From Octopus sinensis (Eukaryota), in the NCBI RefSeq assembly GCF_006345805.1, contig NC_042999.1:134788001-134852000 (forward strand): a stretch of 64,000 nt of DNA, given 5' to 3'. The notes beneath the pieces are model-generated. The model saw only the letters and a list, made by a program, of their open reading frames with translations, was not told the DNA's origin and ran no database searches. The translations under genes were made by a program, and so were the position numbers. The stretch's first letter is position 1. Every line of letters starts with the position of its first letter. Shown one piece after another: positions 1 to 64,000 of this stretch.

Positions 1-71
1 CCAGATCATGAAAATTGATTTTCTCTATCTGCATTGTGTAAAAAGTAAACATCTTTTTTTTATTATCTTGC

Positions 72-270
72 ACTGCAGCCATGCTGGAGCACCACCTTGA
101 GGAAAGTTTAGTCGATTGGATCGACTCAAGTATTTACCCTTTTGCTAAGACTGGTACTTATTCAATCGGTTTCTTTTGCCGAACCGTTAAGTTACGAGGA
201 CGTAAACACACCAAACACCGATTGTCAAACAGTGGTGCAGGGCAAAACATACACAAAGACACACACACAC
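72..270 (-). mobile_element. SINE family A, 3' half, followed by (TA)n
   Basis: Diverged match to the copies at 1834, 18494 and 39009 (gccatgctggagcacc...gccgaaccgttaagttacg...aaacacacc). Confidence 0.75.
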
Positions 271-300
271 ACCTACATGTTTGTGTGTGTATGTATGTAA

Positions 301-364
<64 letters not shown>

Positions 365-623
365 TATATATATTATATATATAAGCAAGCTTCTTAACAT
401 ACAAAGAGAAAAAGAATCTCTGTAATACAGCTTATGTTACATCGAGCATGTTATATTGAGTATGTATGGTTACTGAAAGGGATCATTGAAAATTACAACT
501 ATAACCTCAATAACAAAGAGCAATCTATGAGTAGGAAGTGATCATGTTGGGAGGAAATAGCCCTGTTTTCCTTTCTAAAATGAGTAACTGTTTTGGGGGG
601 TTTTTTTTACCGATAACACTGAA

Positions 624-838
624 GTCGGCGAGCTAGCAGAATCGTTAGCACGCCGGGTAAAATGCTTAGCGGCATTTTGTCCGTCTTTATGTTCTGAATT
701 CAAATTCCGCTGAGGTCGACTTTACCTTTCATCCTTTCGAGATCGATAAAATAAGTACCAGTTAAGTACTGGGATCGATGTAATTGACTTTTCCCTCACA
801 CCAAAATTTTAGGCGTTGTACCTATAGAAGAAAGGATT
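624..838 (+). mobile_element. tRNA-derived SINE family B
   Basis: ggcgagctagcagaatcgttagc head, gttcaaattcc B-box-like motif, ttcatcctttcg..gtcgataaaataagtacc core, aaggatta tail. The same unit recurs about 10 times in the window. Confidence 0.85.
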
Positions 839-1174
839 AATGATAACACAACAATATTGTTACTGTAGCATTAGCACTACCGATATGGTAGTAGTTGTAA
901 ACCATTTTAATATATTATTTAATTACTCATTATATAAATGTGATTTTAATAACATAAGTGAAAGGCATTTCTATGGTTTATATAGTGTTTGAATTTTAGT
1001 ATAGTATTGTGTTATCTAGAACGGCTAGATGCCTTTCTTCCACAATATTCCTGGATGGTAGATTTAATTTATCATATTGTTTAACACAATCACAGGCTGC
1101 TTGTATATCTGTAGTGAAAGGGGTGAGGATCTACTCTGTTGCAAAATTTTGGACGGTGACAATTCTGTGGCAAC

Positions 1175-1209
<35 letters not shown>

Positions 1210-1264
1210 CCTCTCTCTCTCCCTCTCTCTCTCCCTCTCTCTTTCTCTCTCTCCCTCTCTCTCA
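1175..1264. repeat. (CT)n microsatellite
   Basis: Direct reading; explains the SLSL/ERER pseudo-ORFs. Confidence 0.95.
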
Positions 1265-1833
1265 TTCCCACTCACCCAGTCTTATGATAATTTCATTTTT
1301 TTAAATTTCATAAATAGACATGCCAGGTACGTATGCACAAAACACGTTTCGCAACCAATTAGCGAAAGAAATTAAAACAGATACAAGAAATTAATGTGCA
1401 CAAAAATAGTTATTCAGTACACATACAATTTTCTCATAAGAAACTTTGTCTTTGATATAAGTCTTCAGCACGCATTCGTTGGTCGTGTGTCTCATTGCTT
1501 AAAGAAGACTGTAGTCTTAGCTTCAAGGTCATATAACTTGTTATTTGACTTTAACATAAAAATCTCAAGTTGTTCCCAGCTAGTTTAATAAAGCTAATGT
1601 ATGGACCATGTTATAGAAAAGATTAAGAAGCGATTGCCATTTTAGGGTTAGAAGAAAGGGGTGCACATACATGGCTGGTCTAGAGCACTGAATACTCTGT
1701 TGGCGATCCTGCATCCCACCCAAAACTATATCAGTGAGGAGAGTTTAACTATCACCTGTTCCCCAATATGAAAAAATAAAAAAACACTTGGCTGGGAACC
1801 AGTGTCGCAGTGATGATGACGTCATAGCTGCTA

Positions 1834-2242
1834 TTACTCTCTCTATACTTGTTTCAGTCATTTGACTGCGGCCATGCTGAAGCACCGCCTTTAATCGAGC
1901 AAATCGACCCCAGGACTTATTCTTTTGTAAGCCCAGTACTTATTTTATCGGTCTCTTTTGCCGAACCGCTAAGTAACGGGGACATAAACACACCAGCATC
2001 GGTTGTCAAGCAATGCTAGGGGGGACAAACACAGACACACAAACACATACACACACATATATACATATATATACATATATACGACAGGCTTCTTTCAGTT
2101 TCCGTCTACCAAATCCACTCACAAGGCTTTGGTCGGCCCGAGGCTATAGTAGAAGACACTTACCCAAGGTGCCACGCAGTGGGACTGAACCCGGAACCAT
2201 GTGGTTGGTAAACAAGCTACTTACCACGCAGCCACTCCTGCG
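1834..2242 (-). mobile_element. tRNA-derived SINE family A, full length
   Basis: Reverse complement of the 18494-18908 copy. A box tggctg(c/t)gtgg, B box gggttcagtccc, internal microsatellite, agagt-type tail. Confidence 0.9.
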
Positions 2243-2287
2243 CTACTGCTCATTTTTTTTTTACGAACAGGATGAAAACTTTTTCAC

Positions 2288-2400
2288 TAATAGGATCCAA
2301 GCTCTGCATCAAATGGAAGAAGTGTGTGGACTGCAAAGGGGACCAGGTTGAAAAATATACCTCATTTGGTCACATTTCATGCCTATGAACTTTCCAGCCG
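2288..2400 (+). mobile_element. Mariner transposase C-terminal fragment
   Basis: Translates with a frameshift to GIQAL..WKKCVDCKGDQVEK*, matching the mariner end motif GIxxLxxRWxKCVxxxGxYVE. Confidence 0.55.
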
Positions 2401-3329
2401 AGCCTCGTATATTACTGCTGCAGTTTACATAAGAGTTCAGTGTTTTTGCCAAGGAGTTGGTGCAGCATGGGTTACAATACTGAACCAAGTCCTTTATCGA
2501 TTGGAAGTCTGATACCTAACTAATCTAGTTAATATCTTACTAACTTGGCTTTGCAGTTCTACAGTCGGCTCTGCCTATTTGAGATAAGCTCTACAGGTAC
2601 GGAAATGTTGTCAGACGGACCTGTCCGAGACGCGTTCAGAGCAATGAAACCATTCTGCATGCATCTAGCCAGCGTCCAGGCATTGCTGACTTGTGGGGCT
2701 TTGTCAAACAACTGTTGCTGCAGTAGGGCGGATCTGGCTACTGGCCAAGACAATCATGAAATTAGCTCCACCGCCTTCTTTTAGCCGGGTATGACAGGTA
2801 GTTTTACCCGGTCTGGTGGCTATGGGGAAAGAGGTAGTATGACAGAGGAAGTTGAAGGGACTAATGACAGATTATTTCCTCTGCAATCAAGCCTTCGTCG
2901 ACTTTTCAAGTTCCAAGTGACAAGGAAAGTTAAGGTAAAGAGAGAAGTGCTGCCCTACTGTGTTTTTGTTGAGAGGTGGAGTAATGTGGCGAGGATGACC
3001 CGTGTGAATGGGTCTACACTAAGTAGGATCCTGTAGGCTGGAGGAAAAGGAGAGGGGTGCCTGCTGAAGTGTCCTTAGCGATCACGGTGTCCAGGATTTG
3101 CAGAGTTACTTGGTTGCGCCTGGGTTGTGCTTCCCACTCTGAAGTAATTTTTTATTGTTTAATATGTTTTATTGTTAATTATTTTTATTTTATTGTTTAC
3201 ACGTGCTATATGCACACGTCCAATGTCCTACGTTTTATGTCGTCCCTTTTGTTTTGTGTGTGACCCTTGTAGCTAATAAGAAATTATCATTATTATTGTT
3301 GCTGTTGTTTTGCCGCTGCTATAGTTATT

Positions 3330-3348
3330 GCTGTAGTGATTATTATTA

Positions 3349-3411
<63 letters not shown>

Positions 3412-3432
3412 CATTATTATTATTATTATTGT
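3330..3432. repeat. (TAT)n microsatellite
   Basis: Direct reading. Confidence 0.95.
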
Positions 3433-3494
3433 TTTACTTCTCAGAACGTTCGGTCTTGTTTGTTCTGGTAGATTCTGTGAGAGCTGACAAAAGC

Positions 3495-3708
3495 CTGTTG
3501 TCAGATTGCACTCTGGACGAAATGTTTAGTGATATTTCGCCCGTCGCTACGTTCTGAGTTCATATTCCGCCGAAGTCGACTTTGCCTTTCATCCTTTCGG
3601 GGTCAATAAAATAAGTACCAGTTGAACACTGGGGTCTATGTAATCGACTAGTACTCTTCCCTCAAATTTCAGGCCTTGTGCCTTTAGTAAAAAGGACTAT
3701 TATTATTT
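3495..3708 (+). mobile_element. SINE family B
   Basis: gttctgagttcatattccgccgaagtcgactttgcctttcatcctttcggggtc core; tattatt tail. Confidence 0.8.
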
Positions 3709-3711
3709 TCA

Positions 3712-4800
3712 TATAACTCAACAGATTAGACTGTTGGAAAAGAAAAAAAACCCTAACATCAGGTTACAATAAGTAACTTTAGATGCCAAGAACCCTCCTA
3801 TCAGGCTACAACAAGTAACCTTAGATGCCTAGAAACCTCCTATCGAGCTACAACAAATAACCTTAGACCCCAGAACCCTCCAAAGTGTCCTAGCTGTACC
3901 TAATAACACTGTTTTCTGGAGCTGTACTAAACTGGGTTTTATGCCTATTTCCTCTATCCATCTGTTCAGATCTTTTGGGATAGTTCCCAATGCACCTATA
4001 ACTACCGGGATACAGTTTACCCACACTTTCCATAGTCTCTGTAATTCAACAGCTAGGTCCTGGTACTTTGCTATTTTTCGATACTTCTCAAATTGATGTT
4101 TACATCATTTGAGACTGTAAAGTCAATTATCTGGCGCTTTCTATTCTCTTTATCTACTACTACCAAATCAGGCCTTCTAGTTTCTACTACTCTGTCAGTC
4201 TGAATGTTAAAGTTCCACAACATCTTATATTTCTTACTTTCTAGTACTTTACTTGGGTTCATGTTCATGCCATTTATCAGTATGTTCAAATTCTAGCTTT
4301 CTACATAGCCCCCAGTAGATTGCTTTTCCTAAATTGTCATGTCTTGTATTCTTTCTGTGCCAGCATGCTGCATTCACTTACTATGTGAGTAACGCTTTCC
4401 TCCTTTCATTTTCGTTATCTACATTGGGAATCTACTTGGTTTTTTTGTCTATCTTGGCTTTTATCCAATTAGTCCTTAACACTTGATCTTGTGCAGCTAC
4501 TAACAAACTTTCTGTCTCCCTCTTCAGCTTTCCTTTCTGCAACCATAACTATGTCTCACTACTACTATTTGCTGCAACTATCTATGGGAATATACCATAC
4601 AACGCCTTTTCTTGCCAGTCAGATCATTTCTGTTCTTTTTTCTAGTTTTTAACTTCGTTTTGTTTTCCCTGTCTTGTTGTGACTCTAGCAGCTTTTAATA
4701 AACTTTCTTCACTATTACCTACATAGGAGTCTATATCAACTCTAACTCCACGTAGTCTTCTACTGATATTAACCCTCTTCCGCCTTATTTTCTAGGTAGG
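3712..4800 (-). mobile_element. R4/Dong-clade non-LTR retrotransposon 3' fragment (restriction-like endonuclease)
   Basis: KMLWNFNIQTDRVVETRRPDLVVVDKENRKRQIIDF and IPVVIGALGTIPKDL...LQKTVLLGTARTLWRVL are RLE-domain and C-terminal motifs of R4-type ORFs; frameshifted. Confidence 0.85.
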
Positions 4801-4806
4801 TAGGTA

Positions 4807-4817
4807 TAATGATGATG

Positions 4818-4870
<53 letters not shown>
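4807..4870. repeat. (AAT)n microsatellite
   Basis: Direct reading. Confidence 0.95.
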
Positions 4871-7620
4871 TTGTACGGTCGACCTAAATAGGCTTAAAAG
4901 ACAGGGACCCGGTTCCTAGAAGCTGAACGCGTCACTTCTGGCGTGACAAGCTTACAGCGACCGGATTAAAGAATTAGGTAAACGGGCGTTGACGGGGTCA
5001 GCCTTAAACCACAACTGGGGGCATTCCTTAAAAAGGGCAATTAGAGTAGACTAAGTTAGGTTGAGGAAGATATTAGTAACAGAAAGAAATAAAATAGAAG
5101 GGAACTTAGAAGAGGCACTTAGGAAAGACATTCCAACCGACGTGCTGGTGGCGAGACTGGCCTTAGACCAGTTCTTCAAAGCTAAACATGAAGATTGCAT
5201 TGTCAGAGCTAAGGCGCGTGCACTAAGACAAGAAGGAAACAAAGTCGCTCAATGGGCCCGAGTGACAGAGGCGCAAAGCCAAAATTTGGTGTTTGGTGGG
5301 CCAAAATGGGCGCAGAGTAGTCTAGCCCAAGCAGATGTGCGCGGCGTTTCAGCGACACTACGCCCAATGTTTTGGAATGCAGGATGGACTTCAGAACCTA
5401 CCGCGACAGCATGCCACAGCTCTCGGAGAGGGTGGGGGCGGAGCGTTGCGAAATACCCATAACAGCCGCAGAAATACGGGATGTAACGATAGGTTGCAAG
5501 ACAGGCAAATCGCCTGGTTTGGATGGTTTGCCCTACGAGCTTTGCTATTATATGCCAGACTTGTTTGGCGGCCTCTTAGCAGATAACTAATGCAACTGAC
5601 ACCAGAACGAAATAATTCCTAATTCCGTGAACCGAGGAGCGGTAGCACTGCTGAGATAGGACCCAAACAAAGGGAACGAAATAGAATATTTTGGGCCCAT
5701 AACGCAGCTGAATGCAAATTTCAAAATTTTGGCCAAAGAGGTTGGCGTGTGTCGTCGAGGAACTGATTGGTGATGCGCAAACATGCGCAATCCCAAGTGG
5801 ATACGTCCACGACAATCTCTGTCTCATGCGATATATAATTGACAGGGTGGGTAAGGAAGCTCGTATGGGTGGGGCTCAGATCAATTTGGATCAATCCAAA
5901 GCTTTCGATAGGGTTGACCACCAATACTTGGCAGCTGTCCTCATGGTGGCCGGTTTCGATCCCGTTTTCCGTGGTTGGATAGCTGCTATGTACAGGGACA
6001 TTTGTTCGGTGGTTCGGTTAAATGGTTACCTCTCAGAAGCATTCAATTATGTGTTCGGTCTGTCAAGGATACTCACTCTTATCTCTTCTGTATGTACTGG
6101 CTTTAGAACCACTACTGAGAAAATGAAAGGCGTTGAGAGGCATCCCGCGCGAATTAGGACATGGGTGAACTGTGTCGGCATACTCAGATGACATCACTGT
6201 CATAGTGTCGAACAATAAGTACATAGACCTGGTCGGAATATGAGGCGGTAACAGGAGCAAAAACTAATCAGAAAAAAGTCAGTGGGCCAGTAGCTCGACA
6301 CCTGAAAAGGCAAATCCATGCCGTCCAATAACGTCATGGGACGCTGGACGGAAGGACCAGTTAAATTGCTCGGGTTCAGGTTCGGTCCAGATCTCCAGCT
6401 GGAGAAGAACTGGGACGAGGCGACGAGCAGGGTGGCCAATATCACTCAGTAATGGGCCGAGAGAAAGGTATACTTGAAAGGTCGGGCAGAGATGGCGAAC
6501 ACATACATCGCCTCTGTCATATATTATGACTGGTCAGGCACTCTATTTGCTGTCAACACCCGCTGAACGGAGGGCTGGACACACCGTAGCTGTTGATGCG
6601 CAGATAAGCGCTGGGGCTGCGACATCTCCAGCGCTTCCTAAATGGTGAGCAGGTGTGGTCGCCTTTTGTCAGACACAAATTCTCACAGCTTGTCTCTTTG
6701 TCGGAGCCTCAGTCCCGGATCAAGCGTAGACCGAAGCAGGGCACCTGGTACCTAGAATGTCATCAGGTGCTCATAGTCCTTTGTCTGTCGGACAATCCGG
6801 TCGATGGAAGTTCCACTTAGGCTGTCTGTAGAGGGTTATTGGTGGACAAGTGCGACCGACGACGTTTTCAAAGAAACTCTAGACGTCGACAAGAATGAGC
6901 TGGCTAGTCTGTTCCGGAGGAGTCTCGGGCCGGGGCATATGGATAACTTCCAGAAATCCCTGGCATAGCAGTGCCACCGGGGACCATTGGCGATTCGAGA
7001 TAAAATCTTCAGGCATGGAAGTGCTGTCTTCAGGAATGGAAGTGCCCGAGATGCACGCAAGAGCGACGAAGCTGTTCTGCACGCTCTCGTCCAGCACTTC
7101 TGATTTGTGGATTTATGTCGAACACCTTTTGCCGCGTGTAGGATGGGTCCAGTTATCGACTGAGTTCACCAAGAAGATCGCTCTGCCACTTTCCTTTGGT
7201 CGGGACGGGCAAGAAGTGTTTCTTTGCCTGACGGCCTTAGCGAAAGGGGTTATGTGGTGGACAAAGTTGAAAGGGCTGAAGACAGACACTATCTTCTTTA
7301 GTCAAACTTTCATCAACTTTTTGTTAAAAGGTGGGTGTATGTAGTGCGAATGGTCCGAGTGAACGGGCCTATTCTAAGCATGCGGCTCTAGATAAAGGGT
7401 AGAAGAAAAGGAGAGGGCACTTGCTCAAGAGATCAGGTTTATAGTGGTTTTTGTGGATTTTCCACGTACAGCTCTTGGAAGTCTCCCTTTTTTTGCTGAT
7501 TTTACTTGTTATAACTTATATTGTTTTTCTTTATTTACACGTTCCAATCCCACTCGTTTTGTATTGTCCTATACCATCCCCCAATCTTTTATAAGAACCT
7601 TCAGTAGCCAAAAAAAGAAA
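4871..7620 (+). mobile_element. Tx1/L1-clade LINE, 5'-truncated and degenerate ORF2
   Basis: GPG.WKLNASL, KSPGLDGLPYE, QTCAIP, LDQSKAFDRVDHQYL, and a C-terminal CPRC...HAL zinc-knuckle motif near 7035-7100. Many stops and frameshifts; T-rich 3' region ending in an A-rich tail. Confidence 0.85.
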
Positions 7621-7644
7621 GAGATTATTAATATTATTATCATT

Positions 7645-8245
7645 TGAGACGTCTCACCGTATCCAATACCATGATGTTGTTGATTGAAGATATTGTGTCT
7701 ACTGGGGGTTTATACTGTCTGTCAAGTTACTAGGATCTCAGACAGACAGTACTTTACGCAATATGTATGCCGTTCCAAGTAATGCCGATTTTTTCAATAC
7801 ACCTAGATTGTAGGGTATTTCTAAAGTTTGCAGGTGTTTTTCCATGTTGGGTAGCATTGAACCCAATGCTCTGATGACAACAGGGTCAACCTTTATGTTT
7901 GACTCTCGTAGCTGCACATCTTGGCGATCTCAATTCTCAGGTTTCTATATTTATCAATCTTTCCTCTTTCTTTTGATCTCCTGGCACTGCCACGTCAAAT
8001 ATTAGGTACTCTTGTTTGTCCTTCCTAAAGGTTACTATATCCGGCCTTCAGTGCTCTAACACCTAGTCTGTCTGGAAGTCAAAGTTCCAGTGGATTTTTG
8101 CCTTCCCCTTTTCGTCTATTACCTTTGCAGGTGTATGTCGGTACTAAGCACCCATTAACTCATATCTATATTTCCGACATTATAGACAATGGAGGTTTGA
8201 GGCTACCTTGTCGTGTCTAAGCTTGTACTATTTCTGCCAAAAATT
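7645..8245 (-). mobile_element. Second R4/Dong-clade 3' fragment
   Basis: Minus strand gives KYKLRHDKVA, KIHWNFDFQTD..RPDIV, IFDVAVPGD, EEKIDKY and SALLGTAYILRKVL, with stops. Confidence 0.75.
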
Positions 8246-8254
8246 TTCACACGC

Positions 8255-8530
8255 ACTAACAACGTGAGCCATGCTTTCACACGATCAAGGCCATAGCGGA
8301 GAGAGAACGCATCTCACCTATGGAAGCAGTATTCTGGTACAATATGTCACTACAGTCAGGACAGCCTGAAGAGTCCGTGCCACACAGATCGATATTCAGG
8401 TATGAACGGCGTCACCCGAGTACATCAGAATGCCTTATGGAAGAGAGAGGGCCTGCGTTCGTGCAGATAGGAGATGAAGTCTGGGTCGAGCCCTCGAAGG
8501 CACGGTGCACGGTGCACATTTCAGTGGAAC
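8255..8530 (+). mobile_element. Gypsy-like integrase C-terminal fragment
   Basis: EAVFWYN...SVPHRSIFRYE.RHP...VQIGDEVWV.P..ARCT resembles the C-terminus of invertebrate Gypsy integrases (recognised from memory, no search). Confidence 0.45.
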
Positions 8531-8651
8531 AGAAGAACAGTGACAACTATTAATTCCAAAAATAATGGATCGATGGGATCGATGTAATCGACTAGTCCCC
8601 TGTTCCCAAATTTCAGTCCTTGTGTCTTAAGTAGAAAGGATTATCATTATT

Positions 8652-9700
8652 TCTTTTATTTCTTTATTCCCCACAGGGGGCTAAGCAGAGGAGACAAACA
8701 AGGACAAAGGGATTAAGTCGATCACATCGACCCCAGTGCGTAACTGGTACTTATTTAATCGACTCCGAAAGGATGAAAGGCAAAGTCAACCTCGGCGGAA
8801 TTTGGACTCAGAACGTAACGGCAGGCGAAATACCTATTTCTTTACTACCCACAAGGGGCTACACATAGAGAGGACAAACAAGGACAGACAAACGGATTAA
8901 GTCGATTATATCGACCCCAGTGCGTAACTGATACTTAGGATCTTTTCGGTTTGAACGGCATTTTTTTCTAGCGGTGTCATATGAAATTGTCACCCATAAT
9001 TTTGACCCTAGCATCGATCTATTGCATTTCAATCTGATTTAGGGTTAGGGTTAGTTAGGATTAGTTAGGGTACGGGCTAGGGGTGGGGGGATGGTATCTT
9101 TTTTTCTTCAGAAATGTAAATAAACCCAATCTGTTTCTTAAACGAGGGACATATTCACACGGCACAGAATGTTTTCACCTCAATAGACGTTATTGATTGG
9201 TTGAAATTGCAGAAATTGAAGAAAAAAACAACAAATATCTTACAAACTATAGAATTTTCTCAATAAGGCCAAGAGAAATAGATGTTTTATAAACACATTC
9301 TACCAGTATACGAATTCTAAAAGTGTTTAGTTACGTGGAAATTATTTTAAAAAACTGCCGTTCAAACCGAAAAGATCCGGTACTTATTTAATCGACCCCG
9401 AAAGGATGAAAGGCAAAGTCGACCTCGGCGGAATTTGAACTCAGAACGTAGCAGCAGGCGAAATACCTTTTTCTTAACTACCCACAAGGGGATAAACACA
9501 GAGGGGACAAACAAGGACAGACAAACGGATTAAGTCGATTATATCGACCCCAGTGCGTAACTGGTACTTTTTTAATCGACCCCTAAAGGATGAAAGGCAA
9601 AGTCGACCTCGGCGGAATTTGAACTCAGAACGAAAGACAGACGAAATACCGCTAAGCATTTCGACCGGGGTGCTAACATTTCTGCCAGCTCGCCGTCTAT
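8652..9700 (-). mobile_element. Head-to-tail array of three SINE-B variant units, middle unit interrupted by a MITE
   Basis: Three repeats of ...cccacaaggg...gacaaacaagg...tcgaccccagtgcgtaactgg...ggcaaagtcgacctcggcggaattt..actcagaacg; only the last unit carries the tRNA head (to ~9700). Confidence 0.85.
8938..9378. mobile_element. MITE with ~23-30 bp TIRs and 8-bp TSD
   Basis: GGATCTTTTCGGTTTGAACGGCA ... TGCCGTTCAAACCGAAAAGATCC. Flanks gatactta / ggtactta duplicate the SINE sequence ggtactta (7/8 match). Internal TTAGGG-like run. Confidence 0.85.
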
Positions 9701-10411
9701 CATTATTATTAAGGCGGTGAGCTGGAAGAATCGTTTGCCCGCCGGTGTGTGTGGTGATGTTGAACTTATTTAGCTATTCAGTCGGCAGATGTCAAGGTTG
9801 GGTAGTACATTCTTTTATTCGATCTCATTTAAAGCATGACTATCTTCTATGAATTCTGAAGTAAACAGATCAGCCGGTACAGCCACTACAACCATAAGCT
9901 GTTGGGGTTCATTATCTGAATTAATAAATGATACATTTAAAAGGTCACCCTAAGAAAGTATCATTTATCAATTCAGACAATGAACCCCATTAGCTTATGG
10001 CTGTAGTAGATGTACTGGCTGATCCGTTTACTGCGGAATTCATTGAAGATAGTCATGCCTTAAATGAGATCGAACAAAAGAATGTACTACCCATCCTTGA
10101 CATCTGCAGACTGAATAACAAAATGAGTCCAACATCACCACACACCTACCCCCTTTCCCATATAACTACCATTCCTTCTTCTTTTCCATTACCACATACT
10201 CCAATTACGCTCATTAATGCCCTTTATGTTAACCAGGCAGAAGTAACAATCTTCCCTGTGATCCCTTTGTTCTATCCGGGCATAAGAGGAATGATATGCA
10301 TGTGCAAGAGAGGAGATTGTGTTGGTTTGGTCATGTCCTTACGAAGGAGATAACAGAAGACTGAGATATGTGGCACATTGCAGTACTCAAGTAGACCTGC
10401 CCACCAGAACA

Positions 10412-10657
10412 GAAGCAATAATAATTCTCTAAACGAGATTTAGACAGTAACTGCTCCATAACATAAGGGACATTAGCCATTTGAATGTGGCTAGGGACAG
10501 GGCAGGGCGGTGGGGGTGTTACTGATGCATTTAGCCCCAGGCGATCATCTACGTCACCAGATAGGCTGACACCATCACGGTGTCCTCTATCCTGCAAAGG
10601 GAGATCATTCCCCGAAGTTACTGTCTAAATCTCGTTTAGAGAATTATTATTGCTGTC
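10412..10657. mobile_element. Putative MITE with 39-bp perfect inverted termini
   Basis: 10414-10452 AGCAATAATAATTCTCTAAACGAGATTTAGACAGTAACT is the exact reverse complement of 10616-10654; possible gaaca TSD. Confidence 0.6.
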
Positions 10658-10842
10658 GAACAGATTTTCGAAATCAGTAAATGTATTTACGTGAAAATCT
10701 ATATATAAATATCCTGCACGGGAAGTTGTTCGTCGAGGAGCGGTGCCTGCCATACGTTGATGATAGGCAAATACCTGTCGTGTAAACAGCATTGGTGATA
10801 TATATATATATATATATTAATATATATATATATATATATATA

Positions 10843-11745
10843 TAGGGGATCCATAAAGTCTCTTTACAATTCTAAAATTTTGTTACAAAGGCAGTTGACA
10901 AGATATCTTAACCAGATTTGTTTTATTGTAAAAATTGTTTATTAAAGTTTTTTTTAACTGTTATTTAATAGACCTCAATATGGGCACCATTAGTTGCGCG
11001 AAGCACATCCAGACGATACTCGATTTCATGCTATGTTCCCTGTAGGATAGCCTCATCAACGGTGGTAATGACATTACGAATCCTTTGCTTCAAGTCATCT
11101 TTGTTTGATATCTTTTACATAACCCCATAAAAAGAAGTCCAAGGCAGTGATATCTGGCGAACGTGGTGGCCATGGAATTGGCCCATCCCTTACAATTCAT
11201 CGGTCTGGAAATGTTTGATTAAAGAACTGATGAACATGCCGTTCCCAATGTGGTTGTGCACCATCTTGCTGGAAAATGATGGTTGGTTGTAAATCAATCA
11301 GTTGTGGTGCCAAATATTCGGTCAGAAGGTCGAGGTAAACATCTGCAGTAATTGTTGCCTTGTTGAAGAAAAATGGACCAATTATTCGATTGCATATGAT
11401 TCCACACCACACATTCACTTTTGGACTATCCCGTTGAAGCTCCCTAGTCACATGGGGGTGTTCTGATCCCCAGATTCTCACATTGTGTCTGTTTAATTTC
11501 CCTGAAACATGAAAAGTCGCCTCGTCACTAAAGCAAACTCGTTTGAGGAATGTTTCATCCTCATTTTATAGGGGTTCAGTGAATCAGTTCCCTTCCATCA
11601 ACAGAGTATCTGAAACACAAAAATGTAATACCAATAAAAACTTTAATAAGCAATTATTAAAATAAAACAAATCTGGTTAAAATATCTCATCAACTGTCTT
11701 TGTAATAATTTTGTTAAATTGTAAAGAGACTTTATGGACACCCTG
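10843..11745 (-). mobile_element. Internally deleted Tc1/mariner element, DD41D (rosa-type) catalytic spacing
   Basis: TIRs CAGGGTGTCCATAAAGTCTCTTTACAATT and TA flanks. FSDEATFH, FQQDGAQPH, WPPRSPDITxLDFFLWGYVK; in-frame stop; N-terminal DNA-binding region absent. Confidence 0.88.
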
Positions 11746-11786
<41 letters not shown>

Positions 11787-11790
<4 letters not shown>

Positions 11791-12001
11791 TAGAAGAAAT
11801 AAGGTACTCAGACATCTGGATGGTTTTATATTTACAGATATTTATTAATATGTCACATGTTTTTATAAATCATATATCTGAAGACTCCACTAAAGTGGAC
11901 GTAAGCGCTAATATATGATTTATGAAAACATGTGACATATTAATAGATATCTGTAAATATAAAACCATCCAGATTTCTGAGTACCTTATTTCTTCTAATA
12001 T
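11787..12001 (+). other. 215-bp fold-back element with a hammerhead-like apex
   Basis: 91-bp inverted arms (11787-11877 / 11911-12001) enclosing CTGAAGA-c-TCCAC-taaa-GTGGA-c-GTAA-GCGCT-A. Confidence 0.7.
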
Positions 12002-12729
12002 ATAATACCTGTACATCATCTCCAAACCTTCTAATTTTATAACACAAGAAATATGCTCTAAAATTATTGGCCGCGGCCTACGGGCTAAAACATTTTTAAG
12101 GATTTAAGGATATAAGAAAAAAAAAATTTAACATATTTAATTTAACTTATTAATACCAAAAATTACTATTTAATGATTAACTATAAATTTATGTTAAGTT
12201 TGTATAGAAATATATAAATATTGAATAATTTCTCTATTCTCCATTTCTCTATTGTGTAAAATAATGAAATTATTCTAAACTTACTTTTGTGTGCGTGTGT
12301 GTGTCTGTGTGAAAATTCTCTAAAACGTTCCTATGTATATAAAAATAACACTGGGTTTATGGTTGTAAAATAGTTAAGTATTATAAGTTCTACTCTTCCG
12401 GCAAATTTTACTTAAAAGAAATCTTGATTTATGACTCTGCCACTTAAATTGACCTTTTACACTATTCATAAAAGTTAGATTCTAGTTTTCTATTAGACTT
12501 GATAAACAAGTCTATAACTTAGAACTAAACCCCCACCCCACTCTTAGTAAATCACAATAACAAAATAAAATCAATGATAAGTAGTGTCTTCCTGTGAAAA
12601 AATATCAGTTAGAACTATGTTGTTGTTGATGAAACATGTTCTTTGTCTATCTACTTATCTTTGTGATTGTGGATAATAAGAAAACTATACAAATGAATAC
12701 CTCTGGATATCCTTGTTGCTTATTTTGAT

Positions 12730-12762
<33 letters not shown>

Positions 12763-13442
12763 ATAGAAATGGTAAGACAACAAAAGAATGAAAGAGACCT
12801 CGATATTATGTAAATAGAGGAATTTATCTGTAAATATAATATGTGACAATTATTCGGTAGCCATGATAAAACTCCGTTTCGGATGTCGGGGCGGAAAGTC
12901 ACGCCGCCATTTCTTCAGTTATCCGGCCATCGAAAATATGCTATGAAAATTACCGTTAAACAAAGGGAAATTACTGTGTGATTGACCGTTATTAAGACAA
13001 AAGAGCTAATAGAATGACCGCTAAGTGAGGGGAGGGAGTAAAGGTAAGGGGTAAAAATGTTCATTGTATTCGCGTAAGCGCGTATGTCCATACCTACACA
13101 TGCGCGCCCGCACACACACGCACAAAAAGGGTTCATGCACACGTCTATATAAGCACATGCACACAAAAAAAGCTAAAGGCAAAATACTGAAAAATGTGTA
13201 AAAAATGTGTAAAATTAAGCAATACACATACACACACACACATATATACATATATATAACAAGAAAACATGATGGTCCTTGGAAGACACTGTGTCCTAAG
13301 CCACTTTGACTATTGCTGTCAGCTATGGTCACCATCCATATATATATACATATATATATATATAGATATATATATATATATATATTATATATATTATATA
13401 TATATGGATATATATATATATATTATATATATATATTTATAC

Positions 13443-13475
<33 letters not shown>

Positions 13476-13511
13476 ATATATAGATAATATATACATATAT
13501 ATATATATATA

Positions 13512-13571
<60 letters not shown>

Positions 13572-13572
13572 G

Positions 13573-13617
<45 letters not shown>

Positions 13618-13861
13618 ATATATATACATATATACATATTATATATATATATATATATATACATATATATATACATATATATATACATATATAGGTTATA
13701 AAATGAGATAGGGGTTGAAAATTCAACCCACCATGGGATAATATATATCCAATATACTGCCAGATAGGTACCAACAGATTAAAACATAGATGTTAAAAAT
13801 TGTCAAACAATCAGTTCATCTATTGTATTATATGGGTAAAGGTAATAATATTACCGTAAAT

Positions 13862-14221
13862 TAATACTACAAAATTAGAGAATGGAGAAACATACTTAAA
13901 TCAATAAAACATCAACTATCCGATGATACCCAATCAATACTTTAATACACCATTACATATGAGTAAAGGCATTATATAAAATGAGATATACAGTAATAGT
14001 AAAAAGATAAAGAGATATAAGTAAAAAATTTTCAAATATAATATGCAATTGAAAATTTTTTACTTATATCTCTTTATCTTTTTACTATTACTGTATATCT
14101 CATTTTATATATGCCTTTACTCATATGTAATGGTGTATTAAAGTATTGATTGGGTATCATCGGATAGTTGATGTTTTATTGATTTAAGTATGTTTCTCCA
14201 TTCTCTAATTTTGTAGTATTA
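13862..14221. repeat. Near-perfect palindrome, ~174-bp arms and 13-nt loop
   Basis: 13862-14035 is the reverse complement of 14049-14221; loop atataatatgcaa. Confidence 0.9.
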
Positions 14222-14242
14222 TATACATATATATATATATAC

Positions 14243-14288
<46 letters not shown>

Positions 14289-14329
14289 TATATATACATA
14301 TATATACATATATACATATATATATATAT

Positions 14330-17300
14330 GGGGACCTTGCCACAGAGACACGAGGCAGATGGACAAACCATCAACACAAGGAAAAGGGATGGACCACGCA
14401 CCACCTGCCCCAAAGCGGAGGTTCGCAGATGTTGTGCGTGCCACAAACCGCCAGCGTGATGTTGTCGAAAGGGCAGCTGCTGAGCAGCAATCTTTTTTGT
14501 GCATGGCACAAAAGATTGTACAGCAGCTGACCTGGCTTCATCAAACCCAAGCCCGCAGGTGGGACTACTCACTATATACAAGACCACCACAGCAAACAGA
14601 CCCAGGATGGACACCGCCGGCAACAACATACACCTCACCTCGATGCTCCTACTGAACATCAGAGGGCTGCAAACACTCAGTAACAGGACAAAAATCCCGT
14701 TCTTGAGAGACTTTGTTGCATGCAATCAAGCCTTATGCATAGCACTTACGAAAACGCACCTGAAACCGGACACATACCGGAGTTACACATACCACAGTAT
14801 GTTGTACTACGGACCGACAGAAAAGAAAGGAGTCATGGAGGAGTTGCTATGTACATCCGTGAGGACCTCACACCCCAGGTCCTCTTGTCATACTCAAACT
14901 CGGTGTGTGACACACTAATTGTACATATAAGGCAACTTGATGTAGTTGTGTGTGCTACATATCGCCCTCCAGATGCCCCAAGCCATGTGGGCAAGTTTGA
15001 AGACTGCCTTATAAAAATAGAAGAAGTTCTAATCACATTAGAACAACACATAAGTGTACTTCTTATGGGAGATTTCAATCTACCCAATGTCAGATGGCCC
15101 GAGGGCCTTTCTCTCCCAGGAATGACAAGATGTGAACGAGGACAGGCGAGGTCCCTCCTGAACTCATCAACACCCTGTACATGGAGCAGGTAATACTCCA
15201 ACAACCAGGGCAGGTAACACACTGGATCTCTGCTTCACAAATGACATGGATCTCATCCATAATGTGAAAGTGACACCGACACTACTCTCGGATCACAACA
15301 TGATAGAGCTGACCATGTACGGGCCAAAAGAGAGCACGAACATGCAGCCTACAAGAAACCCTCAGAATCTTTCCAGCTTGAACTACCATAAGGCAAACTG
15401 GAAACAAATTGAGAAAGAGATCCTCAAACAAAACTGGCCTAAATGTCTCTCCTCGCCAGACATCGACGTGAAACTTCAACAATTCATGTCTGTAATGCAA
15501 GCCATATGCTACAAATGCGTCCCAGAGAGAAAGGCCACTGTACACAAGAACAAAATCCCCAGAGAGAGGAAAATTTTAATGAGACGACGCGTACAAAAAT
15601 TTCAAATCGCCTAAACAAACAGATTGAAAGCAGTGAAAAGTCCCGCCTAAAAATAAAACTGTTGGAAATTGAAAAATGTCTGCAACTCTCCCATGAAAAA
15701 GAAAGAGCAGACAAAGAAGCCTGGGCTATAGACAACATAAAATCTAACCCCAGAGCTTTCTACAGGTATGCCAAAGAAACAGCTACGGTGCACTGTAGAA
15801 TAGGGCCACTCCTTGAAAAGGATGGCACACTTACAGGAAAACCAATGAGGGTAAGTGAAATACTGAATGAGCAATTCAAGAGTTTTTCACTCCACCCCTT
15901 GGGCATCTCCAAATCACCAATCCAACTGACTTCTTTACCACTGCAGATATAAAATCAGAGGCGGCGACGATAGATTACATCGATATAAAGGAAGACGATG
16001 TAATCAAGGCTATAGATGAAATGAAAACAGACTCAGCTACTGGCCCCGATGGATTCCCGGCAATCCTCCTAAAAGCATATAAGAGAGTCCTAGCAAGACC
16101 ACTGCAGTTCCTCTTTCAGAGCTTCCTTGCAGCTGGCAAACTTCCAAGAAAACTGAAGGAAGGTAAAATATGCCCCATTCATAAAGGAGGTAGCAGAGCG
16201 GAGGCCAAGAACTACAGACCTATCTCTCTGACCTCACACATCAGCAAGGTCATGGAACGAATAGTCAGAAGGAAACTGATCACCTTCCTTGAAGAGAATG
16301 ACTTGCTGCCCGACACCCAACATGGTTTCCGACCAGGGAGAAGCTGTTTAACTCAGCTCCTACAACACTATGACTGGGTGCTGAAACGGCTACTCAACCA
16401 CTCAAATGTGGAAGTGATATATCTCGACTTTGCAAAGGCCTTTGATAAAGTCGATCATGGAATGATATGTCACAAACTGCGTGATCTCAACATAGTTGGA
16501 AAACTGGGAGAATGGCTTCATCACTTTCTGAAAGATAGAAGTCAGGTGGTAGCAGCCAATGGGGCCACTTCCATTAACACGCAAATAGTGAGCGGTGTTC
16601 CGCAGGGCACTGTTCTGGGACCACTACTGTTCATAATGGCCCTCTCAGACATGCCCTCAGCCACGCAGAGAGCCACGATCACAAGTTATGCAGATGATAC
16701 AAAAGTTTCACAGGCAATACAGAACCCTGAGGACACTAAACGCCTGCAATGTGAGCTGGACAAAATATACAAGTGGGCTGAAAAGAATAGCATGCAGTTC
16801 AATGCTGAAAAGTTTCAAGCTTTATACTATCAGCATGCAAAACTAAATGCAATACCCAATGAATACACTGGACCCGGAGGAATAGCAATGCCAGAGGCAC
16901 AATCAGTGCGTGACCTAGGTATTTACATGAGTGATGACGCAACCTTTCGTGTACATGTTGCTAAATTGGCAATGGAATGTAGACGACTGGCCGGATGGAT
17001 CCTCAGAACCTTTAGAACAAGAGAACAAGAAACCATGATGGTCCTCTGGAGGACACTTGTCCTAAGCCACTTTGACTACTGCTCTCAGATTTGGTCACCA
17101 TCCAGTGTCAAGTTGATCACAGAGCTCGAGGCGATCCAACGTAGCTACACGAAGAAGATAGCCTCTATGCAGAATGTGAGCTACTGGGAAAGACTCAAGA
17201 GATTAAAACTATATTCCTTGGAGCGTAGGCGGGAAAGATATGCCATAATATACATCTGGAAGATCCTGGAGGGACGTGTCCTAAACTTTGGCATCGAGAG

Positions 17301-17690
17301 TTACGCAAATGCCAGAACTGGGCGCCACTGCGTGGTGCCTTGGACTCCAAACTTGCCATCAAGATGTAGGACAAGATTCTGTGATAGCCTGGGCTTCCGA
17401 GGCCCACAGCTCTTCAATATCCTCCCGAAGAACCTAAGAGACCTGCATGGGGTAGATGCAGATGTCTTTAAAATGAAACTGGATCTCTTCCTGTCAGGTG
17501 TCCCAGATGAACCAACTTCCCGGCAGGAGGTGCAGATGAGGGCAGCTGCATCGAACTCTCTCATGCACCAAATGGCAGTTGCTAAAAAGCTTTCGTGAAG
17601 TAAAACCAAGTAGCAACATCAAATGGCGGTGCCCCAGCATGGCCACAGCTCATAAGCTGAAACTAGAATCAATCAATCAATCACTCAATC

Positions 17691-17691
<1 letters not shown>
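14330..17691 (+). mobile_element. CR1-like LINE family A, copy 1 (5'-truncated inside ORF1)
   Basis: APE motifs (LLNIRGL, ATYRPP, LMGDFNLP, SDH). Intact 525-aa RT/C-terminal ORF 16021-17598 (QHGFRPGRSC, YLDFAKAFDKV, GVPQGTVLGP, YADD). (AATC)n tail. Confidence 0.93.
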
Positions 17692-17730
<39 letters not shown>

Positions 17731-18065
17731 GTATATATGTGTGTGTGTGCGTGTGTGTGTGTGTATGTGTATTGCTTAATTTTACACATTTTTTACACAT
17801 TTTTCAGTATTTTGCCTTTAGCTTTTTTTTGTGTGCATGTGCTTATATAGACGTGTGCATGAACCCTTTTTGTGCGTGTGTGTGCGGGCGCGCATGTGTA
17901 GGTATGGACATACGCGCTTACGCGAATACAATGAACATTTTTACCCCTTACCTTTACTCCCTCCCCTCACTTAGCGGTCATTCTATTAGCTCTTTTGTCT
18001 TAATAACGGTCAATCACACAGTAATTTCCCTTTGTTTAACGGTAATTTTCATAGCATATTTTCGA

Positions 18066-18137
18066 TGGCCGGATAACTGAAGAAATGGCGGCGTGACTTT
18101 CCGCCCCGACATCCGAAACGGAGTTTTATCATGGCTA
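18066..18137 (+). ncRNA. Type I hammerhead-ribozyme-like motif in a Penelope-pLTR-like segment (mirror copy 12858-12929, minus strand)
   Basis: Stem I gataa/ttatc plus tggcc/ggcta; core CTGAAGA (18077-83); GGCGG/CCGCC stem II; GAAAC-gga-GTT. Confidence 0.5.
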
Positions 18138-18493
18138 CCGAATAATTGTCACATATTATATTTACAGATAAATTCCTCTATTTACATAATATCGAGGTCT
18201 CTTTCATTCTTTTGTTGTCTTACCATTTCTATCAATATATATATATACATATATATATATAATCAAAATAAGCAACAAGGATATCCAGAGGTAATGCAGT
18301 ACGATCGTTTCATGCGACTCCATTTAATTGAGCAATGCGAATATTACATCAATTTTTTAATGTAGAGCAATCTTCAGTTGGATAAAGATATAGAATTTAG
18401 TTAAATTCGAAGGATTCATTTGTATAGTTTTCTTATTATCCACAATCACAAAGATAAGTAGATAGACAAAGAACATGTTTCATCAACAACATC

Positions 18494-18908
18494 ATAGGCG
18501 CAGGAGTGGCTGTGTGGTAAGTAGCTTGCTAACCAACCACATGGTTCCGGGTTCAGTCCCACTGCGTGGCATGTTGGGCAAGTGTCTTCTGCTATAGCCC
18601 CGGGCCGACCAATGCCTTGTGAGTGGATTTGGTAGACGGAAACTGAAAGAAGCCTGTCGTATATATGTATGTATATATATATATGTATGTGTGTGTGTTT
18701 GTGTGTCTGTTTGTCCCCCTAGCATTGCTTGACAACCGATGCTGGTGTGTTTACGTCCCCGTCACTTAGCGGTTCGGCAAAAAGAGACCGATAGAATAAG
18801 TACTGAGCTTACAAAAAGAATAAGTCCCGGGGTCGAGTTGCTCGACTAAAGGCGGTGCTCCAGCATGGCCGCAGTCAAATGACTGAAACAAGTAAAAGAG
18901 TAAAGAGT
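18494..18908 (+). mobile_element. SINE family A, full length; present in only one arm of the inverted duplication
   Basis: tRNA head ggcgcaggagtggctgtgtgg...gggttcagtccc; the empty site is visible in the left arm near 12615-12625. Confidence 0.92.
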
Positions 18909-19526
18909 ATAGTTCTAACTGATATTTTTCACAAGAAGACACTACTTATCATTGATTTTATTTTGTTATTCTGATTTACTAAGAGGAGGGTGGGGGTTTA
19001 GTTCTAAGTTATAGACTTGTTTATCAAGTCTAATAGAAAACTAGAATCTAACTTTTATGAATAGTGTAAAAGGTCAATTTAAGTGGCAGAGTCATAAATC
19101 AAGATTTCTTTTAAGTAAAATTTGCCGGAAGAGTAGAACTTATAATACTTAACTATTTTACAACCATAAACCCAGTGTTATTTTTATATACATAGGAACG
19201 TTTTAGAGAATTTTCACACAGACACACACACGCACACAAAAGTAAGTTTAGAATAATTTCATTATTTTACACAATAGAGAAATGGAGAATAGAGAAATTA
19301 TTCAATATTTATATATTTCTATACAAACTTAACATAAATTTATAGTTAATCATTAAATAGTAATTTTTGGTATTAATAAGTTAAATTAAATATGTTAAAT
19401 TTTTTTTTTTTCTTATATCCTTAAATCCTTAAAAATGTTTTAGCCCGTAGGCCGCGGCCAATAATTTTAGAGCATATTTCTTGTGTTATAAAATTAGAAG
19501 GTTTGGAGATGATGTACAGGTATTAT

Positions 19527-19741
19527 ATATTAGAAGAAATAAGGTACTCAGAAATCTGGATGGTTTTATATTTACAGATATCTATTAATATGTCACATGT
19601 TTTCATAAATCATATATTAGCGCTTACGTCCACTTTAGTGGAGTCTTCAGATATATGATTATAAAAAACATGTGACATATTAATAAATATCTGTAAATAT
19701 AAAACCATCCAGATTTCTGAGTACCTTATTTCTTCTAATAT
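19527..19741 (-). other. Mirror copy of the fold-back/hammerhead element
   Basis: Reverse complement of 11787-12001. Confidence 0.7.
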
Positions 19742-19766
19742 GTGTATATATATATATATATATATA

Positions 19767-20689
19767 CAGGGTGTCCATAAAGTCTCTTTACAATTTAACA
19801 AAATTATTACAAAGACAGTTGATGAGATATTTTAACCAGATTTGTTTTATTTTAATAATTGCTTATTAAAGTTTTTATTGGTATTACATTTTTGTGTTTC
19901 AGATACTCTGTTGATGGAAGGGAACTGATTCACTGAACCCCTATAAAATGAGGATGAAACATTCCTCAAGCGAGTTTGCTTTAGTGACGAGGCGACTTTT
20001 CATGTTTCAGGGAAATTAAACAGACACAATGTGAGAATCTGGGGATCAGAACACCCCCATGTGACTAGGGAGCTTCAACGGGATAGTCCAAAAGTGAATG
20101 TGTGGTGTGGAATCATATGCAATCGAATAATTGGTCCATTTTTCTTCAACAAGGCAACAATTACTGCAGATGTTTACCTCGACCTTCTGACCGAATATTT
20201 GGCACCACAACTGATTGATTTACAACCAACCATCATTTTCCAGCAAGATGGTGCACAACCACATTGGGGACGGCATGTTCATCAGTTCCTTAATCAAACA
20301 TTTCCAGACCGATGAATTGTAAGGGATGGGCCAATTCCATGGCCACCACGTTCGCCAGATATCACTACCTTGGACTTCTTTTTATGGGGTTATGTAAAAG
20401 ATATCGTGTATCAAACAAAGATACGGGACATTGCTGACTTGAAGCAAAGGATTCGTAATGTCATTACCACCGTTGATGAGGCTATCCTACAGTGAACATA
20501 GCAAGAAATCGAGTATCGTCTGGATGTGCTTCGCGCAACTAATGGTGCCCATATTGAGGTCTATTAAATAACAGTTCAAAAAAACTTTAATAAACAATTT
20601 TTACAATAAAATAAATCTGGTTAAGATATCTTGTCAAATGCCTTTGTAATAAAATTTTAGAATTGTAAAGAGACTTTATGGATCCCCTG
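19767..20689 (+). mobile_element. DD41D Tc1/mariner element, second copy
   Basis: Same TIRs as 10843-11745; 41 residues between the D of QQDG and the D of TLDFF. Confidence 0.88.
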
Positions 20690-20695
20690 TATATG

Positions 20696-20785
<90 letters not shown>

Positions 20786-20864
20786 GTGTATATATATATA
20801 TAATATATATGTATATATATATATATGTATATATATATGATATATATATATATGTATATATATG

Positions 20865-20929
<65 letters not shown>

Positions 20930-21070
20930 GTATATATATATATATATATATATGTGTATATTATATATATATATATAATATAATATATATGTATATATAT
21001 ATTATATATATATATATTATATATAATGTATATATAATATATGTATATATATGTATATATATATATATAT

Positions 21071-24000
21071 AACAAAAACTTAAAGAAACATAGGAAGCAG
21101 AATGCGCCCCCCACGGCTCAAACAAGAAATCCCCAAATATGCCGCTATTCACTGCGCCAGAGACTCTGCACAAATAGTGACTGCATCTTCACGCATCTAC
21201 CCGGCACTAGACGCACTACCGGCCAAGGCCAAAGCACGCATCCCACAATAACATCAACACCACCAAATAGTAAATCGAAATTCAAAACACACACAACTCG
21301 GAGTCCCAAAATCTGCCGGTATTCCCAACGTGAGAGAACATGTCTACTGAGTGACTGTCCCTTCACTCATCTTCCAGGGACCCGACGCACAAACAGAAAC
21401 GGGGCCTCAAGCCAACACACAAACCTGAATAACAATAAAAATAGAAAAACACACCATGCTGCAGTAATGCTGGTCCAGTCTTTTCAGGAAGACACAAAAA
21501 CACACAACACAAAAGTGGAAACTACAACCCTATCCAACAGTGCAACCACACCTCCAGCCAAAAACTGCTCCCTAAGCAGGAAAATTCTTTTTTAGCCATG
21601 TTGAACATGGCAAAAGAGATACACAAAAACATTCTAGCCATCACTCAACACCATCCTATGCTATTACCCCAGTGCACCAATCCCCCACATTGCTGCCACT
21701 AACACACACAAAAAATCCAAGCCCCCTGCAACAGTCAAAACCAGCCACTACACTAACCTCCACATTCCTACTCAATGCACAAGGTGTCAGCCCTTCCATC
21801 AATGCACAAAAATGGAAGGTCCATTCATTGAAGACTGGGTTGGTAACCATTCACACCACATCCCTTTCTTCATTCTCACTGAGACCCACCTTGACAACTC
21901 CCACTTGGAAGCCGAAGTGAGAGTGAAGAATTTCACAACCATCCGCGCGGATCGTATCGGCAGGAGGAAGGGTGGAACTGCCATTTTCCTGCATGATTCA
22001 TTTACGGCAGATGGAAATAGTATATTCTCCAACGGCTACTGTGAATCAGTCACCGTGCACAACAAAGCCAATGACCTGACAGTAATTGGGCTCTATAGGC
22101 CGCCCCAAACACCATACTGTGCTTTAAAGAATGCCTCAACAGCATTAAGTGCTTTATTCAACAGTGCCATTCTAGCAACATACTCATGATGGGAGACTTC
22201 AATCTACCCTGTGTTGACTGGACTACAAACTGTTTGAAACCAAGCACTCCCGCCTCAACCGCTGACAAAGAAGCAGCAGAGTCACTTTTCGACTTTACGA
22301 ATGAGTTTTTCTTGTCCCAACTTGTCCTTGCACCAACAAGACATCAGAACATTTTGGACCTAGTGTTAGTAACCACACTAACACTATACATAACGTTACA
22401 GTGGAAAAAACCCTTCTTTCAGACCATGACATGGTTCTCTGTAACATGAAATTCCACCAGCCGAAAGCTAATCCTAGTGACCTTCCTCCAGCCCACCCAT
22501 TTGACAACATGGATCTCCATAAAGCCAACTGGGATGCAATCAGGAACGAGCTATCAAATGTTGACTGGTCCTTTACACATACACACATCTCCACCAACCA
22601 TAAAACATCTTGGCAGATCTTTGTAGACACCGTCACAGACATATGTGCAAAACACTCCCCACCAAGACCTGTGAACAAAAAGTGCAGAATCCCCCAAAAC
22701 AGAAAAACCATTATCAGAAAAATAAAAAGAACAAACAAAAAAATTAACAAACTAAAGTACTGCCAACAGCAACACACACATTCGACGGCTATCGCACTGC
22801 TTGAATCCAAAAATATAACCTCCAACAATGCATGAAGACCCTCATCAATAACCAAAGATCAGCTGAGGAGAAGTGGGCCATTGAAAAAATCAAACTCAAC
22901 CCCAAAGTGTTCTTTTCATTTGCGAGGAAACGCAGGGTCACTGTCTCCACTGTAGGCCCTCTAATTGACGAAACTGGCACTCTCCAAGATAATGCCAAAT
23001 CCATGGCCGAGATACTGCAGAAACAATACTGCTCTGTTTTCAGCAATCCTGATATGGCCGATCTGGGCTGTATCAGTGATGTCAACCCCCAACACACTAT
23101 ATCGGACATAACGTTTAGTGCCCCTGATGTCTTAGCGGCGATAAACGAAATAAAACACAATTCAGCAGTAGGCCCCGATAGGTTCCCTGCTTGTGTCCTG
23201 AAGGTGTGTCGACACCAACTTGCATCTCCCCTTGCTAATCTGTGGAGAGAAACTCACTGGATGCTGGCTATATTCCAAAAAACCTTCTGTCCCAGTCTGT
23301 TGTCCCAGTTTTCAAAAAGGGAAACAAGTCCCTTGCAGTGAATTACCGTCCGATCTCACTCACCTCTCATATCATCAAGGTATTTGAGAGGGTGGTGAGA
23401 TCTCGAATAACCCAATTTCTGGAAAGCAACAGACGGCTGATCTCCAACCAACATGGGTTCCGTAATGGAAGGGACTGCCTAACGCAGCTCCTGCATCACT
23501 TTGAGGACATTTTGAGAGCTTTGGGAGAGGGTCGATCACAAGATCCTATTGAAAAAACTATCCAACATTGGTGTCTCTGGAAAGTTACTGAAATGGATTA
23601 AGTGTTTCCTGACAGACAGATCTCAACATGTTGTAGTTGAAGGGGTAAAATCAAGCCCAGCCAAAGTCAGTAGTGGCGTTCCGCAAGGCACTGTGCTGGG
23701 CCCACTTCTTTTCATCATTTACATTAATGACATTAATGACATCATCAAGCACAGCAACATAAAAATCTTTGCAGATGACTCCAAGCTACAGAAGGTCATA
23801 AATGAGGCGAGTGACCGGACATGCCTTCAGTCAGATCTACTGGCTGTTATCCAATGGGCAGAAAAAAACAATATGCTGCTGAACGAGGATAAATTTGAGC
23901 TAATCCACTTTGGAAAAGAGGATGCCCATACTCCCTTCCTTCAGGTGAAACTCTCGCGGCGTCCAACAACATCAGAGACTTGGGAGTAATTGTGGACAAC

Positions 24001-24729
24001 AACGTAAGCTGGGCCACTCATATAAACACCAAAGTTGACATGGCCCGCAGAATGTGTTCCTGGATTCTCAGAACTTTCCAGTCGAGAGATATCCACACCA
24101 TTATCCTTCTCTTCTCCACTTTTGCCCGACCCCACCTTGAATACTGTTGTCCACTGTGGTCTCCCCACACAATACAAGGTATCATAAAAGTTGAAGCACC
24201 TCAAAGGGCAATCACAAAAAAGATAGATGGCATGACAGGCCTCGACTATTGGGGTCGACTAGAAAAGCCTAAAACTCTATTCTCTCAAACGTCGTCGTGA
24301 GCGCTACATCATCTGCATGATGTGGAAAATATTCCATCAGCATTGCCCAAATGATGTTGGCATCACCTTTAAGGTACATCCAAGGCTTGGGCCCCGTGCC
24401 ATCCGCCCAAAACAAAAATCGCACTCTCATCTCATAACAACAATACGGCACAATTATTTCACCTCAATTGGCCCCGCTCTCTTTAACATTACACCAAAAC
24501 CACATTAAAACAGAAACTGACCCTATAGGGTTCAAGAAGTCTTTGGACAGATTCCTTCAAGAAATCCCGGATAAACCCCCTACACCCGGATATGTCTCTG
24601 TAAACAATAACTCTCTACTTGAGTGGGCCATAGTGCCCAAATTCTGACTTGAAAGACTTCACCAGGTGGTGCTATTAAGTTAGACATGGCCTGGGCCAAT
24701 AATGGCCGAAACCTATCAAAGTATCAAAG

Positions 24730-24730
<1 letters not shown>
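21071..24730 (+). mobile_element. CR1-like LINE family B (distinct from family A), frameshifted
   Basis: ORF1 remnant with two CCCH motifs. APE motifs LLNAQG, LTETHL, GLYRPP, MGDFNLP, SDH. RT motifs NYRPISLTSH, QHGFR, GVPQGTVLGP, FADD; the LDFAKAFD segment is deleted near 23530. (TATCAAAG)2 tail. Confidence 0.88.
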
Positions 24731-24782
<52 letters not shown>

Positions 24783-24932
24783 GTATATATAATATATGTA
24801 TATATATATATATATTATTATATATATATAGTATATAATATATATATATATATATATATAGATATGTTGTATATATTATATATATGGTATATATATATAT
24901 ATTATATATATGTATATATATATATATGTTAT

Positions 24933-24975
<43 letters not shown>

Positions 24976-25078
24976 GTAATTATATATATATATGTGTATA
25001 TATATTATATATATATATATGTATATATTATATATATATTATATATATATATGTATATATATATATATGTATAATATG

Positions 25079-25127
<49 letters not shown>

Positions 25128-25170
25128 AATTATAATATATATATATATATATATTATGTATATATATATG

Positions 25171-25202
<32 letters not shown>

Positions 25203-25269
25203 TATAATATATAGTATATATAATATATATATATAATATTATATATTATATATATATATATATATAATA
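24731..25269. repeat. Long imperfect (TA)n array; similar arrays at ~300-382, 13340-13690, 20691-21070, 29585-29695, 30198-30285, 46520-46677
   Basis: Direct reading; source of the IY/YI pseudo-ORFs. Confidence 0.95.
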
Positions 25270-28200
25270 TGTTCCTTTCACCCTTATACATATCATTAAC
25301 CCACACGAGATACAGAAAATGCCGACAAAAAAGACACAATCACCTCCATAAACGAAGAAATACTGAAAGAACTCAAGAAAATCAACACAAATTTGTCAAC
25401 TTTTTGAACAAATTCGACTCGACACTTCAACCCAATCGAGAGAGAACAATGAAGAGAAACAGATACGAAAAATACAACCTCCGAAATTGTCGAAAACCTT
25501 GGAAACTTATGCGAAACAATTAGAACATTTTTCTCTAACAACGCTAACCAAGGACCTCCAAACGCGTCAATATATGGGATCAATACTCTAACAACATACC
25601 AAATGAAATACCACATAATACCACAATGGAACAAATCACTCAGAGATAGAAAGTTCGCCTTTTGGAAGATGATCCAAAACAACAACAAAGCGGATATATA
25701 CGAAAAATGCTCAACCGGACCCCGTTAATCCTCCCACGTAAATTCCAGTTCAAAGCTATTACAGAAGAACCTGAAACACAAAGACACCTCAGGGAGAGAA
25801 TGGCACTGGAAAAAATGAAAATGGAAATAGAACTTCTGAAATTGAGGGCCCAAACGAATGAGGATAAAATAAAATCCACCGATGAAGATATCAACGAAGA
25901 AATTCGCAAAATTACCCAAGGCCCAGATCAAGAGAAGTTCTCCAAACTATGGAAAGAGGACTGTGAAAAAGAAGAACTAAAATCTCTCCAACGCTGGGAG
26001 AAAAGCGCCACTTGGTTCTCAGACTATGAAGCCGTCTTTCAAACAGAGCACGCCTCCAACAACCCTTTCCAGAAAATAAGAAAACCAAAACAACACCCAA
26101 ACACCGATACACACCTGTCTAAAAATCGGAACCTTCACTACTATCAAAAAAAGAACACAGGACCTAACCCTAACTCTGTAAGCAGCCAGCGATACAATAT
26201 CAGGAATACCCCCACTTCAAGCAGAGAAAGGATAATAAATCAACACCCACAGCATAGACACTGCAACCTCATCCCCACCCAAAGGAGTTACCAACGAAAT
26301 CTTCGTCCCATCAACCGGTTAAACAACCATGCACAACAAACCCACACCACTTGCAATGATTACCAACGAAGGCCTCCTAGAACACCACACCCGAATATGG
26401 GATATCGGGATGCTCTCCTCAATACTGCTCCAAGAACACACACATAAATCACAACAGGAGACCCCTAATCAACAAAGAACAACTATATACTAGCTACCGT
26501 CCCAACCACCGCATTCATTTTTTAGACCCAATACGCAAACACAGAGACACAAGATAGCACCAAACAAGCAGGAGGAACCAAAAGTAAAAAAATTATTAAT
26601 CTAACTCACAAGGAACTAACAGCAAACCAAATAAACATACTTTCCAAAGGACTCAAGTTTACACCCACCCCACAACACCCCAACTACAATGAAATGAAAG
26701 AAGACATCGCAGAATTCTGCAGAAAATTAAGACTTACTGAGGAGCTATACGATAAATACAACGAGGACGAATCGTTAGCTAGAAATAGGAGTAACTACAC
26801 CCCCTCGAAAGGTAAGAATAAAACACTTGATGATTTCTGTGACCACATATCAAATTACCCATATCAACATATGCACAAACAAAAACAAAACCAAACTTCA
26901 GCAAAAAAGAATGGGCTGAGTTGAACAAATTAAAACTAGATAAAACAATAACAATCAAAGAGGCCGATAAAGGGAGTGCTGTTGTCTTAATGGATACGAC
27001 ATTTTACATAACTTTGGTACTTTCTATGCTGGAAGACACAACATACTATGAAAAGGCACAAAACTACAGTCAACAAAAAATAATGAGGGAACTAAAATCC
27101 ATATAAACCCATACAAGCAGGCTCACCGACAAAGAATATGATTATATGACCAATTTCACAAGTAACTAGCCAATTCTACGGTATACCTAAGATCCACAAA
27201 AGTGAAAAAATAAGCAACGCATGCAAGATAGCTACAGACAAAATAATTAAAGTCCCTAATCCTAATGACCTCAAATTGAGACCCATAATAGCAGGTCCCG
27301 CATGCGAAACCCACCGCCTCAGTAACTTTTTAGACACCCTGTTAAAACCACTCCTCAAACATGTCAAAAGCTATATAAGGACGACTTAGATATGCTAATC
27401 ACCTACCGAATACTATAAACAAAAACACCATACTGGTATCCTTCGATGTAGTCAACCTCTACTCCAATATCCCCCACAACCTAGGACTAGAGGCAATCCA
27501 ATTCTGGCTAGAGAATCACGCCAACGAACTACCACACCGCATCAAAAAAGAATTTGTGATAGAAGGGGTTAAATTCATCCTGGAAAATAACTTCTTCGCC
27601 TTCAATGACAACTTCTACCGACAAAAATCGGGGACTGCGATGGGTACACGAATGGCCCCCTCCTTTGCCAACCTAGTCATAGGATACCTAGAGATCAGTC
27701 TGTATCGTAAGGTTCTAGAAAGATATGGCAGCCCTTTCTCCATCTACATAGAAAACAACTGGAAGAGATATCTAGATGACTGTTTCATCCTTTGGCATAA
27801 AAATATAGAAAAACTCATAGAATTCCAGAAAATTTTAAACGGACTGGACGTAAACATCCAATTCACGATGGAATATAGCCAACAACAACTCCCCTTCCTC
27901 GATATCCTCATTAAGAAAGCTAATAATATAATAGAAACAGACATATACTATAAGCCTACAGACTCTAAGCAATATCTTCCATTCAATTCATGCCACCCCA
28001 GACACACCAGGATGAATATCCCCTTCAATCTAGCAAAAAGGATATGCACTATAGTCTCTAACGCAAACACCAGAGACACACGACTACAAGAACTAAAAGA
28101 TACCCTAATCACCAGGAACTATCCACCTTCACTTATTGACAAGTGCATTCAACGTGCCCTTCAACTTAACATCAAGGAACTGAGACATCCCAAATCAAAG

Positions 28201-28724
28201 AAAAACTTACAACCAAAAGCCTTACCATACATCTCCACACACAACCCTCTCAATAACGAAGCCTTCGACACCATCCTCCACAACCATACCCCTCCTAAAA
28301 AAAGACCACAGAATGAACACAATCCTCCAAACACACACGATCATAAAAAGCAAAAGACAGCCTAGATCCATGAAAAGTCTCTTACACAAGCCCGAATTCA
28401 CTCTTCAACACAGAAGCCGACAGTAAAAAAATGTGGAAGACCCAATTGCGGGATTGCGACTATCTAATCGAGGGTTCTGAGTTCTCCTTCAAACAGGGAC
28501 AACGGTTTACAGTGAAAAGCAACTTCACATGTGCTTCGGGAACCTAATATACTCACTAACCTGCTCCGGGTGTCAAGAGCAGTACATAGGCCAAACAAAA
28601 AATGGTTTGCGTAAACGAATGGCCCTGCACAGATCCCAGATAAAAATTCCCCAAAACAGAAAAATAGCTTTTAGCCAACACATAGATACTTGCGCCAACA
28701 AAAAAACACCAAACTTCAGAATTT

Positions 28725-30195
<1,471 letters not shown>

Positions 30196-30373
30196 CTATA
30201 ATATATATTATATATTATATATATATATTATATATATATATATATAATATATTATATATATATATATATAATATATTATATATATGTAGGTCCCGGGTTG
30301 ATTCGGGGTTAACCACAGTAAATAAGGTACTCAATGCATAGCAGAGTAAAATTAATTTATTATATATATATAT

Positions 30374-30540
30374 GCGGGGGACCTGGCAGAAACGTTAGCA
30401 CGCTGGGCGAAATGCTTAAAGATATTTCGTCTGTCTTTACGTTCTGAGTTCAAATTCCTTTCGGAGTCGATAAATTAAGTACCAGTTGCGTACTGGCCTC
30501 TCCCCCAAAATTTCGGGCCTTGTGTCTAGGGTAGAAAAGA
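30374..30540 (+). mobile_element. SINE family B with internal deletion
   Basis: ctggcagaaacgttagcacgc head and core fragments. Confidence 0.75.
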
Positions 30541-31729
30541 CATAATATGAGCTAAATTTACATGTTTAATACAATACAGCATATATATATATATTGTTCG
30601 CACAGAAAAGATAGGGAGAGTTGCTAAATTTGCTTGTTCAATGCATGTTACACAATACTTCTTCACTGTCATAGTATTCCACATTTTGAAACATTTGGCG
30701 TTTATTTTATATTATGTCCAGACATGTGGGTTGGGAGAGTTGCTGAAGAGGTCACAGTTATGCGACGAAAGATTTCCAGGCAGTGGACATAAGATAAAAT
30801 AGGAGCAATGATAAACGAGCGAAGAACAAACATATAGTGCGTGTGTTTATTTGGGAAGAAAAAAATGACCGTCCCGATATGTAACAATATATATTTTTTT
30901 TTCAGGATTAAGAGAGTTCGAATTGGAGTGCATCAACATGATTGTTTTTGTTTTTTAGTGTTTTCCACAATTTTTGAAATTTATGTCTTATGAACTCTGT
31001 CATTACAAATTAAAACAAAATGACATTTAATTTATATTCGTCGAACTTTCAGAATAGCCGTCTTACATAAATAGAAATTTCTCGTTTTTTATTTGGCGTG
31101 CGGTACCGAGTTTTTTCCACATCTTATCGTATCCCACATTTCAAAATACTTGCGGGGGCGGACTTTCTTTAAAACTTTTTAATCTATGGATTTTTAAATG
31201 TTACCCGTCCCCTCATCGCAATTTGGAACACAAGCAACCACCCTTTTTTTTCTTTTTCACTTTTCATCATCGGTTCCGTTTTCAGCAGAGAAAGACGTGA
31301 TTGCCTTTGCTCTGTGAAAAAGTTTGCATAGAACGGCGAAAATAACCCACTGTAGTTGCAAAACGTAAAACTCTAAGTCATAGAGATCACTACAACACTT
31401 TGGTTAAAAATATTTAAAAATATATATATATAAATATATACATATACACAGTAATTTTCATTATCGCCGAAACGCACATGGTGCAAAAATAACTGAATCA
31501 AGTATCTTCCTGCAAGAAAGAAAAAAGAAGCATCTCTCCTGAAAAAAAATCCCGTAAACCAAAAAAAAAAAATCCAGACCACATTGTTGGATTAAGTATC
31601 AATTTCATCTATTACATATTTTATTTATTATTCTATTTTATCTTTCACTTAGGCCCACATCTTAGTTAAAGTTGCGATCGTCATTTTGTTTGTTTACATT
31701 TTCAATAACTGTTCTCGATATAATAATTT

Positions 31730-32828
31730 TCCAGATACTCTATCTTCTAATTAGCCTTAAGATTAAATTAAATAACGTTTAATATTGATACCGTCAAATA
31801 GCCTTAGGATTAAATTAAATAACGTTTAATATTCTTTAATATTGTTAATAATTATTGTTAATTAGCCTTAAGATTAAATTAAATAACGTTTAATATTGAT
31901 ACCGTCAATTAGCCTTAGGATTAAATTAAATAACGTTTAATATTGTTAATATTGTTAATAATTATTGTTTTAATTAGCCTTAAGATTAAATTAAATAACG
32001 TTTAATATTAAAAACGTCTATTAGCCTTAGGATTAAATTAAATAACGTTTAATATTGTTATAATTATTGTTAATTAGCCTTAGGATTAAAAAAAAAAAAA
32101 AAAAATTAAATAACGTTTAACATTGTTTAATATTGTTAATAATTACTGTTATTAGCCTTAAGATTAAATTAAATAACGTTTAATATTGTTTTAATATGGT
32201 TAATAAATCTTCAGATACTCTATCTTCTAATTAGCCTTAAGATTAAATTAAATAACGTTTTAAATTACCCACACTCTAATATAATATTAACATTGCTAAT
32301 ATATTTTCAGATACTCTATCTCCTGATTAGCCTTAAGATTAAATAACGTTTTTATCCACACTCTAATATAATATTAATATTGCTAATATATTTTCAGATA
32401 CTCTATCTTCTAATTAGCCTTAAGATTAAATTAATAACGTTTAATATTAATAACGTCTAATTAGCCTTAAGATTAAATTAAATAACGGTTAATATTGCTT
32501 AATATTGTATATATAATTTTTCAGATACTCTGTCTTCTAATTAGCCTTAAGATTAAATTAAATAACGTTTAATATTACCCACACTCTAATATAATATTAA
32601 TATGGCTAATATATTTTCAGATACTCTATCTCCTAATTAGCCTTAAGATTAAACACGTTTTTATCCACACTCTAATATAATATTAATATTGCTAATACAT
32701 TTTCAGATACTCTATCCCCTAATTAGCCTTAAGATTAAATAACGTTTTTACCCAAATAACGTTTTTACACAAACTTTAATATTGTTAATATTTCTTTTTC
32801 AAGTACTCTATCTTCTAATTAGCCTTAA
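31730..32828 (+). repeat. AT-rich tandem array (about 16 copies of the core TTAGCCTTA(A/G)GATTAAATTAAATAACGTT in units of ~45-95 bp)
   Basis: Direct reading; ends ~60 bp before the LINE ORF1 ATG at 32889. Confidence 0.9.
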
Positions 32829-32888
32829 TATCTTCCTGTCTTCTCTCGAACATATTAGATAGATAAACGGATAGACGGATTATCCAGC

Positions 32889-35800
32889 ATGTCCAGAGCA
32901 TGGAGACGTGACGAGCTGGATTTATTCGTACGAGCATGGGAGTGCGCCGGCGGAGATAGCCCTAGGGAGGTGATTGCGGCTGCGCTGAAGAGCAGAGGCT
33001 ACAAGAGGACAGCGGCTCAGATGGAGCGAAAGAGACAGGATTCGTGCGCTCATATGCGCTTGTACGGTCGCACATTGGCGCACTTGATGCCATCTTTGAG
33101 AACGAGCGGAGCAAAGATGGCAAGAATGGAGACGATGAAAGAAGTCACCCCCACTGGTGGACGCCCGGGAGGAGGTTTTGAATGAGAAACCTGCCGGGAA
33201 GTGAACCCAGTGCAAGTTCTCCAACCGGCAGCAAGGGCCATGGAGACGGAGAACCCGGTGAAGAGGTAGAGGGAGGAAGAGAACTGAAAGAAGGACTGAA
33301 GAGCTAAAGGAAAAGAAAAAGCTCAAGCAGGACCAAGAGTGAAACAATCAGAATAGAAGTGGAACCGTCCAAAAGGATGGAACCAAACAGCGCACACGGG
33401 TGTGTATGTTCTACCTGAGAGGTTCCTGCTGGCATGGAAAGGAAGGTGCAGGCTGCCGCTTTGCACATCGGGGACCCTGCCACAGAGACACGAGGCAGAT
33501 GGACAAACCATCAACACAAAGAAAAGGGATGGACCACGCACCACCTGCCCCAAAACGGAGGTACGCAGATGTTGTGCGCGCCACAAACAGCCAACATGAT
33601 GTCGAAGAAGCAGCTGCTGAGCAACAATCTTTTTGTGCATGGCACAAAAGATTGTACAGCAGCTGACCTGGCTTCATCAAACCCAAGCCCGCAGGTGGGA
33701 CTACCCACTATATACCAGACCACCACAGCAAACAGACAAGGATGGACACCGCCGGCAACAACGTACACCTCACCTCGATACTCCTACTGAACATCAGAGG
33801 ACTGCAAACACTCAGTAACAGGACAAAGATCCCGTTCCTGAGAGACTTTGTTGCATGCAATCAAGCTTATGCATAGCACTTACAGAAACGCACCTGAAAC
33901 CGGACATAGCAGATGCGGAGTTACACATACCACAGTATGCTGTACTACGGACCGACAGGAAGAAAGGAGTCATGGAGGTGTTGCTATGTACATCCGTGAG
34001 GACCTCACACCCCAGGTCCTCTTGTCATACTCAAACTCGGTGTGTGACACACTAATTGTACATATTAGGCAACTTGATGTAGTTGTGTGTGCTACATATC
34101 GCCCTCCAGATGCCCCAAGCCATGTGGGCAAGTTTGAAGACTGCCTTATAAAAATAGAAGAAATTCTAACCACATTAGAGCAACACATAGGTGTGCTTCT
34201 TATGGGAGACTTCAATCTGCCCAATGTCAGATGGCCCGAGGGCCTTTCTCTCCCAGGAATGACAAGATGTGAACGAGGACAGGCGAGGTCCCTCCTGAAC
34301 CTCATCAACACCCTGTACATGGAGCAGGTAATACTCCAACCAACCAGGCAGGTAACACACACATGGATCTCTGCTTCACAAATGACATGGATCTCATCCA
34401 TAATGTGAAAGTGACACCGACACTACTCTCGGATCACAACATGATAGAGCTGACCATGTACGGGCCAAAGAGAGCACGGACATGCAGCCTACAAGAAACC
34501 CTCAAAAATCTTTCCAGCTTGAACTACCATAAGGCAAACTGGAAACAAATTGAGAAAGAGATCCTCAAACAAAACTGGCCTAAAATGTCTCTCCTCGCCA
34601 GACATCGACGTGAAACTTCAACAATTCATGTCTGTAATGCAAGCCATATGCTACAAATGTGTCCCAGAGAGAAAGGCCACTGTACACAAGAACAAAATCC
34701 CCAGAGAGAGGAAAATTTTAATGAGACGGCGTACGAAATTTTCAAATCGCCTAAACAAACAGATTGAAAGCAGTGAAAAGTCCCGCCTAAAAATAAAAAT
34801 TGTTGGAAATCGAAAAATGTCTGCAACTCTCCCATGAAAAGGAAAGAGCAGACAAGAAGCCTGGGCTATAGAAAACATAAAATCTAACCCCAGAGCTTTC
34901 TACAGGTATGCCAAAGAAACAGCTACAGTGCACTGTAGAATAGGGCCACTCCTCGAAAAGGATGGCACACTTACAGGAAAACCAATGAGGGTAAGTGAAT
35001 ACTGAATGAGCAATTCAAGAGTGTTTTCACTCACCCTTGGGCATCTCCAAATCACCAATCCAACTGACTTTTTACCACTGCAGATATAAAATCAGAGGCG
35101 GCGACGATAGATTACATCGATATAAAGGAAGACGATGTAACCAAGGCTATAGATGAAATGAAAACAGACTCAGCTACTGGCCCGATGGATTCCCGGCAAT
35201 CCTCCTAAAAGCATGTAAGAGAGTCCTAGCAAGACCACTGCAGTTCCTCTTTCAGAGCTTCCTTGCAGCTGGCAAACTTCCAGGAAAACTGAAGGAAGGT
35301 AAATATGCCCCATTCATAAAGGAGGTAGCAGAGCGGAAGCCAAGAACTATAGACCTATCTCTCTGACCTCACACATCAGCAAGGTCATGAAACGAATAGT
35401 CAGAAGGAAGCTGATCACCTTCCTTGAAGAGAATGACTTGCTGCCCGACACCCAACATGGTTTCCGACCAGGGAGAAGCTGTTTAACTCAGCTCCTACAA
35501 CACTATGACTGGGTGCTGAAACGGCTGCTCAACCACTCAAATGTGGAAGTGATATATCTCGACTTTGCAAAGGCCTTTGATAAAGTCGATCATGGAATGA
35601 TATGTCACAAACTGCGTGATCTCAACATAGTTGGAAAACTGGGAGAATGGCTTCATGACTTTCTGAAGGATAGAAGTCAGGTGGTAGTAGCCAATGGGGC
35701 CACCTCCATTAACACACAAATAGTGAGCGGTGTTCCGCAGGGCACTGTTCTGGGACCACTACTGTCATAATGGCCCTCTCAGACATGCCCTCAGCCACGC

Positions 35801-36816
35801 AGAGAGCCACGATCACAAGTTATGCAGATGATACAAAAGTTTCACAGGCAATACAGAACCCTGAGGACACTAAACACCTGCAATGTGAGCTGGACGAAAT
35901 ATACAGTGGGCTGAAAAGAATAGCATGCAGTTCAATGCTGGAAAGTTCAAGCTTTATACTATCAGCATGCAAAACTGAATGCAATACCCAATGAATACAC
36001 TGGACCCGGAGGGATTGCAATCCCAGAGGCACAATCAGTGCGTGACCTGGGTATTCACATGAGTGATGACGCGACCTTTCATGTACATGTTGCTAAACTG
36101 ACAATGAAATGTAGACGGCTGGCTGGATGGATTCTTAGAACCTTTAGAACAAGAGAACAAAAAACCATGATGGTCCTCTGGAAGACACTTGTCCTAAGCC
36201 ACTTTGACTATTGCTCTCAGCTATGGTCACCATCCAGTGTCAAGTTGATCACCGAACTTGAGGCGATCCAACGAAGCTACACAAAGAAGATAGCCTCTAT
36301 GCAGAATGTAAGCTACTGGGAAAGACTCAAGATTAAAAATTATATTCTCTGGAGCGTAGACGGGAAAGATATGCCATAATATACATCTGAAGATCCTGGA
36401 GGGAAGTGTCCTGAACTTTGGCATCGAGAGTTACGCAAATGCCAGAACTGGGCGCCACTGCGTGGTGCCTAGGACTCCAAACCTGCCATCAAGATGTAGG
36501 ACGAGATTCTGTGATAGCCTGGGCTTCCGAGGCCCACAGCTCTTCAATATCCTCCCGAAGAACCTGAGAGACCTGCATGGGGTGGATACAGATGTCTTTA
36601 AAATGAAGCTGGATCTTTCTGTCAGGTGTCCCAGATGAACCAACTTCACGGCAGGAGGGGCAGATGAGGGGCAGCTGCATCGAACTCTCTCATGCACCAA
36701 ATAGCAGTTGCTAGAAAGCCTCCATGAAGTGAAACCAAGTAGCAACACCAAATGGCGGTGCCCCAGCATGGCCACAGCTCATAAGCTGAAACTAGAATCA
36801 ATCAATCAATCAATCA
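32889..36816 (+). mobile_element. CR1-like LINE family A, copy 2 (most complete: ORF1 plus frameshifted ORF2)
   Basis: ORF1 begins MSRAWRRDELDLFVRAWE...IAAALKSRGYKRTAAQMERK and later has CMFYLRGSCWHGKEGAGCRFAH. ORF2 is near-identical to copy 1. (AATC)n tail. Confidence 0.93.
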
Positions 36817-37359
36817 TAGTATTCCATATTATGAAACACTTATAATCCGTATGTTACAGATTAAATTTTGGTATCATACATAAATCGGATTTCTTTTCTT
36901 TTTTTTTGTGGAGGGTGCGAGATTTTAATCGTGAAAATTAAAATGAAGAAGTGGTTATATGAATTTTTTTCACTAAAACTGTGCATTACAAATGTTGAAA
37001 ATGTGGAATACTATAACAGTGATGATGTATTGTGCAACATACATTGAACAAGCAAATTTAACTTACAGTCAGTTGAGTCTCTTTTACCAAACAATAAAGT
37101 ATTTTTCTTGTTTATATGTTTGCTTCGTCAAAGATTAATGTTTGGTCCGCTCTATTATTGACAACTATAAGACTATAACTAGAAACAGATACAAAAGAAG
37201 AGTCAGTAATTCGTGTTTGAGCAATAGATGGTACACCATCGACAGTAGATTGTCATCGCGGCTTCAACAGTTTATTGAAAAATTACACTTAGAGTGTTTA
37301 CAGCGCACTCTATAATCCACATGCAAAATCTGGTTGCAAATAAATGAAGTGGTGATTGC

Positions 37360-38100
37360 TTGCTTTTTGTTTCATGCTCTTGCTTGATGTCGCTGGTATC
37401 ATTCCAAGTTATTGGTCCAGAGGCTTCAGCGTACGTAGAGCCGATCAGGCCACCTGTTCTGTGCCATCCCCTCTGCATCTTCCAAGCTGATGTCGAGCCT
37501 CTGGATGTCTTCCTTAATTACGTTCAGCTATTTGGATGTGGGAGGGAAGCGCCCACAGGGCCTGCCACGGGCCTCTTCCTGTCCGCAGCTGCTGCATCAA
37601 ACGAGAGTAAGGCTCTGGTAGGAGGATCTGGCAGGAGGTAGAGGATATGTCCGTACCAGCCGTGGATAGCTATGAGGTGAGAGGCTGCGGGTCGATGCGT
37701 GCGCAGTTGTTTGTTGGGAACATGATGGTACCATCTGATGTTCTCGATGGTTCACAGGGTTCTGTTATCAAAGCCGTCGTTCCTCTTCGCCAGGATGTTC
37801 GTGAGAAAAAAACTTGATCCAATGGCTCAATCGTTTCATCAACCATGTATGGGGTTAGAGGGGCTTCAAGTGACTAGACCTGGAGTGTCATCCTCCCCTT
37901 CTGGAAACGGAAGGGCGACAAACTCATCTGCAGAAACCACAGGGGCATCACCCTCTTCTACATCCCGGAAAAGCTCTTCACAGGGATTATCTTCGGCCGT
38001 GCTCTTCCAGCCACTAGAAGCAGGCGCTGCCCACGACAAGCTGGGTTCATACCAAATCGATCTACTGCCATCATATTTTTGCCCTTCGTCTCATTATTGA
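37360..38100. mobile_element. RTE-clade LINE fragment with an inverted 5' segment
   Basis: Minus strand 37360-37850 gives WYGHIL...RKRP plus a caagcaag-type tail. Plus strand 37870-38095 gives ILPFWKRKGDKLICRNHRGITL...QAGFIPNRST..IFALRLIIE. Confidence 0.7.
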
Positions 38101-39008
38101 AATTAAGTGAGCACTGTTATCACAGCAGTAAATAAAATAAAGATACATGCTCGCAATTCCTCGCTGTTTCAACACCTCTCTACTGGGAATGATGAAGATT
38201 ATGAATGTTCGTTGCACATAGAAATTCGATGGCTGTCAAAGGGAAACTGCCAGAAAGCTTCTATTCCCTTTTTAAAACAGTTGTTGAATTATTGCAAGAC
38301 TCTTGTTCCGTTCTTTGTGATGGACCAAGAAACATAAAGTATGGCATTGCTTATATGGCGCATATATTCACAAAGTTCAGTGAAGTTCATTTGCAACCTC
38401 AAGGAAATTATGTTAAACATCAGCAAAGTAGAACCAATCCGCCCCATGTTTCTGTCCCAGTTACAACTATTCAAATGTAACATAAGTTGTTGTTAGTTCT
38501 TCCAGTTTCCGAGCCCCTCTGAGTTGGAGGATGAAAAGCGCACACCCAATGACGTTTGTTCAAGGGTATTGTTCACACTGGGATGCGCTACACAGAGACA
38601 TGTCTGACAGATTTCAGGATATTTAATTTTGATTGACATACCAATTTGTGTGATTCCTAGATATAAGTAATGAGGAAACAAGAACAGTGGAGGAAGAACT
38701 GACACTGAGCAGAGGCCAAAGTTCAAAAACTCATGTCAGGATTTTGATTGCAGAAGAACATTTCTGACTGCTACCCTGCACAGTGGAACAATGTAAAGAT
38801 GTTGCTTTCCCAATATCATATTTTGTAGAGCGGGCCTCAGTGCAGTTGCCTTGATTCCTTCAAAGCAAAGAAACAGACTGAAAATTATTGAACGGGGGAA
38901 ACTAAGAACTTCTTTGTAACTTTCAGCCAGTTGTCGAAAAGTTGATATCGCTGCACAATGTACAGCTATCGCATTAAAAATATGAAAACAACGTAGTTAC
39001 AGACGGGA

Positions 39009-39418
39009 TACTCTTTACTCTTTACTCTTTTACTTGTTTCAGTCATTTAACTGCGGCCATGCTGGGGCACCGCCTTTAGTCGAGCAAATCGACCCCGGGA
39101 CTTATTATTTGTAAGCCCAGTACTTATTCTATCGGTCTCTTTTGCCGAACCGCTAAGTAACGGGGACGTAAACACACCAGCATCGGTTGTCAAGCAATGC
39201 TAGGGGGACAAACACAGACACACAAACACACACATACATACATATGTATATACGACAGGCTTCTTTCAGTTTCCGTCTACCAAATCCACTCACAAGGCAT
39301 TGGTCGGCCCGGGGCTATAGCAGAAGACATTTGCCCAAGATGCCACGCAGTGGGACTGAACCCGGAACCATGTGGTTGGTTAGCAAGCTACTTACCACAC
39401 AGCCACTCCTGCGCCTAT
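39009..39418 (-). mobile_element. SINE family A, full length
   Basis: Near-identical reverse complement of 18494-18908. Confidence 0.92.
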
Positions 39419-42400
39419 AAATTTAGTCTTTATATTATAAAAAACAGCAAAATTTATTTGTGAAATACAGTTGCTTTGAATTTGCACTAAAAAGACGTTT
39501 ATGTTTGTGGTGGTGAGTGCGGGTTAGGGGCGCTAGGAATTTTGTCCAGGTTCCAAGGAAGCGGCAGTCCGAAAAAGTTTGGAAACCACTTATGTAATCG
39601 ACTAACCACCTCACCCGAACTTGCTGGTCTCGTACTAAAATTTGAAACCATTTTTAAAGGCGTGTGACCAAGTGATTAAGATACTACGCTCATGATCACA
39701 AGATCATGGTTTCCATTCTTGGGGCCTGGACGATGCGTTGTGTTCTTGAGATGAAAAACATCTAAGATGTTCTGCTGCCACTTTGACATCTGACACGTGA
39801 CACACCGTACACCTGTACAAGTAACGACGATTTGAGAACAAATGTGAGCTAATGCGCAGTACATGCAATTAATTAATATAAACAAACCAGCTAACCCGGT
39901 TGTTTAGTAAAATCTTGTGTAATCTCATTTGTCGTTTACGACAAGAGAGAAAGAGGGGGGACGAAAAAGAAAGAAAGCTCACCATCGCCACCAGTAGTAG
40001 TAGTAGTAGTAGTAGTAGTAGTCTGCATAATATGAGAAAGATTAGTTCCTATTGAATTCATTTTTCAAACTTTCATAAGTAATATTACGTATATTATGTT
40101 ACGTGAATAAATTTGAATAGAAAATTAACACGATTTTCAAATTTTTTCTCTGCAAAAAATAACAATTCCTGAATTGTATCTTGTATTTCAACAAATATCC
40201 AGCTGTTTTGAAAATGTCTGCCGTGTTTCTGGATTCCCTTTGTTAATTTTTACTACGTGAAAGGCGGCACCACGTGAATTTGGGGTTGACAAAATTTGTT
40301 TTTTCAAATTGTGTAGGGAATACGATCGCACGTGGTCATATTCTTAACGAATTATTATAAGCTATAAGTACAGTGCAGTACCAAAAGAACATAGGTGAAT
40401 TGACGACAAAGCCGTTCCACTATTTGAGAGAAGATAAGATTTTATTTACAATTGGTGTTAAGGTTAGAAGGTTGTGAGTGCTAGCAAGTGCGTGTGTGCG
40501 CGCGTGCATGCAACACGCATTTGTGTCTGTGTGTTCGTGTGTGTGACAGATACAATAAGGGTGAAAGCGTGTGACATAGTAGGTACAGAGCATAGAGTTA
40601 ATGATGGAAATTGATTTACTGTTCATGAGGTACACGAAGTGTAAGCGTTCAATATCAAGATGTTGTGTCTCGGAGCTGAGATTAGTTGAATCACTTGTTG
40701 TGCTTATCTTTCTCTTGATATAGATATTCTTCCAGATATATATACTGCAACTGTTTTTCCGTGGTGAGATTTTCACACTAACAGCATGAGTTGAATCTGT
40801 GAAGTTGGTGTGTACATGTCTGAAGTGGACGATGTTGATGGCGACTTGAAGTTAGTACAATGATGGTGATAAACAACAGGGATTACTTGGAAGAGTTACA
40901 TGACATAGGATTTGCTTCTCAAAGCAAGAAAAGTTTTAACATATCTCTACATTTCGAAAGTTGCAAAGATTTTTCTTTTGCTTGGGATAGAAAAAATGTA
41001 AGTAGCTCTGACCAATGAATGTCTTCCCCGTTGGCCTAAATAGAAACAACAAAACTATACGAGAGATATTCGAAACCGAGAACGAAGTAGGTCAAGCTGT
41101 AGTGGAACACACCTTCTCAGAAACTCATAACACAATACTTGAAATGGTGTGATACAGAGGTTGCAGTAAAGAATTTTGCTAACGACATTGTTACTTGGGT
41201 TGAGTAATTTTTGTGTTGCAATACACACAGCTGGTTAACGCTAACGTATCCAATTGTGGTTTGTACTGTTATAAAAATTTGAATGGTTTCATAAGAACAT
41301 AGACACTTCGAAGCAGTGCCTATTTCCATGTGTGTAGAAAGAAAGGCTATGGTAGAGAAGAAAACAGCAGCAAAGACTGTAGCACGAAATGTCACAGAAA
41401 CTGATATTCTCAAGTCTGCCAGTCGAAACTCCCGAAACGACAGAAGAGATCATTTTGCTCTCGGAGCCAAGAGCTGATGAACATGAAACAAACCAGGAAG
41501 CCCCCAAGGAATCTAAAATCAAGGAAGTTGAGGACCAAGAAACTGAAGATCCATACCTCATTGATCGCATGATGACTGAGATGAAATGGAGCCTGGGACA
41601 AGAATCAAGCAGTTGGAAGGATTAGAAAAAGACAACAAAGAAAGATAGAAGAAAAACGCTAACAGGTGCACACTTCCTTCCAGGACAGCATGAAATTCAT
41701 GGATCCTGTGAATATGTAACATAACGCTTAAATCAGAAGTAGTTAGTCTGAAGTGTAATAATTAAAATGTGAGCTTGAAGAGGAAACAGTGGCAGGTATT
41801 TTAAACGATATTGTGGTTTATCACAACATAATAGTTGCATTCTTACACGACATCGCATGCTTTTGTCCATTACAGAAAAGGCTCACGGGTACCTTCATGT
41901 TGCCCAATTCTCCAATATGTTTTAAAAAGAAACAGAATCACCAAGAATTTCAATGTTTATTTGTCAGTACGTTATAATAGCCAAAATGACTGCATGCTTC
42001 ATTTCCTCTCAATGTGCAATGACTAGTTGAAAAATAACTGTGTTGAAGTCATTGTTAATGGGTCAGGGATATAAACTTCCACGAGCATGTTTTGCTATTG
42101 TTGAACTGCATTGGACATAGGTGTTCTTTTTTCAATTCATCAATAAAACTTTGTTGGTGTGTCGAATGTCTGAGGTGAGTTTGAACGTACGATTTTATTA
42201 TCTAAGTGACGTGGTGGGTTATTTGAACAATACTGTAGCGCAAAGATAACTTTTCTTCTAATCATCTGTAAGTTTTCCAGTAAACATTCGTAGTTCAATA
42301 CTGTTTAATATATAATTGTTATAGATCTAACAAACATATTTAGAGGCCTATGTAGCGGGTGAGATTTTTACTCACTAGTATACAACTTAAGTCTTCATTT

Positions 42401-42599
42401 TACGTTGTTTTTGTCGAATGTGAATTAATTCATTCTGAGAGTTGAGTATGAGTTCATAGTTATACACTTGACTTCCTCGATGCCGAAGCACAATCACGGG
42501 TTCTTCTTTAAACGTTAAACTGAATATTATCAGAGGTATAAATTGTCAATTCGCAGGATTCGTGTTTTCTTATCAGTATTAATAATATAAAGGAAAGAT

Positions 42600-44420
42600 G
42601 ATTGCGTATCGTTCATCCCTCAAGCTACTACACCTTCCAAATTGCAGCTGATCCTTCTGGAGCCTTTTCAAAAGGATTTCCACCAACTCTGGAGAATTCA
42701 TTTATTTTCTGTTTCACAGCAGTAATGTATCCACCTAGCGAAAGCCTCTACATTGTCTGCCTGGTATGCAACCATATTTACTCTGCACCCCTCCATTCTT
42801 ATCTCCTTCCAACCCCTAACTGGTCCAGCAAATTCACGTGGTGCCGCCTTTCACGTGGTAAAAATTAACAAAGGGAATCCGGAAACACGACAGACTTTTT
42901 CAAAACAGCTGGATATTTGTTTAAATACAAGATACAATTCAGGAATTGTTATTTTTTGCAGAGAAAAAATTTGAAAATCGTGTTAATTTTCTATTCAAAT
43001 TTATTCACGTGACCTTCAGGTTTCCTTCCATTACCCTCAATGATTACAGTCCAGAGTTAGCCTCTGTACTCACCAAAACTCATCAATCTCATTCCTCTCT
43101 CTCTCTTTCTCTCTCCCCTTTCTCTCTCTATCCAAAAATATTGTCAAATCTTTGGAAACACGCATTAGTCTGTCCCTTTCTCAAGAAAGGCAACTTATCT
43201 GATCTTGTCAACTATCGCCTTATCGCACTCACTGTCAATGTCTCCAATGGTAATGGAGACAGCATTAAAACGACGTCTTTCCGCGCTTTGAATTAGTCTG
43301 TCTCCTCAGTGACCATCAGTACGACTTTCGTTAAGTCAGATCTACTAGCCTACTAGTGACCCACAACTTTCCATCACTCATCTGATGTCTCTTGGCTCGA
43401 GAGAATTTCATGAGAGTAATATCGTTGCTACCGACATCAGTTTTCAGTTTGTCTAGTATGCATATCTCCAAGCAAAACTGTCTGTCTTTGTCCTTCATTC
43501 GTCACTCATCCTTTGGATCGGTAGATTTCTATCAGCTCGCATTATTGCCGTGTGTATTGATGAAGCATTTTTTGTCCCTTGTTCTTTTAACTCCGGTTTT
43601 GTCACCCACTTTATTGCTTCTATCCATCAATGACTTACTTGCCACCTACTTGCCACCATATCCAACAACATCCGCGCTTACGTAGATTATACTACTCTTT
43701 ATTTCTGCCAAGCATTCACTAGATACCAAACCCTCAGAGACTCCACGAATAAGCGACCTCAAAAGCATCCTCCAATGGAGATATGCCAATCTTGTCGCTT
43801 TCAGCATCAAACAAGCAAAAACGCTGAAAAAAATAATCGTGCTCACCCTATTTAATTGTAAGCTGCACTCAGAACCCGCAAACTCGCGCCAAATGTTGGG
43901 TCTCGCTCTCACAGAAGATCCCTTCTGGTGAAAGAACATTCATAACGCACCAAGGACCGCATCCCAAATAAATGACTCTGCTCTTCAACTTCAGAAGATA
44001 CTTCAGCTCCCAGCAAATATTGATGTCCTACAAAACTCATGTTAGGCCTTTAATGGAGTACTACCCATACATCTGAGGAAGGGCCACCCAACTGAATAGT
44101 ATGAAGTCACAAACAGACTGCAGCCAATGGCTCACTGTCCCTTCTCTTTACCTTTTCTACCGAAACTATAACCGCCTGTGCTCCGCGGAGCTGGCTGGTT
44201 GGCTAGTTAACTGGCTAGACTTATATCACCTCTACTCAGGCATTGCCGTCTCACTCGTCCCTTTTTCCACCAGGTCCCTCACTAATCACTATCTCCAGTC
44301 CTCCCTTCTGGATTTTCCTCCCTTCTGGATTTTCCTCCCTTCTCATATTTTTGCTGCAGGTTTTGGCTTAGAGCGGTTCAAGGCATTAATCACCGGTCTA
44401 CCAATTTTTGTAAACCCAGA
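42600..44420 (+). mobile_element. Old degenerate LINE (Jockey/CR1/L2 group) relic
   Basis: WKHALVCPFLKKGNLSDLVNYRLIAL and other scattered RT-like motifs, heavily disrupted. Confidence 0.55.
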
Positions 44421-45576
44421 AGGTGTGGGGGAACAGCATCTTTTTTGGAACAATTTCTTTAATTGTATAACAATGGTAAAGGCAGTGTGAAAATAAGAAT
44501 CTTTTCAAATTTAGGCACCAATTTTGAACGAAATAGTTACTTGGTTGTATTGACCACAGTATTACATTGCTATCTAACTTTATTCACACTAGAAGGAAAT
44601 ATGAGTTGAACTCGGCAAGATACGAACTAGAAACTAATGCTTTAACAGCACAGACCATCTGTCTACTGTAATTACACGCACACACATATCTAATAACAGT
44701 TTGATTCAGTGCCATATGACTTAAAGTTCGTAAGCGCCTGAGACATAGATTTTTTTACATTATATCTCTTTGTTTATTCCTCTTGAATTAATTTTCGAAA
44801 ATTCTTTTCTGTGATTGTTATTATCACTTGACAGAACACGTGCTGCATTTACACATGTGCATATGTTGTCGATCACGGAAGTTTCACCTTGTTATATAAT
44901 GTGCGTTGTAACATATCTTTTGTGAAATACTGTACAATAAGTAAAATTCATGTCGATTTGTATAACTTGTTAGTTAACAAAAAACACATTATTTCGGAGT
45001 TTTCTGAGGAAAACATTAATATTCAAAATGAACTTATTTTATGTATAACATTGGATACAAAGCTTGAATTTTGAGCTCAGAACTCTATTCTAATAGTATT
45101 TTGAGTTTAACTTTTACTTTAGCAAAACACTCATCTGACTGAAGTAAAAAAAACAACAAAAAAAACATCGTCTTTTAATACTTTCAATTTGTGTCTCCCT
45201 TCAATGACCACCAGTATGATTTTCATAAAGCCAAATCTATTGGTGATCTACTCTCCTGTATTATTAACATGTGGGTACATGCTCGAAGGAATTTAGTGAA
45301 AGCGATGTTATTGTTCTTGATATCAGTTTTTCTAATGTATGTATCTAGTGAGCGAACTTCTAATCGAAATGTCCATCTCTGGGTTCAACTGGTTGGTCAT
45401 ATCTTAGATCAGTAGATTTCGATTAGGTAGTCCCATTGCTCTTACTCCGATTTTGTCGAACACACTTTCAAAAATAACTGTTTGCTGTTTACAACATAAC
45501 ATTCAGTATGTATGCAAATCCCACCATACGCATCCACACACATCATGCAGAAATGAAGTGGCATGTATATGAATAT

Positions 45577-45632
<56 letters not shown>

Positions 45633-46298
45633 GTATGTATTATGTATGCATGTATGTATGTATAAGCGAATAAATGATAAAAAATACAGGAAGAACCAAC
45701 AAGACTCAATTAAACGTACATTGTGAATATATTAGATTTAAAGTTTTAGATGAAAAATAGGAGTAGAAACGATGTTTCGAGCATGGCTCATCGTCGGATA
45801 AAGGGAGAATTCTAGAGAGGAGGGAAAACCTTTTTCCACCAGGTCCCTCACTAATCACTATCTCCCGTCTCCCCTTCTGGATTTTCCTCCCTTCTCATAT
45901 TTTTGCTGCAGGTTTTGGCTTAGAGCGGTTCAAGGCATTAATCACCGGTCTACCAATTTTTGTAAACCCAGAAGGTGTGGGGGAACAGCATCTTTTTTGG
46001 AACAATTTCTTTAATTGTATAACAATGGTAAAGGCAGTGTGAAAATAAGAATCTTTTCAAATTTAGGCACCAATTTTGAACGAAGTAGTTACTTGGTTGT
46101 ATTGACCACAGTATTACATTGCTATCTAACTTTATTCACACTAGAAGGAAATAGGAGTTGAACTCGGCAAGATACGAACTAGAAACTAATGCTTTAACAG
46201 CACAGACCATCTGTCTACTGTAATTACACGCACACACATATCTAATAACAGTTTGATTCAGTGCCATATGACTTAAAGTTCGTAAGCGCCTGAGACAT
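44290..46298 (+). repeat. Direct duplication: ~44290-44745 repeated at ~45833-46298
   Basis: Both copies run from ttttccaccaggtccctcac to gtaagcgcctgagacat. Confidence 0.88.
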
Positions 46299-46543
46299 GT
46301 CCATCTCATCAGATAATATTCTTCTAATATCTTCTTCGATGGACTTGTTCTACGCGCCCACGAAGTATTTAAGCCATATGGAACTGAGTTAAAATTGTCT
46401 GATTCTTCAAAGACGCATCAAAATTAGTTTGTTGAAACAGGATTTCACATCAAGCGTCTTGCAAACCTAAAACAAGAATGAAATTATATAACTTCTACCC
46501 AGTGTGCTGACTGTTACTTTCTTTCGTTTGTCTTCTCATTCAT

Positions 46544-46592
<49 letters not shown>

Positions 46593-46594
46593 AT

Positions 46595-46647
<53 letters not shown>

Positions 46648-46729
46648 TATACGTGTATATATATATATATATATATAAGAAAGTTGGTTTTGAAAAGCTA
46701 AACGCGAAACCGGTCTTTCTTCTAAACTA

Positions 46730-49467
46730 TGATTGATTGATTGATTGATTCTAGTTTCAGCTTATGAGCTGTGGCCATGCTGGGGCACCGCCATTTGGTG
46801 TTGCTACTTCGTTTCACTTCATGAAGGCTTTCTAGCAACTGCTATTTGGTGCATGAGAGAGTTCGATGCAGCTGCCCTCATCTGCCCCTCCTGCCGTGAA
46901 GTTGGTTCATCTGGGACACCTGACAGGAAGAGATCCAGCTTCATTTTAAAGACCTCTGTATCCACCCCATGCAGGTCTCTCAGGTTCTTCGGGAGGATAT
47001 TGAAGAGCTGTGGGCCTCGGAAGCCCAGGCTATCACAGAATCTTGTCCTACATCTTGATGGCAAGTTTGGAGTCCAAGGCACCACGCAGTGGCGCCCAGT
47101 TCTGGCATTTGCGTAACTCTCGATGCCAAAGTTCAGGACACTTCCCTCTAGGATCTTCCAGATGTATATTATGGCATATCTTTCCCGCCTACGCTCCAGG
47201 GAATATAATTTTAATCTCTTGAGTCTTTCCCAGTAGCTTACATTCTGCATAGAGGCTATCTTCTTCGTGTAGCTACGTTGGATCGCCTCGAGCTCTGTGA
47301 TCAACTTGACACTGGATGGTGACCATAACTGAGAGCAGTAGTCAAAGTGGCTTAGGACAAGTGTCCTCCAGAGGACCATCATGGTTTCTTGTTCTCTTGT
47401 TCTAAAGGTTCTGAGGATCCATCCGGCCAGTCGTCTACATTTCATTGCCAATTTAGCAACATGTACACGAAAGGTTGCGTCATCACTCATGTAAATACCT
47501 AGGTCACGCACTGATTGTGCCTCTGGGATTGCTATTCCTCCGGGTCCAGTGTATTCATTGGGTATTGCATTTAGTTTTGCATGCTAATAGTATAGAGCTT
47601 GAAACTTTTCAGCATTAAACTGCATGCTATTCTTTTCGGCCCACTTGTATATTTTGTCTAGCTCACATTGCAGGTGTTTAGTGTCCTCAGGGTTCTGTAT
47701 TGCCTGTGAAACTTTTGTATCATCTGCATAACTTGTGATCGTGGCTCTCTGCGTGGCTGAGGGCATGTCTGAGAGGGCCATTATGAACAGTAGTGGTCCC
47801 AGAAAGTGCCCTGCGGAACACCGCTCACTATTTGCGTGTTAATGGAAGTGGCCCCATTGGCCACTACCACCTGACTTCTATCTTTCAGAAAGTCATGAAG
47901 CCATTCTCCCAGTTTTCCAACTATGTTGAGATCACGCAGTTTGTGACATATCATTCCATGATCGACTTTATCAAAGGCCTTTGCAAAGTCGAGATATATC
48001 ACTTCCACATTTGAGTGGTTGAGCAGCCGTTTCAGCACCCAGTCATAGTGTTGTAGGAGCTGAGTTAAACAGCTTCTCCCTGGTCGGAAACCATGTTGGG
48101 TGTCGGGCAGCAAGTCATTTTCTTCAAGGAAGGTGATCAGCTTCCTTCTGACTATTCGTTCCATGACCTTGCTGATGTGTGAGGTCAGAGAGATAGGTCT
48201 ATAGTTCTTGGCTTCCGCTCTGCTACCTCCTTTATGAATGGGGCATATTTTACCTTCCTTCAGTTTTCTTGGAAGTTTGCCAGCCGCAAGGAAGCTCTGA
48301 AAGAGGAACTGCAGTGGTCTTGCTAGGACTCTCTTACATGCTTTTAGGAGGATTGCCGGGAATCCATCGGGGCCAGTAGCTGAGTCTGTTTTCATTTCAT
48401 CTATAGCCTTGATTACATCGTCTTCCTTTATATCGATGTAATCTATCGTCGCCGCCTCTGATTTTATATCTGCAGTGGTAAAGAAGTCAGTTGGATTGGT
48501 GATTTGGAGATGCCCAAGGGGTGGAGTGAAAACACTCTTGAATTGCTCATTCAGTATTTCACTTACCCTCATTGGTTTTCCTGTAAGTGTGCCATCCTTT
48601 TCGTAGCTGTTTCTTTGGCATACCTGTAGAAAGCTCTGGGGTTAGATTTTATGTTGTCTATAGCCCAGGCTTCTTTGTCTGCTCTTTCCTTTTCATGGGA
48701 GAGTTGCAGACATTTTTCGATTTCCAACAGTTTTATTTTTAGGCGGGACTTTTCACTGCTTTCAATCTGTTTGTTTAGGCGATTTGAAAATTTTGTACGC
48801 CGTCTCATTAGAATTTTCCTCTCTCTGGGATTTTGTTCTTGTGTACAGTGGCCTTTCTCTCTGGGACACATTTGTAGCATATGGCTTGCATTACAGACAT
48901 GAATTGTTGAAGTTTCACGTCGATGTCTGGCGACGAGAGACATTTAGGCCAGTTTTGTTTGAGGATCTCTTTCTCAATTTGTTTCCAGTTTGCCTTATGG
49001 TAGGTCAAGCTGGAAGATTCTGGGGGTTTCTTGTAGGCTGCATGTCCGTGCTCTCTTTTGGCCCGTACATGGTCAGCTCTATCATGTTGTGATCCGAGAG
49101 TAGTGTCGGTGTCACTTTCACATTATGGATGAGATCCATGTCCATTTGTGAAGCAGAGATCCAGTGTGTTACCTGCCCTGGTTGGTTGGAGTATTACCTG
49201 CTCCATGTACAGGGTGTTGATGAGGTTCAGGAGGGACCTCGCCTGTCCTCGTTCACATCTTGTCATTCCTGGGAGAGAAAGGCCCTCGGGCCATCTGACA
49301 TTTGGCAGATGAAGTCTTCCATAAGAAGTACACTTATGTGTTGTTCTAATGTGGTTAGAACTTCTATTTTTATAAGGCAGTCTTCAAACTTGCCCACATG
49401 GCTTGGGGCATCTGGAGGACACACAACTGGAGCGATATGTAGCACACACAACTACATCAAGTTGCCT
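46730..49467 (-). mobile_element. CR1-like LINE family A, copy 3 (5'-truncated within APE)
   Basis: ORFs 47781-48572 and 46819-47511 match copy 1; (GATT)n tail at ~46730-46750; ~30-bp internal deletion near 48600. Confidence 0.93.
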
Positions 49468-49469
49468 AG

Positions 49470-49717
49470 CCCTTTTTTTTTAAAGCCTAGCCAGGCTCAT
49501 GGGCCCGGTTTCCTGGTTTCTATGGCGTATGTGTTCCCCAGCTGAATGGGACGCCAGTCCATCGCAGCGTTACTCGTTTTTGCCAGCTGAGTGGACAGGA
49601 GCAACGTGAAATGAAGTGTTTTGCTCAAGAACACTACGCGCCGCCCAGTCTAGGAATCGAAACCACAATCTTTCGATCACGATGCTGACACCCTAACCAC
49701 TAAGCCACGCGCCTCCA
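49470..49717 (-). mobile_element. tRNA-derived SINE with a V-domain-like core
   Basis: Minus strand: tggcttagtggttaggg A box, ggtttcgattcc B box, gttcttgagcaaaacac, gatggactggcgtcccattcag, poly-A tail. Confidence 0.7.
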
Positions 49718-49842
49718 TGTCATTGTAAGGAAAAAAATTGTTAATATTCTTCAGACATATTGACGCAAATATATATATTTTTTAACCTTTAAGCCTGCTG
49801 TAGTTTTTTCACTTTTTACTATTTTATATATATATATATATA

Positions 49843-51088
49843 TATTTCAACAATTGAGGGTAAAATTAATTAATTATTAATCAATTTCACCAAGTATTCA
49901 GTATGCAAAGGGACCATTTAAGGCGAATTCAAATTATTACATTATATAAAAGGGCTTAGTAAAATAAATTACTTTGCCGCATACTGAACTCATTAGAAAT
50001 AGTAGCTAAAAAAACTTTTTTAAAACTATTTCTAATACTTAAAGAAAACCTCTCTCATATAGTGTTTGCTCAATTCAACTCACGAAAGTATGGGGGTAAG
50101 ACATAAAAAATCAAATGCAAAGGTTATTTGAGAACGTACGTTTCAAGATTAGTCAACTCGACATTTCTATCATCAGCTCAGAACTCCTTGGTTTGGATTT
50201 GAAAACACTGAAAGTGGGAGCATACCCTTTCGGCTTCTTATCGCTTCTGAAGATCTGCTCGAACTAACAGTGCCAGCAAACTCAAATATGCAAGCGAAGA
50301 ATTCAAGCGAAGATCTTCAGAAGCGATAGAAGCCGAAAGGGTATGCTCCCACTTTCAGTGTTTTCAAATCCAAACCAAGGAGTTCTGAGCTGATGAAGAA
50401 ATGTCGAGTTGACTAATCTTGAAACGTACGTTCTCAAATAACCTTTGCATTTGATTTTTTAATGTATTTACCCCCATACTTTCGTGAGTTGAATTGAGCA
50501 AACACTATATGAGAGAGGTTTTCTTTAAGTATTAGAAATAGTTTTAAAAAAGTTTTTTTTCTACTATTTCTAATGAGTTCAGTATGCGGCAAAGTAATTT
50601 ATTTTACTAAGCCCTTTTATATAATGTAATAATTTGAATTCGCCTTAAATGGTCCCTTTGCATACTGAATACTTGGTGAAATTGATTAATAATTAATTAA
50701 TTTTACCCTCAATTGTTGAAATTATAATTCATCTCTCTCTATTTAATGCCTCGGATTTTACCGAAAAAAAAGCATAGTGTTTACTGATTTTAACCCACGC
50801 TGGTGGAAAGGAGAGAGCAGAAATTCTTCGCTTGCATATTTGAGTTTGCTGGCACTGTTAGTTTCGAGCAGATCTTCAGAAGCGATAAGAAGCCGAAAGG
50901 GTATGCTCCCACTTTCAGTGTTTTCAAATCCAAACCAAGGAGTTCTGAGCTGATGATAGAAATGTCGAGTTGACTAATCTTGAAACGTACGTTCTCAAAT
51001 AACCTTTGCATTGATTTTTTAATGTCTTTACCCCCCCTACTTTCGTGAGTTGAATTGAGCAAACACTATATGAGAGAGGTTTTCTTTA
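49843..51088. repeat. Fold-back palindrome (49843-50312 / 50316-50722) plus a third inverted copy (50821-51088)
   Basis: Direct comparison; the apex has the duplicated microhomology aagcgaaga. Confidence 0.88.
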
Positions 51089-51094
51089 TATATA

Positions 51095-51132
<38 letters not shown>

Positions 51133-51596
51133 GTTACTTGTTTCAGTCTTTTGACTGCGGCCATACTTATAACAGAACCAATTTTACATAATCAATTGGT
51201 TACACAATACTTTTGTGGAGCATAAATTTATTATTCCTTAACAAAAATATTATTGACAGTGACTTCGAAATTCGGTCATCGTCGAAGATGGCTTAGCTGC
51301 CCGAAACTTCGAAGACTCTACCAATAATATTTTTGTTTAAGAATAATAAATGTATATATATTATATACATATACAGTCTCCGGACTACCTCCTCCTTTCT
51401 CTTTTCCTCCTCTCTAGAATTCTCCCTTTATATCCGACGATGAGCCATGCTCGAACATCGTTTCTACTCCTATTTTTCACCTAAACTTTAAATCTAATAT
51501 ATTCACAATGTACGTTTAATTGAGTCTTGTTGTTCTTCCTGTATTTTTTATCATTTATTCGCCTATACATACATACATGCATACATACATACATAC

Positions 51597-51665
<69 letters not shown>

Positions 51666-52624
51666 ATATTCACATACATGCCACTTCATTTCTGCATGAT
51701 GTGTGTGGATTTGCATACATACTGAATGTTATGTTGTAAACAGCAAACATTATTTTTGAAAGTGTGTTCGACAAAATCGGAGTAAGAGCAATGGGACTAC
51801 CTAATCGAAATCTACTGATCTAAGATATGACCAACCAGTTGAACCGAGATGGACATTTCGATTAGAAGTTCGCTCACTAGACACATACATTAGAAAAACT
51901 GATATCAAGAACAATAACATCGCTTTCACTAAATTCCTTCGAGCATGCACCCACATGTTAATAATACAGGAGAGTAGATCACCAATAGATTTGGCTTTAT
52001 GAAAATCATACTGGTGGTCATTGAAGGGAGACACAATTGAAAGTATTAAAAGACGATTTTTTTTTTTGTTGTTTTTTTTACTTCAGTCAGATGAGTGTTT
52101 TGCTAAAGTAAAAGTTAAACTCAAAATACTATTAGAATAGAGTTCTGAGCTCAAAATTCAAGCTTTGTATCCAATGTTATACATAAAATAAGTTCATTTT
52201 GAATATTAATGTTTTCCTCAGAAAACCCCGAAATAATGTGTTTTTTGTTAACTAACAAGTTATGCAAGTCGACATGAATTTTACTTATTGTACAGTATTT
52301 CACAAAAGATATGTTACAACGCACATTATATAACAAGGTGAAACTTCCGTGATCGACAACATATGCACATGTGTAAATGCAGCACGTGTTCTGTCAAGTG
52401 ATAATAACAATCACAGAAAAGAATTTTCGAAAATTAATTCAAGAGGAATAAACAAAGAGATATAATGTAAAAAAAATCGTAGGATTGGCCGCCTGGGTGG
52501 AGAAAAAACAGAAAATGTATATAATTAGACAGTTGCCTATAATTAGATACTGCATATAACAATAGTTGTTGAATAAATTAAATCGATGTGCAATATATTC
52601 CCACCTTACGTTTCAAAAAATTTC

Positions 52625-52706
52625 TATATATACTGAGCTAACTCGATCACATACCACTCTCAGGTTAACTTATCCTGGAAGCACACAGAAACAAGTGAAG
52701 GTAAGT
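52625..52706 (+). promoter_or_regulatory. Candidate TATA box and non-coding first exon of the tyrosinase gene
   Basis: TATATATA at 52625-52632 and a consensus donor gaag|GTAAGT at 52700/52701. The acceptor immediately before the ATG (54641-2) implies an upstream UTR exon. Confidence 0.4.
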
Positions 52707-54644
52707 GACTTACACTGTTATGACATTTCGATACAGCAGTAATACTTAAGGTGTAATTCAGGCATGGGCAACCTATTTCCAGAAGCAGGCTGCATGAGAT
52801 GGCTCATTTTCAGGCGGGCTGCACAATCAAAAATTCCAAGGTAATTTTTCGTTAAAAATCAGCGCCGAGAAGTATATATATATATATATATTATATATAT
52901 AATTTTGAAGATAATGTTACCAGAGTCTTATGAGACAATGTTTACCAAGACTAACCAATTTTCATTGAGAAGAACAGGCGTATAGTTATTACAGTAAACG
53001 TAATATTAATTTTCATCTCTTCAAAAGCTGCGTGGTATCTTCTTCGCCAAATTTATGCTGAAATATTTAAAATTTAATTAAATTAAACAGAAGTAATCAA
53101 ATCATACGAAACTGGCGGTATATGATGGTATGTACGCCGGCCCTTCAATCCAACTGAATTAATTATTCTTTTATGTTTCTTTAATCAGCCCACTTTAATT
53201 TCTTTCATGTTTATGTGTTTAAACTTCAGGTTAATCGACTTAAAAGATAAACAATAAATGAATACATATACATTTATAGCATATAAAGTACAATATATAT
53301 TGGTATCATTTCTCAAAATTTCCAACAGATTTCTCTTTGCATTGCCGCAAAGTTAGAAAAGGCTTTTTCAAAAAGATTATTGTCCACAGCTCGAAAAATT
53401 TCTCTCCTACCGACAGATATTCATTTTATTTTCAAAAGTATGTCCTGATAAATGTTTCTACGTTAATGAATCAAGCAAAAATCATTTGGAACGACATCTC
53501 GCTCATATGACGAACATGAGAGCGAAGCAAAGCCAGAAAATTCAATTTTCGTATATGTATTGCCGAAATAGAGACAGCAGCTGTTTCTGTTTCAATAATT
53601 CTTCTGTACACAATCATTAAAATAGCAAAGTGGAATGTTTCGAAATTTTGGACATTTTCCATACCTCACTGGAGTAGTCTGATTAGTTTATATTTTCATG
53701 GGAGATTATACTTTTAATGTATAATCCATATTTGGCTGTATGCATATGCTTATGTGGTGGCCAGATGGCAGTCGTAAGAAACTCGGATAATTTGACTGGC
53801 AGTATTCGTTCTGGATTCCTGCGCGATGAGTTCAAATACCAACGGTGTCAACTTTGTCTTTCACCATTTCTTTGTCGATGAACAAGGTCCCAGTCCCGTA
53901 CTGATTTTGAATCTTCACTTTCTCTCTTTCTCTCTATTTCCCAATTTCTCTTTCTGGAAGAAAGCAGCTATTGTCAGACTCAGAGGTAGATAGGCCCCGC
54001 CAGGTCTAAAAGTGCCCACGATTAGCTCTATGTCACATTGTCGCTCCAAAGATTCAATTAGAAGTTGATGGGCCTACGGCACGGAATGGCGTATGCTTGT
54101 GTATCTTATTCTTATGGAATTCAAATAAGATGTCTGTCTATCTATGAATTTGAGATCTTGCAATAAAATGAAAGTAAACTGAATATTTACAAAGTTCTGG
54201 ATCATTTAAAGAAAATTCTAAACTTCGCAGTAGAAACCAAAGTTTCTTCTTGAAATTCAGTTGTTTTGGATCTGGGACAGTGATGTACATATTTTGAAAT
54301 TTCAAGAAATAATTTCTTCTGCGAAACATCCATTCTTCATGTCCACAATATGTCGCTAGACAAGGCATTTTAATTAAACCAGCCCACTTCACTCATTAGT
54401 AAGCAGGTTGAGCTGGTATTATAATTCATAATTTATTGATGAAGTTAGTAATTCTTTGGTTAGCAGTGCCCAGCGTCTTAAAGCAGAAACTGCAAAGAAA
54501 CGCTCCTATTGATCTACAGGATTTGGAAAAAGATCAGTTGAATTAGTAGAGCTCCTACATTGCTAATTTCATTTTTTTTAAGTACCGATTTTTGAAAATT
54601 ATCAGTTAATAATGTTTTCTCTTCGTTTTATTTGATTTTCAGAA

Positions 54645-54980
54645 ATGAATCGTCTGTACTTTGCATTCATTGTACTGCTCAATATTGTCTATGCGAGTCC
54701 GCAGTCAGGAAGATTTGTTCAGGATTGTTATAATAAACTGTGCGATTCTAACAACCAGCAGCCTAAACAAAGTATCCACCGATTGCAGTATTGCGTTTAT
54801 AAATTGCAACTCACTAAGCCATGTTTTAAATGGCCAACAAAGAATAAATATTCTGAAAGACCGCCTCCGTCAAGCTGGAGAACTCCTCAAGCGCCAAGAA
54901 TAAGGAAGGAATATAGGTTGCTCAGTGAACGTGAAAGATATGATTTCCATCGTAGTGTTTATCTTTTAAAACGAGATACG
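54645..54980 (+). CDS. Tyrosinase-like (type-3 copper) gene, coding exon 1: signal peptide and N-terminal region
   Basis: ATG at 54645 just after a ttttcAG acceptor (54641-2). Hydrophobic N-terminus MNRLYFAFIVLLNIVYA. Motif RIRKEYRLLSERERYDFHRSVYLLKRDT is typical of tyrosinase N-termini. Ends at a phase-0 donor acg|GTAAGA; 336 nt = 112 codons. Confidence 0.9.
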
Positions 54981-55014
54981 GTAAGAATATTTTGTTGCAT
55001 ATTTTGTTGTGTGT

Positions 55015-55022
55015 GACTGTGT

Positions 55023-55090
<68 letters not shown>

Positions 55091-55317
55091 GTGTGTGTGT
55101 GTGTGTGCGTGTGTGTGTGTTTCACCTTCATATTTTTCACATTAACTTCATGTCTTAGAAAGAGAACTCTGAAGTGAATATATCGTATTAAAGCGGAGTT
55201 TTTATATGTGACTATAGCATTATGACTCCTTTTTACTCCAACAATCATAGCTAACAGAGATGAGCTTGTTCCAGCGAAACAGATATACATCTATGCCAAT
55301 GATTTACACCCACCCAT

Positions 55318-55356
<39 letters not shown>

Positions 55357-55456
55357 TGCATATATATATATATATATATATACATATATATACCACACAG
55401 ACACACAGATACAGAGACACGGAGACACACACACACACACATACAGATATGTGTGT

Positions 55457-55519
<63 letters not shown>

Positions 55520-55617
55520 AGTGTGTGTGCGTGTATGGTTGTTTAATATATATATATTCATATACTGTATCCCCATACCAAAGATGACATTGTTGAAGAA
55601 TCGTCAACCATAACTTG

Positions 55618-55670
<53 letters not shown>
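55015..55670. repeat. (GT)n, (CA)n and (CT)n microsatellites in tyrosinase intron 1
   Basis: Direct reading. Confidence 0.95.
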
Positions 55671-55674
<4 letters not shown>

Positions 55675-55845
55675 CTTTAAAAAGAATCAGTGTCCTGGTC
55701 AAAGAAAAAGTGAAATATATTTGATGTGAAGGGAAAATATCAAAATCAAAGTAACTACAAAAATACATCATATATACTTTCGAATAAACCTCAATGAACG
55801 TTAGTTGCGCCCCAATCATTATTTTTCTTATTGTTTCACTTACAG

Positions 55846-55958
55846 AGACTGTCACCAAATGTATACGATGCCACCGCCTTCCTGCACATTGGTGATACTG
55901 CAAGAAATGCCCACGGTGGACCTTCATTTCTTCTCTGGCACAGAATCTATTTGAAAAT
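55846..55958 (+). CDS. Tyrosinase-like gene, coding exon 2: CuA site
   Basis: ttacAG|...aaaat|GTAAGC. Translates RLSPNVYDATAFLHIGDTARNAHGGPSFLLWHRIYLK, containing the three CuA histidines (H, AHGGP, WHR). 113 nt, phases 0/2, in frame with both neighbouring exons. Not in the ORF track. Confidence 0.92.
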
Positions 55959-56918
55959 GTAAGCCATGCAATCAAACATTACTTTCCATTTCTTTCTTTG
56001 TTTTCTCTCTTTCTTTATTTATTTATTTGTTTTCTTCTTCTTTTGCGTTTTTTTCTTGCTTTTCTTTTACTTTGCTATATTCTTCCATTCTCTGTCTTGT
56101 CCTTGAGTTGTTTTGTTTTACGGATATTTTATTTTATTATTTTCGTACACTTAGTTTTCTTTCTTTTCTATTGTATTCTTTACCGATGTTTCCCTTTTTG
56201 TCTGAGTTCTCTATCATTAATTTCAACCACGCAAGTCGAAAAGGAAGCCTCTATGTAATTGCTGGACGTACACGAAATATTACCCAATTCTCCCTCAAAA
56301 AAACACCTACTGTTTTATTTTTTATAGAAAACAAAAGATGATAAATTCGAGCATGTATGATTAGATATAATTTATGAAAATAAAGTGGGATAGCATTGAA
56401 AATGCTTTTATTCAAGAAAACCATTCTCTATGTCTAACATTAAGGCAAAACTCTGTAAAGATTTATTACAGTATGATATGTCATCATTCTTTTGCTCACT
56501 GGCTTGGCTACTATAGCCTACCGCAATTCGTTATGTATTACTCCAAAAACAAATTTCGTAGCCTCCGAATTCACGTAATCCATCCTGGTTTACCAATTTT
56601 CCACTCTATTTCCCCAAACTCCGCCACATCTCAATCTTCCTTACAAACTACCTATTAATATTTCGCATTTCACCGACGAAGGTATTCTGCCTGAAACGTT
56701 AAAATTGCTGCTGATAACAAAATGATTTCTTCTACTTCGCGAAATGTTTTAGAAATAAATGTTTTTCTATTCTTTAGTTTAAGAGTAATAGATCTGAAAA
56801 TATTATGCAGTGCTCATCATTTATATTTTGAAGTAAGTAATGGACGGATAGGTTGATATCTTGAATAGTTATTTAGATACAAGAATTAGTTATGCCACTT
56901 AGCTGTATATATTTAGAA

Positions 56919-58207
56919 CTAGGTGGTATCAAAAAGTTCCAAGATTAGTTCTGTAGGCGCCAACTGATGGCAGGATGGCAGAACACGGTTGCGTGCACAG
57001 TGAGAGCTAGCAGTGACTTTCATGAGGCAGTGTGCCGAGTGACATGACTGTGTTTACTTTGCAAGTTGTAGAATTTATTCTTCTGTGATCACGTGTATGC
57101 TGTAGTCAGCGATTTTGTCATGGACAGGAAGTTGGAACCAGGAGCCAACATGAAATTTTGCGTTAAACTTGGGAAGTCCGCTACAGAGACATTCAGCATG
57201 CTTCGGCAACCTTACGGCTACGAGGCAATGGGCCGTACGCAAAGATTCGAGTGACGCGAGCGCTTCAAAAGCGGGAAAATATCACTGGAAAACGATGAGC
57301 GATCTGGAAGATCTGTCACGAGCGTCGACCCAGAAATGTGGAGAAAATTCATTAGCTTGTGCTTGAGGATCGTCTGAAGACAGTCAACGATATTGCTGAT
57401 GTTGTTGGCCTGTGGTATGCGTCCGTGCAGGCAATCCTAACATCTGAATTGAACATGCAGCGTGTCTCTGCCAAGTCTGTGTACCGTCTGCTGATCACTG
57501 CGCAGAAAGGACATCACTTCGAAGTCTGTCAGGATCTCCGCCAGTGCACCGCTGATGACCTATCCTTCATGTCAAGGGTCATCACCGGTGACGAGAGTTG
57601 GGTCTACGGGTGCATCCCTAAGTAAACGCGGCAGTCGCCGCGATGGAGCAGCCCTTCATATCCACGACCGAAGGCTCGACAGAGCCGAAGCTCAGTTAAG
57701 AACATGCTCATCGTTTTTTTTCTTGTTTTTTTTTTACATCCGTGCTATTGTGCATCGAGAATTCGTCCCACAGGGCCAGACCGTCAATCGAGAGTTTCAC
57801 TGCGGCGTTTTGAAGCGGTTGAGGGAGAACATTTGACGAAAGCGACGGATTTGTGGAGTTCGAAGAACTGGATTTTTCGTCCGAAACAGCGTGGTATCGC
57901 TTCCGCACCCGCCCTATTCGCCAGATTTAGCACCAGCAGACTTCCATCTTTTCTCCAAAATGAAAAGACAGTCCAAAGGTTGCCGTTTTAACACCGTTGT
58001 TGAGATCCAGAGCGGATGGCAGAAGCTCTTCGACTCACTTACGGAAAACGACTTCCAGGCCGGATTACAAAAGTGATAGGAAAGCTAGGACCGATGTATT
58101 TCTGCGCAAGTGACTATTTCGAAGGAGATGATGTTAAAACTTAAGTAAATAAGTTATTTTTTTATTAAACATAATTAGTCGTCCGTGAACTTTTTGATAC
58201 TACCTCG
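56919..58207 (+). mobile_element. Full-length (~1.29 kb) degenerate mariner (DD34D) in tyrosinase intron 2
   Basis: TIRs (C)GAGGT(A/G)GTATCAAAAAGTTC. KFCVKLGKSATET, TGDESWVYG, HPPYSPDLAPADF; many frameshifts. Confidence 0.88.
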
Positions 58208-58441
58208 TAATCTAAGTAAATTCGACTGTTGAGAGCTAGAAATCTCAGAGTACGAGAATCTCAACCGTTAATCCTTGCTTGCCAAGAGACATCAGTATAC
58301 TAAAAATTTAATCAAGTCCAGTGTTCGAACATTTTCTAAGAAATATAGTTACTCGCTCGATTAAATATTGATCGATAAATGTAAATATGCATTGAAATAT
58401 ATTTTCTACGTATTAAATTGAGTTTACATTTTTTATTTTAG

Positions 58442-59931
58442 GATGGAAGATGCTCTTCGTGAAAAAGTACCAGGTGTAACAATTCCATTTTGGGATCCAA
58501 CTCTTGACAGTCATCTTTCTAATCCTCGAGATTCCACTATGTGGTCAGATGAGTTAATGGGAACTATCAATGGTTTCGTCACTAAAGGGGCGTTTGCTAA
58601 CTGGAAAACACCAGCTGGTACTCTAATAAGGAACGGGGGTTTCATTACAAGGTTACCGACAAGTAGTAACATCGAAGATGTTCTCACTCGAACGAAACTC
58701 GAAGAGATCTCTGAACCTAATGCGCAAGAACGATATAACTTGGAATTCCTGCATAATTCTATGCATGTTGTTATTGGAGGTCACATGGGTTCGGTACCAT
58801 CATCACCCATGGACCCAATTTTCTGGCTAGTCCACAGTTACATAGAACTTGTCAACGCGCGTTTCAATGAAAACCAAAGGCGACACAACGTTAATCCCGC
58901 AACAGATTATCCTTCGGATTATGGTTTAAATGTTTACGCTCCCAATCAAAGTATTGGTCTTATGAATTTAACCGTTTTAGAGGCATTAAGAGAAACTGAA
59001 AGTTACACTAATATTTACAAATATGACTATAGTTACTTGGGAAACTGTGCTCTCAATCCAAATTTATGTAATTCTCCATACCTAACCTGCAATAATGGTA
59101 GATGCGAGTCGAAATCTAAAAACTCAACTCGTTGCAGTACTTTAATTCCCTATCAGAATATGTTTTGTATCAACCGTAGATGCGATGTAGATGAATGGGC
59201 ATTTATTCCGGTTGAAATTATTTACGAACGACCTTTCGACACGATGAAATTTGGAAATTTTCCTATTAAAAATGGTCTGCCGAATTTGCTGAATGATCTG
59301 TACGATGATAATCAACCCCTAAATTCCTCGTCCGGTAACTCAACTGGAAATAATTGTCAAAACAGTAAGTGCTGTGGTCCAGCAGGAAGACTCAACGTGC
59401 AAGCTAGTGGTATAAATTATTTTGGAACCTATCAAGAAATGGTGGTACTTGACCGTAGATTAGCTGTATCATCGGATATCACCTATATCGGTATCAGAAA
59501 CCCCGAAAGAAACGCCAGTGTAGTTTTTATTACAGCTTCAGAACAATGTGGAAGAATATGTCGTCCTTCTTGTTTAGTGCCGGGTTCAAATCCACCGAGA
59601 TACACACCATGTATAGGACTGTTGAACGTAACACGTAACAATGCTACTATGTACGGTAAAACACTCGCAGAAGCTTACATGAAAGTGTGGGATTATAGAA
59701 ACCAGATACGACCGAAACTGAGACATGAAAATATTCCGATAGTGTTCCATTGTGATGACAGCCGGTGGCCATTTAACAACAACACCAATACAACAACAAC
59801 TGCATCACCGTCGACAAGAGCAACGACTACAACAGCGACAACAACAACGACAACAACAACAACCACAACACTATATACCACTGCATCTACAACAACACGT
59901 GTGTATTGGCCAATTAGACCGTCACCTAAAA
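58442..59931 (+). CDS. Tyrosinase-like gene, coding exon 3: CuB site, Cys-rich C-terminal region, Thr-rich linker
   Basis: ttttAG|G ATG GAA. Contains MEDALR...IPFWDPTLD, CuB LHNSMHVVIGGHM...DPIFWLVH, a Cys-rich region and an (ACA)n-encoded poly-Thr tract (~59770-59900). Ends at a consensus phase-1 donor aaaa|GTAAGT (59932). Confidence 0.93.
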
Positions 59932-60363
59932 GTAAGTAATAATGGACTTCGTTATCGTCTGTAATTGTCAGCATCTGCTCTTGTTACGGGGTTGAGGGTA
60001 GGCCAGTGTGGATCATATTAACATTTGTGTCTTTGTAAGTGTAGTTCTAATGTGCATATTGAGAGTAGTTGTGTAATACATATATAAAAATAGTTCTTGA
60101 TTGTTTTGTACTATTTCAATATTTTGTTGCTCTTCAAGCCAAGAAAATATTCGACAATTTCTCATACAGGCATTAAGCTCACCAGTAGGTGTGGGAAATA
60201 GCATCTTTTGGGGAGAATTTCTTTTAATTATATAACAACGGTAAATGCAGTGTGAAAATAAGAATCGTTTCAAATTTTGAATGAAGTAGTTACTCGATTA
60301 TATTGACCACAGTATTACACTGCTACTTATGAAGATATATAAGATAGAGCTCAATTCGGCAAA

Positions 60364-60399
<36 letters not shown>

Positions 60400-60733
60400 A
60401 AAGTCGCGTCGTCTTGTGGTTTGGGTGTTGCCAGAACATGGGTTCGATTCCCGGATCGGATGGTGCGTTGTGTTCTTAAGCAAAACACTTCATCTCATGT
60501 CGCTTTGCGGCTGGAAGTGACAAAATCGTTGGTGCATCGGCATAAATGCTTTACGGTATATTCTGAGTTCAAATCCCACCTGCGTGGAGAAAGTAATAAG
60601 AAACCACACCAGTCCGCATCCCAAGCCTAGTCATGGTAGCTGAAGTTCCAGTAATCAACTTAACAGCAGCAAGGGACGATACGGTTCTTCACGGACCATA
60701 TAGAGAGTGTTGAAGAAGCTCATATGCACAAGA

Positions 60734-60961
60734 CCGGCGAGCTGGCAGAAACGTTAGCACGTCGGGCGAAATGCGTAACCGTATTTCGTCTGCCGTTACG
60801 TTCTGAGTTCAAATTCCGCCAAGGTCGACTTTGCCTTTCATCCTTTCGGGGTCGATAAATTAAGTACCAGTTACGCACTGGGGTCGATATAATCGACTTA
60901 ATCCGTTTGTCTGTCCTTGTTTGTCCCCTCTGTGTTTAGCCCCTTGTGGGTAGTAAAGAAA
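60734..60961 (+). mobile_element. SINE-B variant in tyrosinase intron 3
   Basis: Monomer of the unit arrayed at 8652-9700. Confidence 0.88.
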
Positions 60962-61006
60962 TATATATATATACATGTATTGATGCATATATATATATAT
61001 GCATAT

Positions 61007-61090
<84 letters not shown>

Positions 61091-61417
61091 GGGCCATATC
61101 TACCTACATATATATAGCTGTTAGATAATTGTCCTGATCATGGACATAATGAAGCACTAGTTACATACGGCACAACTCGCCAAACTCTCATCATTTTTCA
61201 CGGAGTATATAAGTACTGAAAAAGAGGAAATGTACCTAGGGTCATTCGGAACTTCATATATTCTTGATAAACACGACTACCAAGGCAATGTTATTTCCTT
61301 GTACCTAGCCTATAATCGCCTATTCATTCATGCAGCTCACCAAGACATTTTGCTTTGTAATGAATTTCAGTTGCTATGTTTGTCTTTTCTCCTAATGTTT
61401 TTACTTCTCTATTGCAG

Positions 61418-61611
61418 AATGCTACATCAACCAGAATTGTGCCATTGCCAAAGGATGTGACTGTATATCGATGGACAAACAGCCTTGCATACAAAAGTGT
61501 TCCCATTACGCTTTATGTGTATATGGCTCTTACATAGTATCTTCCTGTGGCTACGGTAGAAGGTATGAACCCTATTTAAGAAGATGCATCCCGGGACGTT
61601 GTCAACATTAA
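61418..61611 (+). CDS. Tyrosinase-like gene, coding exon 4: chitin-binding type-2 (peritrophin-A/CBM14-like) domain
   Basis: Polypyrimidine tract plus ttgcAG acceptor, phase 1 matching the exon 3 donor. Encodes (K)CYINQNCAIAKGCDCISMDKQPCIQKCSHYALCVYGSYIVSSCGYGRRYEPYLRRCIPGRCQH*. Cys spacing C-x13-C-x5-C-x9-C-x12-C-x4-C. AATAAA downstream at 61655 and 61995. Confidence 0.8.
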
Positions 61612-62384
61612 ATGTAAGGCTGCTGACACTCTTATAAAGCAATATTCCCAACGAAATAAAAGATGAATTTTCTTCCACGTTTGACTTTTACAGAGTAATG
61701 TTTAGAGGAGGACATTCTCCAACAGCATTACCTGAGTTCATTTCTAGCTGAATGAGCGGGACGATGGATAATGATGTGAAAGTGAATTTGGAAATGGAGA
61801 ATGAATGAACGAATGACTGAACGAATTAACGAATGAACGAACGAACGAGCGAGCGAGGGATCTCTGTGGGATCTGGTACTAGTTTTAAATAGAAACCTGT
61901 TGAACGAGTTTCTGATTTGCTTACTATTTTTTTTGTCATCATTCATTTTTCACAACATTTATTTTTTGTGTAAACACATCTAATCTAATATCTAAATAAA
62001 ATCATAATAAACTCATAAAATTTCTTCTGAGTTTTTAATTATCTTACATGGAAGTGGCGAAAGTGATAAAAAGAATTTGGAATTAAATAAAAATATTGCC
62101 TTCTGATTTCTAATCACTCATTTCGGAAATTACCCAAACAAGTTAATCAGGATTGAAGCGATAAAATATTTAGTTATTATAAACATCTGATCGACGTATT
62201 ATGTCCTGTCTATATCGTTGATACAAGACAATATTTGTATGTAGTGAAAGCATTAAACCTAAGAAAATTGTGTAATATTGGATTAAGTGTGCTAAATATT
62301 TGTTTTTGTCCCTCAAAATCAAAATTCTAAACCTGCCAAAATTGGTATCTTATTTTTGTACTTGATAAAATAACGGTTTCAAAT

Positions 62385-62592
62385 TTTGGCACAAGGCCAG
62401 CAATTTTAGAGGTGGCGGCAAGACGATTACATCGACTTCCCCAGTGTTGAACTGGTATTTATTTCATCGGCCCCGAAAAGTTGATGTAAGACAAAGTCAT
62501 CTGCGGCGGAATATGAACTCAGAACGTAAGGCCAGACGAAATGCCGTGAAGCATTTAGTCCGGCGTGCTAACGATTCTGCCTGCTCGCCGCC
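62385..62592 (-). mobile_element. SINE family B
   Basis: Reverse complement of the 624-838 type. Confidence 0.8.
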
Positions 62593-62612
62593 TTCTTACA
62601 TTATCAAATAAT

Positions 62613-62839
62613 TCTTTCTATATTAGGCACAAGGCCTGAAATTTTGAGGTGGGTGGGGATGGGGTGGTTAAGTCGATAAGATTGACCCCAGTACTCAACT
62701 GTTACTAAATTTATCAACCCCGAAAGGACCCCGAAAGGCAAAGATGACCTCAGCGGAATTCAAACTCAGAATGTAAAGACGGACGAAATGCCGCGAAGCA
62801 TTTTGTCCGGCGTGCTAACGATTCGGCCAGCTCACCGCT
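62613..62839 (-). mobile_element. SINE family B with 20-bp TSD
   Basis: TSD ttcttacattatcaaataat at 62593-62612 and at 62840-62855 + 63250-63253 (split by the Helitron). Confidence 0.82.
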
Positions 62840-62855
62840 TTCTTACATTATCAAA

Positions 62856-63249
62856 TCTTTATATTTTTATATATAAAAGTGAGGTTGTGTGCTGTCTGTC
62901 TCCTACGATTTAGATTCATAACTACTCCCACATTTTGCAGTGCAGTTTAACCAAAACCGGGTATCTTATAGTCGTGATTCATGTCGAGCCCTTCTGGGTA
63001 TTAGCGCGCGTCTACGATGAGTAAAAAAATTTACCATCAATTTTTCCCATTTTTAATGCAGTTTTGGCATATATAAGGGAAGTAACTCTCTAAAAATGTA
63101 TTATTAAATCTCAGAACGTAAAAAGCTACAGTAACACTCTCCCCTTTGTGGTTAGCCATATTGAGATGGCTATTATACTTTACATCTCTAAAAATGCTTA
63201 TATAGTTATTTCCCTTACAAATCCGAGCAACGCCGGGCGATACTGCTAG
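62856..63249 (+). mobile_element. Non-autonomous Helitron
   Basis: 5' TC, 3' hairpin CCGAGCAACGCCGG followed by CTAG, inserted between A and T with no TSD; the empty site is visible at 62593-62612. Confidence 0.8.
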
Positions 63250-63399
63250 TAATAACATGAAATAATAAACTAGGATCACCTACATGACTTACCTTACATT
63301 TTCGCGTTACAGATATAGAGAGACAGGGGAGAGAGAAAATTATCTAGAAAAACAGACAAACAGACAAACAGACAGACAAGCGGAGAGCAAATAGAATGT

Positions 63400-63753
63400 C
63401 ATGCGATATTTCTTCCGACTCTTTACGTTCTGGATTCAGTCACGTTGAGTTTGATTTTGTCCTCCATCGTTTCAAGGTAGATAAAATAAGAACAAGTCAA
63501 GTACTGGGGTCGATGCAGTCGACTAACCCTCTCCCTCTAAAATTGCTGGCCTTGTGTCAAAATTTGAAGCAATTAAAGGCGGTGAGCAGGTAAAAATCAT
63601 TAGAGCATCGAACCAAATGCTTAGTGGCATTTCTTCCGGCTCTTTACGTTTTAAGTTCAAATATCACCCAGATTATCTTTGCCTTTCATCCTTAAAATAT
63701 AATCGACTAACCACTCCCTCTAAACTCACTTGCATTGTGCCAAAATGTGAAAC
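63400..63753 (+). mobile_element. Two adjacent degenerate SINE-B copies
   Basis: Two successive core/tail motifs (tactggggtcgatgcagtcgact; ggcggtgagc...aatcgactaacc). Confidence 0.7.
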
Positions 63754-63759
63754 CTAGAT

Positions 63760-64000
63760 AGATAGATATATAGATAGATAGATAAGTTTCTTTATTGGCC
63801 ACACAGGGCTGCACACAGATGGGACAAGTTACAAGGTAGAGCTTTTCTTTTGGGGGATGAAAAAAACAAAAGAAAAAAAAAGGGGTGGCGTAGGTTTTCG
63901 ATCAAGAGGGATCGTAAAAGGGAAGAAAAGAACAAAAAAAATAAATAAATAAATAAATAAATAAAATAAAAAATAAAAAGAATAAAAAGAAGAAAAAAAA
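63760..64000 (-). mobile_element. Possible 3' UTR end of an L1/Tx1-like element
   Basis: Minus strand reads T-rich tract, AATAAAGAAAC, then a (TATC)n tail; no coding part within the window. Confidence 0.35.

Follow-up and report, generated by a model that had tools for sequence, protein, structure and literature searches.

A divergent CBM14-fold tail on a predicted secreted octopus tyrosinase: a candidate matrix-tethered oxidase

A 64,000 nt window of the Octopus sinensis genome (contig NC_042999.1, positions 134,788,001 to 134,852,000) contains a real, expressed and previously annotated tyrosinase gene, whose product is a predicted secreted type-3 copper tyrosinase or catechol oxidase. Its last exon encodes a 10-cysteine tail that is, by profile searches and a structural model, a divergent CBM14-fold (peritrophin-A) domain. 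We regard it as an evenly balanced proposition that the protein operates as a secreted oxidase, anchored by this tail on a chitin matrix and cross-linking it in place. Here, we describe the gene, its transcripts and its tail, and weigh this function against other roles.

The gene model was rebuilt from the window (Table 1) and reproduces the four exons, GT–AG introns, 0/2/1 phases and 710-aa product of the original prediction, with a spliced coding sequence of 2133 nt (710 codons plus a stop). Every intron has a GT donor and an AG acceptor, the acceptors being preceded by pyrimidine-rich tracts. The exon 1 donor reads ACG followed by gtaaga, and the exon 1 product matches the N-terminus of an annotated O. 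vulgaris protein (P0002). Judged by eye, the chain starts with a hydrophobic, signal-like segment (approximately residues 1–18), and cysteines are absent from residues 1–20. As predicted, the open reading frame at 58443-59939 ends in PSPKSK because the exon 3 donor is read through, the in-frame stop sitting 5 nt inside intron 3. Within this intron lie microsatellites and SINE-like elements of high copy number; a tRNA scan of the highly repeated element found none. The 3′ UTR runs on past 61700.

Table 1. Features of the tyrosinase gene, given as positions within the analysed window
Feature	Positions	Strand	Description
Exon 1	54645..54980	+	aa 1-112; 336 nt; start codon, then Cys-containing N-terminal region
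Exon 2	55846..55958	+	aa 113-149 plus 2 nt; 113 nt; holds CuA site
CuA site	55885-55941	+	His126, His135, His144; H-x8-H-x8-H
Exon 3	58442..59931	+	aa 150-647; 1490 nt; remaining tyrosinase domain, Cys-rich middle region, Thr-rich linker
CuB site	58752..58835	+	His254, His258, His281; H-x3-H-x22-H; Asn255 follows first His
Middle region	58893..59768	+	aa 301-592; 15 Cys, 8 N-glycosylation sequons
Thr-rich mucin-like linker	59769..59931	+	aa 593-645; 26 Thr in 53 residues
Intron 3	59932..61417	+	GT..AG, 1486 nt; read-through stop TAA at 59937-59939
Exon 4	61418..61611	+	phase 1; 194 nt including stop codon
10-Cys tail domain, CBM14 (peritrophin-A) fold	61420..61608	+	63 aa; profile and fold searches

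The last exon had been described as hidden, but it is already present in existing annotation: the O. vulgaris protein 'tyr-3' (P0002, 710 aa) is 99% identical and includes it, as does the annotated O. sinensis model (P0001, 704 aa). The names tyr-1 and tyr-3 were transferred by NCBI and UniProt from nematode genes and are similarity labels, not statements of orthology. Nematode tyrosinases are likewise secreted PF00264 enzymes with an additional small Cys-rich module; the single nematode match, however, carries PF01549 (ShK) and has no CBM14-type tail. Overall, the gene structure and homology of the original prediction held up, while the hidden exon, chitin docking deduced from the fold, the beak as destination and a tail-less isoform were unsupported or overstated.

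Splicing of exon 3 to position 61418, another element of that prediction, is confirmed by RNA-type contigs of four runs, each from a different study, which contain the joint 59931>61418 (GT..AG, skipping 1486 nt). Contigs of four runs begin exactly at 58442, and at 59931 they either end or join. They look RNA-derived, since most of introns 2 and 3 is missing from them apart from repeats. One contig of 2486 nt (run X4) spans the last two exons plus 233 nt past 61700; it is long enough for the whole coding sequence, and its 5′ 480 nt are unplaced. The contig comparison covered a stretch of 3401 nt with exons 1 and 2 outside it, so the exon 1–2 joints rest on their splice sites, the annotated O. 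vulgaris protein and the length of this X4 contig. Transcripts with the last exon spliced in appear to be the principal mRNA form.

The tyrosinase domain is readily recognized. The pieces encoded by exons 2 and 3 score 26.9 and 67.5 bits against PF00264, both above the cut-off of 22.6 as expected from the original prediction, and full-length P0002 reaches 108.1 bits. The intact six-His copper site proposed earlier is likewise found in the spliced model. An alignment of mollusc relatives shows that the six copper-binding histidines are kept in octopod and most bivalve relatives, and that most columns near CuB are conserved. Among the closest known systems are the secreted (alpha-type) molluscan tyrosinases, including the Argonauta argo cluster and the bivalve shell-matrix enzymes, which are of one family with the octopus protein and probably of one clade as well. 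Common features are the PF00264 domain with six histidines, a Cys-rich middle region and organization in a tandem array, together with the N-terminus that looks signal-like by eye in the octopus protein. The difference is that the octopus chain joins the tyrosinase to a CBM14-type tail: tyrosinase has been treated as a single-domain protein (10.1101/2021.07.10.451900), and tyrosinase and chitin-binding domains have been given as separate toolkit items (PMC8700984, PMC6368272).

Between the copper enzyme and the tail lie two further regions. The middle region (aa 301-592) is mollusc-specific and shared with bivalve tyrosinases, matches no Pfam family, and in an ESM Atlas search returned only a mollusc tyrosinase cluster (0.78). 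A full-length AF2 model built from eight sequences is unusable: its mean pLDDT is 48, and values in the middle region and the linker stay under 50. The following linker has the predicted poly-Thr composition, almost half of its residues being threonine, and judging from this composition it is probably O-glycosylated.

The tail itself was predicted to carry the six-Cys spacing of peritrophin-A domains. The canonical CBM14 register is C-x(11-24)-C-x5-C-x(9-14)-C-x(12-16)-C-x(5-9)-C, with ranges taken partly from the EHEP pattern. Exon 4 follows this register (C13-x13-C27-x5-C33-x9-C43-x12-C56-x4-C61) except in its last spacer, x4, which falls below the usual range, and these six are only a subset of its cysteines. 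The complete pattern is C-x5-C-x5-C-x-C-x7-C-x3-C-x5-C-x9-C-x12-C-x4-C, in which all 10 cysteines are invariant across seven copies, C1, C7, C15 and C23 being the four additional ones. Aromatic positions typical of CBM14 are also kept (Tyr30 and Tyr/Phe49 of the domain); these would be compatible with a chitin or a phenolic ligand alike.

The proposed kinship to CBM14 is borne out by profile and fold evidence, but not by single-sequence Pfam scores. The last exon alone scores 18.6 bits against CBM_14 (PF01607; E 0.002), short of the gathering cut-off of 22.1, and the full-length orthologue P0002 scores 14.9 bits, also below it. All seven tail copies match CBM_14, with scores that lie under the cut-off or close to it (best E 4e-4). 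A profile of the tail finds EHEP best among PDB sequences (E 2e-7), followed by Blo t 12 and chitinase CBM14s, and gives 399 matches at E <= 0.001 in 1.84 billion proteins. The 10 matches sampled from these were all CBM_14 proteins: repeat proteins at 149-540 bits, far over the cut-off, with the exception of the orphan homologue P0063, a single-domain protein that reaches 24.1 bits. Alignment of the tail to 12 canonical CBM14 domains by hhalign gives a probability of 96.4% (E 1.1e-9) and pairs C27, C33, C43 and C56 with canonical C2–C5. The AF2 model of the tail has a pLDDT of 87. In Foldseek searches with this model, ranks 1-13 are all CBM14-type structures, and in VIA-align, run against 48,161 chains, ranks 1-8 are all of this type (Z 6.7-3.5; 14 chains at Z >= 2); the small size of the domain keeps individual fold scores modest. 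The two closest structural matches are Der p 23 and EHEP. Because its PF01607 score stays under the gathering cut-off, we do not count the tail as a database-grade CBM14 member but describe it, from its profile and modelled fold, as a divergent domain of this fold.

Other Cys-rich families were considered and set aside. CBM_19 matches are weaker (three of the seven copies, 14.3 bits), and no CBM19 structure is among the fold matches. Matches to the DAN/NBL1 cystine knot (E 0.25-0.6), as well as EGF-like and antifungal-protein folds (probability <= 0.2), are chance matches between Cys-rich sequences.

The tail exon recurs at six tandem positions, each time with a conserved phase-1 acceptor, and five of these exons have a tyrosinase exon, located with PF00264, lying 2.5-3.4 kb upstream. 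There are thus at least five, and probably six, tandem octopus genes with the tail. The tail is under purifying selection (dN/dS 0.2-0.45 where computable). The spliced joint in four runs, the six tandem recurrences and these dN/dS values together indicate that exon 4 is more than a chance reading frame. Argonauta relatives share approximately 60% identity and have the tail, and the tail of a tyrosinase from the clam Mactra antiquata is homologous (hhalign 95%, E 4e-8). As the tail occurs in octopus, Argonauta and this clam, the layout predates cephalopods. A Mya arenaria gene model stops before the linker; either the remainder was truly lost or the model misses its last exon. The alignment-based word search yielded 11 relatives, a thin survey that implies nothing on squid, Nautilus or gastropods, and a word-index search with the tail alone returned nothing beyond the gene's own cluster.

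How might such a protein work? Animal GH18 chitinases with a C-terminal CBM14 (such as human chitotriosidase 5HBF/6SO0 and insect enzymes) provide a parallel, since they also consist of a catalytic domain, a Ser/Thr-rich linker and one C-terminal CBM14, and the fold matches of the octopus tail include the CBM14 of chitotriosidase. The octopus catalytic domain, in contrast, is a copper oxidase and not a glycoside hydrolase, and its tail differs from chitinase CBM14s by having 10 rather than six cysteines, the x4 last spacer and a sub-cut-off Pfam score. In the tethered-oxidase model, the tail would anchor the enzyme on an extracellular matrix built on chitin, and the linker, being flexible, would let the catalytic domain oxidise free catechols, or the side chains of tyrosine or DOPA, in its vicinity. 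Quinone cross-linking would then take place on the scaffold instead of in solution. In shelled molluscs, the scaffold could be the chitinous shell matrix or the periostracum; in molluscs, tyrosinase and CBM_14 both belong to the core set of shell-matrix domains (PMC8700984, PMC6368272). In shell-less octopods, likelier targets would be chitinous linings of arm and mantle epithelium, such as sucker cuticle and stylets. The beak, named in the original prediction, would be a possible target but one without support: the only tissue data found concern tandem secreted tyrosinases of Argonauta, which are highly expressed in arms and mantle (PMC9635652, 10.1101/2021.07.10.451900). Speaking against the model, proteomics of the eggcase matrix of Argonauta did not detect tyrosinase (10.1101/2021.07.10.451900).

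Docking of the tail on chitin is plausible. The fold alone does not imply it, however: both Aplysia EHEP and Der p 23 reportedly fail to bind chitin (PMC10619976). Moreover, chitin-contact residues are not conserved among CBM14 proteins (PMC10619976), so the ligand of the tail is not readable from its sequence.

The tail might bind phenolics or a protein partner rather than chitin, thereby capturing or concentrating polyphenols or DOPA-rich proteins as substrate for the oxidase. Besides being the top profile match among solved structures, EHEP of Aplysia kurodai (8IN3) occupies ranks 1-2 in Foldseek and rank 2 in VIA-align (Z 6.5, rmsd 1.7 over 51 residues). It is a mollusc protein linked to phenol chemistry that is reported to bind tannic acid (PMC10619976), and its peritrophin-A domains bind phlorotannin too; the enzyme joined to the octopus tail works on phenols. 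Yet the tannic acid pocket of EHEP lies at the centre of three peritrophin-A domains (PMC10619976), which come without an enzyme domain, whereas the 710-aa octopus protein has one such domain plus an oxidase. In addition, the profile matches of the tail are mostly ordinary peritrophin-type repeat proteins, and the chitinases share the catalytic-linker-CBM14 layout. Taken together, we consider a non-chitin ligand unlikely. That a single EHEP-like domain serves as a substrate-capturing module, as part of a mollusc-wide use of CBM14 in phenol chemistry that extends from the shell-matrix tyrosinases of bivalves to octopods without a shell, we regard as rather unlikely.

A second alternative retains chitin as the ligand and places the protein in defence. 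Here, epithelia of skin, arm and mantle would secrete the enzyme into mucus, the tail would target foreign chitin, and there the oxidase would produce melanin or quinones with toxic effect. The foreign chitin could be that of fungi, parasites or crustacean surfaces, the protein being in effect a tachycitin-like binder fused to a phenoloxidase. Tandem expansion is common among defence genes. Tachycitin, an antimicrobial chitin binder, has 10 cysteines, and the fungal protein Avr4 has 8. Both tachycitin (1DQC) and Avr4 (4Z4A, 6BN0), which bind chitin (PMC10619976), are among the fold matches, aligning over all 63 residues of the tail and likewise having more than six cysteines; they have additional disulfides, and differ in being small stand-alone proteins with 16-21% identity to it. 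The tyrosinases of Argonauta are epithelial, with expression in arms and mantle, and the O. vulgaris skin-mucus proteome is enriched in tyrosinase-domain proteins, possibly haemocyanin (PMC10138644). Against a defensive role, a bivalve tyrosinase shows the same architecture and the Argonauta authors group their cluster with shell-matrix tyrosinases (PMC9635652). We consider defence quite improbable as the main function.

Many type-3 copper enzymes have C-terminal extensions that are removed upon activation. The middle region, linker and tail could similarly serve latency or sorting and be removed by cleavage, leaving an untethered active oxidase; the middle region has no family assignment, and the linker is exposed. 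In that case, the role of the tail might be confined to secretion, or it might work on its own as a small peptide that binds chitin. Heavily O-glycosylated Thr linkers are, however, usually protease-resistant. Purifying selection on the tail and its retention from bivalves to octopods fit a role in the mature protein, though they are compatible with cleavage too, and we find removal of the tail distinctly improbable.

Finally, it is very improbable indeed that retention of intron 3, with its early in-frame stop, yields a substantial tail-less second isoform ending in PSPKSK, as had been suggested, and hence soluble and anchored forms from one gene: depth across the intron is zero except for repeats and one contig of run X1 (59902-60221) that crosses the donor at a depth of 4.8 against 95 for the spliced contig of the same run, the other three runs have no donor-crossing contig, and this contig looks like pre-mRNA because its depth is comparable to that of an unspliced contig at the intron 2 acceptor (2.66), although contig depth is a crude measure with which a minor isoform is compatible.

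In the openly readable literature searched, we found no description of a tyrosinase–CBM14 fusion. The gene is annotated and its parts belong to known families; the advance is modest until binding is shown. Standard domain annotation misses the tail because its score lies under the Pfam cut-off, and some gene models may lack the terminal exon, so that the number of tyrosinases taken as 'single-domain' in the genomes of molluscs may be incorrect. A chitin-docking tyrosinase, if true, would be of interest for making cross-linked chitin materials. For the molluscs themselves, the presence of scaffold attachment and cross-linking in one chain, in a clam and in octopods, suggests an enzyme that would be placed on the very scaffold being hardened, and this fused architecture has expanded to a tandem gene family in a shell-less animal.

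Rebuilding the gene from the window reproduces the predicted four-exon structure. All donors are GT, the acceptors are AG preceded by pyrimidine tracts, and with intron phases of 0, 2 and 1 the exons join into a coding sequence of 2133 nt and a protein of 710 aa. The open reading frame at 58443–59939 ends in PSPKSK* as described, by crossing the donor A|GTAAGT and meeting a TAA 5 nt into intron 3. The six-histidine copper site is intact, with H126, H135 and H144 encoded by exon 2 and H254, H258 and H281 by exon 3. Both exon pieces exceed the Pfam cut-off for Tyrosinase (PF00264; 26.9 and 67.5 bits, cut-off 22.6), and a full-length orthologue reaches 108 bits against that cut-off. The coordinates of the exons, together with those of other coding features in the window, are listed in the table.

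Exons of the tyrosinase gene and reverse-transcriptase open reading frames in the window
Feature	Position	Strand	Basis
Exon 1	54645-54980	+	model rebuilt from window
Exon 2	55846-55958	+	model rebuilt from window
Exon 3	58442-59931	+	model rebuilt from window
Exon 4	61418-61611	+	model rebuilt from window
Reverse-transcriptase ORF	16021-17598	+	PF00078, 109 bits
Reverse-transcriptase ORF	27556-28365	+	PF00078, 20 bits
Reverse-transcriptase ORF	47781-48572	-	PF00078, 63 bits

The catalytic domain is followed by a middle region (residues 301–592) containing 15 cysteines and 8 N-glycosylation sequons. It matches no Pfam family, aligns with bivalve tyrosinases (Mya, Mactra and one further transcript), and returns only a mollusc tyrosinase cluster in an Atlas search. 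The AF2 model of the full-length protein has a pLDDT of 48. The predicted threonine-rich linker is present at residues 593–645, where 26 of 53 residues are Thr; its coding sequence includes an ACA/ACG-rich repeat within exon 3 (59800–59875) that read mapping passes over as repetitive. The linker's length may be polymorphic, judging from the Octopus vulgaris sequence, which is two residues off there.

Splicing of the last exon was assessed in contigs from four sequencing runs (four studies, two organism labels), compared over window positions 58300–61700. Outside repeats, introns 2 and 3 show no depth, which marks the contigs as RNA-derived, although the runs themselves are only presumed to be RNA. 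Contigs from all four runs contain the joint 59931>61418 (GT..AG, 1486 nt skipped), and contig starts coincide exactly with the exon 3 acceptor at 58442. A 2486-nt contig from one run (X4) carries exons 3 and 4, 233 nt past 61700, and 480 nt 5′ of 58442, a length that matches exons 1 and 2 (449 nt) with a short 5′ UTR ahead of them. An isoform lacking the last domain through retention of intron 3 had also been proposed. Its only trace is a single 320-nt contig in one run, at a depth of 4.8 where the spliced contig has 95; the intron 2 acceptor is likewise crossed by a weak contig, of depth 2.66. The signal looks like pre-mRNA rather than a separate isoform. Two positions differ from the genome: 59738, where all four runs have A for the genomic G (a silent change at the third base of a Pro codon), and 61636 in the 3′ UTR, where three runs have T for A. 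Both appear to be variants of the reference individual, and neither is the A-to-G change expected of RNA editing.

Public databases already contain both the gene and its product. An O. vulgaris protein, 'TYRosinase family member (tyr-3)', is 710 aa long and 99% identical, C-terminal domain included, and the O. sinensis 'putative tyrosinase-like protein tyr-1 isoform X3' (704 aa) has identical exons 3 and 4. Since two public proteins include the architecture, the supposedly hidden exon is hidden from a naive ORF track only. The first exon of isoform X3 maps to an upstream paralogue (NC_042999.1:134748232–134748549, about 94 kb 5′ of exon 1) and shares only 48% identity with the gene's own exon 1. 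This model looks like a read-through or chimera of the neighbour's exons 1–2 and the gene's exons 3–4. The O. vulgaris 'tyrosinase tyr-1' (764 aa) contains the tyrosinase N-terminal half twice, with neither linker nor tail, and looks like a fusion of two tandem genes whose terminal exons were overlooked. Gene models of the tyrosinase cluster are prone to error.

The 63-aa tail encoded by exon 4 shows the cysteine spacing originally quoted, but holds ten cysteines rather than six, all invariant across seven copies. Taken alone, it reaches 18.6 bits (E 0.002) for Pfam CBM_14, short of the 22.1-bit cut-off, and 14.3 bits for CBM_19; because of this sub-threshold score, databases assign these proteins PF00264 only. 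Profile and fold comparisons are far stronger and all lead to CBM14 (peritrophin-A/ChtBD2). CBM_14 is matched by all seven copies, and their profile retrieves from PDB sequences the Aplysia protein EHEP (three peritrophin-A domains; E 2e-7), followed by Blo t 12 and chitinase CBM14s. Against 1.84 billion representatives it yields 399 matches at E <= 0.001; the ten sampled were all CBM_14 proteins, nine of them multi-repeat (149–540 bits). With hhalign, the tail aligns to 12 canonical CBM14 domains at 96.4% probability (E 1.1e-9), placing C27, C33, C43 and C56 in register with canonical cysteines 2–5. AF2 models the tail with confidence (pLDDT 87). The first 13 Foldseek rows for this model are all CBM14-type (EHEP, chitotriosidase, Blo t 12, Avr4, tachycitin and Der p 23), and in an exhaustive VIA-align comparison with 48,161 chains just 14 score Z >= 2, the top eight (Z 6.7–3.5) being CBM14-type proteins that also head the Foldseek rows. 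On this evidence we assign the tail to the CBM14 fold, as a divergent member carrying four additional cysteines.

In the 2.72-Gb Octopus assembly, six tandem copies of the tail exon lie at 134.76–134.94 Mb of NC_042999.1, the contig that carries the window at 134788001–134852000; each has a phase-1 AG acceptor and an open frame. Five lie 2.5–3.4 kb downstream of a tyrosinase exon; near tyrosinase loci in other parts of the genome no tail-type exon is present. Where computable, dN/dS of the tail exon is 0.2–0.45. Two copies 17 kb apart (134917982 and 134934917) have identical peptides and identical upstream intron ends, reflecting either a very recent duplication, gene conversion, or assembly duplication; gene conversion has been reported within the Argonauta tyrosinase cluster (PMC9635652). 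The same tail is found in two Argonauta hians proteins and in a 919-aa tyrosinase of the clam Mactra antiquata, where the ten-cysteine pattern is kept with two spacers one residue longer (hhalign 95%, E 4e-8; Pfam CBM_14 18.5 bits). A degenerate copy lies in a 733-aa ORF on a 2.5-kb contig. The 584-aa Mya arenaria tyrosinase model terminates just ahead of the linker, directly behind a conserved C-D-x(3-5)-W-P motif, reflecting either a loss or a missed exon. As both octopods and Mactra carry it, the layout predates cephalopods.

The surroundings are rich in repeats. The three reverse-transcriptase ORFs are retroelement copies that fill the 54 kb on the 5′ side of the gene; none of the other long ORFs in the window has a cellular Pfam match. 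Intron 2 contains a decayed mariner/Mos1-type DNA transposon (57093–58140) with several short plus-strand ORFs interrupted by stops, one weakly matching the Mos1 transposase HTH domain (PF17906, 19.8 bits). Two short interspersed repeats in intron 3 (60400–60640 and 60694–61035) reach a summed depth of up to about 5e5 in all four RNA-type runs, with many loose ends; they are a highly abundant SINE-like element found in many transcripts, in which ARAGORN detects no tRNA. Intron 1 (55010–55670) and intron 3 (60364–60398 and 60960–61090) also hold long microsatellites of (TG)n, (TA)n and (TC)n.

In surveys of the shell matrix, tyrosinase and ChtBD2/CBM_14 are given as distinct conserved domains (PMC8700984, PMC6368272, PMC8382897), and we found no description of their fusion in the openly accessible full texts searched. 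The CBM14-type nature of the tail and the tyrosinase–linker–CBM14 layout common to octopods and a bivalve thus appear undescribed in the literature searched. Gene, tail exon and splicing stand as originally observed; the interpretation is supported in part. Because animal chitinases share the order of catalytic domain, linker and C-terminal CBM14, the layout suggests by analogy that the enzyme could be anchored on chitin with flexible reach. Caution is needed because the best structural matches, EHEP and Der p 23, reportedly do not bind chitin, and chitin-contact residues vary among CBM14 proteins (PMC10619976); we give docking of the tail on chitin about an even chance. An EHEP-like role, in which the tail binds phenols or protein, we consider unlikely. 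A defence enzyme aimed at foreign chitin is somewhat less probable still, and a tail that is an extension to be cleaved off is improbable.

For the beak as target, named in the original prediction, no support was found. The Argonauta genome contains a tandem cluster of secreted tyrosinases that group with shell-matrix tyrosinases and are highly expressed in arms and mantle (PMC9635652), which points to sucker cuticle, stylets or skin secretions as likelier candidates. A chitin-held tyrosinase would generate quinones beside matrix proteins. Such on-scaffold quinone formation would be in keeping with the accepted part that mollusc tyrosinases play in cross-linking periostracum and matrix (PMC5105077, PMC13190495).
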